Numbered from the stretch's first letter, positions 1 to 64,000 are shown. The stretch: 64,000 bases of DNA from an uncultured bacterium (GCA_903908715.1 CAIVSY010000041.1:11314-75313), one strand, 5' to 3'. The notes: a model not told the origin generated them from the letters alone. Program-made: numbers and translations.

Positions 1-2
1 CC

Positions 3-476
3 GGCAACATGGCCTTCCGTCGTTCGCTCTACGACGCGATCGGGCCGCTGGATGAATCCCTCCTCTGGCTCGAGGATTTCGACTTCAACCTGCGTGTACG
101 CAAGGCCGGGTACCGGATCCGGTTCACCCCCCGCGCAGGCGTCCATATCCGAGGACGGGAATCCTTCCGCGCCATCCTGCGGAAATTCTACCGGTGGGGC
201 CTGAACATCCGCAGCGTCTATGTTCCCGGCCGGCGGGAGCAGTTCTGGCTGTTTCCCGACCATCCCCGCCTGTTCCCGCTCAACGGACCCTTGCGCGCCG
301 TGAATGAGACGTGGGTCACGGTCAAACGCTGGTTTCCCGTTTGCCCCGTGAAGATCCTTCTCCTCGTTCCCGCAATCCTGATCTTTCGTTCCGCCTGGGC
401 CTGGGGCATGATGAGCGGCGCGTCCGCTCCGGGAACGGGCCACCCTTCTCCTGCGGAAAGGCATGGTGCATCATGA
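3..476 (+). CDS. Glycosyltransferase family 2, C-terminal part (5'-truncated by window edge)
   Basis: ORF 9..476 continues to the window edge. GT2-type C-terminal motif LWLEDFDFNLRVRKAGYRIRF. Stop overlaps the next start as ATGA at 473-476. Confidence 0.6.
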   Translation, partial: GNMAFRRSLYDAIGPLDESLLWLEDFDFNLRVRKAGYRIRFTPRAGVHIRGRESFRAILRKFYRWGLNIRSVYVPGRREQFWLFPDHPRLFPLNGPLRAVNETWVTVKRWFPVCPVKILLLVPAILIFRSAWAWGMMSGASAPGTGHPSPAERHGAS

Positions 477-2254
477 TATCCCTCGCGGCGGAAAAAACCA
501 CACTCCGGGGAATCGGCCTGCTTCTGGGCCGCCGGGGCCTCCTCCTGTTCCTCGTCAGCGCCTGCGCGTCGATCCTGCTCTCCGTCATCGAATATGCCAT
601 TGCCCTGTTCCTGGTCCTCTTCCTCTTCGCGCTCGGCATCACCTCCGCCGCGAAACTTCCCTCATGGCTTCCCTTCCGGCCGGACACGATCCCCGTGATC
701 TGGATCTGGTCCGGGATGCTGGGCATCGCCTTCCTGCAATGCCTTGCCACCATCGCCTCGTTCCAGTCCAAGATCCTGCTGATGGGAACGGTGGGGACCC
801 GCCTGCAAATGCTTCTGGCCTACCGCATGCTGCGCAAGGAATCGAATCATCCGATGCCTTTCAGCGAGGTGGATTTCCTCCTGTCCGAGTGCTTTGCCAA
901 GGCCGCGGGCTTCGTTTTCTATTTCACGCAGACCCTTTCCTTCCTCATCCAGGTCCTGCTGATGACGGCCGGGATGATCTTCCTCGCGTGGGGCGAGGCC
1001 TTGACCGGCCTGGCCGGGCTGTGCCTCATGGCGCTGGTGGTCCTGCGTTTCAACCGCAAGGCGCAGCAGCTTTCGCGCAAGGTTCCGGAAGCCGGCGCCA
1101 GCCTGCATCGCATCAAGACCCGCGTCCTGCGGAACTGGATGCTGATCAAGGTCCTGCGCATCCAGGACCGTGAATACCGGGGATTCCTCGATGCCAGCTT
1201 CCAGGGGTTCCGCCACAACTCGCTGGCCTATCTCTTCGCGAATATGAGTCTCGCGGTCCTGCCGGTGGCCGGCGTACTGGTCCTGGCTGCGATGGTCGCA
1301 GCCAATACCCTGGTCTTTCACACGCCGACGGCCGCGTTCGTGGCCTTCCTGTACCTTTTCATCCGTATGCAGCAGCGGCTTGCGAATGGCGCGAACATGA
1401 TGGGCGATCTTTTCACCGCCCGGCACCAGTTCAACGCCTGCCTGGCCATGATGGATGAGCTGACCGAAACCGAACGCTCCCAGGCGTTCGAGCCGTCCTC
1501 GATGTTCCGCATCCGCCACAGGCAGCTGCCGTGGCCCCAGCCGCCTCCGGCCAGCCGTTCCGCCTCACCGGAACAGGCCCCCGCCGCACCCGCGCTGGTT
1601 GTGCGGGATGTCGCATTCCAATGGCCCAAGAGGGACACGCCGGTCTTCGAGAATCTTTCCTTCACGATTCCCGCGGGGACCCAGTTCGGCATCGTCGGCC
1701 CCAACGGCTGCGGGAAAAGCACACTGCTGGGCTGTCTGCTGGGCATCTACCAGCCCACCAGAGGCACCATCCGCATCCAGGACCGGGAGGCAACCGCGTA
1801 CTTCGCGCAACATGCCGGCCGCATGGCCTATGTCGGCCCTGAGCCCTACCTCATCCAGGGCTCCATCCGCGAGAATCTGCTGTACGGGCTCTCTTCGGAT
1901 CGCGGGGCGGCCGAACTCTGGCAGGCCCTTGCCGCCGTCCGCCTCGACGATTTCGTGCGGGGCCTGCCGGGGGAACTCGACTACCCCATTGCCGAGAACG
2001 GCGAGGGGCTTTCCTCCGGCCAGAAACAGCGCCTGACCATTGCCCGCGCCTTCCTCCGTGAGCCCACTCTCCTCGTGATGGATGAGCCGGCCACGAATGT
2101 GGATGAATCCAGCGAAGCCGCCATCCGGGAAGCCCTGCGGAACCTGAAAGGATATTGCACCGCAATCGTCATATCCCACAAACCGGAATTCCTGCGGGAT
2201 GTGGACCATGTCATGGAAATGAAACCCCCGAAGTCCGCCGCCCATTCCTCATGA
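473..2254 (+). CDS. ABC transporter, fused permease/ATP-binding protein (exporter type)
   Basis: Internal Met55 of ORF 311..2254. N-terminal TM region. Walker A GPNGCGKST, signature LSSGQKQRLTIARAF, Walker B LLVMDEPAT. Confidence 0.85.
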   Translation: MISLAAEKTTLRGIGLLLGRRGLLLFLVSACASILLSVIEYAIALFLVLFLFALGITSAAKLPSWLPFRPDTIPVIWIWSGMLGIAFLQCLATIASFQSKILLMGTVGTRLQMLLAYRMLRKESNHPMPFSEVDFLLSECFAKAAGFVFYFTQTLSFLIQVLLMTAGMIFLAWGEALTGLAGLCLMALVVLRFNRKAQQLSRKVPEAGASLHRIKTRVLRNWMLIKVLRIQDREYRGFLDASFQGFRHNSLAYLFANMSLAVLPVAGVLVLAAMVAANTLVFHTPTAAFVAFLYLFIRMQQRLANGANMMGDLFTARHQFNACLAMMDELTETERSQAFEPSSMFRIRHRQLPWPQPPPASRSASPEQAPAAPALVVRDVAFQWPKRDTPVFENLSFTIPAGTQFGIVGPNGCGKSTLLGCLLGIYQPTRGTIRIQDREATAYFAQHAGRMAYVGPEPYLIQGSIRENLLYGLSSDRGAAELWQALAAVRLDDFVRGLPGELDYPIAENGEGLSSGQKQRLTIARAFLREPTLLVMDEPATNVDESSEAAIREALRNLKGYCTAIVISHKPEFLRDVDHVMEMKPPKSAAHSS

Positions 2255-3423
2255 CCGCTGCCACCCTCCATCCATCCAGGCCGATCACCGGTATCCGTTA
2301 TGTCTCCCTCTGGGAGGCCAGCGGTTATTCCGAAGTGGCCAGGCGGCAGATCCTCGGACTCCATCGGGCCGGCGTGCCCGTGAACTGGACTCCCATGCGG
2401 CGCGGCTCGCTCCAGCACGGCCGGTACGCCCCGGTACCATCCGCCCTCGTGAAGGATCCGGATCTGGAACCGGTGTGCAATGCGCCGGTCGATTACAACT
2501 GGACCCTTGTACATACCGTCCCGGAATACTTCCCCGCATGGGTCCTCGAACCCGGCCGCGGGCATACCGGCGGGATCACCGTCTGGGAAACCGACCGCCT
2601 GCCCCACACCTGGCCCTCCCTCCTGAACCGGATGGACCGGATCTTTGTCCCCTGCCGTTTCAATCGCGACCTGTTTGCCCGCGACGGCGTCCGTAAACCG
2701 ATCCATCTTCTGCCCTACATCCCGCGTTCGGAACCGCTCCCGCCCCGCCGCGACCTCCCCGGCGTACCCGCCTCCCACTTTGTCTTCTACACGATCAACA
2801 CCTGGACCGCCCGCAAGGCGATCTGGCTGACTCTGCAGGCCTACCTGAAGACCTTCACAGCCCGCGATCCCGTTACCCTCGTCATCAAGACCACCGGAAA
2901 CGATCTGACCCGGCCTCGCCTTGTGGAAGGCTGGTATCATTCCACACGGCAGGCCGTACGGAAGCTTCTGCGCCAATACCCTGATCCCGCCGCCGTGGTC
3001 CTGATCGACCGCGAGGTGCCGGCCGCGGACATCCTGGCCCTGCACGCACGCGGGGACTGCTATTTTTCTCTGACCCGTTCCGAGGGATGGGGCATGGGCG
3101 CCTTCGACGCCGCCTCGTGGGGAATCCCTGTGATCATCACAGGTTTCGGCGGCCAGCTGGATTTCCTCCAGCCAGACGCCCCCGGCCTGGTCCGCCACAC
3201 CCTTGTGCCCGTGGATGACCCCATGGGCTATCCGTCCTTTGCGCCCGACCAGAACTGGGCCGAGCCATCGCTCGACCATGCGTCGCAACTCCTGCGGGCG
3301 ATCCTTGAGGATCCGGAGCGGGCCCGGGCCAGCGCCACCCCGATCCGGGAGTTTATCCGCGAGAACTTCAACGAGAAGCAAGTGACCGGGACCCTGATCC
3401 GCAATCTGGAAGGCCGCCCATGA
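2251..3423 (+). CDS. Glycosyltransferase family 4 (GT1-fold)
   Basis: Start Met33 of ORF 2155..3423 overlaps the upstream stop (ATGA). C-terminal GT4 motif SEGWGMGAFDAASWGIPVIITGFGG. Confidence 0.75.
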   Translation: MTAATLHPSRPITGIRYVSLWEASGYSEVARRQILGLHRAGVPVNWTPMRRGSLQHGRYAPVPSALVKDPDLEPVCNAPVDYNWTLVHTVPEYFPAWVLEPGRGHTGGITVWETDRLPHTWPSLLNRMDRIFVPCRFNRDLFARDGVRKPIHLLPYIPRSEPLPPRRDLPGVPASHFVFYTINTWTARKAIWLTLQAYLKTFTARDPVTLVIKTTGNDLTRPRLVEGWYHSTRQAVRKLLRQYPDPAAVVLIDREVPAADILALHARGDCYFSLTRSEGWGMGAFDAASWGIPVIITGFGGQLDFLQPDAPGLVRHTLVPVDDPMGYPSFAPDQNWAEPSLDHASQLLRAILEDPERARASATPIREFIRENFNEKQVTGTLIRNLEGRP

Positions 3424-4352
3424 ATACCCCGATCCCCAGACAATTCCACTTCGTCTACGGCCTTCGCCCGCAGGACCGGCCCTTCCCCCTGATGCATTAC
3501 CTCTGCCTGGAATCCTGCGCAAGGATCAACCGGCCGGACCGCATCTTCCTGCACTGTCATCACGAACCCTATGGCGTCTACTGGGACCTGATCCGCCCCC
3601 GGCTGCATATCCGGCGTGTTCCGCTCAACGCCTTTGTCAGCGGCTACCAGTACAAGGATCCCTCCCTCGCACGGTACCGGTATGCCCACCAGTCGGACTT
3701 CATCCGCATGGAGGCCCTGCTGGAACATGGCGGGATCTATGCCGATATCGACACCCTGTTCGTACATCCCCTGCCCGAGCGCCTGTTTGCCCACCCTTGC
3801 GTGCTCGGCCGCGAAGGCGATGTCACCGATGCTCCCGGCACGCCGCCCCGGCCCTCGTTGTGCAATGCCTTCATCATGGCTGTCCCGCAGTCCGCCTTCC
3901 TTCGTCAGTGGTACGAGGAACTGGGTACGGCTTTTGACGGCTCATGGAGCCAGCATTCCACCGCGCTCCCCTGGACACTCAGCCGCCGATACCCCGATTG
4001 GGTCCATGTCGAACCCATGCGCAGTTTCTACAAGTACCAGTGGACCCGGGAGGACCTGCATCGCCTGCTGGAAGCGGCCGAAGATCAGGAGCCCGATGTG
4101 TTCAGCATCCATCTCTGGGCCCATTTGTGGGAATCCCGCGGGCGGCGTGACTATTCCCGTTTCCATTCCGCCCTGATCACGGAGCGAAGAGTCCGGACGG
4201 TGGATTCAACCTACAACCGGATTGCCCGCCGGGCTCTTCCCCCGCCCGCCCTCCTGCGTCCCTTGCGGTATGCCGCCTCCTGGTGGCTGGCCGCCCTGCG
4301 GATTGCCATCCGGAAGAAACTTCCCGCAACGGCAAAGAGAACTCCATCATGA
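3420..4352 (+). CDS. Glycosyltransferase, GT32-like (Gly_transf_sug DXD family)
   Basis: DFIRMEALLEHGGIYADIDTLF resembles the Gly_transf_sug/Och1-like DXD region. ATGA overlap with the upstream gene. Confidence 0.6.
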   Translation: MNTPIPRQFHFVYGLRPQDRPFPLMHYLCLESCARINRPDRIFLHCHHEPYGVYWDLIRPRLHIRRVPLNAFVSGYQYKDPSLARYRYAHQSDFIRMEALLEHGGIYADIDTLFVHPLPERLFAHPCVLGREGDVTDAPGTPPRPSLCNAFIMAVPQSAFLRQWYEELGTAFDGSWSQHSTALPWTLSRRYPDWVHVEPMRSFYKYQWTREDLHRLLEAAEDQEPDVFSIHLWAHLWESRGRRDYSRFHSALITERRVRTVDSTYNRIARRALPPPALLRPLRYAASWWLAALRIAIRKKLPATAKRTPS

Positions 4353-5584
4353 AGCCGCGCCTGCTGTTCCTGTCGCCCGTCACACCCGCCCCGTCCGGCA
4401 ATGGCCGGGCCATGCGGGCCAACCGGATGCTGACCGCTCTGGCCAGCCGTTTCGAGGTCTCGCTGCTGATCCTGGAGTCACGCCTGACAACCGCACCCGA
4501 CTTCACAACCCTGCGCGAACGGACTGGAGAGATTGTCTTCCTTCCGCCGGAAACAGGGTCGACACCGGTCCAGCGCTTCCGCCGTGCGGTCCTGCGCCGG
4601 ATCCCCTCGCTCTACAGTCTCCTTTTCGGACAACTCCCCGAATGGGCGCCGATTACCCCGCTGCGCCTGGCCCTGGCGGCCGATGCCTTTCCGGGCAAAT
4701 CGTTTGATGCCCTCCACGTATTCCGGTTGCACCTTGCGCCCTATGCCCAGACATGGCTCGACCGACGCGGACGGCCCGCACAGGTCAACCTCGACCTCGA
4801 TGACATCGAATCCGTGACCCGCCGGAGGATCGCCGAGCTGTACCGCATGAATCACCAGCCCTTGCGTGCGCTGGCGAAGAGACGGGAGGCGGAACAACTG
4901 CGGGATCTCGAGAGGCGTTGGCTCCACCGATTCGACCGGGTCTGGGTCTGCTCCGAAACCGACGCCGCACTCCTGCGAAAGACGATCCCCGGCATCCGCA
5001 CCGCCGTCGCGCCCAATGTGGTTTCCATTCCGCCGTCCCGCCCCCCTGCGCCTGTCGCCACTTCTCCCTTCCGCTTCCTTTTCGTCGGAACCCTGGGTTA
5101 CTACCCGAACCAGGACGGTATCCTCTGGCTCGCGCGCGAGGTTCTGCCGCGCCTTCGCCAACAGGCCGATCGTCCCTTCCTTGTCGTTGTCGCCGGAGCC
5201 GGCCTGCCCGGATGGGCGGCCCGCCAACTCCGGCAGGAACCGGAAATCGAGTTCTGCGGTTTTGTCCCGGACCTTTCCGGCCTGTATGCGCAAGCCCATG
5301 CGGTGCTGGTCCCCCTGCGAGCCGGGGGCGGATCCCGCATCAAGATCCTCGAAGCCTTCGCGCAGGGCGTCCCTGTGCTTTCCACCTCCATGGGCGCCGA
5401 GGGGCTGGATGTCCGGGCCGGCGTCGATCTGCTGCTTGCCGATGACGCGGGTGATTTTGCCGGCCACGCCCTGGAACTGATGCGCGATACCCCGCTGCGC
5501 GCCACGCTTTCCGGCAATGCCTTTCAACGGGTGGCCTCCACCTACAGCCCCGCCGCTCTGGCCCGGCTGATCCATGGACCCTGA
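4349..5584 (+). CDS. Glycosyltransferase family 4
   Basis: Met23 of ORF 4283..5584 (ATGA overlap). Motifs FVGTLGYYPNQDG and ILEAFAQGVPVLSTSMGAEGL (GT4 E-x7-E region). Confidence 0.8.
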   Translation: MKPRLLFLSPVTPAPSGNGRAMRANRMLTALASRFEVSLLILESRLTTAPDFTTLRERTGEIVFLPPETGSTPVQRFRRAVLRRIPSLYSLLFGQLPEWAPITPLRLALAADAFPGKSFDALHVFRLHLAPYAQTWLDRRGRPAQVNLDLDDIESVTRRRIAELYRMNHQPLRALAKRREAEQLRDLERRWLHRFDRVWVCSETDAALLRKTIPGIRTAVAPNVVSIPPSRPPAPVATSPFRFLFVGTLGYYPNQDGILWLAREVLPRLRQQADRPFLVVVAGAGLPGWAARQLRQEPEIEFCGFVPDLSGLYAQAHAVLVPLRAGGGSRIKILEAFAQGVPVLSTSMGAEGLDVRAGVDLLLADDAGDFAGHALELMRDTPLRATLSGNAFQRVASTYSPAALARLIHGP

Positions 5585-5593
5585 TGCCCGGAG

Positions 5594-6595
5594 ATGACAA
5601 CGGATGAAGAACCTGCCACAGAGGCTTCCCCGATGAACGCGGGGCGCATTTTCCGGCGATGGCGACTCCGCCTTCGCAATCGTCGTAGCACGGGCGGGGA
5701 TCCCCGGGGCCGCGTCCGGATCGTCTTCGCCAACGGTTGCTTCGACCAGCCGCTGAGTCTGGAGCAACAGCCGGTCACGCCCGGCGTCCGACTGAGCGGG
5801 AATCCGCGGGAAGCCGCAACGGCCGATGCCGTCGTCTTTCATATCCCCAACCTGCGGACTCCGATGCCGGCCAAGACACCCGGCCAGCTCTGGGTGGCCT
5901 GGTCCATGGAATGCGAGGCCCACTATCCGCTTCTGGCCGATCCGGACTTCATGAGCCAGTTCGACCTGACCATGACCTACCGCCGCGATTCCGATATTCC
6001 CCTGTCGTACATCGCCGGAGACTACGACGGGATCCTCGAACTTCTGCGTCGTCCGGCGCCGCCGAAACACCCGGGCCATGTGGCCGCCTCGATTGTATCC
6101 GGACGCTTTGATGCCTGCGGCCGCAGGCAATACCTGACCCGGTTGTCGGCCCGGATGCCGGTCCACACGTACGGGAGGCAGGGCACCCATCGCATGCCTT
6201 CACCGGACCGGGGACAACTGACCAAGCGCGAAGTGCTGGCCTACTACAAGTTCAACTGCGCTTTCGAGAATGCCATCGCCACGGACTACGTGACCGAAAA
6301 GTTTTATGACCCCCTGTATGCGGGCTGTGTACCGGTCTACCGCGGCGCTCCCAACGTGGAGGCCTTTGTCCCCGGCGATTCTTGCTGCATCGATACCTCG
6401 CGATTCCACTCCGCCGATGATCTCGCCGGATACCTGATGGAACTCGACCGCGATGAGGCGGCCTATCGTCGTTTCCTGGACTGGAAAACCCGTCCCTTGC
6501 GGCCTGCATTCCTTGAATACCTGGAATTCAGTACCCGCGGGCCGCGGCCCATCGAACGACTGGCACGCGCCGTACAAGCCCGTCGCATCACCTGA
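5594..6595 (+). CDS. Glycosyltransferase family 10 (alpha-1,3-fucosyltransferase-like)
   Basis: YKFNCAFENAIATDYVTEKFYDPLYAGCVPVYRG matches the conserved GT10 FucT motif (Y-F-L-FENS-DYVTEK). Confidence 0.75.
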   Translation: MTTDEEPATEASPMNAGRIFRRWRLRLRNRRSTGGDPRGRVRIVFANGCFDQPLSLEQQPVTPGVRLSGNPREAATADAVVFHIPNLRTPMPAKTPGQLWVAWSMECEAHYPLLADPDFMSQFDLTMTYRRDSDIPLSYIAGDYDGILELLRRPAPPKHPGHVAASIVSGRFDACGRRQYLTRLSARMPVHTYGRQGTHRMPSPDRGQLTKREVLAYYKFNCAFENAIATDYVTEKFYDPLYAGCVPVYRGAPNVEAFVPGDSCCIDTSRFHSADDLAGYLMELDRDEAAYRRFLDWKTRPLRPAFLEYLEFSTRGPRPIERLARAVQARRIT

Positions 6596-6604
6596 ATCTT
6601 CCAC

Positions 6605-6997
6605 TCAAAGGCTCACGGTCGACAGATTCAACAATTTGTTGCTTGTGCAAAGGTCAAGAACATCCACCAGCTGCTCGTGTGTGGAATCCGGGGCGCATTT
6701 GACCAGGACCGTTTGCGTGGCACTGGCCTTGGCAATCCTCTGAACCAATAATTGTAGCGTGGAAAAGGGAACAGCCCTGTCATTCAAGGTAAAACCATCC
6801 GTATAGATGCCAATTTGCAGCACAGGGACCGCATTCGTCACGGGCCCTTCAGGAGCCGATGGCCGGTTGACCGTCAGTTGCGCCAGTATATCCTCCGGCT
6901 TCAGGGTGATGAGGAAGAAGATCAGCAACTGGAACACACAGTCAATCATAGGGGTCATGTCCAATTGCGGCTCGCTATTCCGGCTTCTGGCAGGCAT
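6605..6997 (-). CDS. exbD: ExbD/TolR family biopolymer transport protein (orphan)
   Basis: N-terminal MTPMIDCVFQLLIFFLIT TM motif typical of ExbD/TolR. No adjacent ExbB/TolQ. Confidence 0.7.
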   Translation of the reverse strand: MPARSRNSEPQLDMTPMIDCVFQLLIFFLITLKPEDILAQLTVNRPSAPEGPVTNAVPVLQIGIYTDGFTLNDRAVPFSTLQLLVQRIAKASATQTVLVKCAPDSTHEQLVDVLDLCTSNKLLNLSTVSL

Positions 6998-7312
6998 ATG
7001 GCCTCCTTTCGGCGGTTACCGGGAACTCACCTCCCGCACACCACCTCTTTAAAGCCTATTACCGGCTGACGCCGAAATATTACAGCCACTTCGGGCTAAC
7101 ACCCTTCCTGGCGTTTCAGCCTGCGCACCTACCCTTTTTTCCGGTCCTGTTGCTCGCAACAGGTCTTCTCGCCGCTCCCGTGATGATACTTGCGGCAGGC
7201 TTCACAGTCACCATGGCGCGGGCAACCCGGCCACGTGCAGGGACATTCCTTCTTCTGATTCTCCATCACACACCTGCCCTTTCCTTCTCGTTGCGTACGG
7301 CAACCGCGCCCT

Positions 7313-8053
7313 TCAATAGGTATCCGGCTGTCCGAGCCGCTTTTCCAGCGCATCCCCGTGCTGAGCGAGAGAGACAAGCGACTTTGCCAGCGCGTCCGGC
7401 TGGAGCGTCGCCCTGCAATGCGTGGCCACCAGGGCAAAACAGAGGGTATCCTCCACCAGGGCCAGCGCAACCGCGCCGTAGGCAAGGGACATATTAAGCT
7501 TGAGCACGGACTCGTAGTGTTCCGGCTTCGCCGCGCCGCAGGGCGTGGTCAGCTGAACCATGAAATGGCCGTCGGCATCCCGCGCGGAAAAGTCCACCCG
7601 GATACTCTGCGTCCGCCGGCCCGGCAGGTTGAGCGTTACCACAAACTCCTGCCCATCCTCTGAAACCGTTGCCGGAAGATCGAGAACCGCACGGCGCACA
7701 AGATCATGGTTCGAACCGGCAGCCGTACCAGCCCCGGCTTTCGCCTGTAAAAGCCATTCCCGCCATGCCATTCCCCTGCTGCCGAAATCCTGTCCCGTCA
7801 ACATTTTGAGCGCACTGACGACATCCGCCACATTCCGGCCCTGGTCAAGCTGGTCCAGCAAGGGAAGGATCGCCGCTTCGCCGCCGATTTCGGAAAGCAC
7901 CTTGATGGCCGCCCAGCGGACGCCTTCATCCCTGTCCTGCAGGAGCGGCACCACTACGGGGACCGCCTCTTTCCCCTGTTCGACCAGTTGATCCATGGTG
8001 GCCGCACGAGACGCGATGCGGTAAAGGCCCTGTCTTGCCAGTGAGGTTTCCAT
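7313..8053 (-). CDS. HEAT-repeat protein with YbjN-like C-terminal domain
   Basis: Internal Met (METSLARQ) of the long GC-skewed ORF 7313..8887. HEAT-like VPLLQDRDEGVRWAAIKVLSEIGGEAAILPLL. The upstream 830 aa-equivalent is Arg/Gly-rich and likely not coding. Confidence 0.45.
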   Translation of the reverse strand: METSLARQGLYRIASRAATMDQLVEQGKEAVPVVVPLLQDRDEGVRWAAIKVLSEIGGEAAILPLLDQLDQGRNVADVVSALKMLTGQDFGSRGMAWREWLLQAKAGAGTAAGSNHDLVRRAVLDLPATVSEDGQEFVVTLNLPGRRTQSIRVDFSARDADGHFMVQLTTPCGAAKPEHYESVLKLNMSLAYGAVALALVEDTLCFALVATHCRATLQPDALAKSLVSLAQHGDALEKRLGQPDTY

Positions 8054-8148
8054 GCGCCGAAGATAGGGTTCCCCGCACCGGTAATCAACACCATTGTGAC
8101 CCGTTGACAGGCGGGAACAACCTGCCGCATGCCGATGCGACATTTCCC

Positions 8149-9225
8149 TCACAGGAGCCCGGGATTCATCCTCCATATCTCCAACGCCAGCGCCGCGGCA
8201 AAGGCCAGCCATGCAAGGTACGGAAGGAGCAGCCACGCGGCAGACGGCCGAACCCGCCTGAACCGGCGGATCGTTTCCAGCACCAGTCCGACCAGGAGCA
8301 GGATTTCCAGGAAGGCCAGCCCGCCCAGTCGCCACGCGAAGAACAGCCAGCTCCACAGGGCATTCGCCGCCAACTGTACCGCGTACACCATCAGGGCGCC
8401 GCGCGCCGCGCGCAATCCGCCCGTCTTCCAGACCCGCCACGCGGCCACCGCCATCATTGTATAGAGCAGGCTCCAGACAGGCCCGAAAACCCATCCCGGC
8501 GGCGCCCATGGCGGACGCGCCAATTCCGCGTAAAAGGCGCCCGCCCGCGCCGTGGCGGCCCCGCCAACCGCCGCCGCCAGACAGGTGACCAGCAGGCACA
8601 CCAGCAGACCCAGGGCGGCGCGCCATCCCCGCCGGTCCGTGCCGGCGCCTTCCGCCGCACCGGGATACAGGTTCCACGCGGACATCTCGGCAAGCGATTT
8701 CCTGGACCGTTCCCGCACCGCCTGTTGTTCCCCGGAATAGCCCAGCGTAATGATCAGGACCGGCCGAGCCGCCGCGGGAATCGCCAGGATCTCGCGCACA
8801 CGCTGCGCATCGAACCATCCCAGCATGCAAGTCCCCAAACCTTCCTCCGCGGCCTGCAGGCAGAAATGCTCGGCGGCAATGGCGCAATCCATCATCGGGA
8901 ACGGCAGGTCCTGGAGCGCCGCGCCCACCCGCGCCGATGTACGGGCCGGCTCCGCCACCACAACAACCAGTACCGGCGCCTGCCGCGTGAAGTGATTCAG
9001 GGGTAATACCCCGCCGCTCGTCGCGGCCGCCACCTTTTCCTTGCGCACCGGGTCATCCACCACAATGAATGTCCACGGCTGGGAATTGCAGGCCGATGGC
9101 GCCTGGCGTGCCGCTTCCAGGCACCGCTCAACCTGTGCCCGCTCCACAGGTCGCGCCTCGTAACAGCGAACGCTGTGCCGCAACGCCACAAGATCCAGAA
9201 ACCGCTCCGTCCTTCCCTCTTTCAT
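8149..9225 (-). CDS. Nitroreductase-domain / TspO(MBR) fusion protein
   Basis: N-terminus ALRHSVRCYEARPV...ACNSQPWTFIVV (nitroreductase fold). C-terminus PPWAPPGWVFGPVWSLLYTMMAVAAWRVW...LFFAWR (TspO/MBR tryptophan-rich 5-TM). Confidence 0.7.
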   Translation of the reverse strand: MKEGRTERFLDLVALRHSVRCYEARPVERAQVERCLEAARQAPSACNSQPWTFIVVDDPVRKEKVAAATSGGVLPLNHFTRQAPVLVVVVAEPARTSARVGAALQDLPFPMMDCAIAAEHFCLQAAEEGLGTCMLGWFDAQRVREILAIPAAARPVLIITLGYSGEQQAVRERSRKSLAEMSAWNLYPGAAEGAGTDRRGWRAALGLLVCLLVTCLAAAVGGAATARAGAFYAELARPPWAPPGWVFGPVWSLLYTMMAVAAWRVWKTGGLRAARGALMVYAVQLAANALWSWLFFAWRLGGLAFLEILLLVGLVLETIRRFRRVRPSAAWLLLPYLAWLAFAAALALEIWRMNPGLL

Positions 9226-9260
9226 CCGTGTCCTCGCTTCCGTCCCTGCTCCGCGGTCTC

Positions 9261-10175
9261 TTACTCCCGCGGGGCTTCCCTGCCTCTCCTCGCGTTGGCG
9301 TGCCAGCGGAAAAGGTCCGTATCGGGAATATATCCGAACAACGGGCGGACAACCTTTCGATAGGTCTCCTCGTCCATCTGCGCCAATGCTTCGGGCGTCA
9401 GCTGACCGGCCGCATTGTCAAGCCACGGCGCCGGCTCACGTTCCTCCCATCGTCCGTGGTTCAGCGGGCACGCCAGCTGGCAGGCATCGCAACCATAGAT
9501 CCACGGACCCATGCGCTCCCATAATTCCGGAGCCACGGGCCAGGGCGCGCCATAAGAGAGGTAGGCCACGCAATGATCCATCCGGACACCGCCGGGCTCA
9601 AAGAGGGCGCCTGTCGGGCAAGCCCTCTCGCAGGCGCGGCAGTCCGGAGGACACGGGGTCTGCGGCGCGGGCTGGTCGGGTTCCAGTTCCGCATCCACTT
9701 TCCACGCCTCGATGTTGATCCAGGACCCGCAGTCGGGATGGACCGCAAACCCGTTCCGCGCGAGACCGGCCACACCGGCGCGGACGGCCGCCGCGCGTAA
9801 CGGGACTCCGCCGGTCCGGACGCGCAATCCCAGCGCCTGCAGACCCGCTTTCATTTTCTTCGGCATGGCGGCATCCGGACAGGCTTCGATCCTCCGATCA
9901 CACAGGTAATTCCTTCCGATATGCCGCGCAAGACCGGCGGGCAGGCGATACCGTCCATAGCGGCGAACCACCACGACAATGGATCTCGCCCAGGGTGTGC
10001 CGGTTTTCGGATCGGCACGCGGTTCCATATCGCGATACAGATCAGCGGCTTCCGGGAACCGCGCCTGCAGGCGGCGAAGGGCGGCCCGATATTCCTCAAA
10101 CGGGCCAGTACCCGTGATTCCGCAGGCCACATATCCTGTTTCTGAAGCCAACTGCCGAATGGCATCCTTCATACT
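9261..10175 (-). CDS. queG: tRNA epoxyqueuosine(34) reductase QueG-like 4Fe-4S protein
   Basis: Two ferredoxin motifs, CPPDCRACERACP and CDACQLACPLN, and a QueG-like HCVAYLSYG. Start at Met17 (MSMKDAIRQ). Confidence 0.65.
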   Translation of the reverse strand, partial: SMKDAIRQLASETGYVACGITGTGPFEEYRAALRRLQARFPEAADLYRDMEPRADPKTGTPWARSIVVVVRRYGRYRLPAGLARHIGRNYLCDRRIEACPDAAMPKKMKAGLQALGLRVRTGGVPLRAAAVRAGVAGLARNGFAVHPDCGSWINIEAWKVDAELEPDQPAPQTPCPPDCRACERACPTGALFEPGGVRMDHCVAYLSYGAPWPVAPELWERMGPWIYGCDACQLACPLNHGRWEEREPAPWLDNAAGQLTPEALAQMDEETYRKVVRPLFGYIPDTDLFRWHANARRGREAPRE

Positions 10176-10376
10176 CATATCAACAGGCAGGGTACACGGG
10201 AAAACCCTTGCAACGCAAGCCACGGCCGCTGCGAAAAGCCATCGGGCTCGCGGCGGCCAACTACCACGGAGAATGAGCCGCCGCGAGCCCGATGTTCACT
10301 TCGGATAAAGGCTTTCGCACGCAACCGGTTGGCGTCCCCGCACGCTATCCGCACGGGGAGGCCATCGGTCTGCGCG

Positions 10377-11024
10377 TTACTTCGCAGGCGGGGGTTCTTC
10401 CGCAGGTGGTGTGGGTTGTTCCGCAGGCGCGGGTTGTTCCGCGGGCGGCGGCGGCATAGCCGGCCCGCCTTCCGGTTTCTTTTCCTTGCGCTGAGCCTGC
10501 CGCGCTTGCCGGACGTTCTCCATCTGTTCACGCGCCTTCTCGCGGCGCTCCTTCAGCAAGGCATGCATTTGGGTGCGCTGTTCGGGAGTCAGCACCTTGA
10601 GCGCCGACAGGATGTTGCCTGTCCAGAGCTTGGCGGTGGCCACACGGATCTCCCCGATGGTCTCGATCCCCTTCATCACCGCCGCCTCATCCGGCATTTC
10701 CTGGGACATCAACTCCGCCTGCTTGACCGCCGCTTCCCTCATCTTCTCGCGGAGATCGGCGGCTTGCTTGGCTTGCCCATGGAAGATGGACTTCAGGGAT
10801 GCGACCTGCTCCGGGCTGAGCTTCAATTCCTTCACCATCAGCGACTCCGGCGCCAGTGCGCGGGCCAGCGTGGGGTCGCCCATGTCCCCGCCGTCCATCA
10901 TCATGCCCCTTCTTGCGTCCCGCTGCCCCATCTGCGGCCTCGCCGGTGCCGCTTCCTCGGCCCATAGAACCGCCCCTGCCATCAGGCACCCCGCCAAACC
11001 CAGTATCGTCATCTTCCTGTTCAT
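10377..11024 (-). CDS. Periplasmic Spy/CpxP-family (LTxxQ motif) protein
   Basis: Signal peptide MNRKMTILGLAGCLMAGAVLWA. LTxxQ-type repeats LSPEQVASL and LTPEQRTQM. Pro/Glu-rich tail. RBS AAGGAGGAAGAGAAG precedes the ATG. Confidence 0.65.
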   Translation of the reverse strand: MNRKMTILGLAGCLMAGAVLWAEEAAPARPQMGQRDARRGMMMDGGDMGDPTLARALAPESLMVKELKLSPEQVASLKSIFHGQAKQAADLREKMREAAVKQAELMSQEMPDEAAVMKGIETIGEIRVATAKLWTGNILSALKVLTPEQRTQMHALLKERREKAREQMENVRQARQAQRKEKKPEGGPAMPPPPAEQPAPAEQPTPPAEEPPPAK

Positions 11025-11100
11025 CTTCTCTTCCTCCTTTATTGGATGGTTGTGTCTACTCCCCACATAACGGATGAGCCGGTCCATTTATTGTACGACT

Positions 11101-12234
11101 TCAGCGAATCACCAGGAACTTCGGGCATTTACAGAGAACCTCGCAACCGTTGCGCGTCACCACGACGGTATCCTCGATACGAACCCCGCCGATGTCCTTA
11201 TAATACAGGCCGGGCTCCACCGTGACCACATTACCCGCGCGAAGGGGCCCCGCCGCACGGGAGACTCCAGGCGCCTCGTGAATTTCCAACCCTACTCCAT
11301 GACCGGTCGAATGAATGTATCCTTCCGGAATGCCGTCGTCGCCCAGGCGGTCCTCGAAGCCGAGTCGCGCAAAGACCGAGCAGACGCCGTCGTGCACAGT
11401 TGAACCGCGGACCCCTGCACGCACAGCAGCCAGCGCCGTCTCCTGGGCACGGCGCACGGCGCGGTGCATCCGAACCAGGGCGGGACCGGCGTACCCCTTC
11501 GCAATGGTGCGTGTGAGGTCCCCCCAGTAACCGCTCCCGATATGCCGCGGAAATATATCCAGGACAATCGGCTGCCCCGCCAGCAGCGGCCCTTCTCCGA
11601 TCCAATGCGGCTGGCTGGATCGCGGCCCGCAGGCCACAATCGGTTCACCGCCCGCACAATCCTGATCCATGAGGACGCGGTTGATCCGCCGCCGCAATCC
11701 CTCCGCCGTCAGCAGGGCCGCTCCTTCGCGCAATTGCCCGCGCGCATCGATCCGCGCGCCCTCGATCACCGCGAAGGCGTGGCGCATCGCCTGCACGGCC
11801 GCACGCTGCACGACGCGGATCTTCTCCACTTGCGCAGGCGTCTTGACCATACGATCCGGACACGGCGGCGCCTTCGCCACAATCACCCGGATTCCCTTCT
11901 TCTCCAACTGCCGCGCAATGCCCACAGGGAAAACAGAAGGCACCATTACGGACCGCAGGCCCTCGCGTTTTGTCAACGCCAGCGCCCATGCGGACATCTT
12001 CCAGCGATCCTTGCGCGACAATCCCAGATCTTCCGGAGCCAGGCTTTCCATGCGCGGATTCTCTTCCCGCGCACGGCCGATTTCCATGCGTGAAACCACC
12101 ATGCTGGTGCGCTTTCCGTGCTTCAAACACACCACAGGATCCGACGATTTGAACTCCGTGACATGCAGAATATCCGCATAAACATTGGGTGTTCCAACCA
12201 TCAGGATCGCGCTTGTTAATTTCTCCCGCTTCAC
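11101..12234 (-). CDS. M24 family Xaa-Pro aminopeptidase/creatinase-like peptidase
   Basis: Metal-binding motifs GYIHSTGHGVGLEIHEAPG and VVTVEPGLYY. Confidence 0.85.
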   Translation of the reverse strand: MKREKLTSAILMVGTPNVYADILHVTEFKSSDPVVCLKHGKRTSMVVSRMEIGRAREENPRMESLAPEDLGLSRKDRWKMSAWALALTKREGLRSVMVPSVFPVGIARQLEKKGIRVIVAKAPPCPDRMVKTPAQVEKIRVVQRAAVQAMRHAFAVIEGARIDARGQLREGAALLTAEGLRRRINRVLMDQDCAGGEPIVACGPRSSQPHWIGEGPLLAGQPIVLDIFPRHIGSGYWGDLTRTIAKGYAGPALVRMHRAVRRAQETALAAVRAGVRGSTVHDGVCSVFARLGFEDRLGDDGIPEGYIHSTGHGVGLEIHEAPGVSRAAGPLRAGNVVTVEPGLYYKDIGGVRIEDTVVVTRNGCEVLCKCPKFLVIR

Positions 12235-12339
12235 ATGCCCCTCGTTGCTAAAGAGTTACACTGCCATAACCGCCGTGTGTCTTTCCGGTTGCCGCCACAT
12301 AGGTTCCAAATGACACCAGGGCGGCCTCCGAAAAATCAA

Positions 12340-12415
12340 CTGAACATACCACATATTGTGGTTTTCCACATACAAAACACTACGGCTCGTATGTTAAAAA
12401 AAAAGCCAAAAAGAC
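12340..12415 (+). promoter_or_regulatory. Candidate DnaA-box / A-tract region upstream of dnaA
   Basis: CCACATATTGTGGTTTTCCACATAC contains TTTTCCACA (8/9) and an inverted CCACA...TGTGG. An A9 tract follows. Confidence 0.4.
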
Positions 12416-12667
12416 TCGGTTTTTACCTTGTCAGTATGGGGTTCGTGGCCTATTGTCCTGCCCTGTCGGGCGCGAGAATAGAAGATAGGTGGCATGTTAA
12501 TAACCTGTTGATAACTCGCAATAACTCGGATCGCGGCCGGCGGGATTTGAACGGGACGAAAAAACGCCCTGAAAAAGCAGGGTGCGGGAATTTACCGATG
12601 CTCAACGTTGCGCGCGAGGATTTTTCGCGCTCTTTTTTTGGAGGCAGTTGTGATCGCAAATGATGCC

Positions 12668-14011
12668 ATGACAGTTTGGAGGCCGGCGTGCGAGCACTTG
12701 AAAAAGCTGCTCCATCCCGATGTCTACCTGCGCTGGATCGAGGTGATCGAGCCGAAGCGGCTGGAAAACGACACTCTTACGCTGGCGGTGGATAACAACT
12801 TCTACCAGACGTGGCTGGAGGAGAATTACCTGCCCCTGATCCAGACGGCCGTTGCAACCGTCTGCGGAGAAAACCTGAAGATCGTCTTCGCCGTCGGACG
12901 CAAGAGTGTTGGCTCCCCGGTTGCGGAAAAATCTGCGCCGGCGCACGTGGAGAAGCCCGTCAAGGCCGCGCCGCGCCGCACACCTTCGGATGTGATCCTG
13001 AATCCGAAGTGTACGTTCGACGAATTCATTGTCGGCGCATCGAACAACATGGCGCATGCCGCGTCTCTTGCGGTGGCGCAGTCTCCGGGCCGCGCTTATA
13101 ACCCGTTGTTCATCTACGGCGGCACCGGGCTGGGCAAGACGCACCTGATGCAGGCGATCGGACACCATGTGCTGCGCAACTCGAACGCGCGCATCTGCTA
13201 TGTCACCTCGGAAACCTTCATCAACGAGTTCATCGAAAGCATCCAGCACAATTCGTTCGTGCAGTTTCGCCGTAAGTACCGGAGCGTGGACCTGCTGTTG
13301 ATTGACGATATCCATTTCCTGACCGGCAAGGAGCGCATGCAGGAGGAGTTCTTCCATACCTTCAATGCGCTGTACGATGCCCATAAGCAGATCGTCATGA
13401 CCAGTGACCGGCCTGCCAGCGAGATCCAGGGCCTGGAGCAGCGGCTGGTTTCCCGCTTCGAGTGGGGCCTGGTCACGGAACTCCAGCAGCCGGATCTGGA
13501 GACCCGCATCGCCATCCTGCGCAACAAGCAGAAGCAGGGCGGCCTCACCCTTTCGGACGAGATCCTTTTCTTCCTGGCGAAGTCCATCCGGTCCAACATC
13601 CGACGGCTGGAAGGAGCCCTGATCCGCCTGACCTCGTATACCTCCCTGGTGAACCGGCCGGTCACACTGGCCGACGCGGAGAATCTGCTGCGCGATACCC
13701 TCGACCAGGAGAAGCAGGAGGCGTTGACCTTCGAGCAGATTATCAAGACCACCGCGGATCATTACGACTTGCGGCTTGTGGATATGACCAGCAAGCGGCG
13801 TCCGGCGGCCATCACGATGCCCCGCCAGGTGGCCATGTATCTCTGCCGGAACCTGACTCCCGCATCCCTGCCGGAAATCGCCTGCGCGTTCGGCAAAACC
13901 CACGCCACGATTCTTCATGCCTGCCGGATCGTGGAGAAGAAAATGGAAACGGATTCCAACCTGCGGCAGGATGTTTCCCACCTGTTCAAGGTGCTGGAGA
14001 AGAAAAGTTGA
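12668..14011 (+). CDS. dnaA: Chromosomal replication initiator protein DnaA
   Basis: AAA+ Walker A GGTGLGKTHL, LLIDDIHFLTGKERMQEEFFHTFNAL, C-terminal DNA-binding domain AFGKTHATILHACRIVEKK. Alternative in-frame GTG at 12650 follows GGAGG. Confidence 0.95.
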   Translation: MTVWRPACEHLKKLLHPDVYLRWIEVIEPKRLENDTLTLAVDNNFYQTWLEENYLPLIQTAVATVCGENLKIVFAVGRKSVGSPVAEKSAPAHVEKPVKAAPRRTPSDVILNPKCTFDEFIVGASNNMAHAASLAVAQSPGRAYNPLFIYGGTGLGKTHLMQAIGHHVLRNSNARICYVTSETFINEFIESIQHNSFVQFRRKYRSVDLLLIDDIHFLTGKERMQEEFFHTFNALYDAHKQIVMTSDRPASEIQGLEQRLVSRFEWGLVTELQQPDLETRIAILRNKQKQGGLTLSDEILFFLAKSIRSNIRRLEGALIRLTSYTSLVNRPVTLADAENLLRDTLDQEKQEALTFEQIIKTTADHYDLRLVDMTSKRRPAAITMPRQVAMYLCRNLTPASLPEIACAFGKTHATILHACRIVEKKMETDSNLRQDVSHLFKVLEKKS

Positions 14012-14017
14012 CAACCG

Positions 14018-14026
14018 TGTGGATAA
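14018..14026 (+). promoter_or_regulatory. Perfect DnaA box TGTGGATAA in dnaA-dnaN intergenic region
   Basis: 9/9 match to the consensus, on the reverse strand. Followed by TTGTTCACA (7/9) and an AT-rich stretch at 14161-14235. Confidence 0.6.
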
Positions 14027-14247
14027 CTTGCAGAAATGGTGTTCATATCGTTGGTTGTTGCAGTTATCATCCGTTGTTCACACAGCTTGAACAGGGGTCA
14101 TGAACAAGGGAAGTGCAGGGGCAGGATCAACCATACCAACGGGTTGCGAGGTTGTTGTTGTTGTTGACAGCATATAAGAAGAGGATGAAGAGAATAAGAT
14201 AGTAAAGAAATACTATTCTTACTCTGTGAAAAGAAGGTGGGGATCGA

Positions 14248-15342
14248 ATGAAAATCGTCATTGGCAAGGACGCGGTTTTATCTGGATTGCAGATGGTTCA
14301 TGGTGTGGTGAATGTCCGTCCCACGCTTCCCGTACTTTCGAATGTTCTTCTGCAGGCGGAAGCGGACAAGTTATGGATGACCACCACGGATTTGGAAGTC
14401 AGCGTACGCTGTCTCGTGGATGCCAAGGTTGGCAAGGCCGGCGGAACCACCCTTCCCGCACGCCGCCTGCTGGGCATTGTGCGCGAACTGCCGGTGGAGA
14501 ACATCGATATTGACGTGGACGACAAGAATAATGCCGTCATCTCCTGCGGATCCGCCTATTTCAAGATCCTGGGTTTGCCCCAGGATGATTTTCCCGCGAT
14601 TGCCGGTTACCAGGGAGGTTCAACCTTCACACTGGAACAGAGAGTGCTCAAGGATATGCTGCAGAAGACCTTCTATGCGGCATCCACCGATGAAACGCGG
14701 TTTATCCTGAACGGCACCCTCTTGAGTTTCAAGGGGAACAAGCTGACCGTGGTGGCAACGGATGGGCGGCGGCTGGCATTGGCGGAGCAGGAACTGGAAT
14801 TCCCAAAGGAATCTGAAGTGGACGCCATCATCCCGACGAAGGCTGTGAATGAAATCCTGCGTATGCTCAAGGATGAGGGAACTGTCAAGGTCCACGTCAC
14901 GAAAAACCAGGCGGGTTTTGAAGTCGAGAATATGGTGCTTACAACCAAGCTGATTGAAGGCACCTATCCGAACTTCCGCCAGGTGATACCGGCCCAGTGC
15001 GAGCATCGCATTGCGGTTGAGCGGGAGAGCCTCCTTACGGCGCTGCGGCGTGTGGCGTTGCTGACCAGCGAGAAATCGAGTTCCGTCCGTTTGACATTCG
15101 GGAAGAGCAAGCTGAAGATCAGCGCTTCATCCCCGGATGTGGGCGAGGCGCATGAATCCGTGGCGATCAAGTACAACGGCAAGGAAATGACCGTGGCGTT
15201 CAATCCTGAATACATCATGGAGCCGCTCAAGAACCTGGCGAATGACGAGATTTATGTCGAGATGACGGATGAACTGAGCCCGGGCGTGATCAAGAGTGAT
15301 GTGCCGTTCATCTATGTGCTGATGCCGATGCGGATTTCGTGA
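14248..15342 (+). CDS. dnaN: DNA polymerase III beta sliding clamp
   Basis: MKIVIGKDAVLSGLQMVHGVV...LLQAEADKLWMTTTDLEVS typical DnaN N-terminus. Roughly 364 aa across three domains. Confidence 0.93.
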   Translation: MKIVIGKDAVLSGLQMVHGVVNVRPTLPVLSNVLLQAEADKLWMTTTDLEVSVRCLVDAKVGKAGGTTLPARRLLGIVRELPVENIDIDVDDKNNAVISCGSAYFKILGLPQDDFPAIAGYQGGSTFTLEQRVLKDMLQKTFYAASTDETRFILNGTLLSFKGNKLTVVATDGRRLALAEQELEFPKESEVDAIIPTKAVNEILRMLKDEGTVKVHVTKNQAGFEVENMVLTTKLIEGTYPNFRQVIPAQCEHRIAVERESLLTALRRVALLTSEKSSSVRLTFGKSKLKISASSPDVGEAHESVAIKYNGKEMTVAFNPEYIMEPLKNLANDEIYVEMTDELSPGVIKSDVPFIYVLMPMRIS

Positions 15343-15420
15343 AAGGGCTTGACGCCGGAACACCGGTTTTAGCATTCTTTCCCGCGCCCATTGCCGGGAT
15401 CCGGTGATAGGCGCCATTGT

Positions 15421-15494
15421 TGCCCGATGGTGTAATGGTAGCACAACAGACTCTGGATCTGTTTGTTCTGGTTCAAGTCCAGATCGGGCAACCA
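15421..15494 (+). tRNA. tRNA-Gln (anticodon CTG), CCA encoded
   Basis: Manual cloverleaf: acceptor TGCCCGA/TCGGGCA, D-arm GTGT-AATGGTA-GCAC, anticodon stem ACAGA/TCTGT with loop CTCTGGA, T-arm TCTGG-TTCAAGT-CCAGA, discriminator A plus CCA. Confidence 0.85.
15455..15491 (+). repeat. Direct repeat copy 1 (3' half of tRNA-Gln, 37-43 bp)
   Basis: GGATCTGTTTGTTCTGGTTCAAGTCCAGATCGGGCAA is identical to 16247..16283. Confidence 0.9.
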
Positions 15495-15527
15495 CTTCCA
15501 ATTAAAACCCATTCTGGAAATCCTGCC

Positions 15528-16097
15528 ATGTGCAACAAGGCCGACGAGGAGCATAACCAGAAGGCCTTTGCGCCTTATCAGGTGGAAGGTCCCCTGCCTG
15601 AGATCCATGGCCGCATCCATATCGCCGACTTCGCCGGCGACCAGAGCGGCCGATTCCACTTCGGCGGCAACGTCATCATCAACTCCGGATTTGAGGCCAA
15701 TCCGGTGGGCGGCTTCCGGACGGTTCTGCTCTTCAAGGGACCGAACGCCCTGATCGAGATCGGCGACCGTACCGGCATTTCCAACGCCATGATCGCCGCC
15801 TACGAACGGGTCACCATCGGGGCGGACGTCAACCTGGGCGCCGGGTGCAAGATCATGGACACCGACTTCCACTCCCTTGACCTGCAGGAGCGGATCGACA
15901 ATGTGAACATCCCGCACCGCCCGGTCACCATTGAGGACGGGGCCTTCATCGGCACCGAGGCGATCATCTGCAAGGGGGTCACCATCGGCCGTGAATCGGT
16001 GATCGGGGCGGGTGCCGTGGTCGTAAGGAACGTACCGCCCGGCGAGATCTGGGGCGGCAATCCCGCCAGATTCATCCGTAAACTGAAGAAAGATTAA
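15528..16097 (+). CDS. Hexapeptide-repeat (LbH) sugar O-acetyltransferase
   Basis: Met38 of ORF 15417..16097, which otherwise overlaps the tRNA. Left-handed beta-helix repeats IGADVNLGAGCKIM and AFIGTEAIICKGVTIGRESVIGAGAVV. Confidence 0.8.
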   Translation: MCNKADEEHNQKAFAPYQVEGPLPEIHGRIHIADFAGDQSGRFHFGGNVIINSGFEANPVGGFRTVLLFKGPNALIEIGDRTGISNAMIAAYERVTIGADVNLGAGCKIMDTDFHSLDLQERIDNVNIPHRPVTIEDGAFIGTEAIICKGVTIGRESVIGAGAVVVRNVPPGEIWGGNPARFIRKLKKD

Positions 16098-16246
16098 CGC
16101 GGTCCCCCATGCTTGCTTCATCGAGGTCGCCCGAGTGCATCCGGTACGACGGATGGGGGAACGGCTGACGCAAGGACAGACCCGCAGGTTGACCCAGGAC
16201 GGCGCTCCACCCTGAGACTCGGGGGCTGAGTTTGCCTCAGGACTCC

Positions 16247-16283
16247 GGATCTGTTTGTTCTGGTTCAAGTCCAGATCGGGCAA
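16247..16283 (+). repeat. Direct repeat copy 2 (duplicated tRNA-Gln 3' end; putative attR remnant)
   Basis: Exact 37-bp copy of 15455..15491, extended to about 43 bp with one mismatch. No intact tRNA 5' half upstream. Confidence 0.85.
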
Positions 16284-17131
16284 TCAGCCTTGCAAGCTCG
16301 CAGGTACCGGATGGCCTTGGCGATATCCCCGCGCGGATCCTCGCCAACCTCGCGCTCGATGGTCAGGCTGCCCCGGAATCCGGTCTCGCGCAGGGCGGTG
16401 AGATAGGCCGGGAACGGCACGTTCCCCTCGCCCAGCGGAGTCTCCCGGATGTACTCCCAGGGTTTGAGGGTCCCCTCTCCCGCAAAAGCGCCATACAGCA
16501 ACTCGGCGTCGACAGGCTGAAGATTGATCCCATCCTTGGCATGGGTGTGGACAATGTACCGCGCAAGAAGGCGAACAGCTTCAGGAATGTTTTCCCGGCA
16601 AACCATGACCAGGTTGGCGGGATCGAAGTTGACCCCGATCCCGCCCTCGAGTTCCAGACGATCCAGAAAATCGCGCAATACACGGGCGGGTTCCGGTCCG
16701 GTTTCGATCGCGAACACCCCGCCCAGGGAATGGGCCGCTTCCCCGAGTTCGGCGCAGGCCCGGGCCAGTACCGCATAACGGGGATGATCGGGGGAAGAAG
16801 GAATAACTCCAATATGTGTGGTAACCACGTCGCAGTCCAGTTCCCGCGCCAGTTGCAAGACCCGCTTGGAATCCTCAATCCTTTGCCGGTTTCCGGCTTC
16901 GGACTGGAAGCCGTGCCCCCCGAAATCGCCGCATACGGCCGCTACCCGCAGCCCATGGTCATTCAACTGGGCCCGGAACTCCTTCAATGCGCGTCCTCGG
17001 AGACGCGAGAAATGGGTTTCGCCGGTTGTGGCATAAAACTGGATACCGTCGGCCCCCAGTTCCGCCGCCGCTTCCACGCCGCCGCGCAATCCCGCCCGGA
17101 ACGATTCGACCATTACGCCAATGCGAAACAT
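16265..17131 (-). CDS. Sugar phosphate isomerase/epimerase (xylose isomerase-like TIM barrel)
   Basis: TIM-barrel AP-endonuclease/xylose-isomerase-like pattern (VTTHIGV, FAIETGPE, NFDPANL, HTHAKD). Confidence 0.75.
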   Translation of the reverse strand: MFRIGVMVESFRAGLRGGVEAAAELGADGIQFYATTGETHFSRLRGRALKEFRAQLNDHGLRVAAVCGDFGGHGFQSEAGNRQRIEDSKRVLQLARELDCDVVTTHIGVIPSSPDHPRYAVLARACAELGEAAHSLGGVFAIETGPEPARVLRDFLDRLELEGGIGVNFDPANLVMVCRENIPEAVRLLARYIVHTHAKDGINLQPVDAELLYGAFAGEGTLKPWEYIRETPLGEGNVPFPAYLTALRETGFRGSLTIEREVGEDPRGDIAKAIRYLRACKADCPIWT

Positions 17132-18183
17132 GCTTTTTCTCTCCTGCTGTCCGGAATCTGCCGGCTGGCTTTTTCTTGAATCTCCCGCGAGAGGTTCGAA
17201 ATGAGGCCGATGCCCGCCCGGATTGCGGCTGATGTCAGCAAGGGCTCGACCACGGGCTGGTTGATGGCGGGCTCAAGGCAATACCCAACAAAGTCCGCCA
17301 ACTCATCCTTTACCTGGTTGTTGTCCGGCTTGATCCATCCGGGGACGCGGCAATCCAGTTCCTGCCCTCCCAGCCTGAGCCGCTTGGCCATGAAATCCCC
17401 CACGAGGTTCTCTCCGCTGCCGGTCCGCAGGACGCACTGCCGCGCCCTGGAGTTTTCCTCGACCAGCCAGGAAAGGTGCAATTCCCCGCATACTCCGCTG
17501 GAATGCTGTACACGGATGGCGACCTCGCGCGTATGGGATTGGACCTGGCGGAAATCCAGGACCTCCGCCTGCGCCACCGGCCCGAATAGAAACATGGCAA
17601 GATCCAGATCATGAACGGCCTTGTCGGTGACAATATCATCCGGGATGCGCGGGTCATGCGGCTGGCAGCGCAGGAAATGATATCCGGTAACGACCGTCCG
17701 GTTGTCGGACAACAGGTCCTTGATGCGGATGGCTACCGGATTATAGCGCTCCACATGCCCCGCCATGATTCGGACACCGGCCCGCCCGGCGCGGGCCGCC
17801 AGATCGTCCCACTCGTCCACGGTTCGCGTGACGGGCTTTTCCACAAAGGCATGGATACCCGATTCCAGGGCATCCGCGGCCATGGTGTGATGTTGCGCGG
17901 AAGGCGTGGCAATGACGACCATATCCGGGCGCACAGTTTTCAGCATGGACGGGTAATGGGTGAAGAAGGGGATGTCCGGAAAGCTCTCCGCTCGCCGGGC
18001 ATCCACATCGCACAGGCCGCAGAGGCGGATCTTGCCGACCTGTTCCCGGAGACCGGCCTTGTAATACTCTTCTGCCCGGCCTTCGGACAGTTGCAGGAGA
18101 GCCCGCACATGGTATGTGCCCATCTTGCCGGCTCCGGCTACCGCAACCCGGATTTCAGGGGCATCACGCCGGATCAGAGCCAT
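17113..18183 (-). CDS. Gfo/Idh/MocA family oxidoreductase
   Basis: Internal Met (MALIRRDAPEIRVAVAGAGKMG) carries the Rossmann GxGxxG. The track ORF extends further as Arg-rich non-coding-like sequence. Confidence 0.75.
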   Translation of the reverse strand: MALIRRDAPEIRVAVAGAGKMGTYHVRALLQLSEGRAEEYYKAGLREQVGKIRLCGLCDVDARRAESFPDIPFFTHYPSMLKTVRPDMVVIATPSAQHHTMAADALESGIHAFVEKPVTRTVDEWDDLAARAGRAGVRIMAGHVERYNPVAIRIKDLLSDNRTVVTGYHFLRCQPHDPRIPDDIVTDKAVHDLDLAMFLFGPVAQAEVLDFRQVQSHTREVAIRVQHSSGVCGELHLSWLVEENSRARQCVLRTGSGENLVGDFMAKRLRLGGQELDCRVPGWIKPDNNQVKDELADFVGYCLEPAINQPVVEPLLTSAAIRAGIGLISNLSREIQEKASRQIPDSRREKACFALA

Positions 18184-18203
18184 CGGTTCAGCCTTTCCTG
18201 CGG

Positions 18204-19211
18204 TTACACCTTGACGGGTTGCCCCGTCCGCAGGCTTTTCACTTCCGCTTCCACGATCTTGACGGATAGCGCGGCGCTGGCCGGTTCCACGGCCCGCGGG
18301 CGCCTGCCCTTGCGGATGCAGTCCACGAAATAACGGATCTCGTGCTCGTAGCCGATACCCGCCTTGACGGCGACCGGCTTGACCTTGCCGTTCTGCACCA
18401 CGGTGAGCTGGTTGGCCGCGCCCAGATCGAAAATGGCGGTGGCCTTCTCGAAGTTCACCGTGTATTGCATCTGGAAACCAAATCCCTGCGCCATGGCCCA
18501 GCCGCCTTCGGCGACGACCAGCGGGATTTTCCTGTAGAGGTAATGCGTGGTGACGTGATCGATGCGGTTGGTGTGGCGGGCGTACCCGCGGCTGAAGACG
18601 GAGTCCGGTTTTCCGAAGCAATACTGCACAAAATCGGTATCGTGGATGTGCAGGTCCAGAATGGCTCCCCCGCAGGCATTGCCGTTGCTGTAGAAGGGCC
18701 CGCCCGGATGCTGGGTCACCCGGCGGAAGTGGGCTGCAAGCACCTTGCCGTAGGTGCCGGCCTCGATGACTTCCTTCAGCCATCCCCAGGCCGGCCAGAA
18801 GCGCATGCACATTGCACACATCAGCATCGGTTTGGCGGAAGCCGCCGTTTTGGCGAGCTGGTCCGCCTCCCGCCCGGTCAGTGCAAATGGCTTCTCGGTA
18901 AGGACATGTTTGCCGGCCTTAAGGGCGGCGGTGGCGTACCTGCCATGCAAAGGCGTCGGCAGGCAGATATCCACAATGTCCACTTCGCGGTCGCCGATCA
19001 GTTTCATGCCCTCGTCGTACTTCTTGAAGGACGAGAAATCGATCCCGCCCTGTGACTGGCCCTTGACGTTTCCGGCCACCACGCTGCGGCCTTCCCTCCG
19101 GTCCCGGATGAGATCCGCCACGGCGACAACCTTTACTCCGCGAATCTTCCCGTACGCATCCAGATGGGTCGAACCCATCATTCCGATCCCGATAATCCCG
19201 ACTTTCAGCAT
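18204..19211 (-). CDS. Gfo/Idh/MocA family oxidoreductase
   Basis: MLKVGIIGIGMMGSTHLDAY N-terminal Rossmann motif and EKPFALTGREADQL. Confidence 0.85.
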   Translation of the reverse strand: MLKVGIIGIGMMGSTHLDAYGKIRGVKVVAVADLIRDRREGRSVVAGNVKGQSQGGIDFSSFKKYDEGMKLIGDREVDIVDICLPTPLHGRYATAALKAGKHVLTEKPFALTGREADQLAKTAASAKPMLMCAMCMRFWPAWGWLKEVIEAGTYGKVLAAHFRRVTQHPGGPFYSNGNACGGAILDLHIHDTDFVQYCFGKPDSVFSRGYARHTNRIDHVTTHYLYRKIPLVVAEGGWAMAQGFGFQMQYTVNFEKATAIFDLGAANQLTVVQNGKVKPVAVKAGIGYEHEIRYFVDCIRKGRRPRAVEPASAALSVKIVEAEVKSLRTGQPVKV

Positions 19212-19247
19212 GGCAGGCTTCCTTTCGTTGCAGGCAATGCCTGCAGG

Positions 19248-20108
19248 TTACAATTTCAACAGTTTCCCGGCGGTGCGTGCCGCCAGGTCTGTGTCCGGAA
19301 GACCCAGGTTCGGCAGGCGCGAGAACGGAATCATCTCGGCGGTCAGCGGCCCCTGGTAGCCGATTCTCTTCAGGGCTTCGAACACGGCGGGAAAGTCCAC
19401 TTCCCCCTCCAGGATGTCTTCCCCGAATCCGTGCAGGTTACCGCCGGCCAGCGAGTCGCCTTTCCAGTTCTTGATGTGGACGGCCTTGATTCGCTTGCCG
19501 ACAATCTCAATGTAGTCCTGTGACCGGACGTACAGGCAGGAATTCCCCACGTCAAAGTACATTCCGATCCGGTCCGACGGGAACTGGTCGAGAAAGAATT
19601 TCCACTCCATGGGCGAGAGAAGGAATCGGCCCCAGACATTCTCCAGTGCAATATTCACCCCGAGTTTTGCCGCCACAGGCTCCAGTTCCTGCAGAGACCT
19701 GACCGACTGCTTCCACGCCGTCTCGTACGGTGTTACGGGGATCGATGGATCCCAGGGGACCCGTGATGCCCCCGGGACAACCAGGACACTTTCCGCGCCC
19801 AGCCAGTTGGCGATCTGCAGATACTTCCGGGAAAAGGCGATGGCTTCCTTCCGGACCGATTCATCGGCTGAACTCAGGGATTTTCCCCAGAAGAAACCCG
19901 TTGCCAGGGTTCTCAGGCCGATGGAATGCTGCCGCGCAAAGGCCGAGATTCGCCGGCATTCTTCCTCGGAAATATCTATTTTGATTGCATCTCCAACCGT
20001 CAGTTCCACCCCGTCGAGTCCGGACTTCCGGGCCCAATCGATAAACTCATACGGCGTCCTGACTCCTTCAAACCCGCCGAATATCCAATAATTCAGGGCC
20101 TTGTACAT
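19248..20108 (-). CDS. Sugar phosphate isomerase/epimerase (TIM barrel)
   Basis: Start at Met7, preceded by AAGGAG. LENVWGRF and YFDVGN motifs of the xylose-isomerase-like family. Confidence 0.75.
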   Translation of the reverse strand: MYKALNYWIFGGFEGVRTPYEFIDWARKSGLDGVELTVGDAIKIDISEEECRRISAFARQHSIGLRTLATGFFWGKSLSSADESVRKEAIAFSRKYLQIANWLGAESVLVVPGASRVPWDPSIPVTPYETAWKQSVRSLQELEPVAAKLGVNIALENVWGRFLLSPMEWKFFLDQFPSDRIGMYFDVGNSCLYVRSQDYIEIVGKRIKAVHIKNWKGDSLAGGNLHGFGEDILEGEVDFPAVFEALKRIGYQGPLTAEMIPFSRLPNLGLPDTDLAARTAGKLLKL

Positions 20109-20450
20109 GGCATCTCCTTCATTCAAATGGCGTCAACATATCAGGCGTAAACAAGAAATAATATGAAAAAATATACGCGCGGTAAAGTTGAGGTTTAGAG
20201 TCATTTATTCTGCTGATCCGGCGCAATTCAGTTGCCGGTCGGCATTCCCTTTCCCTTGACGTGAGAGGGTTTGGGTGGGGGTGGTTTGAATGGAATCGCT
20301 CCGGATGAAGGAGGCGAAGGATTTCCTGATCCGGAACGGGCATGGTGGAAGCCGATGGAAGCGACCGAAAATCGTTTGCATGCGAGGCTTGGAAAACATA
20401 GCATGAAAGGCTGTGGTGTTATTGTCTGCGGTGCGAAGCGGAGGTTGTGT

Positions 20451-21554
20451 ATGGCCAAGGTTGTATTGGAGCGCGTTGAAAAGGTGTACCCGGGTGCCGT
20501 AAAGGCGGTGGATAACTTCAATCTGGAAATCCGCCAGGGTGAATTCGTGGTGCTTGTGGGACCCTCCGGTTGCGGAAAATCCACCACTCTGCGCATGGTG
20601 GCGGGACTCGAGGAAATTACGGGTGGGACCATAAAGATCGGTGATCGCGTTGTGAATGATGTTCCGCCCAAGGACCGGGATATCGCGATGGTATTCCAGA
20701 ACTACGCGCTCTACCCGCATATGACAGTGCGGGAGAACATGGCGTTCGGGCTCAAGCTCCGCAAGTTTCCCAAGAGCGAAATTGAGGCGCGGGTGAAAGA
20801 GGCCGCGAGCATCCTGGGGCTCAGCGAATTGCTCGATCGCCGCCCCAAGGCCCTCTCCGGAGGGCAGCGCCAGCGTGTGGCCGTGGGCCGCGCGATTGTG
20901 CGGAAACCCGAGGTTTTCCTGTTTGATGAGCCCCTTTCCAACCTGGACGCCAAAATGCGAGTGCAGATGCGCGTGGAAATCAGCCGGCTGCACCAGAAAC
21001 TGGGCGCCACCATGATTTATGTTACCCATGACCAGATCGAGGCGATGACCATGGGGGAACGGATCGTGGTTATGAAGGACGGATTGATCCAGCAGGTGGC
21101 TTCGCCGCTGGAGTTGTACGACAAACCCAGTAACCAGTTTGTCGCCGGATTTATCGGTACGCCGCCTATGAATTTTGTGAACGGCGTGATGTGCGAGGCG
21201 AATGGACAGATGATGTTTGAAGGGCCTGAAGGGGTACGGCTTGCGGTCTCCGCGGCGACGAAGACGGCCCTGGCGGCCTACCTCGGGAAGCCCGTTGTCC
21301 TGGGATTGCGGCCTGAACACATCGGTTCCACGGCGGCAGAGAGCCTTTCCGGCGCTCCCCGGATCCAGGCCACGGTGGATGTGATCGAGCTGATGGGGTC
21401 GGAATCCTATGTCTATCTTCGCAACGGCGGATGGAATTTCGTCAGCCGGGTTGATGCGCACCGCAAATTCAACGTTGGCGCAACAGCAGACCTTGCGGTG
21501 TTGATTGACAAGGCGCATTTCTTTGATCCGGCCAGCGGGAAGCGGATAGACTGA
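20451..21554 (+). CDS. Sugar ABC transporter ATP-binding protein (MalK/UgpC/MsmX-type), no adjacent permease
   Basis: Met61 of ORF 20271..21554. GPSGCGKST, LSGGQRQRVAVGRAI, FLFDEPLSNLDA, and a C-terminal TOBE-like regulatory domain. Confidence 0.9.
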   Translation: MAKVVLERVEKVYPGAVKAVDNFNLEIRQGEFVVLVGPSGCGKSTTLRMVAGLEEITGGTIKIGDRVVNDVPPKDRDIAMVFQNYALYPHMTVRENMAFGLKLRKFPKSEIEARVKEAASILGLSELLDRRPKALSGGQRQRVAVGRAIVRKPEVFLFDEPLSNLDAKMRVQMRVEISRLHQKLGATMIYVTHDQIEAMTMGERIVVMKDGLIQQVASPLELYDKPSNQFVAGFIGTPPMNFVNGVMCEANGQMMFEGPEGVRLAVSAATKTALAAYLGKPVVLGLRPEHIGSTAAESLSGAPRIQATVDVIELMGSESYVYLRNGGWNFVSRVDAHRKFNVGATADLAVLIDKAHFFDPASGKRID

Positions 21555-21581
21555 GTTCTCCGGGCTCGAGGGAGGATCAAC

Positions 21582-22577
21582 GTGAGTCGCAAGAAGGCCA
21601 TCTACCTCCTGGGTAGCGAGCATTTCCAGGGTATTTACGGGGACGAGGAACAAACCAGGATTGCCGGATTGGTTGATATTGTCGCCCCGCCGCAGACGGC
21701 GGAATCCATCCGGGAGAATCCTTCCGTGCTGCGCGATGTCGAAATCATCCTGAGCGGATGGGGCATGGCCGATGTGGATGATGCCTTTATCCGGTCGGCG
21801 CCGAAACTGAAGGCCATTTTCTATGCAGCCGGGTCGGTGAAGGACTTTGCCGGTCGGGCTCTCGATGCAGGCATCCTGGTGACCAGTGCTTATGCGGCTA
21901 ATGGCATTCCCGTGGCGGAATACTGTGTTGCCAACATCATCATGGGGTTGAAACAATTCCTCCCCCAGACGCGGCAGGCACATACCCGGCGCATATGGAA
22001 CCGCGCCCCGCGGATCCCGGGCGCCTATCGTTCCACCGTCGGCCTTGTTTCCCTTGGCATGGTCGGCCGGCATGTCCTCCATCTCCTGCGCTCGTATGAT
22101 GTACGGATCATCGTCTACTGCATTACGATGAACGACCAGCGGGCAGGCGAACTGGGCGTGCGCAATGGTTCGCTGCAGGAAGTGTTCGCGGTTTCGGATG
22201 TCGTTTCAATCCATACCGCCCTCACTCCGGAAACAGTCGGGATGATCACTGGAAAGCATATCGCCGCCATGAAGGAGGGGGCGACCCTGATCAATACCTC
22301 CCGGGGCGCGGTGATCCGTGAACCCGAGATGGTCGAGGTTCTGCGGCGGCGTCCGGATCTGACCGCCGTCCTGGATGTTACGGATCCGGAACCGCCGGCA
22401 CAGGATTCCCCGCTGTATCAACTCGAGAATGTTTTCCTCACGCCGCACATTGCCGGCTCCACGGGCCCCGAGTGCGGCCGGATGGGAAGCTATGCGGTGA
22501 AGGAACTGGAAAACTATCTTGCCGGTAAACCGCCCATCCACGGCGTGACGCGGGAAATGTTGCGCACCATGGCCTGA
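21582..22577 (+). CDS. D-isomer-specific 2-hydroxyacid dehydrogenase (NAD-binding)
   Basis: GTG start after GGGAGGA. GMVGRHVLHLLRSYDV (NAD-binding) and INTSRGAVI. Catalytic His in LTPHIAGST. Confidence 0.85.
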   Translation: MSRKKAIYLLGSEHFQGIYGDEEQTRIAGLVDIVAPPQTAESIRENPSVLRDVEIILSGWGMADVDDAFIRSAPKLKAIFYAAGSVKDFAGRALDAGILVTSAYAANGIPVAEYCVANIIMGLKQFLPQTRQAHTRRIWNRAPRIPGAYRSTVGLVSLGMVGRHVLHLLRSYDVRIIVYCITMNDQRAGELGVRNGSLQEVFAVSDVVSIHTALTPETVGMITGKHIAAMKEGATLINTSRGAVIREPEMVEVLRRRPDLTAVLDVTDPEPPAQDSPLYQLENVFLTPHIAGSTGPECGRMGSYAVKELENYLAGKPPIHGVTREMLRTMA

Positions 22578-22718
22578 TGAGCCGGACCCGCAACGGGAAC
22601 GGCTGCCGATATCGCGACGCGTTCTGATCTTCCGCTGGATCCGGGAAGTTCCTTCGCATACCTGAAGCAAACGCGAGCGTGGACTTGCGTGAGGAATCTG
22701 CAATAATCCGGCCAGAGT

Positions 22719-24086
22719 ATGAAGGCGGATTCCGATACCATTGCGGCCATTGCCACGGCTCCGGGCGAAGGGGCTATTTCAGTGGTGCGGGTGTCGGGTC
22801 CCGGCAGTCTGGAAATAGCCGACCGGATTTTCCGCTGCCGGGGTCCCCTGCCCTCGCAACGGGCTGGAGGCAGCTTCGTGTATGGGTATGTCATTCATGA
22901 AGGCACGGTTGCGGACGAAGGGCTGCTCCTGATCTATCGCGCTCCCCGGAGTTATACGCGAGAGGATTCGATCGAGATTCAAGGCCATGGGGGAAGCGCG
23001 GCGTCCCAGCGTATTCTTCGTGCGATCCTGGATGCGGGAGCCCGGCCGGCGAATCCGGGCGAGTTCACCCAGCGTGCGTTTCTCAACGGGCGGATTGATC
23101 TGCTGCAGGCCGAGGCGGTCTTGGATCTGATCAGGGCACGATCCGATCGCGCGGCCGCTGCTGCCTTGGATCAGATGGAGGGTCGGCTTAGCCGCATCTT
23201 TGGTTTGATGTATGACCGGCTTCTCCGATTGGCAGCCGAAATGGAGGCCACATTGGACTTTGGCGACGAGGAATTGCCGCCGACGATTCTTCAGGATGTG
23301 GCCCTGCGTCTACAGGCAGTCGAACAGGAGATGGCTCTTGTTTTATCCACATGGGGGGAAGGCCACCTATTGCGGGAAGGGGCCCTGGTTGTGATTGGCG
23401 GAAAGCCGAATGTTGGCAAATCCACACTATTGAATAGTCTTCTCGGCACCCAGCGCGCCATTGTAAACCAAGTCCCGGGCACAACCCGCGACACAATAGA
23501 GGAACATATGGTCATTGATGGCTATCCGGTCCGAATTGTTGACACGGCTGGATTGCGGGATACAGATTGCGAAGTGGAAGGCGAAGGCATTCGCCGGGCG
23601 CGTCACTCCATACAAAAGGCCGACATTCTGATCTATATGATGGATGCGTCCGGCGAGGTTGATGAAGAGGATCTGGCCGCCTTACGCGCAAAGGATGAAG
23701 GGCATACCATCATTCTGGCCAATAAGAGTGATCTTGCAATAAGCGAGTCAATAAGGTCATATATGACTAAAACGACCGTTATCGCCTGCTCTCTTGTCCG
23801 CAATGAAGGCATTGCAGAAATCAAGCAAAGAATCGCTGATCAATTGAAGTCGCAATCCTCATCTATCCACCATTCCGCGATTTCCGAACGGCATAGGAAA
23901 ATCCTTGTGCTGGCCATCAAGGATATCCAGGAAGCACTCTTGATTCTCCGGGACAAGGACGCGGAGATTCCCTTGGCGTCTTCGCACATCCGTTCCGCCT
24001 TGGAGCATCTCGGAGAGGCCAATGGCAGAGTCTATCACGAGGAACTGCTTCAGAATATTTTTTCCCGCTTCTGCATTGGAAAGTGA
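22719..24086 (+). CDS. mnmE: tRNA modification GTPase MnmE
   Basis: G-domain GKPNVGKSTLLN, DTAG, NKSD. C-terminal CIGK motif. Confidence 0.93.
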   Translation: MKADSDTIAAIATAPGEGAISVVRVSGPGSLEIADRIFRCRGPLPSQRAGGSFVYGYVIHEGTVADEGLLLIYRAPRSYTREDSIEIQGHGGSAASQRILRAILDAGARPANPGEFTQRAFLNGRIDLLQAEAVLDLIRARSDRAAAAALDQMEGRLSRIFGLMYDRLLRLAAEMEATLDFGDEELPPTILQDVALRLQAVEQEMALVLSTWGEGHLLREGALVVIGGKPNVGKSTLLNSLLGTQRAIVNQVPGTTRDTIEEHMVIDGYPVRIVDTAGLRDTDCEVEGEGIRRARHSIQKADILIYMMDASGEVDEEDLAALRAKDEGHTIILANKSDLAISESIRSYMTKTTVIACSLVRNEGIAEIKQRIADQLKSQSSSIHHSAISERHRKILVLAIKDIQEALLILRDKDAEIPLASSHIRSALEHLGEANGRVYHEELLQNIFSRFCIGK

Positions 24087-24101
24087 GGCTGTGATCGGAC
24101 G

Positions 24102-26009
24102 ATGCAGTACGAAGTCATTGTCGTAGGAGCTGGTCATGCAGGATGCGAGGCTGCTCTTGCCGCAGCCAGAATGGGCGCTACAACCGCCTTGATTACCCTT
24201 CAAAGTCAGGCCATTGCTCGAATGTCCTGTAATCCAGCCGTAGGCGGAATCGCCAAATCCCACATCGTTTGTGAGATCGATTCTCTCGGCGGAGAAATGG
24301 CTCGCAACACAGACTATACCGGTATTCAGTTCCGAACGTTGAATACAAAAAAAGGTCCTGCTGTACAAGCGTTTCGCGTGCAATGCGATAAAGATGCCTA
24401 TTCCTTGCGGATGCAGGCCGTCGTCCGCGCCGCACCCAACCTTTCTGTCATTGAGGCCGCAGTCGATGGCCTTCAGTGCCACTCCGGACGCGTCTGCGGC
24501 GTTGTCCTTAACGATCAATCTGTCATTCAGGCCAATACCGTCATTCTTACCACGGGGACATTCCTGCGAGGCATGATCCATATCGGGGCAAAACAATATC
24601 CTGGCGGACGCAATGGAGAGCCCGCCGTTCCCAATCTCAGTCTTCAACTCCGGCAGATGGGCTTCCGGATCGGACGGCTAAAAACAGGAACGCCACCCCG
24701 AATCCGCAAGGAATCTATTGCATGGGAAAAACTGTCGGTTCAGCCCGGCGAAGAACCGCCATCCTTTTTCTCGGATGAAGTCCGACAGGAGCAAATGTTC
24801 CACGTGGAACATTGTGAGTCCGGTTCATCCCTGGAGTCTTCATGCGGAAGATCCGGACAGGCATTGTTCCACGTGGAACAATCGGCGTTACGTCCCTGGA
24901 GCCCGGGATGGTGTCAGGTTCCGTGTTATATAACGCACACGACGACGGAAACGCACGCGATTATTCGGGAGAACCTGTCGAAAAGCTCGATGTATGGGGG
25001 GAACATTACGGGGACGGGTGTGCGATATTGTCCATCGATTGAGGATAAAATCGTTAAATTTGCGGATAAGGATAGCCATCATGTCTTCTTGGAGCCGGAA
25101 GGTCGCACGCATCCGGATATTTATCCAAACGGGACGTCGAATAGCCTTCCTGAGGATATTCAGGAAAGGATGATTCGTTCGATCCCTGGTATGGAGCGGG
25201 CGGTTTTCAGTAAATGGGCTTATGCGATTGAGTATGATTTCTGTGATCCGACTCAGCTTTTCCACTCTTTGGAGTCGAAAATCATCGAGGGGCTTTACAT
25301 GGCCGGGCAAATCAATGGCACAACAGGCTATGAGGAGGCGGCGGGCCAGGGGTTTTTGGCAGGTGTGAATGCTGTTCGTAAATGCCGCGGGCTGAATTCT
25401 TGGACATTGAGCCGTACTGAGTCCTACATCGGGGTATTGATTGATGATCTTGTGACAAAGGGTACGAATGAGCCGTATCGGATGTTCACTTCCCGGGCGG
25501 AATACCGACTGTTGCTTCGGCAGGATAACGCTTGTTTCCGGATGTTGCCGCACGCGAAGGAAATCGGAATTGTCGGTTCGGAGGTATTGAACCGGTGGCA
25601 GAGGCAAGCACAGGAGATCCGGACAGAAATCGCGCGCCTGGAGAAGACGGCCTCACAAGCTGGCACTTTGGCGCAGATGTTAAGGAGGACGGGAGTCTCG
25701 TATGCGGATCTCAATGGCGCCTTGCCCTTGGATTCCAAGGTGGTGGAACAGGTTGAGATCGAAGTCAAATATGCCGGCTATATAACGAGGGAATCACAAC
25801 AGGCTCTTAAGTTGCAACAGATTGATAGTCAGTTAATTCCAAATTGGATTAATTATGATTCCATCCAGACTTTGCGGTATGAATGTCGGGAAAAACTTAA
25901 AAGATTGCGGCCGGAATCCATTGGTCAGGCCGCCCGCATATCTGGTGTAACGCCAGCCGACATAGCCATTCTTGCCATTGTCATAAAAAGAGGAGAAGGG
26001 ACTAGGTAG
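24102..26009 (+). CDS. mnmG: tRNA uridine 5-carboxymethylaminomethyl modification enzyme MnmG (GidA)
   Basis: FAD motif VIVVGAGHAGCEAA. QVPCYITHT and SRAEYRLLLRQDNA conserved blocks. Carries an approximately 36-aa insertion relative to the canonical protein (see findings). Confidence 0.93.
   Translation: MQYEVIVVGAGHAGCEAALAAARMGATTALITLQSQAIARMSCNPAVGGIAKSHIVCEIDSLGGEMARNTDYTGIQFRTLNTKKGPAVQAFRVQCDKDAYSLRMQAVVRAAPNLSVIEAAVDGLQCHSGRVCGVVLNDQSVIQANTVILTTGTFLRGMIHIGAKQYPGGRNGEPAVPNLSLQLRQMGFRIGRLKTGTPPRIRKESIAWEKLSVQPGEEPPSFFSDEVRQEQMFHVEHCESGSSLESSCGRSGQALFHVEQSALRPWSPGWCQVPCYITHTTTETHAIIRENLSKSSMYGGNITGTGVRYCPSIEDKIVKFADKDSHHVFLEPEGRTHPDIYPNGTSNSLPEDIQERMIRSIPGMERAVFSKWAYAIEYDFCDPTQLFHSLESKIIEGLYMAGQINGTTGYEEAAGQGFLAGVNAVRKCRGLNSWTLSRTESYIGVLIDDLVTKGTNEPYRMFTSRAEYRLLLRQDNACFRMLPHAKEIGIVGSEVLNRWQRQAQEIRTEIARLEKTASQAGTLAQMLRRTGVSYADLNGALPLDSKVVEQVEIEVKYAGYITRESQQALKLQQIDSQLIPNWINYDSIQTLRYECREKLKRLRPESIGQAARISGVTPADIAILAIVIKRGEGTR
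24795..24882. repeat. Paired 18-bp perfect palindromes (ATGTTCCACGTGGAACAT / TTGTTCCACGTGGAACAA) inside mnmG
   Basis: Two copies of the TGTTCCACGTGGAACA core 70 bp apart, with internal GTCCGG...CCGGAC symmetry. In frame, it encodes MFHVEH...LFHVEQ. Confidence 0.8.
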
Positions 26010-26105
26010 TCATAGCTGACTTATTCGTCGTGTTTAGTTGTTGAATTGTATTATGGCCGGATGCGGGTTGGTTTCGGACTGCGCTTCGGCGGAAAGGAAG
26101 GGAAA

Positions 26106-26537
26106 ATGCGCGCGTTGTTACTGATGGGTTTTTGGATGCTCATGGCTGGACTGACCGGATGCGGGAGCCCGGAGAATATCAGTGTTGATATTCTCGCGCC
26201 GCTGCAAGTAAAGAAAGGCGATGAATTTGTCATCACCGCTTGTGTCAGCAACTCGGCGAAGAATGGTCAAACACTGGTCAGCCTGGATATCGGCGACAAA
26301 TACATGGAAGGCATTGCGATCCTGAAGACGGACCCGAATCATAAGGAAGCGAGCCACGTGCCGATTGACAACACCATGAGTTACGTCTTCCGCCTGCCCG
26401 TGCAACCCGGAGAGGAAAAGCGCGTCCTGCTTCACGCAAAGGCCATCAAGGCCGGGGATTTTAACTCGGAAATCGATTTCTGCATCAACTCGGATGTGAT
26501 GTTCCTGACCAAGGGTGTGAGAACGATCGTGGAATAG
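26106..26537 (+). CDS. Hypothetical lipoprotein
   Basis: Met21 start. Signal peptide with lipobox LLMGFWMLMAGLTGC. No recognisable domain. Confidence 0.5.
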   Translation: MRALLLMGFWMLMAGLTGCGSPENISVDILAPLQVKKGDEFVITACVSNSAKNGQTLVSLDIGDKYMEGIAILKTDPNHKEASHVPIDNTMSYVFRLPVQPGEEKRVLLHAKAIKAGDFNSEIDFCINSDVMFLTKGVRTIVE

Positions 26538-26824
26538 GGCCGATTCCGCTCCCAAGTTGAGCGGACGGCGCTTGGAAGGGATTTTGCGCGATTCCAGCCG
26601 GACCAAGCCGGGCCGATTCAGTTGCCGGCTGCAATTTTCCTCACCTGCATCCTCTCAGCGCAAGGGGCGAGGAAGTGCAATGACTCTCCTTATGTCGTCA
26701 CCAGGAGGGGATGACACAGAATGATCCAGAATTTCCTCTCCCTTGACGGGGGCCGCCTCTGGGCAAGCGCTTCCGCGATCCCCGGAGGTTCAGGGTGAGG
26801 GCGTTTTGATTTAACTCTTTCCGG

Positions 26825-27187
26825 CTAAGTGTGTTCCTGCATCTGCTGCTTGAGGATGCGTATGCGTTCCTCGAGTTCGCGGATCCGGTACAGTGAGCGA
26901 CCCATGAGGTAGATTCCCAGGACAACCAGGGCGATGCTCATGGCGGCCACGGGTACAATCCAATAGATCACGCTCGATAACGTGTAAAGCCGCGAGGTGG
27001 CGATCAGTACGCTGAAAACCGACAAGGGGAGCGCGAATACGGCAATGGCGGTGCGCATCACGGAAAGAGCCGTCCGCTTCTCGGCCAGAAGCAACTCGAC
27101 TTCCCCGATAATCATGGAAATGGGAAGCCGCCTCCCGTTTCGTGAAGATGTCCCTGTAGCCGCCGGTGTACCCTGCATGTGTTCCAT
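26825..27187 (-). CDS. Small membrane protein (DUF202/YidH-like)
   Basis: EKRTALSVMRTAIAVFALPLSVF followed by a second TM helix. Weak family assignment. Confidence 0.4.
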   Translation of the reverse strand: MEHMQGTPAATGTSSRNGRRLPISMIIGEVELLLAEKRTALSVMRTAIAVFALPLSVFSVLIATSRLYTLSSVIYWIVPVAAMSIALVVLGIYLMGRSLYRIRELEERIRILKQQMQEHT

Positions 27188-27297
27188 ATATGCCTCTGAT
27201 TGCTTTCCGCCATTATGGAACGCCGGACGGCGGGAATCACGCGAAATGTGAGCGGTCCCGCAGATGGGTGTGAAGTCGAAAGAGGAGTGGAACGGGT

Positions 27298-29163
27298 TTA
27301 TTGCCCGAGGGCAGGGGAGGCGCTAATCAGATTCCGGAAGAGACCGGGAATCCGTGCCAGTTCCTCGTAGGTCCCATCCTGGACGATCTGTCCCTTGTCA
27401 AAAACCAGAACGCGATCGACATGCCGTACCGTACTCAGGCGATGGGCAATGACAATCGTTGTCCGTTGCCGCATCACGTCCTCCATGGCGCTCTGGATAC
27501 GCCGTTCGGATTCGTTATCGAGGGCGGAGGTGGCTTCGTCGAAGATATAGCAATCGGGGTTTGCCAGTACCGCCCGCGCGATGGCGATCCGCTGTTTCTG
27601 TCCTCCGGAGAAATTACTTCCTCCCTCGCTGACCCATGTCTGATACCCCTTCGGCAGTTCCGCGATCATGCGGTCGATATGTGCGATACGGGCGGCCTCC
27701 TGGACCTCGGCTTCACTTGCCTTGGGGTTTGTGATGCGGATATTGTCGAGGATTGTCATCTGGAACAGGAAGGGATTCTGCGGCACCACACCAAAGGCCT
27801 GACGAAGTTCCGCCAGCCCGTAGTCCCGCAGGTCGTGCCCGTTCAGGAGTATGCGCCCTGCGTCGACCTCATACAGGCGCTGCAAAAGGGATACGAAGGT
27901 GGTCTTGCCGGACCCGCTGCTGCCGACCAGGGCAACGGATTGACCGGATGGAATGGTGCAGTTGCACGTGTGGAAAATCGGCCGGTCGGGGGTGTACCCG
28001 AAGCAGACGGAGTCGAATTGAATGGAAAGGCCCCGCGGGCGGGCTTCGGCCTCAATGGATGCAGGCGCGAGCGTCACGCGCTGGGATTCGGGCTTCTCGG
28101 GCGTTGTTTCGCGTTCCTCGAAGATACGCTGGATGCGGGCGAGCCCCGCCTCGGCGTTGGCGCGGACGAGGTTGAGTTGCAGGAATGCCATCAGGGGCCC
28201 CATCAGGATTCCCACCGCCCCGATGAAGGCGAGGAACTCGCCCACCTCCAGGCGGCCCGTCACGCAGAACCATGCGCCGAAGGCATAGATCACACCGGTG
28301 CCGATGTACTGCACGGCCTCGGGCTTGATGTATTCCAGATGTTGACGGTTGGCCATATTCTCGCCTTCAGCCCGGACGCGGTCGATGTGCGTCTCGAATG
28401 TGTACCGGACATTCGACTCCATGGCGTAGATCTTCACGGCACGCGCACCCTGCAGGATGTCGGCGATATACCTTGCGGCGGCGGATTCCGCCTGCAGGAA
28501 GTTGCTGGATATCTCCTGCACCGCGAACCGGCTGCGGTAATTCATGTACACAATGACCACCACCATCACGAGGGTGATCCCGGTCATTGGCAGGTTGAAC
28601 CAGGCAAGGGTGGCCAGCGCGATGATCCAGCTGACAATCTGGTAGGGGATGAACATCGCGCCTTGCTGGAGGAACGTCTTGAGTGACTGCATGGGCGAGC
28701 CCATGATGTAGTTGAAAAGCTCGCCGCTGCCCACCTTGTCGTGGAAACGCAGGCAGAGGTGCTGGATGTGCCGGAAGAAGCGGCTTCGTAAATCGAAGAG
28801 CAATCCCTCGATGGTCGCGATCATCCGCACATAGCCGAAGCGCCAGATGACGACCCGCAAGAGGCCCACTCCCGCATATATGGCACTGAAGGCCAGTGCC
28901 CATCGGATCCGCACATCCGCAGCCAGGAGTTCACCGCCGGCGCCCTTGCGCAGGATGCCTTCATCCACGATCCACTTGATCAGCAGCGGCTGGACGGCAA
29001 CCCCGATCCCGGTCAGCAGGGAGCAAACGCTTGCGATGCCCAGTTCACCGCGGCAGGGACGGATGTAGTTCCAGAGGAGCTTCCAGAAGGGAAAGCCTGA
29101 AGGTGCGGAACCCGCCTTGACCCCGCCCTGGTTCCCCGCACCTGAATGGTTCTGCTCTTTCAT
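27298..29163 (-). CDS. ABC transporter ATP-binding/permease (MsbA-like exporter)
   Basis: Six-TM N-terminus. GSSGSGKTT, LSGGQKQRIAIARAVLANPDCYIFDEATSALD. Confidence 0.9.
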   Translation of the reverse strand: MKEQNHSGAGNQGGVKAGSAPSGFPFWKLLWNYIRPCRGELGIASVCSLLTGIGVAVQPLLIKWIVDEGILRKGAGGELLAADVRIRWALAFSAIYAGVGLLRVVIWRFGYVRMIATIEGLLFDLRSRFFRHIQHLCLRFHDKVGSGELFNYIMGSPMQSLKTFLQQGAMFIPYQIVSWIIALATLAWFNLPMTGITLVMVVVIVYMNYRSRFAVQEISSNFLQAESAAARYIADILQGARAVKIYAMESNVRYTFETHIDRVRAEGENMANRQHLEYIKPEAVQYIGTGVIYAFGAWFCVTGRLEVGEFLAFIGAVGILMGPLMAFLQLNLVRANAEAGLARIQRIFEERETTPEKPESQRVTLAPASIEAEARPRGLSIQFDSVCFGYTPDRPIFHTCNCTIPSGQSVALVGSSGSGKTTFVSLLQRLYEVDAGRILLNGHDLRDYGLAELRQAFGVVPQNPFLFQMTILDNIRITNPKASEAEVQEAARIAHIDRMIAELPKGYQTWVSEGGSNFSGGQKQRIAIARAVLANPDCYIFDEATSALDNESERRIQSAMEDVMRQRTTIVIAHRLSTVRHVDRVLVFDKGQIVQDGTYEELARIPGLFRNLISASPALGQ

Positions 29164-29489
29164 GCTTCTTCTCCCGGCAGAGCCGGGTACGCGACGGGAA
29201 CCCTGCCTCGGGAAATTCCATCAAGGCGCGGACTATAGCATCCTGTTGTGAATATGCAATGGGCACGGGGTTACGTCGCAGGGGCGTGTTGCCCAAAGTT
29301 GCCTCTTGTGTCCGGGTGCGGCATCTCGACCGGTCTTGTGTGCCCAAAAAAAGAACCGTTTGGCAAAAACGTCCGCAACGACACGTTGTGCTTGGTGCTT
29401 GCTATGGGGAAAGGGTTCGAGTATCATTCTGACCCTTACATTGGCGGGGCGTTCTGCATGAAGCAGTCTGCCACCACGGGAGGTATGCC

Positions 29490-30008
29490 ATGAAGTACTG
29501 GTTGCTGTTGCCGTTGGTTTTCATGCTGGGCTGTGAAGTGGATACCCGTACGGAAGGGGATGATTCGGATAACGCCTCCGCTCCCGCCGCGCAGACTGGG
29601 GATACCGCCGCGACAACCCCGACAACAGCGGAAGAGGCCGCAGGCCAGGCGGAATGGGATTCAATCAAGTGGCATACATCCAGCGGTCCCTCCTGCAAGG
29701 GTGCGGTCAAGGTTATGAATCTTTCGGCTCGCATATCCAGCGATGGCTCCAAGGTTTCCTTCACCTGGGATCGTTATCCCTGGTCGGGAATGGGGCTTGG
29801 GCATTTCTTTGTCTGGAACGGCAGCGGGTGGAGCGGCGGGAAATTCGACTGGATCCGCCAGGGAGGACAAAGCACCAAGCTTCTGGAGAATGTGCACGAG
29901 GGGTACAATGGCCTGCGCGCTCCGCCGTCGGGAACCCGTTGCGCCTTTGCCTGGACATCCAGCGATGGCGACGAGCGCAGCAACCTGGCTTACACGGTTT
30001 GGCCCTGA
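29490..30008 (+). CDS. Hypothetical lipoprotein
   Basis: MKYWLLLPLVFMLGC lipobox, then a low-complexity Ala/Thr linker and a Trp-rich domain. No family recognised. Confidence 0.5.
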   Translation: MKYWLLLPLVFMLGCEVDTRTEGDDSDNASAPAAQTGDTAATTPTTAEEAAGQAEWDSIKWHTSSGPSCKGAVKVMNLSARISSDGSKVSFTWDRYPWSGMGLGHFFVWNGSGWSGGKFDWIRQGGQSTKLLENVHEGYNGLRAPPSGTRCAFAWTSSDGDERSNLAYTVWP

Positions 30009-30063
30009 TCCGGGCGGGGGCCATGCAGGGCGCCCGGAAGAACCCTGTGGTTTGTGCCGGGCA

Positions 30064-30423
30064 CTAGAACCGGCCGGACGACAGCAGGACAAGCGTGCAG
30101 GCTTCCAGGACAAGCATGCCGTGCCCGCGCAGGGTTGATTCCAGCTTGAGATTCTCTGCGCCGGGATTGAAGATTACGCGACCGGCTCCGCAGCGGGCCA
30201 TTTCCCCGCCGATGGCATCGGACTTGTCAGCGCCGACGTAGACCGTGATCGTATCGATCCTTTCAGGGATATCGGCGAGAGAATGATAGACAGGGAGTCC
30301 CTCGATATTTTCCAGCTCGGGATGCACGGGAAAGACCTTATGGCCTGCTTCCCGCAGGCGCATCACGGCCTTGTAGCTGTATCGTTCAGGCTGATCACTG
30401 GCGCCAATCACCGCAACATTCAT
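30064..30423 (-). CDS. CoA-binding domain protein (YccU-like)
   Basis: MNVAVIGASDQPERYSYKAV...GHKVFPVHP typical of the CoA_binding_2 family. Confidence 0.75.
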   Translation of the reverse strand: MNVAVIGASDQPERYSYKAVMRLREAGHKVFPVHPELENIEGLPVYHSLADIPERIDTITVYVGADKSDAIGGEMARCGAGRVIFNPGAENLKLESTLRGHGMLVLEACTLVLLSSGRF

Positions 30424-30814
30424 GGGGGTGCATGCTATCCGGCGCAGAGCCTGTTTTCAAGAGGGACCTTTTTGCGTGGTTTGGACTGCGGTCAAAATGC
30501 CCCATTGCGGGGCACGTGTGAGTTGCTATCATGCACCCATCATGTTGCGGCAAATCTGTTGGAAAGAACGGAATGAGGAAGGCATACGCCGCGAGATCCG
30601 CGTAACCGTTCAGCGGGGAAAAGTGCGGTGGCAGTTCAAGTCGGAGGATGAAGAGCGCTGGGAGTATGATGCCCCGCCTTCCGTGTCCGATTGGGATTCC
30701 CTCCTGGAACGCATGGAAAACCGCTATCAACGACGTAGTGTCTCGTTTGATGATCTCCTGCTGGTCCGTCGCGAACACGCGCAGGCGACCGGCAAGGGGA
30801 TTCCTGCGTAGCCC

Positions 30815-31663
30815 ATGAATCCATTGACAGACAATTCGGGGAAGCTCCATGTCTGCGGGGCCTGCTGTACCCGCCTCGAGCAGTTCGGTGTGCGTTTGGG
30901 GGCGCGAACCATCCTGGAGAACATCAACCTCCATATGCATTGCGGCGAATTGACCGCAGTCATCGGCCCCAATGGGGCCGGCAAGACGACCTTGCTGCGC
31001 GCGATGATCGGTGATGTCCCCCATACCGGAGCGCTTCGTTTTGTCCACCATGACAAGGTGGAGAGTTCCAAACCCCTGCGCATCGGTTATGTGCCCCAGA
31101 AGGTGGAAATTGACGCGACCTCGCCGACAACGGTCATGGATCTGTTCACGGCCGCGTTGACCCGCCGCCCGGTATGGATGGGTGCGTCCGGGCCGGTGCG
31201 CCGGCAGGCCGGCGATGCGCTGGAGCGGGTTGGTGCCGGGTCGCTGACAAATTGCAAGCTCGCCGAGATTTCCATGGGCCAGCTGCAGCGGGTGTTCCTG
31301 GCCCTTGCCCTGGTGCCTGTCCCGGAAATCCTCTTGCTGGATGAGCCGGTATCCGGAGTGGATCGTGCCGGAACCGCCTTGTTTTACGAGACGGTCTCCC
31401 GCATGCGCACGGAATTCGATCTTTCGATTCTTCTCGTTTCGCATGACCTGACGGCTGTTGCGGCTGTGGCGGACCGGATGATCCTGCTGGACCACACCAT
31501 TCTCTGCGATGGCGTTCCCCGGGAGGTATTGTTGAGCCCGCGGATCCGCGAGACCTTCGGATTTGGTTTCACGGCGGAGGAAATTCCCGAGCAAAGGCCA
31601 GCCACCGTGGCCTTGGCGCATATGGAGTCCCGGCCGGAAGGCAGGAAGGAGCCGGCGCTTTGA
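30815..31663 (+). CDS. znuC: Metal (Zn/Mn) ABC transporter ATP-binding protein
   Basis: GPNGAGKTTLLRAMIG, LSGGQLQRVFLALAL, LLDEPVSGVD. Gene symbol is family-level only. Confidence 0.8.
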   Translation: MNPLTDNSGKLHVCGACCTRLEQFGVRLGARTILENINLHMHCGELTAVIGPNGAGKTTLLRAMIGDVPHTGALRFVHHDKVESSKPLRIGYVPQKVEIDATSPTTVMDLFTAALTRRPVWMGASGPVRRQAGDALERVGAGSLTNCKLAEISMGQLQRVFLALALVPVPEILLLDEPVSGVDRAGTALFYETVSRMRTEFDLSILLVSHDLTAVAAVADRMILLDHTILCDGVPREVLLSPRIRETFGFGFTAEEIPEQRPATVALAHMESRPEGRKEPAL

Positions 31664-32493
31664 TTCCGGTCTGGAACCAGATGGTTTCCGCCCTGCCGCT
31701 GGAATGGGCCCAGTATGGATTCATGCAGAATGCCCTGCTGGCCGTCTTGCTGGTCACTCCGCTTCTGGCCTTGCTCGGATGCCTGGTCATCAATCACCAG
31801 ATGGCTTTTCTTTCGGAGGCGATAGGGCACTCGACTCTTACGGGACTGGCCGTGGGGGTGCTGCTGGGTTTGCGGGAACCGGTGGCGGCCGTCATCGGTT
31901 TTTCCCTGTTGCTGGGGATACTGGTGGTATGCCTCCGCCGTTTCAGCGCTGTCTCGATGGACACTGCCATTGCGCTTCTGATGGCCTGCGTGGTTTCCCT
32001 TGGCGTCGTGCTGCTTTCCCGCGGGGGTGGGTTCAGTCGATATTCCCGTTATCTGGTGGGGGACATTCTGACCCTTTCGGATGCCGAGATCGTCCGACTG
32101 GCGGTACTGCTTGGGCTGGTGGTCCTGATATGGCGGCTGTTTTTCAATTCGCTTTTCCTTGTCCATCTGAACCGGACACTGGCGGCAAGCCGGGGTTTTG
32201 GTGTTGCGCGGGCGGAAGCAGGTTTTTCCATTCTTGTGGCGCTTGTCGTGGCGGTGGCCATGCCGTGGGTGGGCCTGCTGGTGATCAATGCCATGCTGAT
32301 CCTGCCGGCGGCCGCCGCCCGGAACCTGGCACGGAACACACGGCAGTACACTGTGATGGCGGTGCTGTTCGGCATGGTGTCGGGCGTGCTGGGACTGGTG
32401 ACTTCCTTCTATGCCAATACGGCAACGGGAGCCACCATCGCCCTCTGGTCTTCCGGTTTCTTTGTGCTGTCCATCTTCCTGCGCCGCCGCTAG
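31660..32493 (+). CDS. znuB: Metal ABC transporter permease (ABC-3 family)
   Basis: ATGA overlap with the ATPase. Polytopic. ABC-3 pattern LSEAIGHSTLTGLAVG. No substrate-binding protein gene adjacent. Confidence 0.8.
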   Translation: MIPVWNQMVSALPLEWAQYGFMQNALLAVLLVTPLLALLGCLVINHQMAFLSEAIGHSTLTGLAVGVLLGLREPVAAVIGFSLLLGILVVCLRRFSAVSMDTAIALLMACVVSLGVVLLSRGGGFSRYSRYLVGDILTLSDAEIVRLAVLLGLVVLIWRLFFNSLFLVHLNRTLAASRGFGVARAEAGFSILVALVVAVAMPWVGLLVINAMLILPAAAARNLARNTRQYTVMAVLFGMVSGVLGLVTSFYANTATGATIALWSSGFFVLSIFLRRR

Positions 32494-32593
32494 CCGCAAG
32501 GCGAAGGCCCCTGCCGGAAGGAGCGGGAGGCATGGAAAAAACGTGCCTGTTGACGGGAAAGTCGTTAGATTGGGACGTCAAACGCAGGGAACG

Positions 32594-33340
32594 ATGAAAT
32601 TCAACAAGACCATAACGGATCAGCGGATGTCGGCCTTTGCCAAGTATCGGCGGGTCTACTACGGAACCCTGCCCCTCGGCCGTGTCCTGGCCGCGGAATG
32701 CATTCTTTTGCTTTGCAGCAGCCTGCCGGGGGCGGCGGGATTCTGGTTGCGAGGCAAACTCTACCGCTGCCTTTTCGCTTCCGTCGGCAAGGGTGTTGTT
32801 TTCGGGCGCCACTTGACCCTGCGGCATCCGCACAAGATCCGCCTCGGGAACCATGTGGTGGTGGATGATAATGTCGTTCTCGACGCAAAGGGCGACCATA
32901 ACCAGGGGATCACGGTGGGCGATCACGTGTTCCTCGGCCGCAACACGATTGTCTACTGCAAGGACGGTGATATCGTGCTGGGGCCCAAGGTCAATATCTC
33001 CTCCAATTGCCAGATATTCTCCTCCAACCGGCTTGTGGTGGGGGCGGGCACCGTGATGGGAGCCTTTTCCTACTTCCTGAGCGGGGGCGAATATGATGCC
33101 GGATCCGAGACGCCTTTCGCCGACCAGGATGTCCAGCCCTCGAAGGGGCCTTTGACTATCGGAGCCAATTCCTGGATTGGCGCACATGTCACCATTACCG
33201 ATGCTTCCTGCATCGGGGAGCATTGCGTGATAGGGGCTGGTGCGGTCGTAGTCAAGCCGATCCCGTCCGACAGCGTGGCGGTGGGTGTGCCGGCCCGTGT
33301 TGTCAAATCCCTGCCGGCCTTCCGGGTTGTCCATGAATAA
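32594..33340 (+). CDS. Hexapeptide-repeat acetyltransferase (WcaF/LacA-like)
   Basis: Met62 of ORF 32411..33340. LbH repeats VGDHVFLGRNTIVY and IGAHVTITDASCIGEHCVIGAGAVVV. Confidence 0.8.
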   Translation: MKFNKTITDQRMSAFAKYRRVYYGTLPLGRVLAAECILLLCSSLPGAAGFWLRGKLYRCLFASVGKGVVFGRHLTLRHPHKIRLGNHVVVDDNVVLDAKGDHNQGITVGDHVFLGRNTIVYCKDGDIVLGPKVNISSNCQIFSSNRLVVGAGTVMGAFSYFLSGGEYDAGSETPFADQDVQPSKGPLTIGANSWIGAHVTITDASCIGEHCVIGAGAVVVKPIPSDSVAVGVPARVVKSLPAFRVVHE

Positions 33341-34289
33341 GAGATCCGGGCTGATTCTTCTGAAGATTGCCGTCAGTTGCCTGGTGCTGTTCCTGATTTA
33401 CCGCCGGGTCGACCTTGCGTCGGTAGGTTCGTTGTTGACCTCCATCCGCCTGTGGCCGATGGCGTGTTTCTTCGCGCTCTTGACCCTGAATACATTCCTC
33501 AGTGCATGGAAATGGCGGATTTTCCTTGCCGCTGACGGGATTTTCCATCCGGTCGGGCGCCTGTTTGTCAGCTACTATGTTGCCAGTTTCTTTACCGTGC
33601 TTCTGCCCTCGACGATCGGCGGGGATGGTTACCGGGTGTACGACATCACGAGACGCGGATCGGGCGCGGGGAATGTGGCGGCTTCCGTGTTTGCGGACCG
33701 GTTCACGGGTTTTCTTGCGCTCTCGATTCTCGGCATGATCTTCCCGTTTTTCGGCCTGGGCCTGATCCCCGACCGGCGCTGGATGGCTGTGCCGCTGGGG
33801 GTCTTCGGATGCCTGCTTGTCCTGTTCCTGTTGCTGTGCCGTCACACGCTGCTATTGCGCCTCATGGGCTGTTTCCGCCTGGACAGGGTCGGCGTCCTCC
33901 GGCGGTTTGCGGACCGGTTCTTTGAGTCCATCCAGGTGTACCGCCAGCGGCCTGGGACTCTTTTGCGGGCGATGGCGCTTTCGTTCTGGTTCCAGGGTAA
34001 CGTGATCCTGGCGGTGTTCTGCTTATCCCGCGCCCTGGGCCTGGATGTTCCGTTGTTGTTCTACGGCGTGGCCGTACCGATTGTTTCGCTGATCGAGGCT
34101 GTCCCGGTTTCCATCTTCGGGATCGGCTTGCGGGATACCGGCTATATGCTGCTGTTCGCCGGGCTTGGCCGGGATCCTGCAGCCGCAGGGGCTTTATCGA
34201 TCCTCTATGTGGCGGCCACGCTGGTGTATGTTGCGCTTGGTGGTGTCGTTTTCCTGTTTCACGGCAAGAAACAACGGAATACTCCATGA
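33333..34289 (+). CDS. Flippase-like membrane protein (UPF0104 / LPG_synthase_TM family)
   Basis: Overlaps upstream stop. Polytopic with RVDLASV and PSTIGGDGYRVYD motifs of the lysylphosphatidylglycerol-synthase-TM-like flippase family. Confidence 0.65.
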   Translation: MNKRSGLILLKIAVSCLVLFLIYRRVDLASVGSLLTSIRLWPMACFFALLTLNTFLSAWKWRIFLAADGIFHPVGRLFVSYYVASFFTVLLPSTIGGDGYRVYDITRRGSGAGNVAASVFADRFTGFLALSILGMIFPFFGLGLIPDRRWMAVPLGVFGCLLVLFLLLCRHTLLLRLMGCFRLDRVGVLRRFADRFFESIQVYRQRPGTLLRAMALSFWFQGNVILAVFCLSRALGLDVPLLFYGVAVPIVSLIEAVPVSIFGIGLRDTGYMLLFAGLGRDPAAAGALSILYVAATLVYVALGGVVFLFHGKKQRNTP

Positions 34290-36859
34290 GTTCATCCAAA
34301 ATCATTCGTCCTGTGGAACGCGGGTTGCTCGTAATCCTGATCACCGGCCTGCTTTGGACCTGGTTCACCTGGCCCCTGCCGCGCCATGTCTTTTCCGGCA
34401 TCCCCTGGACGGGGCATGCCACCGAACGGAATCCGGTTCGTACCATGGTCTCGGGCGACCATCTCCAGTTGCTGTATCATTTCTGGCTCCTGGGGGACAT
34501 GCTTCGCGGGGACACGCCATGGTTCAACAATCTATACGAATTCAATACCGGCAAGGACGATGCTTCCTACCGGCCGGATCCGTTCTATGTCCCGGTCTCG
34601 CTGGTATATGTCGCCGGGGAGCGCCTGGCCGGTCGTGCGTTCGGGTGGAACCTGGCCGGTTTTATCTCGCTGCTTTTCACCCTGCATTTCACATGGCGAC
34701 TGGGACGGCGCTTCACCGACAGCGACCGCCTTGCGCTGGCCGCCGCGGTGCTGGCCCTGGCCGTACCCTATCGCTGGTTCAGCCTGCTGGGCGGAAGCCC
34801 GACGGGATTCGGCATGACCTTTGTGCCGATGCTTTTTCTTGGGCTTGACCGGGCGATCCGCGATAACCGTGTTTCGGGCGGGCTGCTGGCCGGTTTTGCC
34901 CTCATCATGGCCTACTGTACCGACCTGCATGTTTTTTACTTTAGCATTCTGGCGGTGCCCGCATGGTGTCTGCTGGCGCTCTTCCGCAAGGAAGACTTCC
35001 GTTGGATGAAGCCGCGCGGCTGGTGGCGGATGGCGGGAGCGCTCTGGCCGGTCCTGCTGGGCGTCGTGGCCGCCTACCAGATGAGTGTGCTGGCAGGGGC
35101 CCATCTGTCGGGAACCGATCTTGGGGGCGGCCGTTCCCTGCGAGAGGTGGCCACGTTTTCCCCGCGCGCGGGCGGGTTTTTCGGACTGGGCCAGCCAGGC
35201 CCCGGCCACCACATTTACCTGGGCATCGTGCTGCCGCTTCTCCTGGCTTCCCTTGCGGCCTTTCTGCTGTACCTGCGACGTGGCAAGCCGCGGATTACCG
35301 GCAGGGAGTGGACCTTCCTTGTCATGTCATTGGCCGGGATGGCCGTCATCCTGCTCCTGGCATTGGGACCCAATGGCCCGTTCGGCGGAGCCCTGTTCCG
35401 CTTCTGCCGGTCGGTTTTCCCGAAGTACACGATGATCCGGCAGGCTCCCAAGATCTATTGCCTGCTGCCGTCGCTTGTGGCGTGTTTCATGGCTCTTGCC
35501 TCTGGCATCGTCATGGAGCGCATCTCGCGGAGAAAATGGTTCGGTGGCTTCCTGCTGGTGATGGTCGTTATAGTTGTCATGGAATTCCAGGGACGGATCC
35601 GCGCCGGCATTTGCGAGTTGGACACCCGACAGGCGGCCTACCGCGCCGTGGTGGCCGATGCGGCCAGGAACCACCGCATCGCGCGCGCCCTGGTTTTGCC
35701 GATCTGGCCCGGTAATTCCCATTGGGCTTCGCTGTACGAGCATTATGCATCCCTGCATCGCCTGCGCATGGTCAACGGATACTCGCCGGCGGTTTCCACC
35801 AATTACATCGCATCCGTTTTCCGGCCGCTGGAAAGCGCGAACCTTGGCGAATTGCAGCCGGACCAGCTGGACCAGTTGCGGGACATGGGTGTGGACTACA
35901 TTCTCCTGCATGAAGATGCCTTTCCTGAAAAGGTGAGTCCGTACCCCGTGGTGTTCACCTTGAACGGGTTGCTTTCCAATCCCCGGCTTGAATGGCTGGC
36001 CCAGGATCGGCAGGTTTGGGCGTTCCGGATCCGGACCGGTTCCGGTCAATCGCAGGTGTCCAGCCGTCTCCTGCCGAGTCCTGTGCTGTTCCCGGCGCGG
36101 CAATGGCAGGCGGAATCCAGCCGGGAGCGTACCGGTGCGGCTGCTGACATCCCGATGCTGGGCGCGAGCGGAATGGCCTATGTGTGTCTTTCCGATGCCG
36201 GCGCTTCGCTGGCCTTGCGTCCCACGGCTGTTCCCGCAGTGCCGGGGCAATCCCTGCTGGTTCGCATTGCGGGTGGGGGCGAACTGCGGCTGGATCTTCT
36301 GGCGCGGGAGGCGCCTCCGCGGAGTGCCGCCCTGGAGATCCGCTCGGAATCCTGGAACTGGCGCCGAATTCCATTCACGCCTCTTGACCGGCATGCATGG
36401 GTCACGCCACGGCTGACCGCGATCCAGCCGTTCTTGAATGTCGACATGGCCCTGCTGAGCGGAAGCCCGTGGCGTTCGCCCTTGACGGGACAGAAAGTGG
36501 TTCTGCCCGCTGCCAGTTTCTTCCATGCAGGATACAGCGACCTGGAGGATGGGTGCGTCACTCTATCCCCGGACCGTGATCCGGAAGGCGCTGTCTTCTA
36601 TGGCCTTAACCTGCCATTGGAACCCGGGGAATACGAGTCCGAATTACGGTTTTTCACGGCAGCGCCGGACGGGACGGAACTGGGAGCCATCTCGGCCAGC
36701 GGGGAAGGGGTCTCCGGCACTCCCGCGGTTTTCCGGGCCGGCGGGGCCGCGAGACAGCGGTTCACGGTGGAAAGCGAACTTCCCGTGCGGCTCAATCTTG
36801 AATACCATCGTCAGGCCGTGGTACGATTGGCGTCCTGGACATTGCACAGGATAAAGTAG
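34286..36859 (+). CDS. Large polytopic membrane protein, putative GT-C-fold glycosyltransferase (YfhO/PTPS-related-like)
   Basis: 857 aa. About 10 N-terminal TM helices with a conserved-looking loop SGDHLQLLYHFWLLGDML, then a large soluble C-terminal domain. ATGA overlap with the upstream gene. Confidence 0.45.
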   Translation: MSSSKIIRPVERGLLVILITGLLWTWFTWPLPRHVFSGIPWTGHATERNPVRTMVSGDHLQLLYHFWLLGDMLRGDTPWFNNLYEFNTGKDDASYRPDPFYVPVSLVYVAGERLAGRAFGWNLAGFISLLFTLHFTWRLGRRFTDSDRLALAAAVLALAVPYRWFSLLGGSPTGFGMTFVPMLFLGLDRAIRDNRVSGGLLAGFALIMAYCTDLHVFYFSILAVPAWCLLALFRKEDFRWMKPRGWWRMAGALWPVLLGVVAAYQMSVLAGAHLSGTDLGGGRSLREVATFSPRAGGFFGLGQPGPGHHIYLGIVLPLLLASLAAFLLYLRRGKPRITGREWTFLVMSLAGMAVILLLALGPNGPFGGALFRFCRSVFPKYTMIRQAPKIYCLLPSLVACFMALASGIVMERISRRKWFGGFLLVMVVIVVMEFQGRIRAGICELDTRQAAYRAVVADAARNHRIARALVLPIWPGNSHWASLYEHYASLHRLRMVNGYSPAVSTNYIASVFRPLESANLGELQPDQLDQLRDMGVDYILLHEDAFPEKVSPYPVVFTLNGLLSNPRLEWLAQDRQVWAFRIRTGSGQSQVSSRLLPSPVLFPARQWQAESSRERTGAAADIPMLGASGMAYVCLSDAGASLALRPTAVPAVPGQSLLVRIAGGGELRLDLLAREAPPRSAALEIRSESWNWRRIPFTPLDRHAWVTPRLTAIQPFLNVDMALLSGSPWRSPLTGQKVVLPAASFFHAGYSDLEDGCVTLSPDRDPEGAVFYGLNLPLEPGEYESELRFFTAAPDGTELGAISASGEGVSGTPAVFRAGGAARQRFTVESELPVRLNLEYHRQAVVRLASWTLHRIK

Positions 36860-36870
36860 GGAGAGACAGG

Positions 36871-37860
36871 ATGAGGATTCTGGTTACAGGGGGCACGGGT
36901 TTTACGGGCAAGGCGCTGGTGCGCAAGCTGCTGAACGACGGGCACCATGTTGTCGCCATGGATAACAAGGAGGGCCTGAAGACCCAGGAACTTCGCGAGT
37001 GGGGTGCCGAAGTGGTGATCGGGTCGGTGACCGACCGGGAACTGGTGCGCAAGTGCATGAAGGGGGTTGAGGTTGTTCATCACCTTGCAGCCGCCTTCCG
37101 CGAACTGAACGTTCCCAACAGCTACTACGAGGAAGTCAACGTCGGCGGGACACGCAACGTGCTGGAGGCCGCGTGGGAAAACAAGGTGTCGAAGTTCATC
37201 TACTGCAGCACATGCGGCGTACATGGCAATGTGGACAATCCCCCCGGAGACGAGACGGCTCCCGTTAAGCCTGCCGATTACTACCAGCGGACCAAGTACG
37301 AGGCTGAGCCCGTGGTCCAGGAATACTTCCGGAAGGGAATGAAGACGGTGATTCTCCGCCCTGCTGCCATCTACGGGCCGGGCGACCCGGAACGGTTCTT
37401 CATGATTTTCAAGCGTGTGGCCTCCGGGCGGTTCCTCATGTTCGGCAACGGGAAGACGCTGTATCATCCGCTCTACATCGACAATCTCGTTGACGCCTTC
37501 CTGCTGGCGATGCAGCCGGGCAAGGGGGACGGGCAGGCCTACCTGATCGCGGATGAGGAGTATGTCCAGATCGAGGATCTGGTCCGCGGGGCGGCGCGTG
37601 CCCTCAATGTTCCGGTTTGGATTCCGCACCTCCCGATCTGGCCGGTTATTGTTGTCGGTCACGTGGTGGAAAAATTCTGCAAGCCGTTCCGGATCACTCC
37701 TCCGATCTTCCCCCGGCGGGTGGACTGGTACCGGCAGAACCGGGCCTTCAACATCGGCAAGGCGAAGCGCGAACTCGGTTACAAGCCGCTTGTCGGGCTC
37801 GACGAGGGGTTGCGCCGCACCGCCGAGTGGTATCGCCGCGAGGGTTACCTGCGGGCCTGA
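36871..37860 (+). CDS. NAD-dependent epimerase/dehydratase (extended SDR)
   Basis: MRILVTGGTGFTGKALVRKLL (GxxGxxG). YxxxK in YQRTKYEAE. Confidence 0.88.
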   Translation: MRILVTGGTGFTGKALVRKLLNDGHHVVAMDNKEGLKTQELREWGAEVVIGSVTDRELVRKCMKGVEVVHHLAAAFRELNVPNSYYEEVNVGGTRNVLEAAWENKVSKFIYCSTCGVHGNVDNPPGDETAPVKPADYYQRTKYEAEPVVQEYFRKGMKTVILRPAAIYGPGDPERFFMIFKRVASGRFLMFGNGKTLYHPLYIDNLVDAFLLAMQPGKGDGQAYLIADEEYVQIEDLVRGAARALNVPVWIPHLPIWPVIVVGHVVEKFCKPFRITPPIFPRRVDWYRQNRAFNIGKAKRELGYKPLVGLDEGLRRTAEWYRREGYLRA

Positions 37861-38543
37861 GGACCCGCAAGGATTTCCATCACACAGGCGGTATCGCCAA
37901 GATCCGGCAGCACTACATCGGCTTCCGCGGCGCGCAGGTCGTCCGTGTTGAACTTCCCGGTGGCGACCGCCACGGCCACGGCGCCGATCGACTTTGCGGC
38001 CGCGATGTCGTTCGGGGTATCCCCGATCAGGAATAATGGCCCGAGGGTGCCGGTGCCGGAAATCTTCCTGCGGACCCGCTCCAGCGCGAGGCGTGCGATC
38101 TCCTTGCGATCGGCATGGTCATCGCCGAAGGCGCCCAGCACAAAGTGATGGTGCAGGTTGAACTGGCGCAGTTTGATGCGGGCACAGGCCGCGATGTTGC
38201 CCGTGACGAGGCCGAGGATCATATCGTGGCGCGCAGACAAGGCTTCCAGCAGGGGCCGGACGCCGGGGTAGAGGATCAGTTCGGCGTTGCGCGCGGCCCG
38301 TTCCAGTTCCTCCGGCAGGAACCGGAAGAAACGACGGCAATCCTCCGGCGTCAGTTCGCGGCCGTGATGGTTCATGACCTGCTGAAGGACATTCAGGTCC
38401 GTGTTGCCCGCGAACTGGATGTAGGAAAGGTCGTCGTTCAGCCGGAAGACCTCGTTGACCGAGGTGACGAAAGCCTTCCGCCCCGCCCCTTTCAGGTCCA
38501 GCAGTGTGCCGTCAATGTCGAAAAGGACGGGGGTGATTTCCAT
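37845..38543 (-). CDS. HAD-superfamily hydrolase
   Basis: Start at internal Met (MEITPVLFDIDGTLLD, motif I DxDGT). Motif III/IV region LFLIGDTPNDIAAAKSIG. Confidence 0.8.
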   Translation of the reverse strand: MEITPVLFDIDGTLLDLKGAGRKAFVTSVNEVFRLNDDLSYIQFAGNTDLNVLQQVMNHHGRELTPEDCRRFFRFLPEELERAARNAELILYPGVRPLLEALSARHDMILGLVTGNIAACARIKLRQFNLHHHFVLGAFGDDHADRKEIARLALERVRRKISGTGTLGPLFLIGDTPNDIAAAKSIGAVAVAVATGKFNTDDLRAAEADVVLPDLGDTACVMEILAGPQARR

Positions 38544-38554
38544 GAAGCCGTGTT

Positions 38555-39337
38555 CTAGCGGAGCATGAAGTGGCCGGCGTTGGATTCGGGATGGTGATAT
38601 CTCCGCCGGCCCGCGGTGCGGGGTCCGAACTGGATGGCTTCCTGCGGGCACCATTGCAGGCAGGCCATGCACTGTTCACAGCGGTGCTGCCATGCCGGCT
38701 TGCCATTCTGCAGGGTGATGTTGCCCACGGGGCAAACCTTGGCGCAGAGACCGCAGCTATTGCATCGTTCATCGGCAAAGAATTTTACGTCGCCGGCCGC
38801 AAGGTGTCTGGATCCGAATCGGTAGACGAATCCCGACATGACGGTGCGGCCGAACCATGAGCCGCGGTCGACCTGTCCCCTCCGGCTTGCGTGGAGATCC
38901 TCGAGGATGGCATTCAGCCGGAGTGTCGCTTGATTGAACAACTTCCGTTGCGTCGTCTCGGACGGCGCACCGTAAAGGGGGGTATAGTTACCCGGCATCT
39001 GCACGACGGCCCCGAACGCAAGGGTCAGGTTGCGGCTTGCCAGCGTTTGTTCCAGCTGTGCGAGGGTTCCGCCGGCGCTTCCGCCGCAGGTGACCACCCC
39101 GAAACAGTAGGCGGATGAATCCGCCTGGATCCCGCGGCAGAAGCGTTCCACAATCAGGGGCATCCCCCACATATATACGGGAAAGACGAACCCGATCCGT
39201 TCCGCAGGAGCGGCAGGCGGTTGGAGGATGGCTTGCGGGATCGGGACAACCTCTGCCTCGCCCAGTCCCTTGGCCAGCATGCGGGCGACATACAGGGAGT
39301 TGCCTGTGCCGGAGAAGTAATAGATCCTCGTTGGCAT
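38555..39337 (-). CDS. Flavodoxin-like / 4Fe-4S ferredoxin fusion protein (EFR1-like)
   Basis: N-terminus YYFSGTGNS (flavodoxin-like). C-terminus CNSCGLCAKVCP and CEQCMACLQWCP. Confidence 0.7.
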   Translation of the reverse strand: MPTRIYYFSGTGNSLYVARMLAKGLGEAEVVPIPQAILQPPAAPAERIGFVFPVYMWGMPLIVERFCRGIQADSSAYCFGVVTCGGSAGGTLAQLEQTLASRNLTLAFGAVVQMPGNYTPLYGAPSETTQRKLFNQATLRLNAILEDLHASRRGQVDRGSWFGRTVMSGFVYRFGSRHLAAGDVKFFADERCNSCGLCAKVCPVGNITLQNGKPAWQHRCEQCMACLQWCPQEAIQFGPRTAGRRRYHHPESNAGHFMLR

Positions 39338-39351
39338 GCTGGTGCCTTCCT

Positions 39352-40722
39352 TTACAGGTGGCTCAACGGCTTGCGGCCAATCGGGTACACATTAAACCCG
39401 GTCTGGAACAAACGCTGGTGGTCCAGGCAGTTGCGCCCGTCGAACAAGAAGGCCGGCTTGCTCATCGAGTCGTAGATCTTCTGGAAATCCAGCTTCTTGT
39501 ACTCGGACCAGTCGGTCATCACGGCAATGGCATGGGCGCCTTCGGCCGCCCTGTAAGGATCCTTGTCGAACGTGACCTTGCCGGCGCAGTCCGCGAGGTC
39601 GCGGCGGGCATTGTCCAGGGCCTCCGGGTCGGTGACCACGAGGCTGGCGCGTTCTTCGATGAGCGACCGGCACACCCGGATGGCCGGGCTTTCGCGCGTG
39701 TCGCCTGTATCCGCCTTGAAAGCAAAACCGAAGACAGCGATGCGCTTACCTGCGACCGTGTTGAACATCGAGGCGATCATCTGCCGCACAAAACGGTCTT
39801 CCTGGTACTCGTTCATCCGCACGACCTGCTCCCAGTAGTCGGCCACTTCGGTGAGACCGTAATGGCGGCAGAGGTAGACGAGGTTCAGGATATCCTTCTT
39901 GAAGCAGGAGCCGCCGAATCCGACGCTTGCGTTCAGGAACTTGGGGCCGATCCGGCTATCCATCCCGATGGCGCGAGCCACTTCGGTCACATCGGCCTCG
40001 GTGCGCTCGCAAAGGGCTGAGAGGCTGTTGATCGAACTGATCCGCTGGGCCAGGAAGGCGTTGGCGGCCAGTTTCGAAAGTTCGCTCGACCACACGTTGG
40101 TGGTCAGGATGCGTTCCCGGGAAATCCAGTGGGCGTAAATCGACACCAGTTCTGCGACGGCGCGCCGCCCGCTGTCGGTCGAGTGGCCTCCGATCAGGAC
40201 GCGGTCGGGATTTTCGAGATCCTTGATGGCGGTTCCCTCCGCCAGGAACTCAGGATTGGAAAGGACCTCGAAATGGACAGTGCGTTCGCCGGAGTGCAGG
40301 ATGCGTTCCATGGCTTCGGCGGTTCGAACCGGCAGGGTGCTTTTTTCCACCACGATTTTGTCCGAGCGGGAGTGCTGCTTGATCTGGCGGGCGGTCTTTT
40401 CCCAGTACTGCAGGTCGGCGGCCATGCCGGCTCCCTGCCCGAAGGTTTTTGTGGGCGTATTGACGCTCACGAAGATGATATCCGCTTCCTCGATGCCGCG
40501 GGCAATATCGGTTGAAAAGAACAGGTTGCGGTTCAGGCACGACTTTACGACCTCGTGGAGACCGGGTTCGTAGATGGGCAATTGATCGCTTTGCCAGGCG
40601 CGGATCCGGTCGGCGTCGATATCCACCACATGGACACGGTATCCCGGGCATTTCCTGGCGATCATGGCCATGGTCGGACCGCCGACATATCCTGCACCGA
40701 TGCAAAGGATGGTTTTGCTCAT
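39352..40722 (-). CDS. ugd: UDP-glucose 6-dehydrogenase
   Basis: Start at Met40 ([17 protein letters not shown]). Catalytic GGSCFKKD. About 456 aa, the long UGDH type. Confidence 0.9.
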
Positions 40723-40869
40723 GGTTGCTGTCTTTCCTTGGGTTCGGCGGAATACTAGAGAAAACGGCAGGCTGATACAACTGGCTTCTCCTCCCTCTCT
40801 CCTGCTGTGGTTTTGGCATGCCCCGCCATCAAGAACCACCCCACCTCATCAAACTTAATTCTTTACTAT

Positions 40870-41025
40870 TTACGGCTTGTCCCCGTCAGGGGAGGTGGCG
40901 ATGGACGGAAGTTCCGACGTCAGGAACATCCGGATCCAGTTCAGATAGAAAGGCAGATGTCGTTCTTCGACCAGCTTGCGCTGGCGGACATATTCCACAA
41001 GCGACTGAAGATCAATTGGTTGCAT
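40870..41025 (-). pseudogene. Truncated tyrosine recombinase, integron-integrase-like N-terminal (SAM-like) fragment
   Basis: 51 aa from the Met preceded by AAGGAG. LVEYVRQRKLVEERHLPFYLNWIRMFL aligns with the IntI N-terminal block ([27 protein letters not shown]). A stop follows after about 50 aa and there is no catalytic domain. The track ORF 40870..41067 reads through the adjacent inverted repeat. Confidence 0.55.
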
Positions 41026-41043
41026 TGTGACTCCTTGACGTAT

Positions 41044-41145
41044 AACGAATAGCGTTTTATCCCACACATCCGGCGAAATCAGGTTGATCTGCCAATCATC
41101 TCGCCGTATCCTCGCCGGACATGGGATAAAACGCTATTCGTTGGC
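41044..41145. repeat. attI-like region: 31-bp-arm imperfect inverted repeat ending in the GTT|GGC junction
   Basis: AACGAATAGCGTTTTATCCCACACATCCGGCGA (35-nt spacer) TCGCCGGACATGGGATAAAACGCTATTCGTT-GGC. The GTTGGC core complements the GCCAAC R'' of the first cassette's attC. Confidence 0.5.
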
Positions 41146-41154
41146 AGACAGAAC

Positions 41155-41499
41155 ATGAGGATGACTGTAACCATAGCAGTCACGTTGATTGCGGCCCTCA
41201 CTGCGGGATGCGCGAGTCTGATTGTACACTGCTCAGAACCTCCGGAAGGGGAGCTGCATCCGAAGTACGTTTACTCCGGCACACAGGTCAGCGCGGAAGA
41301 GATCCGGCGCACCACAGACTATATGAACAGCCCGAGGTATGGATACGATGCGTTCGACCCGCTCTGGCCCTTTGCGTGGTTTCTCCTTGTTGTCGACTTC
41401 CCGCTGACCTTGGCGGCAGATACGCTCTTCTTGCCGTATGATGCATACATGGTAACAATTGGGGGAAGGGACCGGTACGGAGTGATTGAGGACAAATGA
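41155..41499 (+). CDS. Cassette 1: small lipoprotein (hypothetical)
   Basis: Lipobox LIAALTAGC. 114 aa. Starts 10 bp after the GTTGGC core. Confidence 0.55.
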   Translation: MRMTVTIAVTLIAALTAGCASLIVHCSEPPEGELHPKYVYSGTQVSAEEIRRTTDYMNSPRYGYDAFDPLWPFAWFLLVVDFPLTLAADTLFLPYDAYMVTIGGRDRYGVIEDK

Positions 41500-41502
41500 A
41501 CT

Positions 41503-41572
41503 GCCAACCACGCGTCGCTCCCTATTCGCCACCCGCGGACGGGTGGCTCAAGGGAGAGCGCGGACGTTAGGG
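41503..41572 (+). repeat. attC-like site 0 (R'' GCCAACC ... R' GTTAGGG)
   Basis: 70-bp imperfect palindrome directly after the cassette 1 stop. Shares ...CTCAAGGG...GACGTT... with the other sites. Confidence 0.55.
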
Positions 41573-41580
41573 ATCAGATT

Positions 41581-42750
41581 ATGAGAAGACCAGTCATGTG
41601 GAGAGACCCAACACACGGTGCGGCTATTCTCGCATGCACAATCATGATGTTTTGCGTTCCCGCTATTGCCGCTGACAGCAAGGGTCCGAGGGCCGACGAT
41701 CTATCGGCCCTCGGACCGCTGACAGTTGAGACCCTGGAGTTCCCCAACCTTGTGGACGTCAACCGACCTGAAAGCGATTCTGCAACTCCACGACCACGCC
41801 TCTTCCCCCGGCTGCGACGCGGCCGAGCGCAGGCAGAGAACTTGTCTACCGGGAAGGAACGGCGCATCCCGATCAAAATGCATATCCCGGCCACAGGTGG
41901 GCCGTACCCAATCATCGTTGCCTCGCACGGTGCTGGAGGTAATTGGGATACGCACTACGCACAGGCACAGCACTTGGCGTCGCATGGCTATGCTGTATTG
42001 TGCTTGGAACATGTCGGCAGCAACACCGACCGTCTGAAGAGCGGGATACGCTTGATGGACAATCTCAACAAGATGATTCGAGATGCCAATGAGGTTCTGG
42101 GGAGACCGAAAGATGTGAGTTTTGCAATCGACCGCGCCGAGGAGTGGAACACGTCGCATGAGAAATTGCGCGGGCGCCTGAATGTCAGGCATGTTGGGGT
42201 AATGGGGCATTCCTTTGGTGCTTACACCACGATGGTCATCTGCGGCATGCGGCCGGCGCTTGATTGGATGGAACCGCCCGTTGCGCCGGGCAAAGGACTT
42301 GGGCCAGATCAGAGGGACGCTCGTGTCTCCTGCGGCGTAGCGCTTTCGCCCCAAGGCGCCGACGAACCCTTCTTCATCAATGAAAGCTTTGCTACCCTGA
42401 GCGCGCCATTAATGGGCGTTTCGGGTACGGAAGACAGGCAACAGGGCGGGCTCCCACCGGCAAATCGATACAAGGCTTTCAGCCTTTGGCCCGCAAAGCA
42501 AGGGCAGCACAAGTTCGTCTGGCTGGCCAATGCCCATCATCTGGACTTTACCGACTCCACTGGCGCAAAGCAGCAGGGCATCCGTTCCGCTAACCGTGAA
42601 GATGTTCAGCCAATTGTGAGAGCAGCCACCTTGTTGTTCTTCAATACGTATCTCAAAGCTGACACTTCAGTCGCCGGAAACCTGTCCACCAACGGCCTGC
42701 AAAAGTATCTGCGGGGGGCCGTAGATGGCGTAGAGGTGAGAAGCAGATGA
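41581..42750 (+). CDS. Cassette 2: alpha/beta hydrolase (PAF-acetylhydrolase/lipase-like), secreted
   Basis: Signal peptide. GHSFGA nucleophile elbow (GxSxG). Start codon 9 bp after R', with no promoter of its own apparent. Confidence 0.7.
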   Translation: MRRPVMWRDPTHGAAILACTIMMFCVPAIAADSKGPRADDLSALGPLTVETLEFPNLVDVNRPESDSATPRPRLFPRLRRGRAQAENLSTGKERRIPIKMHIPATGGPYPIIVASHGAGGNWDTHYAQAQHLASHGYAVLCLEHVGSNTDRLKSGIRLMDNLNKMIRDANEVLGRPKDVSFAIDRAEEWNTSHEKLRGRLNVRHVGVMGHSFGAYTTMVICGMRPALDWMEPPVAPGKGLGPDQRDARVSCGVALSPQGADEPFFINESFATLSAPLMGVSGTEDRQQGGLPPANRYKAFSLWPAKQGQHKFVWLANAHHLDFTDSTGAKQQGIRSANREDVQPIVRAATLLFFNTYLKADTSVAGNLSTNGLQKYLRGAVDGVEVRSR

Positions 42751-42785
42751 CACAACAAACGGGGAAGTTCCAAACGAAATACAAT

Positions 42786-42842
42786 CCCTAACAAGGATCC
42801 GAAGGCGACGGGTAAACCCGCGCCTTAGCTCCAGCGTTCGGC
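42786..42842 (+). repeat. attC-like site a (R'' CCCTAAC ... R' GTTCGGC)
   Basis: 57 bp. R'' is the exact reverse complement of GTTAGGG at the start of cassette 2. Inner hairpin CCGAAGGCG/CGCCTT. Confidence 0.55.
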
Positions 42843-42903
42843 ATGAATTCAATCAGAAATTATAGGGCTTGATGCGTATACCGTTATCGTATACATTATA
42901 GCC

Positions 42904-43203
42904 ATGATCGAGCTGATAACCATGCCGGATTTTGAGGGGTTCGATTGGTCCGGAGGCAATGCCGAGAAGAATTGGGACAGGCATAAGGTCTCGCCACTGG
43001 AAGCGGAACAGGTGTTCTTTAATTCGCCACTTCTGGCCGGAGAAGATGCCGCACACTCTCAGCATGAGAGGCGTTTGTTTGCTCTCGGGCAGACGGATGA
43101 GGGTCGCGAATTGTTTATTGCGTTTACGGTTCGCGGTCGAAAATTGCGGATTGTGTCGGCACGGGATATGAGCCGGAAGGAACGAAAGGTTTACCAATCA
43201 TGA
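42904..43203 (+). CDS. brnT: Cassette 3: BrnT-family (DUF497) toxin
   Basis: GGNAEKNWDRHKVSPLEAEQVF matches the BrnT ribonuclease toxin family. Upstream operator with two GTATAC palindromes. Confidence 0.75.
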   Translation: MIELITMPDFEGFDWSGGNAEKNWDRHKVSPLEAEQVFFNSPLLAGEDAAHSQHERRLFALGQTDEGRELFIAFTVRGRKLRIVSARDMSRKERKVYQS

Positions 43204-43484
43204 AGAAGCAGATTCCATCATTCAAGAGTGAGGATTCCGAAAGGGAGTTTTGGGCGGATCATGATTCCACCGATTATGTTGATTGGTCCAAGGCTAAGCG
43301 GGTGGTTTTCCCGAATTTGAAGCCTTCCACCAAAACCATCTCATTGCGTCTTCCGGAATCCATTATTGCCGCACTTAAAGTCTTGGCCAACAAGCGTGAT
43401 GTGCCTTACCAGTCACTGCTTAAAGTGTTCTTGGCCGAAAAGGTCGAGGCCGAACTGCGTCATGGTCATGCCAAGACAGCATGA
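43200..43484 (+). CDS. brnA: Cassette 3: BrnA antitoxin (CopG/RHH-like)
   Basis: ATGA overlap with brnT. EREFWADHDSTDYVDWSKAKRVVFPNLKPSTKTISLRLPESI is the characteristic BrnA motif. Confidence 0.75.
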   Translation: MKKQIPSFKSEDSEREFWADHDSTDYVDWSKAKRVVFPNLKPSTKTISLRLPESIIAALKVLANKRDVPYQSLLKVFLAEKVEAELRHGHAKTA

Positions 43485-43548
43485 GCCGAACCAGCCCTCC
43501 GCGCGCGACGGCGCTCCCGCGCCGCGGTTCAAGGGCAACGTGTTCGGC
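43485..43548 (+). repeat. attC-like site b (R'' GCCGAAC ... R' GTTCGGC)
   Basis: 64 bp. R'' is the exact reverse complement of the cassette 3 start core. Shares CCAGCCCTCCG.GCGCGACG and CAAGGGCAACGT with site f. Confidence 0.6.
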
Positions 43549-43610
43549 TTCGCAAATAGTGATTGATTCAACACATAAGAATGTGTGACTGTATGTGTGG
43601 AGGAAATCGT

Positions 43611-43811
43611 ATGGCGACAAATCTACAACTCGACGATAAATTGATTAAGCAGGCTGTTACGCTTGGGGGGCACCACACCAAGAGGGCTGCGGTGACGCAG
43701 GCGCTGTCTGACTATATCCGCAATCTGCAACAGGAGAGAATTCTGGATCTGTTCGGGAAGGTTGATTTCGCCCCTGAATATGACCACAAGAGACAGCGGG
43801 CGAAAGCATGA
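43611..43811 (+). CDS. vapB: Cassette 4: VapB-family antitoxin
   Basis: Met17 after GGAGGA. 66 aa. The upstream operator is an ACACAT/ATGTGT inverted repeat. Confidence 0.7.
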   Translation: MATNLQLDDKLIKQAVTLGGHHTKRAAVTQALSDYIRNLQQERILDLFGKVDFAPEYDHKRQRAKA

Positions 43812-44269
43812 GAGTGCTCGTCGACACCAGCGTCTGGGCACTCGCGTTGCGGCGGGCTGGTCATGTTCAGAATCCGGACGCGGATGAACTGAAACGCCTG
43901 ATTACCAGTCACTTGACTGAGATCATCGGCCCCATTCGACAAGAGTTACTCTCCGGCGTCCGGGATCAGGCACAGTTTGATCTGCTGGAAGACCGTTTGG
44001 CCTGTTTCCCGGATCGTCCGCTTCATGCCGAGGACTATGTGACGGCGGCCAAAATGTTCAACCTGTGTCGCGCAAAAGGCATCCAAGGTTCAAATACAGA
44101 CTTTCTAATCTGTGCAGTTGCCGTGCGGCATGATTTTGCCATCTTCACGACAGATGATGATTTCCGCCTCTTCGCAAAGTATCTGCCCATCGTTGTATAC
44201 GAATTCAAAACACACGCCGAACCACACCTTGTTCCGTACGGCTCGCAAGCTCGCCGCCGGAAAAAGTGA
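43808..44269 (+). CDS. vapC: Cassette 4: VapC PIN-domain toxin
   Basis: ATGA overlap. MRVLVDTSVW (PIN Asp), FLICAVAVRHDFAIFTTDDDF. Confidence 0.8.
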   Translation: MRVLVDTSVWALALRRAGHVQNPDADELKRLITSHLTEIIGPIRQELLSGVRDQAQFDLLEDRLACFPDRPLHAEDYVTAAKMFNLCRAKGIQGSNTDFLICAVAVRHDFAIFTTDDDFRLFAKYLPIVVYEFKTHAEPHLVPYGSQARRRKK

Positions 44270-44278
44270 CCGTTGTGG
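44216..44278 (+). repeat. attC-like site c (R'' GCCGAAC ... R' GTTGTGG), overlaps vapC 3' end
   Basis: 63 bp. R'' is the exact reverse complement of the cassette 4 start core. Shares CGCTCGCAAGCTCGC with site e. Confidence 0.55.
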
Positions 44279-44326
44279 ATGAGAAAATGATTGATAATGT
44301 AATAACATAGTGATTACATTGCTCTC

Positions 44327-44581
44327 ATGAAGGCGACACTGATACCGATTGGCAATTCCCGAGGGGTAAGAATACCCAAACCGTTTATCGAACAATGCGG
44401 CTTGTCTGAACAAGTCGAGATTGATGTGCGGGATCACATGATCTTGATCCACTCTCCCCGCCATCCCCGTGCAGGCTGGGATAAGGCGTTCAGCCGTATG
44501 GCTCGCCTGGGTGATGATAAATTGCTGGACTCGCAGAACACCACCACGCAGTGGGATACCGAGGAGTGGCAATGGAAGTAA
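44327..44581 (+). CDS. mazE: Cassette 5: MazE/AbrB-type antitoxin
   Basis: MKATLIPIGNSRGVRIPKPF is a SpoVT/AbrB swapped-hairpin motif. Upstream GTAATAACATAGTGATTAC operator-like palindrome. Confidence 0.8.
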   Translation: MKATLIPIGNSRGVRIPKPFIEQCGLSEQVEIDVRDHMILIHSPRHPRAGWDKAFSRMARLGDDKLLDSQNTTTQWDTEEWQWK

Positions 44582-44895
44582 ACCGGTTTGATGTCTTCCT
44601 GGTCTCCCTTGATCCGACCTTGGGCCATGAGATCAAGAAGACACGGCCTTGCGTCATCATCTCGCCTGACGAGATGAACCATCACATCGGCACTGTGATT
44701 GTTGCCCCTATGACGAGCCGGGGACGCGATTATCCCACCCGGGTGAATTGCGCATTCCAGAAAGTGAGTGGTCAGGTTGTGCTGGATCAAATCCGGACCG
44801 TTGACAAGATCAGACTGGTCAAGCGACTCGGCACTCTATCTCCTGCTGTTGCCGACCAGATGTTGTCCGTTCTAATCGAAATGTTTCAGAAATGA
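44572..44895 (+). CDS. mazF: Cassette 5: MazF/PemK-family toxin
   Basis: Met8 start overlaps the mazE stop. VFLVSLDPTLGHEIKKTRPCVIIS is the MazF/PemK signature. Confidence 0.85.
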   Translation: MEVNRFDVFLVSLDPTLGHEIKKTRPCVIISPDEMNHHIGTVIVAPMTSRGRDYPTRVNCAFQKVSGQVVLDQIRTVDKIRLVKRLGTLSPAVADQMLSVLIEMFQK

Positions 44896-44954
44896 CCCCA
44901 GCCAGGCCTCGCACGCGACGGCGAGTACGTTGCGCTTGAAGGCCGCCGTTCGCG
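44896..44954 (+). repeat. attC-like site d (R'' CCCCAGC? ... R' GTTCGCG)
   Basis: 59 bp. Shares CGCACGCGACGGCG with sites b and f. Its R'' does not complement the cassette 5 start, so it is the one exception to the pattern. Confidence 0.4.
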
Positions 44955-45025
44955 AAAGAAATGGTATTGACAGCATGATCGGAGTGCTGCAACATGTACC
45001 GAAATACGTACATGAAGGAGAGTCC

Positions 45026-45286
45026 ATGACAACACTGACTGCGACCGACGCGCGCCGAGAGTTTTTCGATGTCGTTAAGGGGGCGACCGACAAGCACCAG
45101 ATTTACCGGATACACCATCGCCGGGGCTCAGTCGTCCTGCTGGCGGAGGATGACTACGACAGCATGATTGAGACCCTGGATCTGCTCTCCACGCCTGGCT
45201 TCCGCCAAAGCATGAAGAAGTCCGTGGAGCAGATGCGCAGAGGCGAGACGGTCTCGTTCGAGGAGGTCTTCGGAGAGAAACCGTGA
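45026..45286 (+). CDS. Cassette 6: Phd/YefM-family antitoxin
   Basis: Met33 start. TATDARREFFDVV...YRIHHRRGSVVLLAEDDYDSMIETLDL is typical Phd/YefM. Operator ACATGTAC...GTACATG. Confidence 0.8.
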   Translation: MTTLTATDARREFFDVVKGATDKHQIYRIHHRRGSVVLLAEDDYDSMIETLDLLSTPGFRQSMKKSVEQMRRGETVSFEEVFGEKP

Positions 45287-45540
45287 CGCCATATGCCATC
45301 CGGTTCACCAAAGAGGCCGCAAAGGACGTCGACAAACTCCCCCCTCGTCTGAAGGAGAAGCTCAAGATTGTGCTCCGGGAACAGGTGGCACCGAACCCCC
45401 GTTGCGGAAAACGGTTGGTCGGCGACCTTGCGGGATTCTTCTGCTTGAGGCTCTCCTACAAGGACCGACTGGTCTACTCGGTGGACGACGACCGCAGGAC
45501 TATCTTCGTTCACCGGGCGAGAACCCACTACGGAGACTGA
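45283..45540 (+). CDS. Cassette 6: RelE/ParE-family toxin
   Basis: ATGA overlap. 85 aa. YRLVYSVDDDRRTIFVHRARTH is a RelE/ParE C-terminal pattern. Confidence 0.75.
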   Translation: MTPYAIRFTKEAAKDVDKLPPRLKEKLKIVLREQVAPNPRCGKRLVGDLAGFFCLRLSYKDRLVYSVDDDRRTIFVHRARTHYGD

Positions 45541-45550
45541 TGACAGGGTG

Positions 45551-45684
45551 CGCGAAACACGGCGTCCAGGATACGCTCGCAAGCTCGCGCTCCTGACGCC
45601 CCGGCAATTCTGGGACAAGGAGAGGGGCCAACAAGGCGGCGGACACGCGCCGTAACCCTGGCGGGTTCACCGCCCGTGTTGGCC
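45551..45684 (+). repeat. attC-like site(s) e (R'' CGCGAAAC ... internal GGCCAAC ... R' GTTGGCC)
   Basis: 134 bp. May be one long attC, or two attCs bracketing an empty cassette. R'' complements the cassette 6 start GTTCGCG with one extra A. Confidence 0.45.
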
Positions 45685-45748
45685 CTTACAAATGAATTGA
45701 CGATATGTACAGAACTCTGTACATTACTGTACATATCGGAGATTAACT

Positions 45749-45988
45749 ATGACAACCGTGACTCTAACCGAATTCAGAAGTCATGCATCAGGAATGCTGA
45801 GCCGGGTGGAACGTGGAGAAACGCTGCTGGTGCTCAGGCATGGTCGTCCTATTGCAGAGGTGACACCCATTGCGAGTCAGAACAAAGAGCAACCTTCGTG
45901 GAAAAGACCCGGGCTTCGCCTCTCGACAAAAGGAATAAGCCTCTCGGCAACTATTCTGGCGGAGCGTGACCATGAAAGCATTCCTTGA
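45749..45988 (+). CDS. Cassette 7: Phd/YefM-family antitoxin
   Basis: MTTVTLTEFRSHASGMLSRVERGETLLVLRHGRPIAEV. The upstream operator has three TGTACA palindromes. Confidence 0.8.
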   Translation: MTTVTLTEFRSHASGMLSRVERGETLLVLRHGRPIAEVTPIASQNKEQPSWKRPGLRLSTKGISLSATILAERDHESIP

Positions 45989-46385
45989 TTCCTCCGCTTT
46001 TGCGAAGCGTTTTGTCGAAGAAAACGGGAGCGATGGCGTCGAGGTCATTTGCGCCCAGGCAACGGAACTCGGGCTGAGTGTGATCTGTGTGCCCGAGATT
46101 GTTTCCGCACTGAACCGCCGCCGCCGCGAACACACGCTGACCCGTGAGCAGTATCATGTCGCCAAAAAGCGATTGCTTGATGATGTCCGCGACGCGGACA
46201 TCATTTTCCTCACTCCGACTGTGATCGGGTCAGCCATCCTGATCCTTGAGGCAAGTCCCGTCCGAGCGATGGATGCCCTGCATGTTGCTTGTGCGCTTGA
46301 ATGGGGGGCGGAGCTGTTTGCCTCAGCCGACAAGCAGCAACTCCAGGCGGCAAGACGAGCTGGAATGAAAACCAGGCAGATATAA
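45972..46385 (+). CDS. vapC: Cassette 7: VapC PIN-domain toxin
   Basis: MKAFLDSSAF (PIN Asp) and MDALHVACALEWGAELFASAD. Start overlaps the antitoxin 3' end. Confidence 0.8.
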   Translation: MKAFLDSSAFAKRFVEENGSDGVEVICAQATELGLSVICVPEIVSALNRRRREHTLTREQYHVAKKRLLDDVRDADIIFLTPTVIGSAILILEASPVRAMDALHVACALEWGAELFASADKQQLQAARRAGMKTRQI

Positions 46386-46387
46386 AC

Positions 46388-46434
46388 GGCCACCAGCCCT
46401 CCGAGCGCGACGCCGCTCAAGGGCAACGTTGTGC
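46388..46434 (+). repeat. attC-like site f (R'' GGCCACC ... R' GTTGTGC)
   Basis: 47 bp, a shortened homologue of site b. R'' complements the cassette 7 start GTTGGCC with one mismatch. Confidence 0.5.
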
Positions 46435-46438
46435 AGGG

Positions 46439-46774
46439 ATGGAGAGAATGATGACGACCCCAAAACGATACGGAATTATCGGGGCAGTTTCAGTGACGCT
46501 CATTCTTGGATCAATGGTCGTCATCCGGACAATGCTTCCGTGCGATTCATTCATGTACGCTGCGCTTCAGAAGGTCTTCTGGGTTCCGACCATTCCCCTC
46601 TTCTGGGTCATGGAGAAAGTCATGGAGGGATGTGGCCTTCATGGGGAAGAAGGAATGAAGTACCTCCTGCCCATGTTCGCAACCATGCTGGCATACTGGG
46701 CGGCACTCGGATTCCTGATTGGGTTTGTGATTTGCAAGACGAGGGGAAGATGGAAGGGCACAACCACGGCCTGA
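46439..46774 (+). CDS. Cassette 8: small membrane protein (hypothetical)
   Basis: Met47 of ORF 46301..46774. Three predicted TM helices. No family. Confidence 0.45.
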   Translation: MERMMTTPKRYGIIGAVSVTLILGSMVVIRTMLPCDSFMYAALQKVFWVPTIPLFWVMEKVMEGCGLHGEEGMKYLLPMFATMLAYWAALGFLIGFVICKTRGRWKGTTTA

Positions 46775-46820
46775 ACCCTGCCGTTGCCCCGCGTGGACGC
46801 GGGACAACGTCTTGTTGGGC
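46758..46820 (+). repeat. attC-like site g (R'' GCACAAC ... R' GTTGGGC), overlaps ORF 3' end
   Basis: 63 bp. R'' is the exact reverse complement of the cassette 8 start GTTGTGC. Architecture parallels site c (GCCGAACCACACC vs GCACAACCACGGCC). Confidence 0.55.
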
Positions 46821-46842
46821 CGGACGCTGGTGCTCGGATGAA

Positions 46843-46986
46843 ATGAAGGCAATACGCAAACTGCTCTATTGGACGAACGTCGCGCTCCTGCTCACATGCG
46901 CGGTTGTCTTTGCATGGACACGCGTAGCGATCCTTCTGATCAAGTCGTCGGAGGGGCGGTGTATGGATTTAGCAGGCCGGGACTGA
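46843..46986 (+). CDS. Cassette 9?: 47-aa hydrophobic peptide (hypothetical)
   Basis: MKAIRKLLYWTNVALLLTCAVVFAWTRVAILLI. Single TM. No downstream attC found. Confidence 0.25.
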   Translation: MKAIRKLLYWTNVALLLTCAVVFAWTRVAILLIKSSEGRCMDLAGRD

Positions 46987-47287
46987 CGGGTGGCGGGGTT
47001 TGAGGGCGGCGTTGGCGGGATGAAGGAAGGCGGCGGGCGTGGGTTTTGGCGGAGGCGGCTCGCATCGGAGCCGGATAGGCGGGATGAGGGCGGTTAGTTA
47101 CTGTTTATTATCTGACCCCGCGTGTAAAACGGCTTTCTGATAAAACAGGCTTCTCCGCCCTCCATTCCTTCGGTGGTCTCGGCATGCCCCGTAATCACAA
47201 AACCACCCTGCCGGATCATGTGATTCATCCTTGATTCAGTCAGGGCCTTGCGTATGATTCTTCATGGAAACAAAAAGGAGTTTTCCC

Positions 47288-47833
47288 ATGAAGCGTTTTC
47301 TGACTGTCCTGGTTGCGGTATGTACGGCTTGCTGCCTGCAGGCGGCCAATCCGAACGCGGCCAAGGAGGTTTCCTTTTCGCTCCTGAAGACCGCACCGGA
47401 GAAACACAAAGGCCGGCTGGTCACCTATTCCGAGGTGTTCCGTGATTTCGCCAACACGTTCCCGCCTTATATGGAAATGGCGGGTTTTAAATCCACCCGT
47501 TGGCTCTTGTTGACGATCGGCGACCTGAAACTGCCGGTGCTGATCAAGAAAAAGGATGATGTAACCGCCATGGTGGCGGATCTCAAGCCGGGCACCATGG
47601 TGATTGTCACCGGACGGATCCGTGAGTTCAAGGTGGATCCGAAGATGCCGGCCTACGCGAAGTACTATGTGGACGCCGATACCATTGTCCCGGTTCCCGG
47701 GGCGCCAGTCCAACCAGCCCAGCCGGTCCAGGGAATGGCCCCTGTGAGGCCACAGCCTCAACCCCAGCCGCAGCCGCAGAATGCCGTTCGGCAAGTTCCC
47801 GTGCAGAAGGGTGCCGAACCGCCCCCATTCTGA
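47288..47833 (+). CDS. Secreted hypothetical protein with PQ-repeat C-terminus
   Basis: Met9 start. Signal peptide. C-terminal PVQPAQPVQ...PQPQPQPQPQ low-complexity region. Followed by a stem plus T-run terminator-like sequence around 47845-47885. Confidence 0.55.
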   Translation: MKRFLTVLVAVCTACCLQAANPNAAKEVSFSLLKTAPEKHKGRLVTYSEVFRDFANTFPPYMEMAGFKSTRWLLLTIGDLKLPVLIKKKDDVTAMVADLKPGTMVIVTGRIREFKVDPKMPAYAKYYVDADTIVPVPGAPVQPAQPVQGMAPVRPQPQPQPQPQNAVRQVPVQKGAEPPPF

Positions 47834-47879
47834 GGCTCCGGGCCAAACGGCCGGAGAAAGTCGGACAACCGCCGGGCTC

Positions 47880-48368
47880 TTATTTTTCCTGTTTCAGGAG
47901 TTCTATCACCTGACGGAACTTGGCCACATTTTCGGGATTGGCTGCGCCCAGGGCCTCATGGGCCTGAATCATCGTGTCGCGCATGACGGCCTCATCCTTT
48001 TGCAGGCCGCGCACCAGGTCCCCAAGGGGGAGCCATTGTGCGTCGGCGCACGGACGCTCGGTGAGGGAGAAATAGCGCAGGATCCCGAGACCCTTTAATT
48101 GCGACACCACCTTCTCGGACGGGTTTGCGATGGACAGGGCGATTGCTGTGCCTTCGCGGTCCAGCACCGCCATGGAAAGGACGCCCATGAATGTGCTGTC
48201 CATGGAGACGCAGTCTGCGGCTTCCACGACAACCTGCAATACCCCGGCTTTTTTCAAGCGCAGGAAGAGCTCACGCAAATCAGGGCCGAATACAAAGGTT
48301 GCCCGTCCGGAAACCCGTATGCGGGCTTCCGTCTTGGATATATCCACCAGAACGGCTGATTCCGTCAT
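47880..48368 (-). CDS. STAS-domain protein (anti-sigma-factor antagonist-like)
   Basis: VSMDSTFMGVLSMAV is a STAS pattern. 162 aa, longer than canonical antagonists. Confidence 0.55.
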   Translation of the reverse strand: MTESAVLVDISKTEARIRVSGRATFVFGPDLRELFLRLKKAGVLQVVVEAADCVSMDSTFMGVLSMAVLDREGTAIALSIANPSEKVVSQLKGLGILRYFSLTERPCADAQWLPLGDLVRGLQKDEAVMRDTMIQAHEALGAANPENVAKFRQVIELLKQEK

Positions 48369-49600
48369 TGTCTCTTTCCTCTCCTCTCATCCGCGATTTC
48401 AATTCCGACGAGGCAGATATCATCGTCGAATTCCGAACCTTCCGCAAAGGCCTCCGCCTGGGCCATCACCTGTTGGAGGAGGGCCTGGATTGGAAGCCGG
48501 CCGGCTGCATGGGCAGCGGCGGCTAGACGGTCCAAACCATACTCCTGACCGGCTGGATTGTGCAACTCGTAAAGTCCATCGGTGAACAGAAGGAGCTTGT
48601 CGCCGCGCATGAGGCTCCACTGCCGTGCGGTGTACCGGTAGGCGCCATCGATGCCCAGTGCCGGACCGCCGACATCGCCATCGAGGAGGAACCTGCCCGG
48701 GCTGGCTGAACCAGTCCGCAGCAGGATGGGCGGCGGGTGCCCGGCAATGGAGACGGTGAAGCGCCCCTCGGCGATATCCGTCACAACATAGGCGGCCGAG
48801 GCGAACACAAGTTGCTGGGGCTCGCGGAGAAGGTCGACCAGGATACGGTTTGTTTCCGTCAGGAGCTGTGCCGGGTCGGCGGCATAGGGACGCAATCGCT
48901 CCATGAGTCCGCGGAGGATGGCGGTAACCAGGGCCGCCCGCATTCCATGCCCCATGACATCGCAGATCAATGTCCCGGCCGAGTGGGAGGATAGCGTGAA
49001 GAGACTCAGGAAATCCCCGCCGATGGTGCGACATGGAAGGTAGATATGCCCGAATTGAACGGCGGCCTCCGACGGCGGCGCCTCCGGTGGGATCCGGGGA
49101 TACTGCCGCGGCATGAGTGCATGCTGGACTTCGCGGGCCAGGGCCAGGTCGGCATTCATGGCCTCGTTGCGCTGGCGAAGCTCCTCGGCCACCTGGAGCA
49201 TGTGGGCCTGGGCATGCTTGCGCTCAATGGCGTACAGGATGGAACGGATCAGGAACCGCGCCTCGGTGTGCCCCTTGATGAGGTAGTCTTCCGCGCCCTC
49301 GTGGATCGCCCGCGTCCCGAGTTCCTCATCTTGCAGACCGGTCAGGAGGAGAATGGGGGTGTCCTGCGCCGCAGCCCGGATGCGCGAGAAGGTCGACCAC
49401 CCGGAGGAATCCGGCAATGTCAGGTCCAGCAGGATGACTTGGGGCTTATTCCGGAGCAGGGCCAGGCCTTCTGCAAGTGTCCTGGCGCGGTGCGGGTCGA
49501 ATCGGGTTTCATCACGGGATTGCGACAGCAGGCGGGTGGTAAGCGTATAGTCGAATTCGTCGTCCTCGATGATCAGCACGCGTATGGGCGTTATGTTCAT
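48365..49600 (-). CDS. Response regulator with PP2C/SpoIIE-type phosphatase domain (RsbU-like)
   Basis: Met21 start. REC domain (VLIIEDDEFD, ILLDLTLPDSSG). PP2C-like region (GGDFLSLF, CDVMGHGMRAALV, LLLFTDGL). Overlaps the STAS gene stop. Confidence 0.8.
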   Translation of the reverse strand: MNITPIRVLIIEDDEFDYTLTTRLLSQSRDETRFDPHRARTLAEGLALLRNKPQVILLDLTLPDSSGWSTFSRIRAAAQDTPILLLTGLQDEELGTRAIHEGAEDYLIKGHTEARFLIRSILYAIERKHAQAHMLQVAEELRQRNEAMNADLALAREVQHALMPRQYPRIPPEAPPSEAAVQFGHIYLPCRTIGGDFLSLFTLSSHSAGTLICDVMGHGMRAALVTAILRGLMERLRPYAADPAQLLTETNRILVDLLREPQQLVFASAAYVVTDIAEGRFTVSIAGHPPPILLRTGSASPGRFLLDGDVGGPALGIDGAYRYTARQWSLMRGDKLLLFTDGLYELHNPAGQEYGLDRLAAAAHAAGRLPIQALLQQVMAQAEAFAEGSEFDDDICLVGIEIADERRGKRQ

Positions 49601-49765
49601 GCGCGACACTCCATTGTGTCCGGTCGCGATCGGTCCCCGTCCGCCTTCATCTTGCTCCAATGCTCCGGAGCGTCAAGCCGAATCCGGGGATGTTGGGTTC
49701 CGGATTCGATCTCGACCTGTGGCGGGAGCATACTGTAGTTTCTGGCTGGCATCGGGGAGGAAGGC

Positions 49766-50572
49766 ATGAAGCACAATAAGCTCATTCAGGAAATCAATGC
49801 AGCCAGGGTTACGCCCGGCCACTGTGCGGTGTGGTGGCTCGGCCAGCACGGGTTTGCGGTGAAACTGGGGCGGACGGTTTGCTACATCGATGCCTACCTC
49901 GAGCCGCATCCGGAACGCACGGTTCCGCCCCTGTTACTTCCGGAGGAAGTGACGAATGCCGACCTCGTTCTCGGCTCCCATGACCACAGCGACCATATTG
50001 ATCGGTGGGCCTGGCCGGGGATTGCCATGGCCTCGCCAAAGGCCAGATTCGTGGTTCCGGAGCTGCTAAAGAAGAAGGCGGCCAGGGAACTGGGGATTCC
50101 CGAGGAGCGGTTCCTCGGAGTCGATCTCGGGTTGTCCGCCCGGTTTGCGGGAGTCAAGGTGTCGGGTGTGCCGGCGGCCCATGAGTTGCTGGAGCGGGAC
50201 CGGCGGACGGGCCTGCACCCGAATCTGGGCTTTGTGGTCCAGGGCAACGGGATCACCCTCTACCATGCGGGCGACACCTGTATGTACGAAGGCATACATG
50301 CGATTCTGCGGCAATGGAAGTTCGACGCCGTATTCCTGCCCATCAACGGGCGTGATGCCGCGCGGCTCCGGGCGAACTGTATCGGGAACATGACCTACCA
50401 GGAGGCGGCGGATCTTGCAGGGGCGATCCGCCCGCGGTTCACGGTGCCAACGCACTTCGAGATGTTTGCATCCAATTCCGCCGATCCCAGCCTGTTTGCC
50501 GATTATGTCGGCGTCAAGTATCCCCGCTTGGCTGTACGCATCCCGGAACACGGCCGGAAATGGCTCCTGTAA
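49766..50572 (+). CDS. MBL-fold metallo-hydrolase
   Basis: LGSHDHSDHID is the HxHxDH metallo-beta-lactamase motif. Confidence 0.8.
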   Translation: MKHNKLIQEINAARVTPGHCAVWWLGQHGFAVKLGRTVCYIDAYLEPHPERTVPPLLLPEEVTNADLVLGSHDHSDHIDRWAWPGIAMASPKARFVVPELLKKKAARELGIPEERFLGVDLGLSARFAGVKVSGVPAAHELLERDRRTGLHPNLGFVVQGNGITLYHAGDTCMYEGIHAILRQWKFDAVFLPINGRDAARLRANCIGNMTYQEAADLAGAIRPRFTVPTHFEMFASNSADPSLFADYVGVKYPRLAVRIPEHGRKWLL

Positions 50573-50686
50573 GGGTGCGGATGGCCGCCTGGCCGCACGC
50601 CGGCGCTCCACCTGAAGCGTACTCCGGAACGAGTCCGCGGAACGGCCCAGCTTGATTTTTCCGGTTCCCTGCCGCACACTGCCGGC

Positions 50687-51985
50687 ATGAAGAGCACCAA
50701 CCCGTACGCATTACCCCGGAATGAGATTGAACGTTTACGAAGCCTCGCCCGACGCCAGGCGGAACTTGCGGCGCTTCCCGTCATGCAGGCCCGCCGGCAA
50801 TTGTGGACTGACATGAATGACGCCAAACCCGGGGCCCGCCCCCCGTTTGCGATCGAAAGCTGGACCTTTGACCGCGATTTCATGCCGTCTTCACTGTTCC
50901 AGTGCCAGACTCCGTACGCGAGGGGGCTGGAGAACACATTCCTGCGCCATATCCGGCACCATGAGATCCTGAATGACGACCACGTCTGCCCCGCAACACT
51001 CGACATGGGCTGGCACGTCCGATACGACGAGTTCGGGATTCAGATCAAGACCGAGTATGAGAAGGATGCCGAGGGGCAGGTGCTCGGGTATCACTTCGAT
51101 TGTCCGGTCAAGGACTTGAGGGATGGTTTTGACATGATCCGGCCATCCACCTACAGCCTGGACCGGGAAGGGACGATGGCGGAAAAAGCGTTTCTCGAGG
51201 AGACCTTTGGCGACATCCTGCCTGTGGCCATCCGCTCCGGGACGTTCGGGCAGAACAACCTGACCCAGCGCCTGATGCGGATCATGAGCATGGAAACCTT
51301 CTTCCTCGGCATGGCCGATTGCCCCGAAAAGGTGCATGGCATCATGACCCTGTTGAAGGACAATGCCAAGGGAATGGCGCTCTGGGGTGAGAGGGAGGGT
51401 CTGCTGACCCTCAACAATGGCAACGAGTGCACCTGCGGAACCTGTTTCAACTTCACAACCCTGTTGCCGCGGAAGCCGGCTGCGCCGGGGTCGGTCAAGT
51501 TGAAGGACATGTGGGCGGGGATGGACAGCCAGGAGACGGTGGGGGTATCGCCGGCCCAGTTCCATGAATTCTGTTTCCCGTACTACAAGGAGCTGGCCGA
51601 GTTGTTCGGCTTTGTGTACTGGGGTTGCTGCGAGCCGGCGGACCCGATCTGGGAGACTTCGCTGAGCCGGCTTCCCAATCTCAAGGCGGTCTCGATTTCC
51701 AAGTGGGCGCGGCAGGAGTACATGGCCGAGATGCTGGCGGGCAAGGGCATTGTGTTCTCCCGCAAGCCGGACCCGAACCTGCTGGGTGTGGATGTGCAAT
51801 TGAACGAGGCCGCCTGGGCAGAGGAAATCCGGCGGACGTTGGACCTTACTGTGAAACGGAATGTTCCCCTTTCATTCGTGGTCCGCGATGTGTACACGAT
51901 GCATGGCAACCTGGAAAAGGCGCGCCGTGCCGTGGAAATCGGACGCAGGGAGATTGACCGGGTTTTCGGTCCTCTACGGGTATAG
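50687..51985 (+). CDS. Hypothetical protein, possible URO-D-like (uroporphyrinogen-decarboxylase-family) fold
   Basis: 432 aa. Weak resemblance to URO-D family members common in polysaccharide-degrading loci. Not firmly assigned. Confidence 0.35.
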   Translation: MKSTNPYALPRNEIERLRSLARRQAELAALPVMQARRQLWTDMNDAKPGARPPFAIESWTFDRDFMPSSLFQCQTPYARGLENTFLRHIRHHEILNDDHVCPATLDMGWHVRYDEFGIQIKTEYEKDAEGQVLGYHFDCPVKDLRDGFDMIRPSTYSLDREGTMAEKAFLEETFGDILPVAIRSGTFGQNNLTQRLMRIMSMETFFLGMADCPEKVHGIMTLLKDNAKGMALWGEREGLLTLNNGNECTCGTCFNFTTLLPRKPAAPGSVKLKDMWAGMDSQETVGVSPAQFHEFCFPYYKELAELFGFVYWGCCEPADPIWETSLSRLPNLKAVSISKWARQEYMAEMLAGKGIVFSRKPDPNLLGVDVQLNEAAWAEEIRRTLDLTVKRNVPLSFVVRDVYTMHGNLEKARRAVEIGRREIDRVFGPLRV

Positions 51986-52027
51986 GGTTCATGCGGGGAG
52001 ACAGGCGGGGAAGGTCCGGAGGCGAGT

Positions 52028-53437
52028 ATGATGGAGTGCGATCCTGTGGCGGAGAAGGTCGGCGGCTGGATGGCCCGTGCGCGGCGGGCCCAGCAGGCGG
52101 TCGAGTTTGCCACGCAGGAAAAGGTGGATGAGATCACCACCCGGGTGGCCTGGGCGGCGGTCCAGCCGGATTTCGCCCGTCAGCTGGCCGAAACCCTGGT
52201 TGCCGAGAGCGGGATGGGAGAGGGTGCCGACAAGGTGGCCAAGATCATGACCAAGGTTCGCGGCACCTTGCGGGACATGAAGGGCCGGAAATCGGCGGGA
52301 GTGGTTTTTGAGGATCCGGCGACGGGCATCCGGAGGCTGGCCAAGCCGGTTGGTGTCATAGGCGCCATCCTTCCTGTGACCAATGGGGAGGCGACCCCGC
52401 TGGTGAAGATTCTCTGCGCGCTCAAGACCCGAAATGCCATCCTGCTGGCTCCGCATCCCAAAGCGCAGAAGACTTGTGATCTGGCCGTGGCCCGGGTGCG
52501 AGCCCTCCTCCGGCAACAGGGTTGGCCGGAGGATCTCGTGATCGGGATTGCTCCCGTATCCGTGGAGATCAGCCGCGAATTGATGCGGCAGTGCGACCTG
52601 GTGATTGCCACCGGCGGCCCCGCCCTTGTCCAGGCCGCGCACACCAGCGGAACCCCCAGTTACGGGGTGGGAGCCGGGAATGCCGTTTGCCTGATCGACG
52701 AGACCGCGGATGCAAAGGACGCGGCACATAAGATCATGCAGTCGAAGACGTTTGACCATGCGACCAGTTGTTCCGCCGAAAACGCCCTGGCCATCCAGGA
52801 AAGCATCTATGAAACGATGATGCGGGAGTTGGAGGCGGCAGGGGGCTATTGTGTCACGCCGGAGGAAAAGATCCGGTTGCAGGCGGTCCTGTGGGATCCG
52901 GAAAAGAACATACTGAACCGTGCGGCGGTAGCTCGTCCGGCCGGGGTGATTGCCACCCTGGCGGGGATCCGTCTGCCGGAGGGGAAGCGTTTCCTGCTTG
53001 TTCCTGAAACCGGGGTCGGGCCGGCCTATCCTTTCTCAGGGGAAAAGCTTTCCGTCACGCTGGCGGTCTACCGGTGGAAGACCTTCGAGGAGGCCCTGGA
53101 ACTGGCGGACCGCATCCTTGCGCATTCGGGGGCAGGCCACTCCTGCGGGATTCACACTACCAGCGATGCGCGTGTGCTCGAGATGGCGCGCAGGGTCAAG
53201 GTTTCGCGCATCATGGTTCGCCAGCCGCAATCCCTGGCGAGTTCGGGGGCATGGACCAATGGCATGCCCATGAGTCTTACGCTGGGTTGCGGGACCTGGG
53301 GCGGGAATATCAGCAGCTCGAATATTACATGGGAGCACATGCTCAACTACACGTGGGTGTCCTGCCCGATACCCGCCGCACAGCCGACGGATGAGGAACT
53401 CTTCGGAGGGATCATCCAGGAAGGACGGACGGAATGA
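52028..53437 (+). CDS. CoA-acylating aldehyde dehydrogenase (EutE/PduP-like)
   Basis: ALDH fold with catalytic Cys in TSCSAEN. Its length and lack of the usual ALDH Glu motif fit the EutE type. Confidence 0.7.
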   Translation: MMECDPVAEKVGGWMARARRAQQAVEFATQEKVDEITTRVAWAAVQPDFARQLAETLVAESGMGEGADKVAKIMTKVRGTLRDMKGRKSAGVVFEDPATGIRRLAKPVGVIGAILPVTNGEATPLVKILCALKTRNAILLAPHPKAQKTCDLAVARVRALLRQQGWPEDLVIGIAPVSVEISRELMRQCDLVIATGGPALVQAAHTSGTPSYGVGAGNAVCLIDETADAKDAAHKIMQSKTFDHATSCSAENALAIQESIYETMMRELEAAGGYCVTPEEKIRLQAVLWDPEKNILNRAAVARPAGVIATLAGIRLPEGKRFLLVPETGVGPAYPFSGEKLSVTLAVYRWKTFEEALELADRILAHSGAGHSCGIHTTSDARVLEMARRVKVSRIMVRQPQSLASSGAWTNGMPMSLTLGCGTWGGNISSSNITWEHMLNYTWVSCPIPAAQPTDEELFGGIIQEGRTE

Positions 53438-54648
53438 AACAAGAGGGCCAGTGTATGCACACAGGAACCCTCTGCGCCCGCGAGTACCGTACCGGCAAGG
53501 GGATTCAAGTGGCCTGGCAGTCCGGTGCCGTGACGTGTGTCGAGCCGGCCGAGGTGACGGAGGATATCTGGATCGCCCCGGGCTTGACGGATCTCCAGGT
53601 GAACGGGTATGGCGGGGTCGATTTCCAGGATTCCGCGCTGACGCTGGAGTCCCTGCGAAAGGCCGTTCGGGCCCTGCAGCGGGACGGCTGCTTCCAGTTT
53701 TTCCCGACACTGATAACCGATGACTGGTCTGCCATGATTGCCCGGTTACGCCGCATCCGGGGCTTTCGTGAACAATGTCCCGAACTGCAGGCCGCCATTG
53801 CGGGATGGCATCTCGAGGGGCCCTTTCTTTCGCCGGTTCCCGGGTATTGCGGCGCCCATCCGAAGGAAAAAATGATTCGGCCGACACCGGGCCACATCCG
53901 GGAACTGCGCGAAGCGACAGGAAACGATCCGGTCCTGCTGACGGTGGCACCGGAGCAGGAAGGGGTTCTGGAGGTCCTGCCGCTTGCCGCATCGCTGGGG
54001 ATCCGCATCAGTCTCGGGCATTCCAACGCATCCGCCGCGCAACTCGCGGCAGCCGTGCGCGGGGGCGCTGTTTCCTTCACGCACCTCGGGAACGGCTGCC
54101 CGCAGGCCCTTGACCGGCATGACAACATTCTCTGGCGGGTCATCGGGTCGGAGGCACTTCATCCCGGTTTGATTCCCGACAGTATTCATATCTCACCGGC
54201 ACTTTTCCGGATCCTGCATCGAGCCATGGATCCTGCGCGTTTCTGGTACACAACGGACGCCGTACACCCTGCCGGCGCCCCCTGCGGGCGGTACCGGATC
54301 CTGGGCGGGACAGAGGTTGAGGTGGGCCCGGATCAGGTGGTTCGTGTGCCCGGGGCGGCCAACTTTGCCGGATCGGCATTGCGTCCGCTGGAGGGCATTT
54401 TCCGTGCCGCGGAAATGCTGGGCTGTTCGTGGCGGGAGGTTTGGGACCGCTTTACGCTGCAACCGCGTCACTGGATGGGAATGAAAGACGCTGCGATCGT
54501 CCCCGGCGGTGCGGCGAGTTTCTGTATCCTGGATTTCCGGAAATCCGGTCAGCCTGTTGTTGAAACGTACATACAGGGCGAGAAGCGTTCCTCGCTTCCC
54601 GCGAAGGCTTGGATGGGCGGGGCCGGGATTCCCGACGAACGGTCATGA
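53434..54648 (+). CDS. nagA: N-acetylglucosamine-6-phosphate deacetylase
   Basis: QVNGYGGVDF, HLEGPFLSP, SLGHSNA and THLGNG metal/active-site motifs. ATGA overlap with the upstream gene. Confidence 0.85.
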   Translation: MKQEGQCMHTGTLCAREYRTGKGIQVAWQSGAVTCVEPAEVTEDIWIAPGLTDLQVNGYGGVDFQDSALTLESLRKAVRALQRDGCFQFFPTLITDDWSAMIARLRRIRGFREQCPELQAAIAGWHLEGPFLSPVPGYCGAHPKEKMIRPTPGHIRELREATGNDPVLLTVAPEQEGVLEVLPLAASLGIRISLGHSNASAAQLAAAVRGGAVSFTHLGNGCPQALDRHDNILWRVIGSEALHPGLIPDSIHISPALFRILHRAMDPARFWYTTDAVHPAGAPCGRYRILGGTEVEVGPDQVVRVPGAANFAGSALRPLEGIFRAAEMLGCSWREVWDRFTLQPRHWMGMKDAAIVPGGAASFCILDFRKSGQPVVETYIQGEKRSSLPAKAWMGGAGIPDERS

Positions 54649-54718
54649 CCCGGTCAAGAACCGTTCGTCGGGCCGCGCAATCATGCGCCGCATGTCCGGC
54701 ATGCCGCCGGTGCGGCGG

Positions 54719-55828
54719 TTACGCAAGGCCTTCGTTGAAGAACACAAACAGGCCTTCCTTGCCCGGGGCCACGAGGTCCAGCCGGCCGGTTCCGCGCAAG
54801 TCTGCCAGGGCGAAGTGGATGCCGCAGCCCTTGCCGGTACCGATGGGGCCATAGTCAATCACCTGTTTGGCGAAACCTTCCCCGGTCCACTTGAAGTAGT
54901 AGAGGCCGATGTCATCCCATTCACCCGGTTCGTTGCCGCAATGTGCGCGGTGGCGCTTGCCCGTCACGAGTTCCGGCTTGCCGTCGCCGTCGATATCGGC
55001 CCAGTGCAGATCGTGATACTGGGCGTTGTAGGGATCAATCGGATGGTGGATCCAGGTCCGCTTCCCGGCCTGGACCTTTTGCTCGCTCCACCACAGGCCG
55101 TAGCCGTGCGCGTTGCCGGTGATGATTTCATTGACGCCGTCACCGTTCAAGTCCACGACCAGCATAGGCACACTGCCTGCCCAGCCCCACGGCGGATTGG
55201 GGAAATCCTCGTGCCAGATCCATTTGCCCTTTTCGGGGTCGGCGGGCGCTTCCAGCCAGCCCTTGACCAGCACGATATCCATGCGTCCGTTTCCGGCGAT
55301 ATCGCCGCAGCCGAGTCCGTGGCCTTGTGTTCCGTTCTCGAACCGGTAGACAACGATCTTCCGGAACTTGCCGGTGCCCTTGCCGCGGGAATCGGTGATG
55401 AGCTTGTAGTAGGCGACCTCGGGGTTCGGCGGCGTGTTCGGCAGGATCTCGAGGATGCCGTCGCCGTCAATATCCCAGGCGCGTGTGGTCTCCACATTGC
55501 CGGTGTTCTCGGCCAGGATGTGCTCGGGCCAGGGTTGCGTCGGGTCCTTGGGGTTTTCCCGCCAGCGCAGGTTGTTCCCCCACCAGCCGCCGGTCACATA
55601 GTCCATCCGGCCATTGCCGTTGATGTCCATGGCGATGGTCGAAAAGTCGTCGTAATACTCGCCTTCCCGCTTCGGTTCGCCGATGAGGTGCTTCTTCCGG
55701 AAATCGGGCCCCTCGTACCAGAATCCGCCGCTGACGATATCCGGCTTGCCGTCGCCGTTCACATCAAACACGCCGGCCGACTCATAACATTCGTCCGCAA
55801 TCCACTGCTTCTTCCACTGCACAGGCAT
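54719..55828 (-). CDS. FG-GAP/VCBS repeat (beta-propeller) protein
   Basis: Repeated DxDGDG/ NGDG calcium-binding-like motifs (DVNGDGKPD, DINGNGRMD, DIDGDGILE, DLNGDGVNE, DIDGDGKPE). Confidence 0.7.
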   Translation of the reverse strand: MPVQWKKQWIADECYESAGVFDVNGDGKPDIVSGGFWYEGPDFRKKHLIGEPKREGEYYDDFSTIAMDINGNGRMDYVTGGWWGNNLRWRENPKDPTQPWPEHILAENTGNVETTRAWDIDGDGILEILPNTPPNPEVAYYKLITDSRGKGTGKFRKIVVYRFENGTQGHGLGCGDIAGNGRMDIVLVKGWLEAPADPEKGKWIWHEDFPNPPWGWAGSVPMLVVDLNGDGVNEIITGNAHGYGLWWSEQKVQAGKRTWIHHPIDPYNAQYHDLHWADIDGDGKPELVTGKRHRAHCGNEPGEWDDIGLYYFKWTGEGFAKQVIDYGPIGTGKGCGIHFALADLRGTGRLDLVAPGKEGLFVFFNEGLA

Positions 55829-55870
55829 GATCCGTATCCTTTCCCTGGTTCAGTTCCGTTCTTTCCGTTT

Positions 55871-56944
55871 TCAGACACCCATTGTCTTCTTCAAGGTTTC
55901 CACGAAGTACTTGTAGTTCGCCCACGGAACGTCCGGCGGAATGAGGTGGTCAAACCCCGGTATCCATCCCCCGCGAGCCAGCAGGCGCTCGGCGCGATTC
56001 AGTTCGCGGTGCATCTCGGGCTTGCCGGCGGCCAGTGCGCGCTTGTCCAGGCCGCCCATCAATCCCAGTTTGGGATAATTCCTGCCGAATGCCTCGACAT
56101 CGCTACCCGCCTGCGCCTCGAAGGGCATGAACGCATTGACACCATGCCGGGTGACTACGGCGAGGACCTCGTCCACCTGGCCATCCGAATCCACGGAGAG
56201 GATCTCGACGCCGTGTGCTTTGGCAAAGGCGGCGATCCGGTCGTAGCACGGCATCATGAATTCCTCCATCAGGGCTGGAGATATGAGGCTGCCCTGCTTG
56301 CCGGACATATCCTCCCAGATATGGATGTGGTGGATATGGACGCGTGCGGCCACCCGCTCATAGAGCCCCAGCCAGAGGCTGGTCAGGGTGTTCATCATGT
56401 CGTGAACCATTTCGGGATCATCATAGAACGCGAGCAGGGATTCCTCCGTGCCCAGGAGATCGCGGACGGTTCCGTACATTCCCCAGGGATAGGTTCCCGC
56501 CTGGATGGCCGCATCGGTTCCCCGCACGGACTGGACGAACTCTTCCAGCATCGCCGTCCGTTCTTCCAGCCGCGGTTCGAGCCGCTCCGCCTTGTAGCGC
56601 TCCCAGTCAGAACGGGACTTGACGGGATGCCCTACCCACTCAGGCATGGACATGCCATCCAGCCGGTTCCGCACGGTCAGGCCGCGGGAGTCCGTTGTCA
56701 CGACGAATTCGGCATCCCGTGACAATTCCAGGGATGGGAAATGCGGGAAAGCGCCGTATTCCAGCTGTGGCAGGTGGAAGAACGGCTCGAAGCCGAAGAA
56801 CGCCGCCACGTCATCGGGGCCGCCTTCCGTTTGCCAGCGCTGCATCGTCTGGCCCCAGGGAATAAATCCCAGCCACCACGAAAACGGGGCGCGGTCCGTC
56901 TTGCCGCACAGCAGGGTTTGTACGATCCTGTCCGCGTGATTCAT
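55871..56944 (-). CDS. Uroporphyrinogen decarboxylase (URO-D) family protein
   Basis: Met14 start. URO-D-like TIM barrel blocks. Family-level only. Confidence 0.55.
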   Translation of the reverse strand: MNHADRIVQTLLCGKTDRAPFSWWLGFIPWGQTMQRWQTEGGPDDVAAFFGFEPFFHLPQLEYGAFPHFPSLELSRDAEFVVTTDSRGLTVRNRLDGMSMPEWVGHPVKSRSDWERYKAERLEPRLEERTAMLEEFVQSVRGTDAAIQAGTYPWGMYGTVRDLLGTEESLLAFYDDPEMVHDMMNTLTSLWLGLYERVAARVHIHHIHIWEDMSGKQGSLISPALMEEFMMPCYDRIAAFAKAHGVEILSVDSDGQVDEVLAVVTRHGVNAFMPFEAQAGSDVEAFGRNYPKLGLMGGLDKRALAAGKPEMHRELNRAERLLARGGWIPGFDHLIPPDVPWANYKYFVETLKKTMGV

Positions 56945-56967
56945 CCGGCGATGCACTCCGTGCCGCC

Positions 56968-58062
56968 TCAGGCGCCTTTCCACATGCGGATATAGTCGCG
57001 GGCGATCTTCAGATCTTCCACGGCCTCGGCTGCGACGCAGGGTGGCGCGATTTCGCCGCGGCAGACCTTTACGAAGTTGATCGCCTGCTGGCGCATGGCG
57101 TGGACCCAGGGCAGGGAGGGGATTGTCCGGGCGGGTGTGGCATTGCCCGGATCGGCGAAAACCTCAACCCGGCCCGGGCGGTTGATCGTGGTGGGCGCGG
57201 GCAGTTCGATCTTCAGGTATCCGTTTTCGAACGCCACGAGGATGCTCTCCTCCCAGTCCACGGTGGTGCGATAGGGGGTCATCTCGATAGTGCCGGTCAC
57301 GCCTGACTGGCTTTCCACCGCCAGGAGCACGCCGGCCTTGTCGGCGAAGGTGACCTTGTAGGGTTCGCCGAGCATGAAGCGCATGTAGTTCACCTGGTGG
57401 ATGTAGTAATTCACAAACCGCACATATTCGGCGGCGAGTCCTTCCCATTCCCAGGCCGGGGAGCCTTCCTTGGCGCCGGGAAGTCCGATCATGGCGGCGG
57501 TTTCGCGCGCGATAGGCTGCGTGGGCTCGTCGCCTGCGTTCAAGATGCCGACAAGGCCGTTGGCGGTCCAGTCGCCCGCGGGCATCAGGATGCGCACATA
57601 TTTGAGTTTGCCCATCTCGCCGGTTTGCTTCCATTTCCGGATCACTTCCAAGGCGTATGCCGTGGCCGGGTCCGACCTCTTGTGGTAGCCGACCATGTGA
57701 ACCGTCCTGGTTTTTTCCGCCAGGGCGGCCAGGGTTTCGCCGGCCTTCACGCCCACGGTCAGCGGTTTCTCCGTGAAGACGTTCTTCACCTTCCCATACA
57801 CCTCGGGCAGCAGCGTGGCATGCACGTCGAACTGCTGGCTGGCCACGACGCCGTCGAGTTTTTCGGCGGCGAGCATATCCTGGTGGTTCTTGTAGACCTT
57901 CGGGATGCCCATGCGGGTTCCGACCAGCTGGCCGGTCTTCTCGCGGACTTCGGCGAGGGCCACGACCTCGCACTCCGGGATGGTCAGGTAATTGCGCAGG
58001 TGCGCCCGCTGTCCCATTCCGCCCACGCCGATGAAACCGATTCTAACCTTCTTCTCGCTCAT
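56968..58062 (-). CDS. Gfo/Idh/MocA family oxidoreductase
   Basis: RIGFIGVGGMGQRAHL Rossmann motif and EKPLTVGVKAGETL. Confidence 0.85.
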   Translation of the reverse strand: MSEKKVRIGFIGVGGMGQRAHLRNYLTIPECEVVALAEVREKTGQLVGTRMGIPKVYKNHQDMLAAEKLDGVVASQQFDVHATLLPEVYGKVKNVFTEKPLTVGVKAGETLAALAEKTRTVHMVGYHKRSDPATAYALEVIRKWKQTGEMGKLKYVRILMPAGDWTANGLVGILNAGDEPTQPIARETAAMIGLPGAKEGSPAWEWEGLAAEYVRFVNYYIHQVNYMRFMLGEPYKVTFADKAGVLLAVESQSGVTGTIEMTPYRTTVDWEESILVAFENGYLKIELPAPTTINRPGRVEVFADPGNATPARTIPSLPWVHAMRQQAINFVKVCRGEIAPPCVAAEAVEDLKIARDYIRMWKGA

Positions 58063-58111
58063 TGTGTCTTAGCCTTTCTTCTCAGTCTGATTTGGTGAGT
58101 TCTGGATTTGT

Positions 58112-59530
58112 TTATGCCTTTGCCAGTTTTCCGAACCGGTTGGCGATCGCCAGGGCCGGGTCGAGCGGGACTTCCTTCCGTTTGACATTCTTTTGGACGG
58201 TGATGGCGGGCACTGCGCGCAATGACTTGCCGGCGAACTGCGGCAGGTACTTTGCTTCCGCCTCCATCATTTCGGCGACCATCTTGCGGATCTCGTCCAG
58301 CGTCAGCACCGCGGAGGTGAGCGGATCGAGCGCGACGGCCTGCATCACCAGTTCCGGATCCCCGGTGAAGCTGGCTTCCACGGCCAGGCCCTGAACGAGG
58401 ACGTTCGTCATATTCAGGGCGGCGCACTGGGGAGGCAGGTTGCCGATGACGGTGGGGTGGAGCCCTGTACGGTCCACGTAGATCGGGACTTCCACGCAGC
58501 AGCCGTTGGGCAGGTTCGTGATGAAGCCGTCGTTGCGGATGTTGCCGTTCAGGCGGAACACGTTCCCCGTCTCCTTCGCCTCGATGATGTGTGAGCAGTA
58601 CTCCGCGCTGCGCGGCCCCAGCTTGGTTGACTCGATAGAGAGTGGATCCATTTTGGCGAACTTGTCGGCCAGCATGGCGCAATACTTGTAGTAGGCGCCG
58701 GTTTCGCCGCCGAAAGCCGGCTCATCGCAATACAGGTCGAGCGCCTTCTTGTTCTTCCGGAAATAGGGGAGGTATTCCGAGAGGTGGCCCGTGCTTTCGG
58801 TCATGAAATAGCCGAAATGGCGCATGACCTCGGCGCGGACCTTCTCGTTCACGTAGTAGCCGGGCTTCTCGAAGTTTGCCTTGAGTAGCGGATACAGGTC
58901 CTTGCCCTTGTGTTCCAGGTGGAGGAACCAGGCCATGTGGTTGATACCGGCGGCGGTGAAGTCGATCTCGTCCTTCGGCACGTCGACGTAGCTGGAGATC
59001 AGGTCCATGGTGGTTTGGACCCCGTGGCAGAGGCCGACAAACTGCAGGCCGGGTACGCGTCCGAGCGCCCAGCAGCACATGGCCATGGGATTGGCGTAGT
59101 TGAACAGGATTGCGTTCGGACAGAGTTCCTGCATGTCGCGGGCGATTTCCAGCAGGGCCGGTATATGGCGCAGGGCGCGGAATACCCCGCCCGGGCCCAT
59201 GGTGTCGGCGATGCAGTTATCCACGCCGTACTTCATGGGGATCTCGTAGTCCTGCTTGAACTCCGCCACGCCGCCCGCCTGGATCATCACCACCACGTAG
59301 TCCGCGCCCTTCAGGGCCTCGCGGCGGTCGGTGGTGGCCTTGACGGTCGCGTTCGCGCCGTTGTCCTTGATCATGCGCTTGACGAAATCCTGCATCTTGT
59401 CCAGCCGCTCGTGGCTCAGGGCCATCAGCCGGTATTCACTGCCCTTCAGGGCTGGAGTGGCCAGGAAATCGGCCATGAGTGTCTTGCAGAAAACCAGACT
59501 GCCTGCCCCGATCATCGCGATCTTTGCCAT
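58112..59530 (-). CDS. Glycoside hydrolase family 4 (NAD/Mn-dependent alpha-galactosidase/alpha-glucosidase)
   Basis: Start at MAKIAMIGAGS after GGAG. GH4 blocks NYANPMAMCCWAL and GLCHGV. Confidence 0.88.
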   Translation of the reverse strand: MAKIAMIGAGSLVFCKTLMADFLATPALKGSEYRLMALSHERLDKMQDFVKRMIKDNGANATVKATTDRREALKGADYVVVMIQAGGVAEFKQDYEIPMKYGVDNCIADTMGPGGVFRALRHIPALLEIARDMQELCPNAILFNYANPMAMCCWALGRVPGLQFVGLCHGVQTTMDLISSYVDVPKDEIDFTAAGINHMAWFLHLEHKGKDLYPLLKANFEKPGYYVNEKVRAEVMRHFGYFMTESTGHLSEYLPYFRKNKKALDLYCDEPAFGGETGAYYKYCAMLADKFAKMDPLSIESTKLGPRSAEYCSHIIEAKETGNVFRLNGNIRNDGFITNLPNGCCVEVPIYVDRTGLHPTVIGNLPPQCAALNMTNVLVQGLAVEASFTGDPELVMQAVALDPLTSAVLTLDEIRKMVAEMMEAEAKYLPQFAGKSLRAVPAITVQKNVKRKEVPLDPALAIANRFGKLAKA

Positions 59531-59674
59531 ACCGACTCCTTTTTCCGTAATTGCTTTTTCAGAAACAGTGTCCGTCGTTTCCACGCGGAATATGCAGGCT
59601 GTATTCACTCATTTTTCCGGGTTCAGGGCAATGATTGGCATTGCTTTTTTTTGTCAGAAATTGCTTCATGGGGC

Positions 59675-60439
59675 ATGTTCGCGGACGGTCACATTCTTCA
59701 CGCGTGTCTTTTGCAATGCGGCCAGGTTTTGCCGGATCCGGCCTGGCATATTCCTCTCTCGCATCATGACTATCACGAGATGATCCTGGTGATGGATGGG
59801 GCGGTGGTGGTGGGCAGCCGGGGAGGCCGGATACGGGCGGGGGCCGGGTCGGTCCTGATTTATCCCGCCGGTGTGGAACATGAGGAATGGTCGGATGCCG
59901 GGCATCCGCTTCACAGCCTGTTCTTCTGTTTCGCCTGTCCGGGGATGGAAAAGATGTCGATCTCGGTGATCCAGGACGCCCGCGGGATTATCGGGGAGAT
60001 CGGGGCGCGGATGTACGCGGACCGTCATTCCTCCAGTCCGGCGGCCCGGATCCAGCGCGACGCGTTCCTGCAGGCGATCCTGGCGGAATTTCTCCGGAAT
60101 CTCGGGGGTGAAGACCAGCCCATGGTCGGCCAGGTGCGGCAGCACGTCCGGGATCACATCGCCGGGCGGCTGACGCTGGACGGGCTGGCGGGGGTCTGTG
60201 GCCTGAGCAAGTTCCATTTCCTGCGGCAGTACCGGATTGCCACGGGGCGGACGCCCATGGAGGATGTGCGCGCCATGCGGGCTGAATATGCCCGGGAACT
60301 GGTGATGAGCACGAGGCTGCCGCTCAAGGAGATTGCCTTGCGGACCGGGCTGGGGGATGAATATTCCCTCTCCAGGGTCTTTCGCCGGCTGTTCGATACG
60401 CCGCCCGGGCGCTATCGCCGCAACCGGCCGGGGCGGTGA
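59675..60439 (+). CDS. AraC-family transcriptional regulator (cupin + HTH)
   Basis: Internal Met of ORF 58910..60439. C-terminal AraC HTH (GLSKFHFLRQYRIATGRTPME ... LPLKEIALRTGLGDEYSLSRVFRRLFDTPPGRYR). Confidence 0.8.
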   Translation: MFADGHILHACLLQCGQVLPDPAWHIPLSHHDYHEMILVMDGAVVVGSRGGRIRAGAGSVLIYPAGVEHEEWSDAGHPLHSLFFCFACPGMEKMSISVIQDARGIIGEIGARMYADRHSSSPAARIQRDAFLQAILAEFLRNLGGEDQPMVGQVRQHVRDHIAGRLTLDGLAGVCGLSKFHFLRQYRIATGRTPMEDVRAMRAEYARELVMSTRLPLKEIALRTGLGDEYSLSRVFRRLFDTPPGRYRRNRPGR

Positions 60440-60538
60440 CCGGCAGGGTGCAACTTTTTTGAAGAAATTGCTGTTGGCAAGCGTTATGGTAGATGAGGGT
60501 CCAACGAATGGACCTGGTCGAAAGGAGCGATACCCGCC

Positions 60539-63500
60539 ATGTTCACCCGGAAGCTCACGTTTTTCGCCGCCCTTGTGGCTGTTGCCGCCGCGGTCACCAC
60601 CGCGTCCGCCCTGAGTTGGCAGAAGGTCTACGAAGCCCGCGACAAGGGTCTGCCGAAGACCGCCATCGAGGAGCTCAAGCCGATCATCGCGGATGCCATA
60701 CAGGGCCGCAGGCACGCCGAGGCGATCAAGGCCATCTGCATGAAGATCGCCTTCGAGGGCAACATCGAGGGCAACAAGCCGGAGGAGAAGATCACGCGGC
60801 TGGAGGCCGAAATCGCCCAGGCCCCGGCGGAGATGAAGCCCCTGATGGAAGCCGTTCTGGCCAACTGGTACTGGCACTACTTCCAGCACAACCGCTGGCG
60901 GTTCCAGCAGCGCACGCAGACCGCCGAGGCGCCGGGCAAGGACTTCACCACGTGGGATCTGCCCCGGATCCTGGCCGAGATCGACAGGCATTTCACCGTC
61001 GCGCTTGCCGGCGAAAAGCTTCTCAAATCCACGCCCGTGGAGCAGTACAACGACCTGCTGGAAAAGGGCTCTGTTTCGGACGCCTACCGTCCCACCTTGT
61101 TCGACTTCCTGGCGCATGAGGCCCTGCAGTTCTACCAGGCCGGTGAACAGGGCGCCGCGGCGGCGGAGGATGAGTTCGAGATCGCGGACGATAATCCGGT
61201 GTTCGGGACGGTGGATGAGTTCCTGAAGTGGAGGCCGGGGTTGTTCCCGTCGCAATCCGTTCCACGGAAGGACAAGGCTGGAGAAACGCCCGGTCCCTCT
61301 CCTCTTGCGGGAGAGGGTCAAGGTGAGGGGGATTCGCCCAAGCTCAAGGCGATCCGGCTGTTCCAGAACCTGCTGGCCTTCCATCGCAACGACGGCGACA
61401 AGACGGCCTTGATGGACGCCGACCTATGGCGGCTGACGTTCGGCAAGAACCAGGCGGTGGGGCCCGCCGTGAACGACCGGTACAAGGCCGCGCTCCAGCG
61501 GTTCGCGGAGCAGGGGTCCAGCCACGAGATTTCCGCCCGGGCCCTCCACCAGCTCGCGCTCCTGCTGAACGAGGAGGACCAGCCCGCCGAAGCGCATGCG
61601 GTGGCGAAACGCGGTGCCGAGGCCCACCCGAAGAGCGTCGGCGGTATCTGGTGCGCGAACCTTGTGCGGCAGATCGAGTCGGAGCAGGTCAATATCAGCA
61701 CCGAGCGGGTCTGGAATGAACCATGGCCAACGATTTCCGTCCAGTACAAGAACCTGACCCAGGCATACTTCCGCGCCGTACCCTACGACTTCGATCGGTT
61801 CATGTCCCGTCAGCGCTGGGGGTTCGGATATGGATGGGATGAGAAGTTCCACCAGGAACTCCTGACCGCCAAGCCTGCCGCGGCGTGGAACACGGCCCTG
61901 CCTGCCACCGCGGATTTCCGCATGCGGACCGAGAAGGTGCCGGTAGCCCGGGACCTCAAGCCGGGCTTCTATTTCATTCTCGCCAGCCACGACCCTGCGT
62001 TTGGCAAGAAGGACAACCAGGTTTCCATGGCGTATGTGTGGGTGAGCGAACTGGCGCTGGTGGTCCGGCAACGTCATTCGGAAGGCGCGTTGGATGGGTT
62101 CGTGCTCAAGGCCCTGACCGGCGAGCCGGTGGCCGGGGCCACGGTGCGGTCCTGGGCGCGCGACCGCGAGGGCTGGATGAAGCCCGCCTCGCAGGTACAG
62201 ACCGACACCAACGGCATGTTCCGGTTTGATGTCGCCGGGGACAGCCGCCAGCTCTTCCTTCTGGCGCAGAGCGACGGCCAGGCGGTGTCCGGCGACAATG
62301 AGTACTACGTGGCTCACGGCGGCAAGGTGGAGCCCCACCCCCAGGCCGTTTTCTTTACCGATCGTTCCCTGTACCGGCCCGGGCAGACTATCCAGTACAA
62401 GGGTATCTGCTATCGCGCGGACTCGGAGAAGAACGAATACCGGACGTTGGAGGGTCAGACCCTGACGGTCGTCTTGCGGGATCCGAACGGGAGGGAAGTA
62501 GCCAGGCAACAGCAGAAGTGCAACGACTACGGATCCTTCTCGGGAAGCTTCACCGCGCCCGGGGGGACGGTGACGGGCCGCATGACGCTGCAGGTGCTGG
62601 ATGGTCCGTCCGGGGCGACGAGTATCAGCGTGGAGGAATACAAGCGGCCGAAGTTCCAGGTGGAATTGGCGGCGCCGAAGGAAGCCGCGAAACTCGGTTC
62701 GGAGGTTTCCCTGTCCGGCAAGGCCACCGCCTACACCGGCGCGGCCATCGGCGGAGCGAAGGTCAAGTGGCGTGTCGTGCGCGAAGTGCAGTTCCCGCCC
62801 TGGTGCTGGTGGGGGCGCTGGTTCCTGCCGCCCGGCAGCGAGAGCCGTAACATCGCCCACGGCACGGCCACAACCGGTCCGGATGGATCCTTCACCGTGG
62901 TATTCCCGGCGGTGCCTGACCTTTCGGTGGTGGAGAAGACCGAGCCCGTGTTCTGCTTCAAGGTCCATGCCGACGTGACCGACACCACGGGTGAGACGCG
63001 GTCTGACAGCCGGACGGTGAAAGCCGGGTACACCGCACTCGCGGCGAATCTCCGCGCCGGCGAATGGCAGACGCCGGACGTGCCGGTGGAATGGACGATC
63101 CAGACGCAATCGCTCGACGGCGATCCGCAAGCCGCTGCGGGCGAGGTTAAGGTGTATGCGCTCAAGCAACCCGGCCGGGTCGAGCGTCCGCCGCTCGAAC
63201 AGGGGCGCCCCTACGGTTTTCCCCATTCCGATCGGTGGCTCGTCGAACCCGAGCCGGACCCTTCGAATGCGGATTCATGGGAATTGGGCGAAGTGGTGGC
63301 CCGGCAGGAGTTCAAGACCGACGCCACGGGAACGGTCAAGCTGACCACGCCTCTCAAAGCCGGGATCTACCGGGCGATGCTGGAGACCCGGGACCGGTTC
63401 GGGAAGGCGGTCACCGCCCGGCAGACCTTGCAGGTCCTGGATCCGAAGGGCACCCGCTACCCGGTCCGGTTGGCGAGCCACTTCGCCGCGCCGAAGTGGT

Positions 63501-64000
63501 CCGTCGAGCCGGGCGGGCGGTTTGTGGCGCTGTGGGGAACGGGCTATGACACCGGCCGGGCGTATGTGGAATTGGAACACCAGGGGCGGATCCTGCGCGC
63601 CTTCTGGACGGGCGAGGGGGCCACACAGGAGAAGATCGAGCAGGCGGTGGACGAGACCATGCGCGGCGGATTCAGCATCCGGGTCACCTATGTCCGCGAG
63701 AACCGGGCGCATCTGCAGAACCGCATCGTGGACGTGCCGTGGTCGAACAAGAAACTGGAAGTCCGGTGGGAACGATTCACCTCCAAGCTTGGTCCGGCGC
63801 AGAAGGACACGTGGACGGCGGTGGTGACGGGTCCGGATGCGAGGAAGGCCGTGGCGGAGATGGTGGCCACGCTGTATGACGCTTCACTTGACCAGTACCA
63901 GCCTTACGAGTGGATGCGCGGATTCGGAGTGTTCCGCCGCGAGTTCAGCCGCGTGCATCCGCAGTTCGAGAACGGCGTCGCCGGATTCCAGCACATTCAT
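60539..64000 (+). CDS. Alpha-2-macroglobulin family protein (3'-truncated by window edge)
   Basis: Manual translation from ATG 60539 (AAAGGAG 11 bp upstream) finds no stop through 64000, over 1150 aa. Sec signal MFTRKLTFFAALVAVAAAVTTASA. MG-domain signature EEYKRPKFQVEL. Absent from the ORF track because there is no stop in the window. Confidence 0.8.
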   Translation, partial: MFTRKLTFFAALVAVAAAVTTASALSWQKVYEARDKGLPKTAIEELKPIIADAIQGRRHAEAIKAICMKIAFEGNIEGNKPEEKITRLEAEIAQAPAEMKPLMEAVLANWYWHYFQHNRWRFQQRTQTAEAPGKDFTTWDLPRILAEIDRHFTVALAGEKLLKSTPVEQYNDLLEKGSVSDAYRPTLFDFLAHEALQFYQAGEQGAAAAEDEFEIADDNPVFGTVDEFLKWRPGLFPSQSVPRKDKAGETPGPSPLAGEGQGEGDSPKLKAIRLFQNLLAFHRNDGDKTALMDADLWRLTFGKNQAVGPAVNDRYKAALQRFAEQGSSHEISARALHQLALLLNEEDQPAEAHAVAKRGAEAHPKSVGGIWCANLVRQIESEQVNISTERVWNEPWPTISVQYKNLTQAYFRAVPYDFDRFMSRQRWGFGYGWDEKFHQELLTAKPAAAWNTALPATADFRMRTEKVPVARDLKPGFYFILASHDPAFGKKDNQVSMAYVWVSELALVVRQRHSEGALDGFVLKALTGEPVAGATVRSWARDREGWMKPASQVQTDTNGMFRFDVAGDSRQLFLLAQSDGQAVSGDNEYYVAHGGKVEPHPQAVFFTDRSLYRPGQTIQYKGICYRADSEKNEYRTLEGQTLTVVLRDPNGREVARQQQKCNDYGSFSGSFTAPGGTVTGRMTLQVLDGPSGATSISVEEYKRPKFQVELAAPKEAAKLGSEVSLSGKATAYTGAAIGGAKVKWRVVREVQFPPWCWWGRWFLPPGSESRNIAHGTATTGPDGSFTVVFPAVPDLSVVEKTEPVFCFKVHADVTDTTGETRSDSRTVKAGYTALAANLRAGEWQTPDVPVEWTIQTQSLDGDPQAAAGEVKVYALKQPGRVERPPLEQGRPYGFPHSDRWLVEPEPDPSNADSWELGEVVARQEFKTDATGTVKLTTPLKAGIYRAMLETRDRFGKAVTARQTLQVLDPKGTRYPVRLASHFAAPKWSVEPGGRFVALWGTGYDTGRAYVELEHQGRILRAFWTGEGATQEKIEQAVDETMRGGFSIRVTYVRENRAHLQNRIVDVPWSNKKLEVRWERFTSKLGPAQKDTWTAVVTGPDARKAVAEMVATLYDASLDQYQPYEWMRGFGVFRREFSRVHPQFENGVAGFQHIH

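Follow-up and report, generated by a model that had tools for sequence, protein, structure and literature searches.

The closest described system to the locus reported here is the superintegron of Vibrio cholerae (Richard et al. 2024, PMC13108822; PMC11023631). There, type II toxin-antitoxin (TA) operons are carried one per cassette, each with an attC site and its own promoter, and share the array with promoterless cassettes whose function is unknown. The bottom strands of the attC sites are on the template for leading-strand synthesis, an orientation that is found in 25 of 30 sedentary integrons and lowers excision (PMC5371416), and the TA cassettes are proposed to protect the array via killing after their loss. 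More generally, chromosomal integrons are enriched in TA cassettes with their own promoters, the loss of which kills cells, and to count as a sedentary chromosomal integron, a complete integron needs more than 10 attC sites (PMC13108822). A second related group are CALINs (Cury et al. 2016, PMC4889954; IntegronFinder 2.0), i.e., clusters of two or more same-strand attC sites at distances below 4 kb, with an integrase gene (intI) undetectable by standard profiles. Such intI-less arrays are common and some retain intI pseudogenes; a detectable one is present in only 15 of 279 CALINs (PMC4889954). Finally, the TA clusters of Mycobacterium tuberculosis (many VapBC, MazEF, RelBE) combine several type II families per genome, with antitoxin-first operons, short overlaps and palindromic operators.

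Here, we describe a locus within a 64-kb stretch of DNA (in the following, the window) from an uncultured PVC-group bacterium. Very probably it is a chromosomal integron cassette array, in which five TA operons form separate cassettes (3 to 7 of nine) and the integrase gene is down to a 51-codon stub. Integron-borne TA cassettes are already known in Vibrio and other bacteria, and the present case is the same arrangement in a PVC-group host. It shares the V. cholerae traits listed above, with promoters that are putative here and including the proposed protective role, but differs in size (nine cassettes and no working integrase nearby vs. 179 cassettes), in TA share (5/9, contiguous, vs. 19/179, dispersed) and in host (V. 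cholerae being a gammaproteobacterium); the array here lies about 27 kb from oriC. Its GC content is 0.52-0.57 compared to about 0.62 in the flanks. The locus has seven firm and two weak attC sites but lacks an integrase, so by this definition it is not a sedentary chromosomal integron, although its replication orientation does fit. It is like a CALIN with regard to attC number, strand and spacing, to its lack of an intI detectable by standard profiles, to cassettes unrelated to those of resistance integrons and to its size, which is near the typical one (mean of 5 attC sites). Unlike typical CALINs, it has an intI remnant, consisting of the N-terminal extension only. The published pseudogene screen would miss this stub since it uses C-terminal IntI and PF00589 profiles (PMC4889954). 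The M. tuberculosis traits recur as well (with operators that are putative here), whereas the modules of the present locus stand in physical tandem, with an attC recombination site bounding each.

The TA genes are as follows, with E-values, bit scores and cut-offs from profile searches.

42904..43203, + strand: BrnT toxin, cassette 3 (42837-43542); PF04365, 2.5e-21, 76 bits (cut-off 34.5)
43200..43484, + strand: BrnA antitoxin (CopG/RHH); PF12441, 4.9e-34, 117 bits (cut-off 28); NF047399, 3.9e-15
43611..43811, + strand: VapB antitoxin, cassette 4 (43543-44272); PF09957, 5.7e-16
43808..44269, + strand: VapC PIN toxin; NF047959, 5.1e-25, 88 bits (cut-off 80); PIN, 7.3e-8
44327..44581, + strand: MazE-type (AbrB/SpoVT fold) antitoxin, cassette 5 (44273-44948); PF04014, 4.4e-5
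44572..44895, + strand: MazF/PemK toxin; PF02452, 3e-31, 108 bits (cut-off 23.1)
45026..45286, + strand: Phd/YefM antitoxin, cassette 6 (44949-45678); PF02604, 1.9e-11, 44 bits (cut-off 29.8)
45283..45540, + strand: RelE/YoeB-type toxin, GTG start; PF15781, 1.2e-7, 32.1 bits (cut-off 28); TIGR02116, 4.6e-7
45749..45988, + strand: second Phd antitoxin, cassette 7 (45679-46428); PF02604, 1.1e-8; TIGR01552, 8e-7
45972..46385, + strand: second VapC PIN toxin; PF01850, 4e-8, 34.3 bits (cut-off 23.6)

A sequence-only reading of this DNA had claimed ten consecutive small genes forming five TA pairs of named families, built from five different toxin folds and each with a 4-bp overlap. The pairs and families hold: ten co-oriented ORFs on the + strand (42904-46385) form five adjacent pairs, and all ten match the named families in Pfam and NCBIfam, MazE being marginal. 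The reading had named a failure of such profile searches as the outcome that would overturn its assignments, and they passed this check. The number of toxin families is four and not five, since PIN is present twice. BrnT and RelE have a RelE-like fold in common. The 4-bp overlap is found in three of the five pairs (BrnT/A and VapB/C with ATGA, Phd/RelE with GTGA), while the overlap is 10 bp in MazE/F and 17 bp in Phd/VapC. The starts of VapB (43611), MazF (44572), the first Phd (45026) and the second VapC (45972) are internal to the longest ORFs.

With regard to gene order, BrnT (DUF497) comes first and is followed by the CopG/RHH protein BrnA. The PemK/MazF toxin has the AbrB-fold MazE ahead, which is marginal (Pfam 23.8 bits vs. 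a cut-off of 24.7; E 0.024 for an AbrB/MazE/SpoVT protein in PDB) and adjoins mazF. Two PIN toxins follow a small antitoxin, i.e., VapB (PF09957) and Phd (PF02604), respectively; their acidic PIN residues are visible by eye without alignment, and the final ~18 codons of the first VapC fall within the attC site downstream (A3b). In cassette 6, a Phd/YefM antitoxin precedes a toxin whose nearest solved structures are RelE-like (Rv2866 5.9e-9, RelE 3.3e-5, YoeB 5.7e-4; PDB); sequence comparison assigns it to the RelE/ParE superfamily, as a RelE, YoeB or ParE subfamily member.

attC sites were searched with a covariance model (CM) trained on 14 sites only from other loci, i.e., from two unrelated metagenome arrays (L114, L210), with filters off and on both strands of the whole window. 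The training sites share an R-box stem, an unpaired spacer that is asymmetric (2/3 nt in the consensus) and an L stem with a bulge in its 5' arm, and 12/16 pairs of their consensus show compensatory changes. Exactly seven matches have E<0.01, all on the + strand; no significant match is found outside the array in the 64 kb. All seven are located between 41.5 and 46.4 kb with a spacing of 0.66-1.28 kb, each directly downstream of one gene or pair of genes, and every TA pair is bounded by them. They show the attC architecture, in which structure and not sequence is conserved: an R'' (..AAC)/R' (GTT..) stem, an unpaired spacer, an L stem one arm of which is bulged, and a variable loop. The seven firm and two weak sites (A5, A8) are:

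41502..41572, + strand: attC A1; CM 40.4 bits, E 2.8e-7; R'' TGCCAAC, 7/7 vs. preceding R'
42786..42842, + strand: attC A2; CM 27.5 bits, E 2.4e-4; R'' CCCTAAC, 7/7 vs. preceding R' GTTAGGG
43485..43548, + strand: attC A3; CM 35.4 bits, E 3.8e-6; R'' GCCGAAC, 7/7; single-base bulges C and A in the 5' arm of the top strand
44216..44278, + strand: attC A3b, between the VapBC and MazEF cassettes; highest-scoring CM match of all, 55.5 bits, E 1e-10; R'' GCCGAAC, read off the sequence as exact complement (7/7) of preceding R' GTTCGGC
44896..44954, + strand: attC A4; CM 40.5 bits, E 2.6e-7; degenerate R'' CCCCAGC, 5/7 vs. expected CCACAAC
45551..45614, + strand: A5, degenerate attC-like hairpin; partial CM match 45561-45600, 15.5 bits, E 0.13, L-stem only; R'' CGCGAAAC agrees with the chain rule, no GTT R'
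45626..45684, + strand: attC A6; CM 20.5 bits, E 0.0095; R''/R' GGCCAAC/GTTGGCC
46388..46434, + strand: attC A7, short (47 nt); CM 22.3 bits, E 0.0036; R'' 6/7 vs. preceding R'
46758..46820, + strand: attC A8, weak; CM 11.2 bits, E 1.2; R'' GCACAAC, 7/7 vs. preceding R' GTTGTGC; strong hairpin

Circularly permuted cassettes are recognised by the complementarity of each R'' to the R' of the attC site before it. That is, each R'' should pair with the TTNNNN that opens its own cassette, which belongs to the preceding R'. Along the array this is observed with 7/7 matches at five junctions (A0>A1, A1>A2, A2>A3, A3>A3b, A7>A8), with 6/7 at A6>A7 and A4>A5 (the latter 7/7 if one extra A in the A5 R'' is allowed) and with 5/7 at A3b>A4; the comparison fails at A5>A6. 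Matches of R'' to its own adjacent R' are lower (4-6/7) for A1, A2, A7 and A8. The rule also holds in L114 and L210.

The left end of the array carries the remnant of the integrase gene and, at the attI position, an atypical hairpin (A0).

40870..41025, - strand: intI N-terminal stub, 51 codons, divergent from the cassettes; homology to integron integrase N-termini
41044..41142, + strand: A0, 99-nt hairpin with a 21-bp perfect outer stem and an 8-bp inner stem

Over residues 1-47, the stub shares 41-58% identity with the N-termini of proteins matching the 'integron integrase' profile TIGR02249 (4e-44 to 8e-69) and adjoining divergent cassette arrays (L210), while the stub alone yields nothing in Pfam, NCBIfam or PDB searches. 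A complete integron has an intact intI beside its array, encoding a tyrosine recombinase with an IntI-specific domain; here, the 51 codons cover the N-terminal extension only. A UDP-glucose dehydrogenase gene begins 148 bp beyond the stub, so the remainder of intI has been deleted, and neither a recombinase core (tblastn) nor a working integrase is found in the 64 kb. A0 takes up the 115-bp interval between intI and cassette 1, where a complete integron has attI and a Pc promoter. This interval has only short motifs in common with its counterpart in relatives, and no Pc-like promoter was matched there by the promoter scan. A0 ends 3' in G|TT (41140), which marks where cassette 1 is bounded on the left, and its terminal GTTGGCAG is the exact complement of the R'' of the next attC, while A0 is unmatched by the covariance model. 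oriC is located at about 12-20 kb (DnaA and DnaN, GC-skew flip), so that the leading-strand template holds the attC bottom strands.

Beside the TA pairs, the array contains the following units.

41155..41499, + strand: DUF1375/YceK-like lipoprotein gene, cassette 1 (41141-41566); PF07119, 2.4e-11
41581..42750, + strand: alpha/beta hydrolase gene, PAF-acetylhydrolase-like, cassette 2 (41567-42836); PF03403, 1.7e-10
46439..46774, + strand: small membrane protein gene, cassette 8 (46429-46814)
46843..46986, + strand: last cassette-like unit, 47-aa ORF with a hydrophobic stretch

The hydrolase looks secreted as judged by eye. The cassette 8 protein has no Pfam or NCBIfam match. No attC was found after the last cassette-like unit, and L006, an independent contig, terminates at 46991. 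The cassettes come in one and the same order in 11 contigs, which stem from several metagenome assemblies and comprise every recovered contig spanning the TA block. The L114 array carries a HicBA cassette with the same attC type (88% identity to A3 over 60 nt; a 28-nt stretch of A7 is identical in it) as well as BrnTA and ParE-type cassettes in tandem; with the integrase-bearing L210 it has one non-TA cassette in common (84% nt identity).

The integron origin, which the earlier reading had guessed from gene density, is thus borne out by the attC sites that flank every TA pair, the boundary rule and the intI remnant. The independent acquisition of the modules as cassettes gains support from the attC bounds, the boundary complementarity, the divergent intI remnant and the finding of another array in which this attC type accompanies other TA cassettes.

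We also compared the sequences upstream of each pair. A palindrome of its own had been proposed for every pair, and all five are present where stated, two of them bigger than described. Against shuffles of their own upstream regions, they reach p-values of ~0.025, 0.035, 0.017, 0.02 and <0.001 (in order). The inverted repeat upstream of mazE has 8-nt arms and that of the second phd 12-nt arms (CGATATGTACAG/CTGTACATATCG).

42869..42897, + strand: promoter-like site of brnTA, TTGATG-17-TACATT, overlaps two GTATAC palindromes (42876, 42889)
43571..43598, + strand: inverted repeat upstream of vapB, ACACAT(A)/(T)ATGTGT
44291..44320, + strand: promoter-like site of mazEF, TTGATA-18-TACATT, overlaps AATGTAAT/ATTACATT; -10 ending 6 nt ahead of the ATG
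44967..45014, + strand: promoter-like site of phd-relE, TTGACA-17-CAACAT, with inverted repeat CATGTAC/GTACATG
45697..45738, + strand: promoter-like site of phd-vapC, TTGACG-17-TACATT, overlaps three TGTACA palindromes and the 12-nt-arm inverted repeat

That is, a promoter-like site is overlapped by a palindrome in 4/5 TA cassettes, where the sites are sigma-70-like matches and the consensus of this phylum may differ. Upstream of vapB, the scan matched no clear sigma-70-like promoter, again with a consensus that may not be that of the phylum. Since the -10 of brnTA ends 6 nt ahead of the ATG, with no Shine-Dalgarno sequence, a leaderless mRNA is predicted.

Other explanations have to be weighed against an integrase-less integron array. 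Least of all, and hardly credible, the block could be an ordinary TA-rich genomic island of non-integron origin, with GC-rich hairpins that serve as transcription terminators or belong to REP-like repeats. The hairpins do come after stop codons, like terminators, and an integrase is absent, but they are without T-tails (a terminator scan finds 6 vs. 6.6 expected) and fit the covariance model, whose training sites came from other loci. They furthermore follow the cassette boundary rule, and an intI remnant stands at the right end in the right orientation; boundary rule, attC model matches and remnant together contradict the terminator/REP-like interpretation. Phage defence has been linked to type II TA systems from these families, which speaks for an anti-phage defence island in which toxins are freed on infection (abortive infection) and the integron is only the arrival route. 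Defence systems are also frequent cargo of chromosomal integron cassettes (bioRxiv 10.1101/2024.07.02.601686). We nevertheless regard it as improbable that this is the main role of the block, given no phage link to the modules within the window and no known defence genes among the neighbouring cassettes (Pfam/NCBIfam annotation).

A somewhat better candidate, still unlikely in our view, differs from the favoured explanation solely in whether the array is active. Here, it would be a working reservoir whose cassettes are excised and reinserted in trans by an intact IntI elsewhere in the genome or on a mobile integron, with the TA cassettes limiting excision as 'cassette-loss killers'. About half of the integrase-less attC clusters are in replicons that encode IntI elsewhere, such that trans mobilisation may occur (PMC4889954), and seven attC sites retain full R boxes, spacer and bulges. 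On the other hand, A4, A5 and A8 are degenerate, there is no integrase within 64 kb and one cassette order is seen across the TA block in every recovered contig. Independent assemblies break at the A0/A1 edges (41136/41141, 41499/41511, 41578), which could mean attI-proximal polymorphism but could also be coverage or assembly effects.

For the favoured integrase-less array, we propose the following mechanism. Each cassette extends from its TT(N4) left end through to its own attC hairpin. TA cassettes, unlike ordinary ones, bring their own promoter-like element (matched in four of the five) under a cassette-specific palindrome. In each pair the toxin would arrest growth and be neutralised by its cognate antitoxin; the latter, alone or in complex with the toxin, should bind the palindrome and repress its own transcription, which the overlap of palindromes with promoter-like sites supports indirectly. 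If a TA cassette is lost, a stable toxin would be freed from its labile antitoxin; TA cassettes would thus act as addiction modules, such that excision or deletion of them, or of segments holding them, is penalised. The array would now be fixed in place, given the loss of the integrase and the position of its attC bottom strands on the template of the leading strand. Non-addictive neighbours would be free to go, and a run of TA cassettes would be the expected survivors. The most likely function of the five modules, drawn from the Vibrio experiments, is that of addictive modules with their own promoters which may guard the array of this PVC-group bacterium against deletion.

Between 42904 and 46385, ten small plus-strand ORFs form five adjoining pairs. 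Profile searches place all ten in the toxin-antitoxin (TA) families proposed for them from sequence alone, i.e., BrnTA, VapBC, MazEF, Phd-RelE and Phd-VapC.

TA genes with position, strand, assignment and profile match (E-value)
42904-43203, +, BrnT (PF04365, 2.5e-21)
43200-43484, +, BrnA (PF12441, 4.9e-34)
43611-43811, +, VapB (PF09957, 5.7e-16)
43808-44269, +, VapC (NF047959, 5e-25)
44327-44581, +, MazE (PF04014, 4.4e-5, slightly below the cut-off)
44572-44895, +, MazF (PF02452, 3e-31)
45026-45286, +, Phd/YefM (1.9e-11)
45283-45540, +, RelE/ParE-superfamily toxin (PF15781, 1.2e-7)
45749-45988, +, second Phd (1.1e-8)
45972-46385, +, second PIN/VapC (4e-8)

MazE also matches a solved AbrB/MazE/SpoVT protein weakly (E 0.024). 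The nearest solved relatives of the RelE/ParE-superfamily toxin, which has a GTG start, are RelE-like (Rv2866, 5.9e-9; RelE, 3.3e-5). The sequence-only reading was thus essentially right and erred in two details. It counted five toxin folds, while we count four toxin families because PIN occurs twice. Furthermore, the 4-bp stop/start overlap claimed for every pair holds for BrnT/A, VapB/C and Phd/RelE but not for MazE/F (10 bp) and Phd/VapC (17 bp).

Downstream of stop codons, GC-rich stretches form hairpins with AAC at their beginning and GTT at their end. For their evaluation as attC sites, we trained a covariance model exclusively on sites from other loci, which avoids circularity. That is, we used 14 sites, alignable end to end, from two related metagenome cassette arrays (L114 and L210). 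In their consensus, an AAC/GTT stem closes the ends, a 2/3-nt spacer is left unpaired and the inner stem is bulged, with compensatory changes at 12 of 16 pairs; this is attC architecture. Applied to both strands of the whole window with filters switched off, the model returns exactly seven matches with E<0.01. All are on the plus strand and each is located directly 3' of a gene or gene pair.

attC-model matches with E<0.01
44216-44278, +, attC (55.5 bits)
44896-44954, +, attC
41502-41572, +, attC
43485-43548, +, attC
42786-42842, +, attC
46388-46434, +, attC
45626-45684, +, attC

The next-ranked match (45561-45600, E 0.13) corresponds to a degenerate site, of which it covers the inner stem, and no score better than E 0.3 is found in the window outside 41.5-46.8 kb. 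A handful of related attC sites sufficed for a covariance model that cleanly places every cassette boundary.

Other ways of locating the sites were less useful. A hand-written R-box/L-box scan was dropped since it was too permissive (28 and 24 matches scattered through the window) and blind to bulged true sites. Aligned with MAFFT, the sites of the window itself gave no coherent structure and were not used for the model. When all AAC...GTT-bounded segments are ranked by constrained DNA folding energy, six array sites are among the top eleven or so, which is supportive but not specific. Stable long hairpins with the same bounds are also observed outside the array at 10203-10330, 30411-30550 and 54025-54072, e.g., 128 nt with -41.5 kcal/mol or a 140-nt inverted repeat at 30.4 kb. 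These three match neither Rfam nor the attC model.

In cassette arrays, the 5' box (R'') of an attC should be complementary to the TTNNNN that opens its own cassette, and this TTNNNN is the preceding site's 3' box (R'). We label the hairpins A0 to A8 in array order, including A3b after A3, where A5 is degenerate and A8 weak. Complementarity to the preceding R' is 7/7 for A0>A1, A1>A2, A2>A3, A3>A3b and A7>A8, 6/7 for A6>A7 and 5/7 for A3b>A4; for A4>A5 it is 6/7, or 7/7 with one inserted base. Against the physically adjacent R', the values for A1, A2, A7 and A8 are lower (4-6/7). L114 and L210 obey the same rule. The resulting boundaries are as follows.

Cassettes of the array
41141-41566, cassette 1, DUF1375 lipoprotein
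41567-42836, cassette 2, alpha/beta hydrolase
42837-43542, cassette 3, BrnTA
43543-44272, cassette 4, VapBC
44273-44948, cassette 5, MazEF
44949-45678, cassette 6, Phd-RelE
45679-46428, cassette 7, Phd-VapC
46429-46814, cassette 8, small membrane protein
from 46815, cassette 9, 47-aa ORF without an attC after it

Therefore, each TA pair occupies one cassette. A joint cassette of VapBC and MazEF is ruled out by A3b, the strongest match of the attC model, which covers the 3' end of vapC. This attC encodes the final ~18 codons of the first VapC (…PNHTLFRTARKLAAGKSDR; 44216-44269), whose C-terminus is thereby longer than in typical PIN toxins. In the Phd-RelE cassette, a complete attC lies 11 nt beyond a degenerate attC-like hairpin (45551-45614).

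At the left edge, a 99-nt hairpin (A0, 41044-41142) occupies the attI position between cassette 1 and the intI stub described below. Its outer stem is perfectly paired over 21 bp, its inner stem measures 8 bp, and its end coincides with the first junction G|TT; it does not match the attC model. At the right edge, the last unit borders on part of a response-regulator gene (47094-47228, minus strand), which may be a scar left by the insertion or deletion from which the locus took its shape. Its 44-aa ORF resembles an internal receiver-domain fragment (FVITGH...FIRKPF) and weakly matches FixJ (positions 80-108, E 0.25).

All five palindromes reported upstream of the TA pairs are present. Their inverted repeats or repeated palindromes were compared with 2000 shuffles per upstream region.

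Upstream palindromes in array order, with p-value against shuffles
42876-42894, ahead of BrnTA (p ~0.025)
43571-43598, ahead of VapBC (p ~0.035)
44296-44320, ahead of MazEF (p ~0.017)
44992-45014, ahead of Phd-RelE (p ~0.02)
45701-45738, ahead of Phd-VapC (p <0.001)

Two of the four GTATAC copies within the 64 kb are found 13 bp apart directly upstream of brnT, and three of the ten TGTACA copies lie inside 28 bp ahead of the second phd. Promoter-like hexamer pairs overlap the palindromes in 4/5 TA cassettes. For brnT and mazE, a -10-like TACATT ends 6 nt upstream of the ATG and no Shine-Dalgarno sequence precedes the gene, which suggests that leaderless mRNAs can be predicted for both. An identical TACATT is seen in three unrelated TA cassettes (42892-42897, 44315-44320, 45720-45725).

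No recombinase core was found in the window by tblastn with an IntI1 query sequence; the same query does match the intI genes of the relatives introduced next (42-45% identity). What the window does contain is a 51-codon ORF (40870-41025, minus strand), divergent from the cassettes. It has no match in Pfam, NCBIfam or PDB, and a word-indexed protein search returned only itself. When 1.84 billion proteins were searched exhaustively with HMMER, in contrast, 34 proteins with E<=1e-3 were found, including the query's own sequence. Almost all of them align their own residues 1-47 to the ORF (35-58% identity). The exceptions are two long repeat proteins with internal matches (P0002, P0013) and P0034, which also matches internally (residues 43-78). 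The longer relatives P0003, P0008, P0009 and P0011 match NCBIfam TIGR02249 'integron integrase' (4e-44 to 8e-69). Since the integrase core starts at residue 104-108 in P0003, P0009 and P0011, this lineage carries an N-terminal extension of about 100 residues, of which the window retains only the first half. The remainder of intI is deleted; the UDP-glucose dehydrogenase gene (ugd) starts 148 bp past the stub's stop. An intI remnant that consists of the N-terminal extension alone escapes the usual pseudogene screens. In its sequence (YVKWVxRF...WQxRQALRAxELY), the extension itself resembles the first helices of the integrase N-terminal (SAM-like) domain, as if these were present twice. Several relatives are damaged as well, i.e., P0003 is interrupted by an IS200/IS605-type transposase gene (locus L209), and internal core segments are missing from P0008 and P0009. 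Taken together, attC-model matches 3' of each TA pair, the R''/R' complementarity and the intI stub bear out the suggestion that the TA pairs are integron cassettes.

Related arrays were identified in two ways. A metagenome scan with the attC core CAGCCCTCCGNGCGCGACG returned at least 120 loci, nearly all of which are chance matches in GC-rich coding DNA; the sole true relative (of A3 and A7) is L114 (Ga0194057_10003221, minus strand). It is an array with at least 13 attC sites, where those missed by automatic chain-following were read by eye. Tandem BrnTA, HicBA and ParD-like/ParE cassettes are located at one end, followed by lipoprotein-rich and other cassettes. Furthermore, contigs that encode stub-related integrases have divergent cassette arrays alongside. 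Among these, L210 has three clear attC sites obeying the complementarity rule, and this integrase-bearing locus has a 443-bp non-TA cassette in common with L114 (84% nucleotide identity). The window, L114 and L210 are thus connected by a shared attC type, a shared cassette and the integrase N-terminus.

The window includes dnaA (12608-14011, +) and dnaN (14248-15342, +), and its GC skew turns from negative to positive at ~12-20 kb. That is, it contains the chromosomal replication origin region, which places the array about 27 kb into the right replichore. The array genes are co-directional with the replication fork, and the leading-strand template carries the attC bottom strands. The same orientation is found in 25/30 sedentary chromosomal integrons, and lower excision was shown experimentally (PMC5371416). 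GC content is 0.52-0.57 within the array vs. ~0.62 in the surroundings.

The closest relatives of the flanking UDP-glucose dehydrogenase come from MAGs (82-83% amino-acid identity; of these, one carries the label 'PVC group bacterium' and two only 'bacterium'), for which a synteny search revealed no array at that site. In a Victivallales MAG (L074, 7329-9345), a tyrosine recombinase and a transposase that by eye looks IS91-type are found just upstream of the ugd ortholog. Given this pairing, we rejected the recombinase as an integron integrase; the element is another mobile element in ugd's chromosomal neighbourhood. The array of the window itself recurs with the same cassette order and 99.6-100% identity in contigs from several metagenome assemblies. 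Some of these stop at 41136/41141, 41499/41511 or 41578, i.e., at the edges of A0/A1, and one at 46991; the ends at 41136 and 41141 are from two independent metagenome contigs. Ends at A0/A1 may reflect integrase-proximal variation or assembly effects alone. In some contigs (samples ERZ1426837, ERZ1426820), BrnT, VapB or the second Phd is missing from the gene calls at the position where it would be expected, which could indicate strain-level decay of TA genes or merely differences in gene calling.

TA cassettes are thought to let chromosomal integrons retain large stocks of silent genes. To our knowledge, nearly all evidence for this role comes from Vibrio. The locus studied here shows the same design, i.e., each TA operon sits in a separate cassette with a predicted promoter and operator, but the host is an uncultured PVC-group bacterium and the array is without its integrase. 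It adds an unusual host to a known arrangement and provides a natural example of what is left once the recombination machinery is lost; nothing here upsets current understanding.

In chromosomal integrons, TA cassettes that carry promoters of their own are acknowledged as a class apart, and TA genes are enriched in the large integrons of this type; in V. cholerae, 19 TA cassettes kill cells upon too frequent cassette excision (PMC13108822; PMC11023631). By analogy, each TA cassette of the window would be transcribed from its own promoter, with the antitoxin or the complex repressing at the cassette-specific palindrome, and loss of the cassette would be penalised by the cassette itself. Integrase-less attC clusters are frequent, and intI pseudogenes persist in a few of them (PMC4889954). 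Without intI, the array can probably no longer move, barring an integrase that works in trans.

The high contiguous TA content (5/9 cassettes here, three in tandem in L114) fits a survival of undeletable cassettes. One may go further and consider the locus a fossil integron in which addiction outlived recombination, i.e., non-addictive cassettes were deleted after the loss of intI and those lethal if lost were left packed together. This would explain both the TA share here and the tandem block in L114, although we consider it a rather doubtful scenario. Should this scenario hold generally, a high TA density in attC clusters would be the sign of a dead integron, and the long-term make-up of integron remnants would be determined by their TA cassettes.
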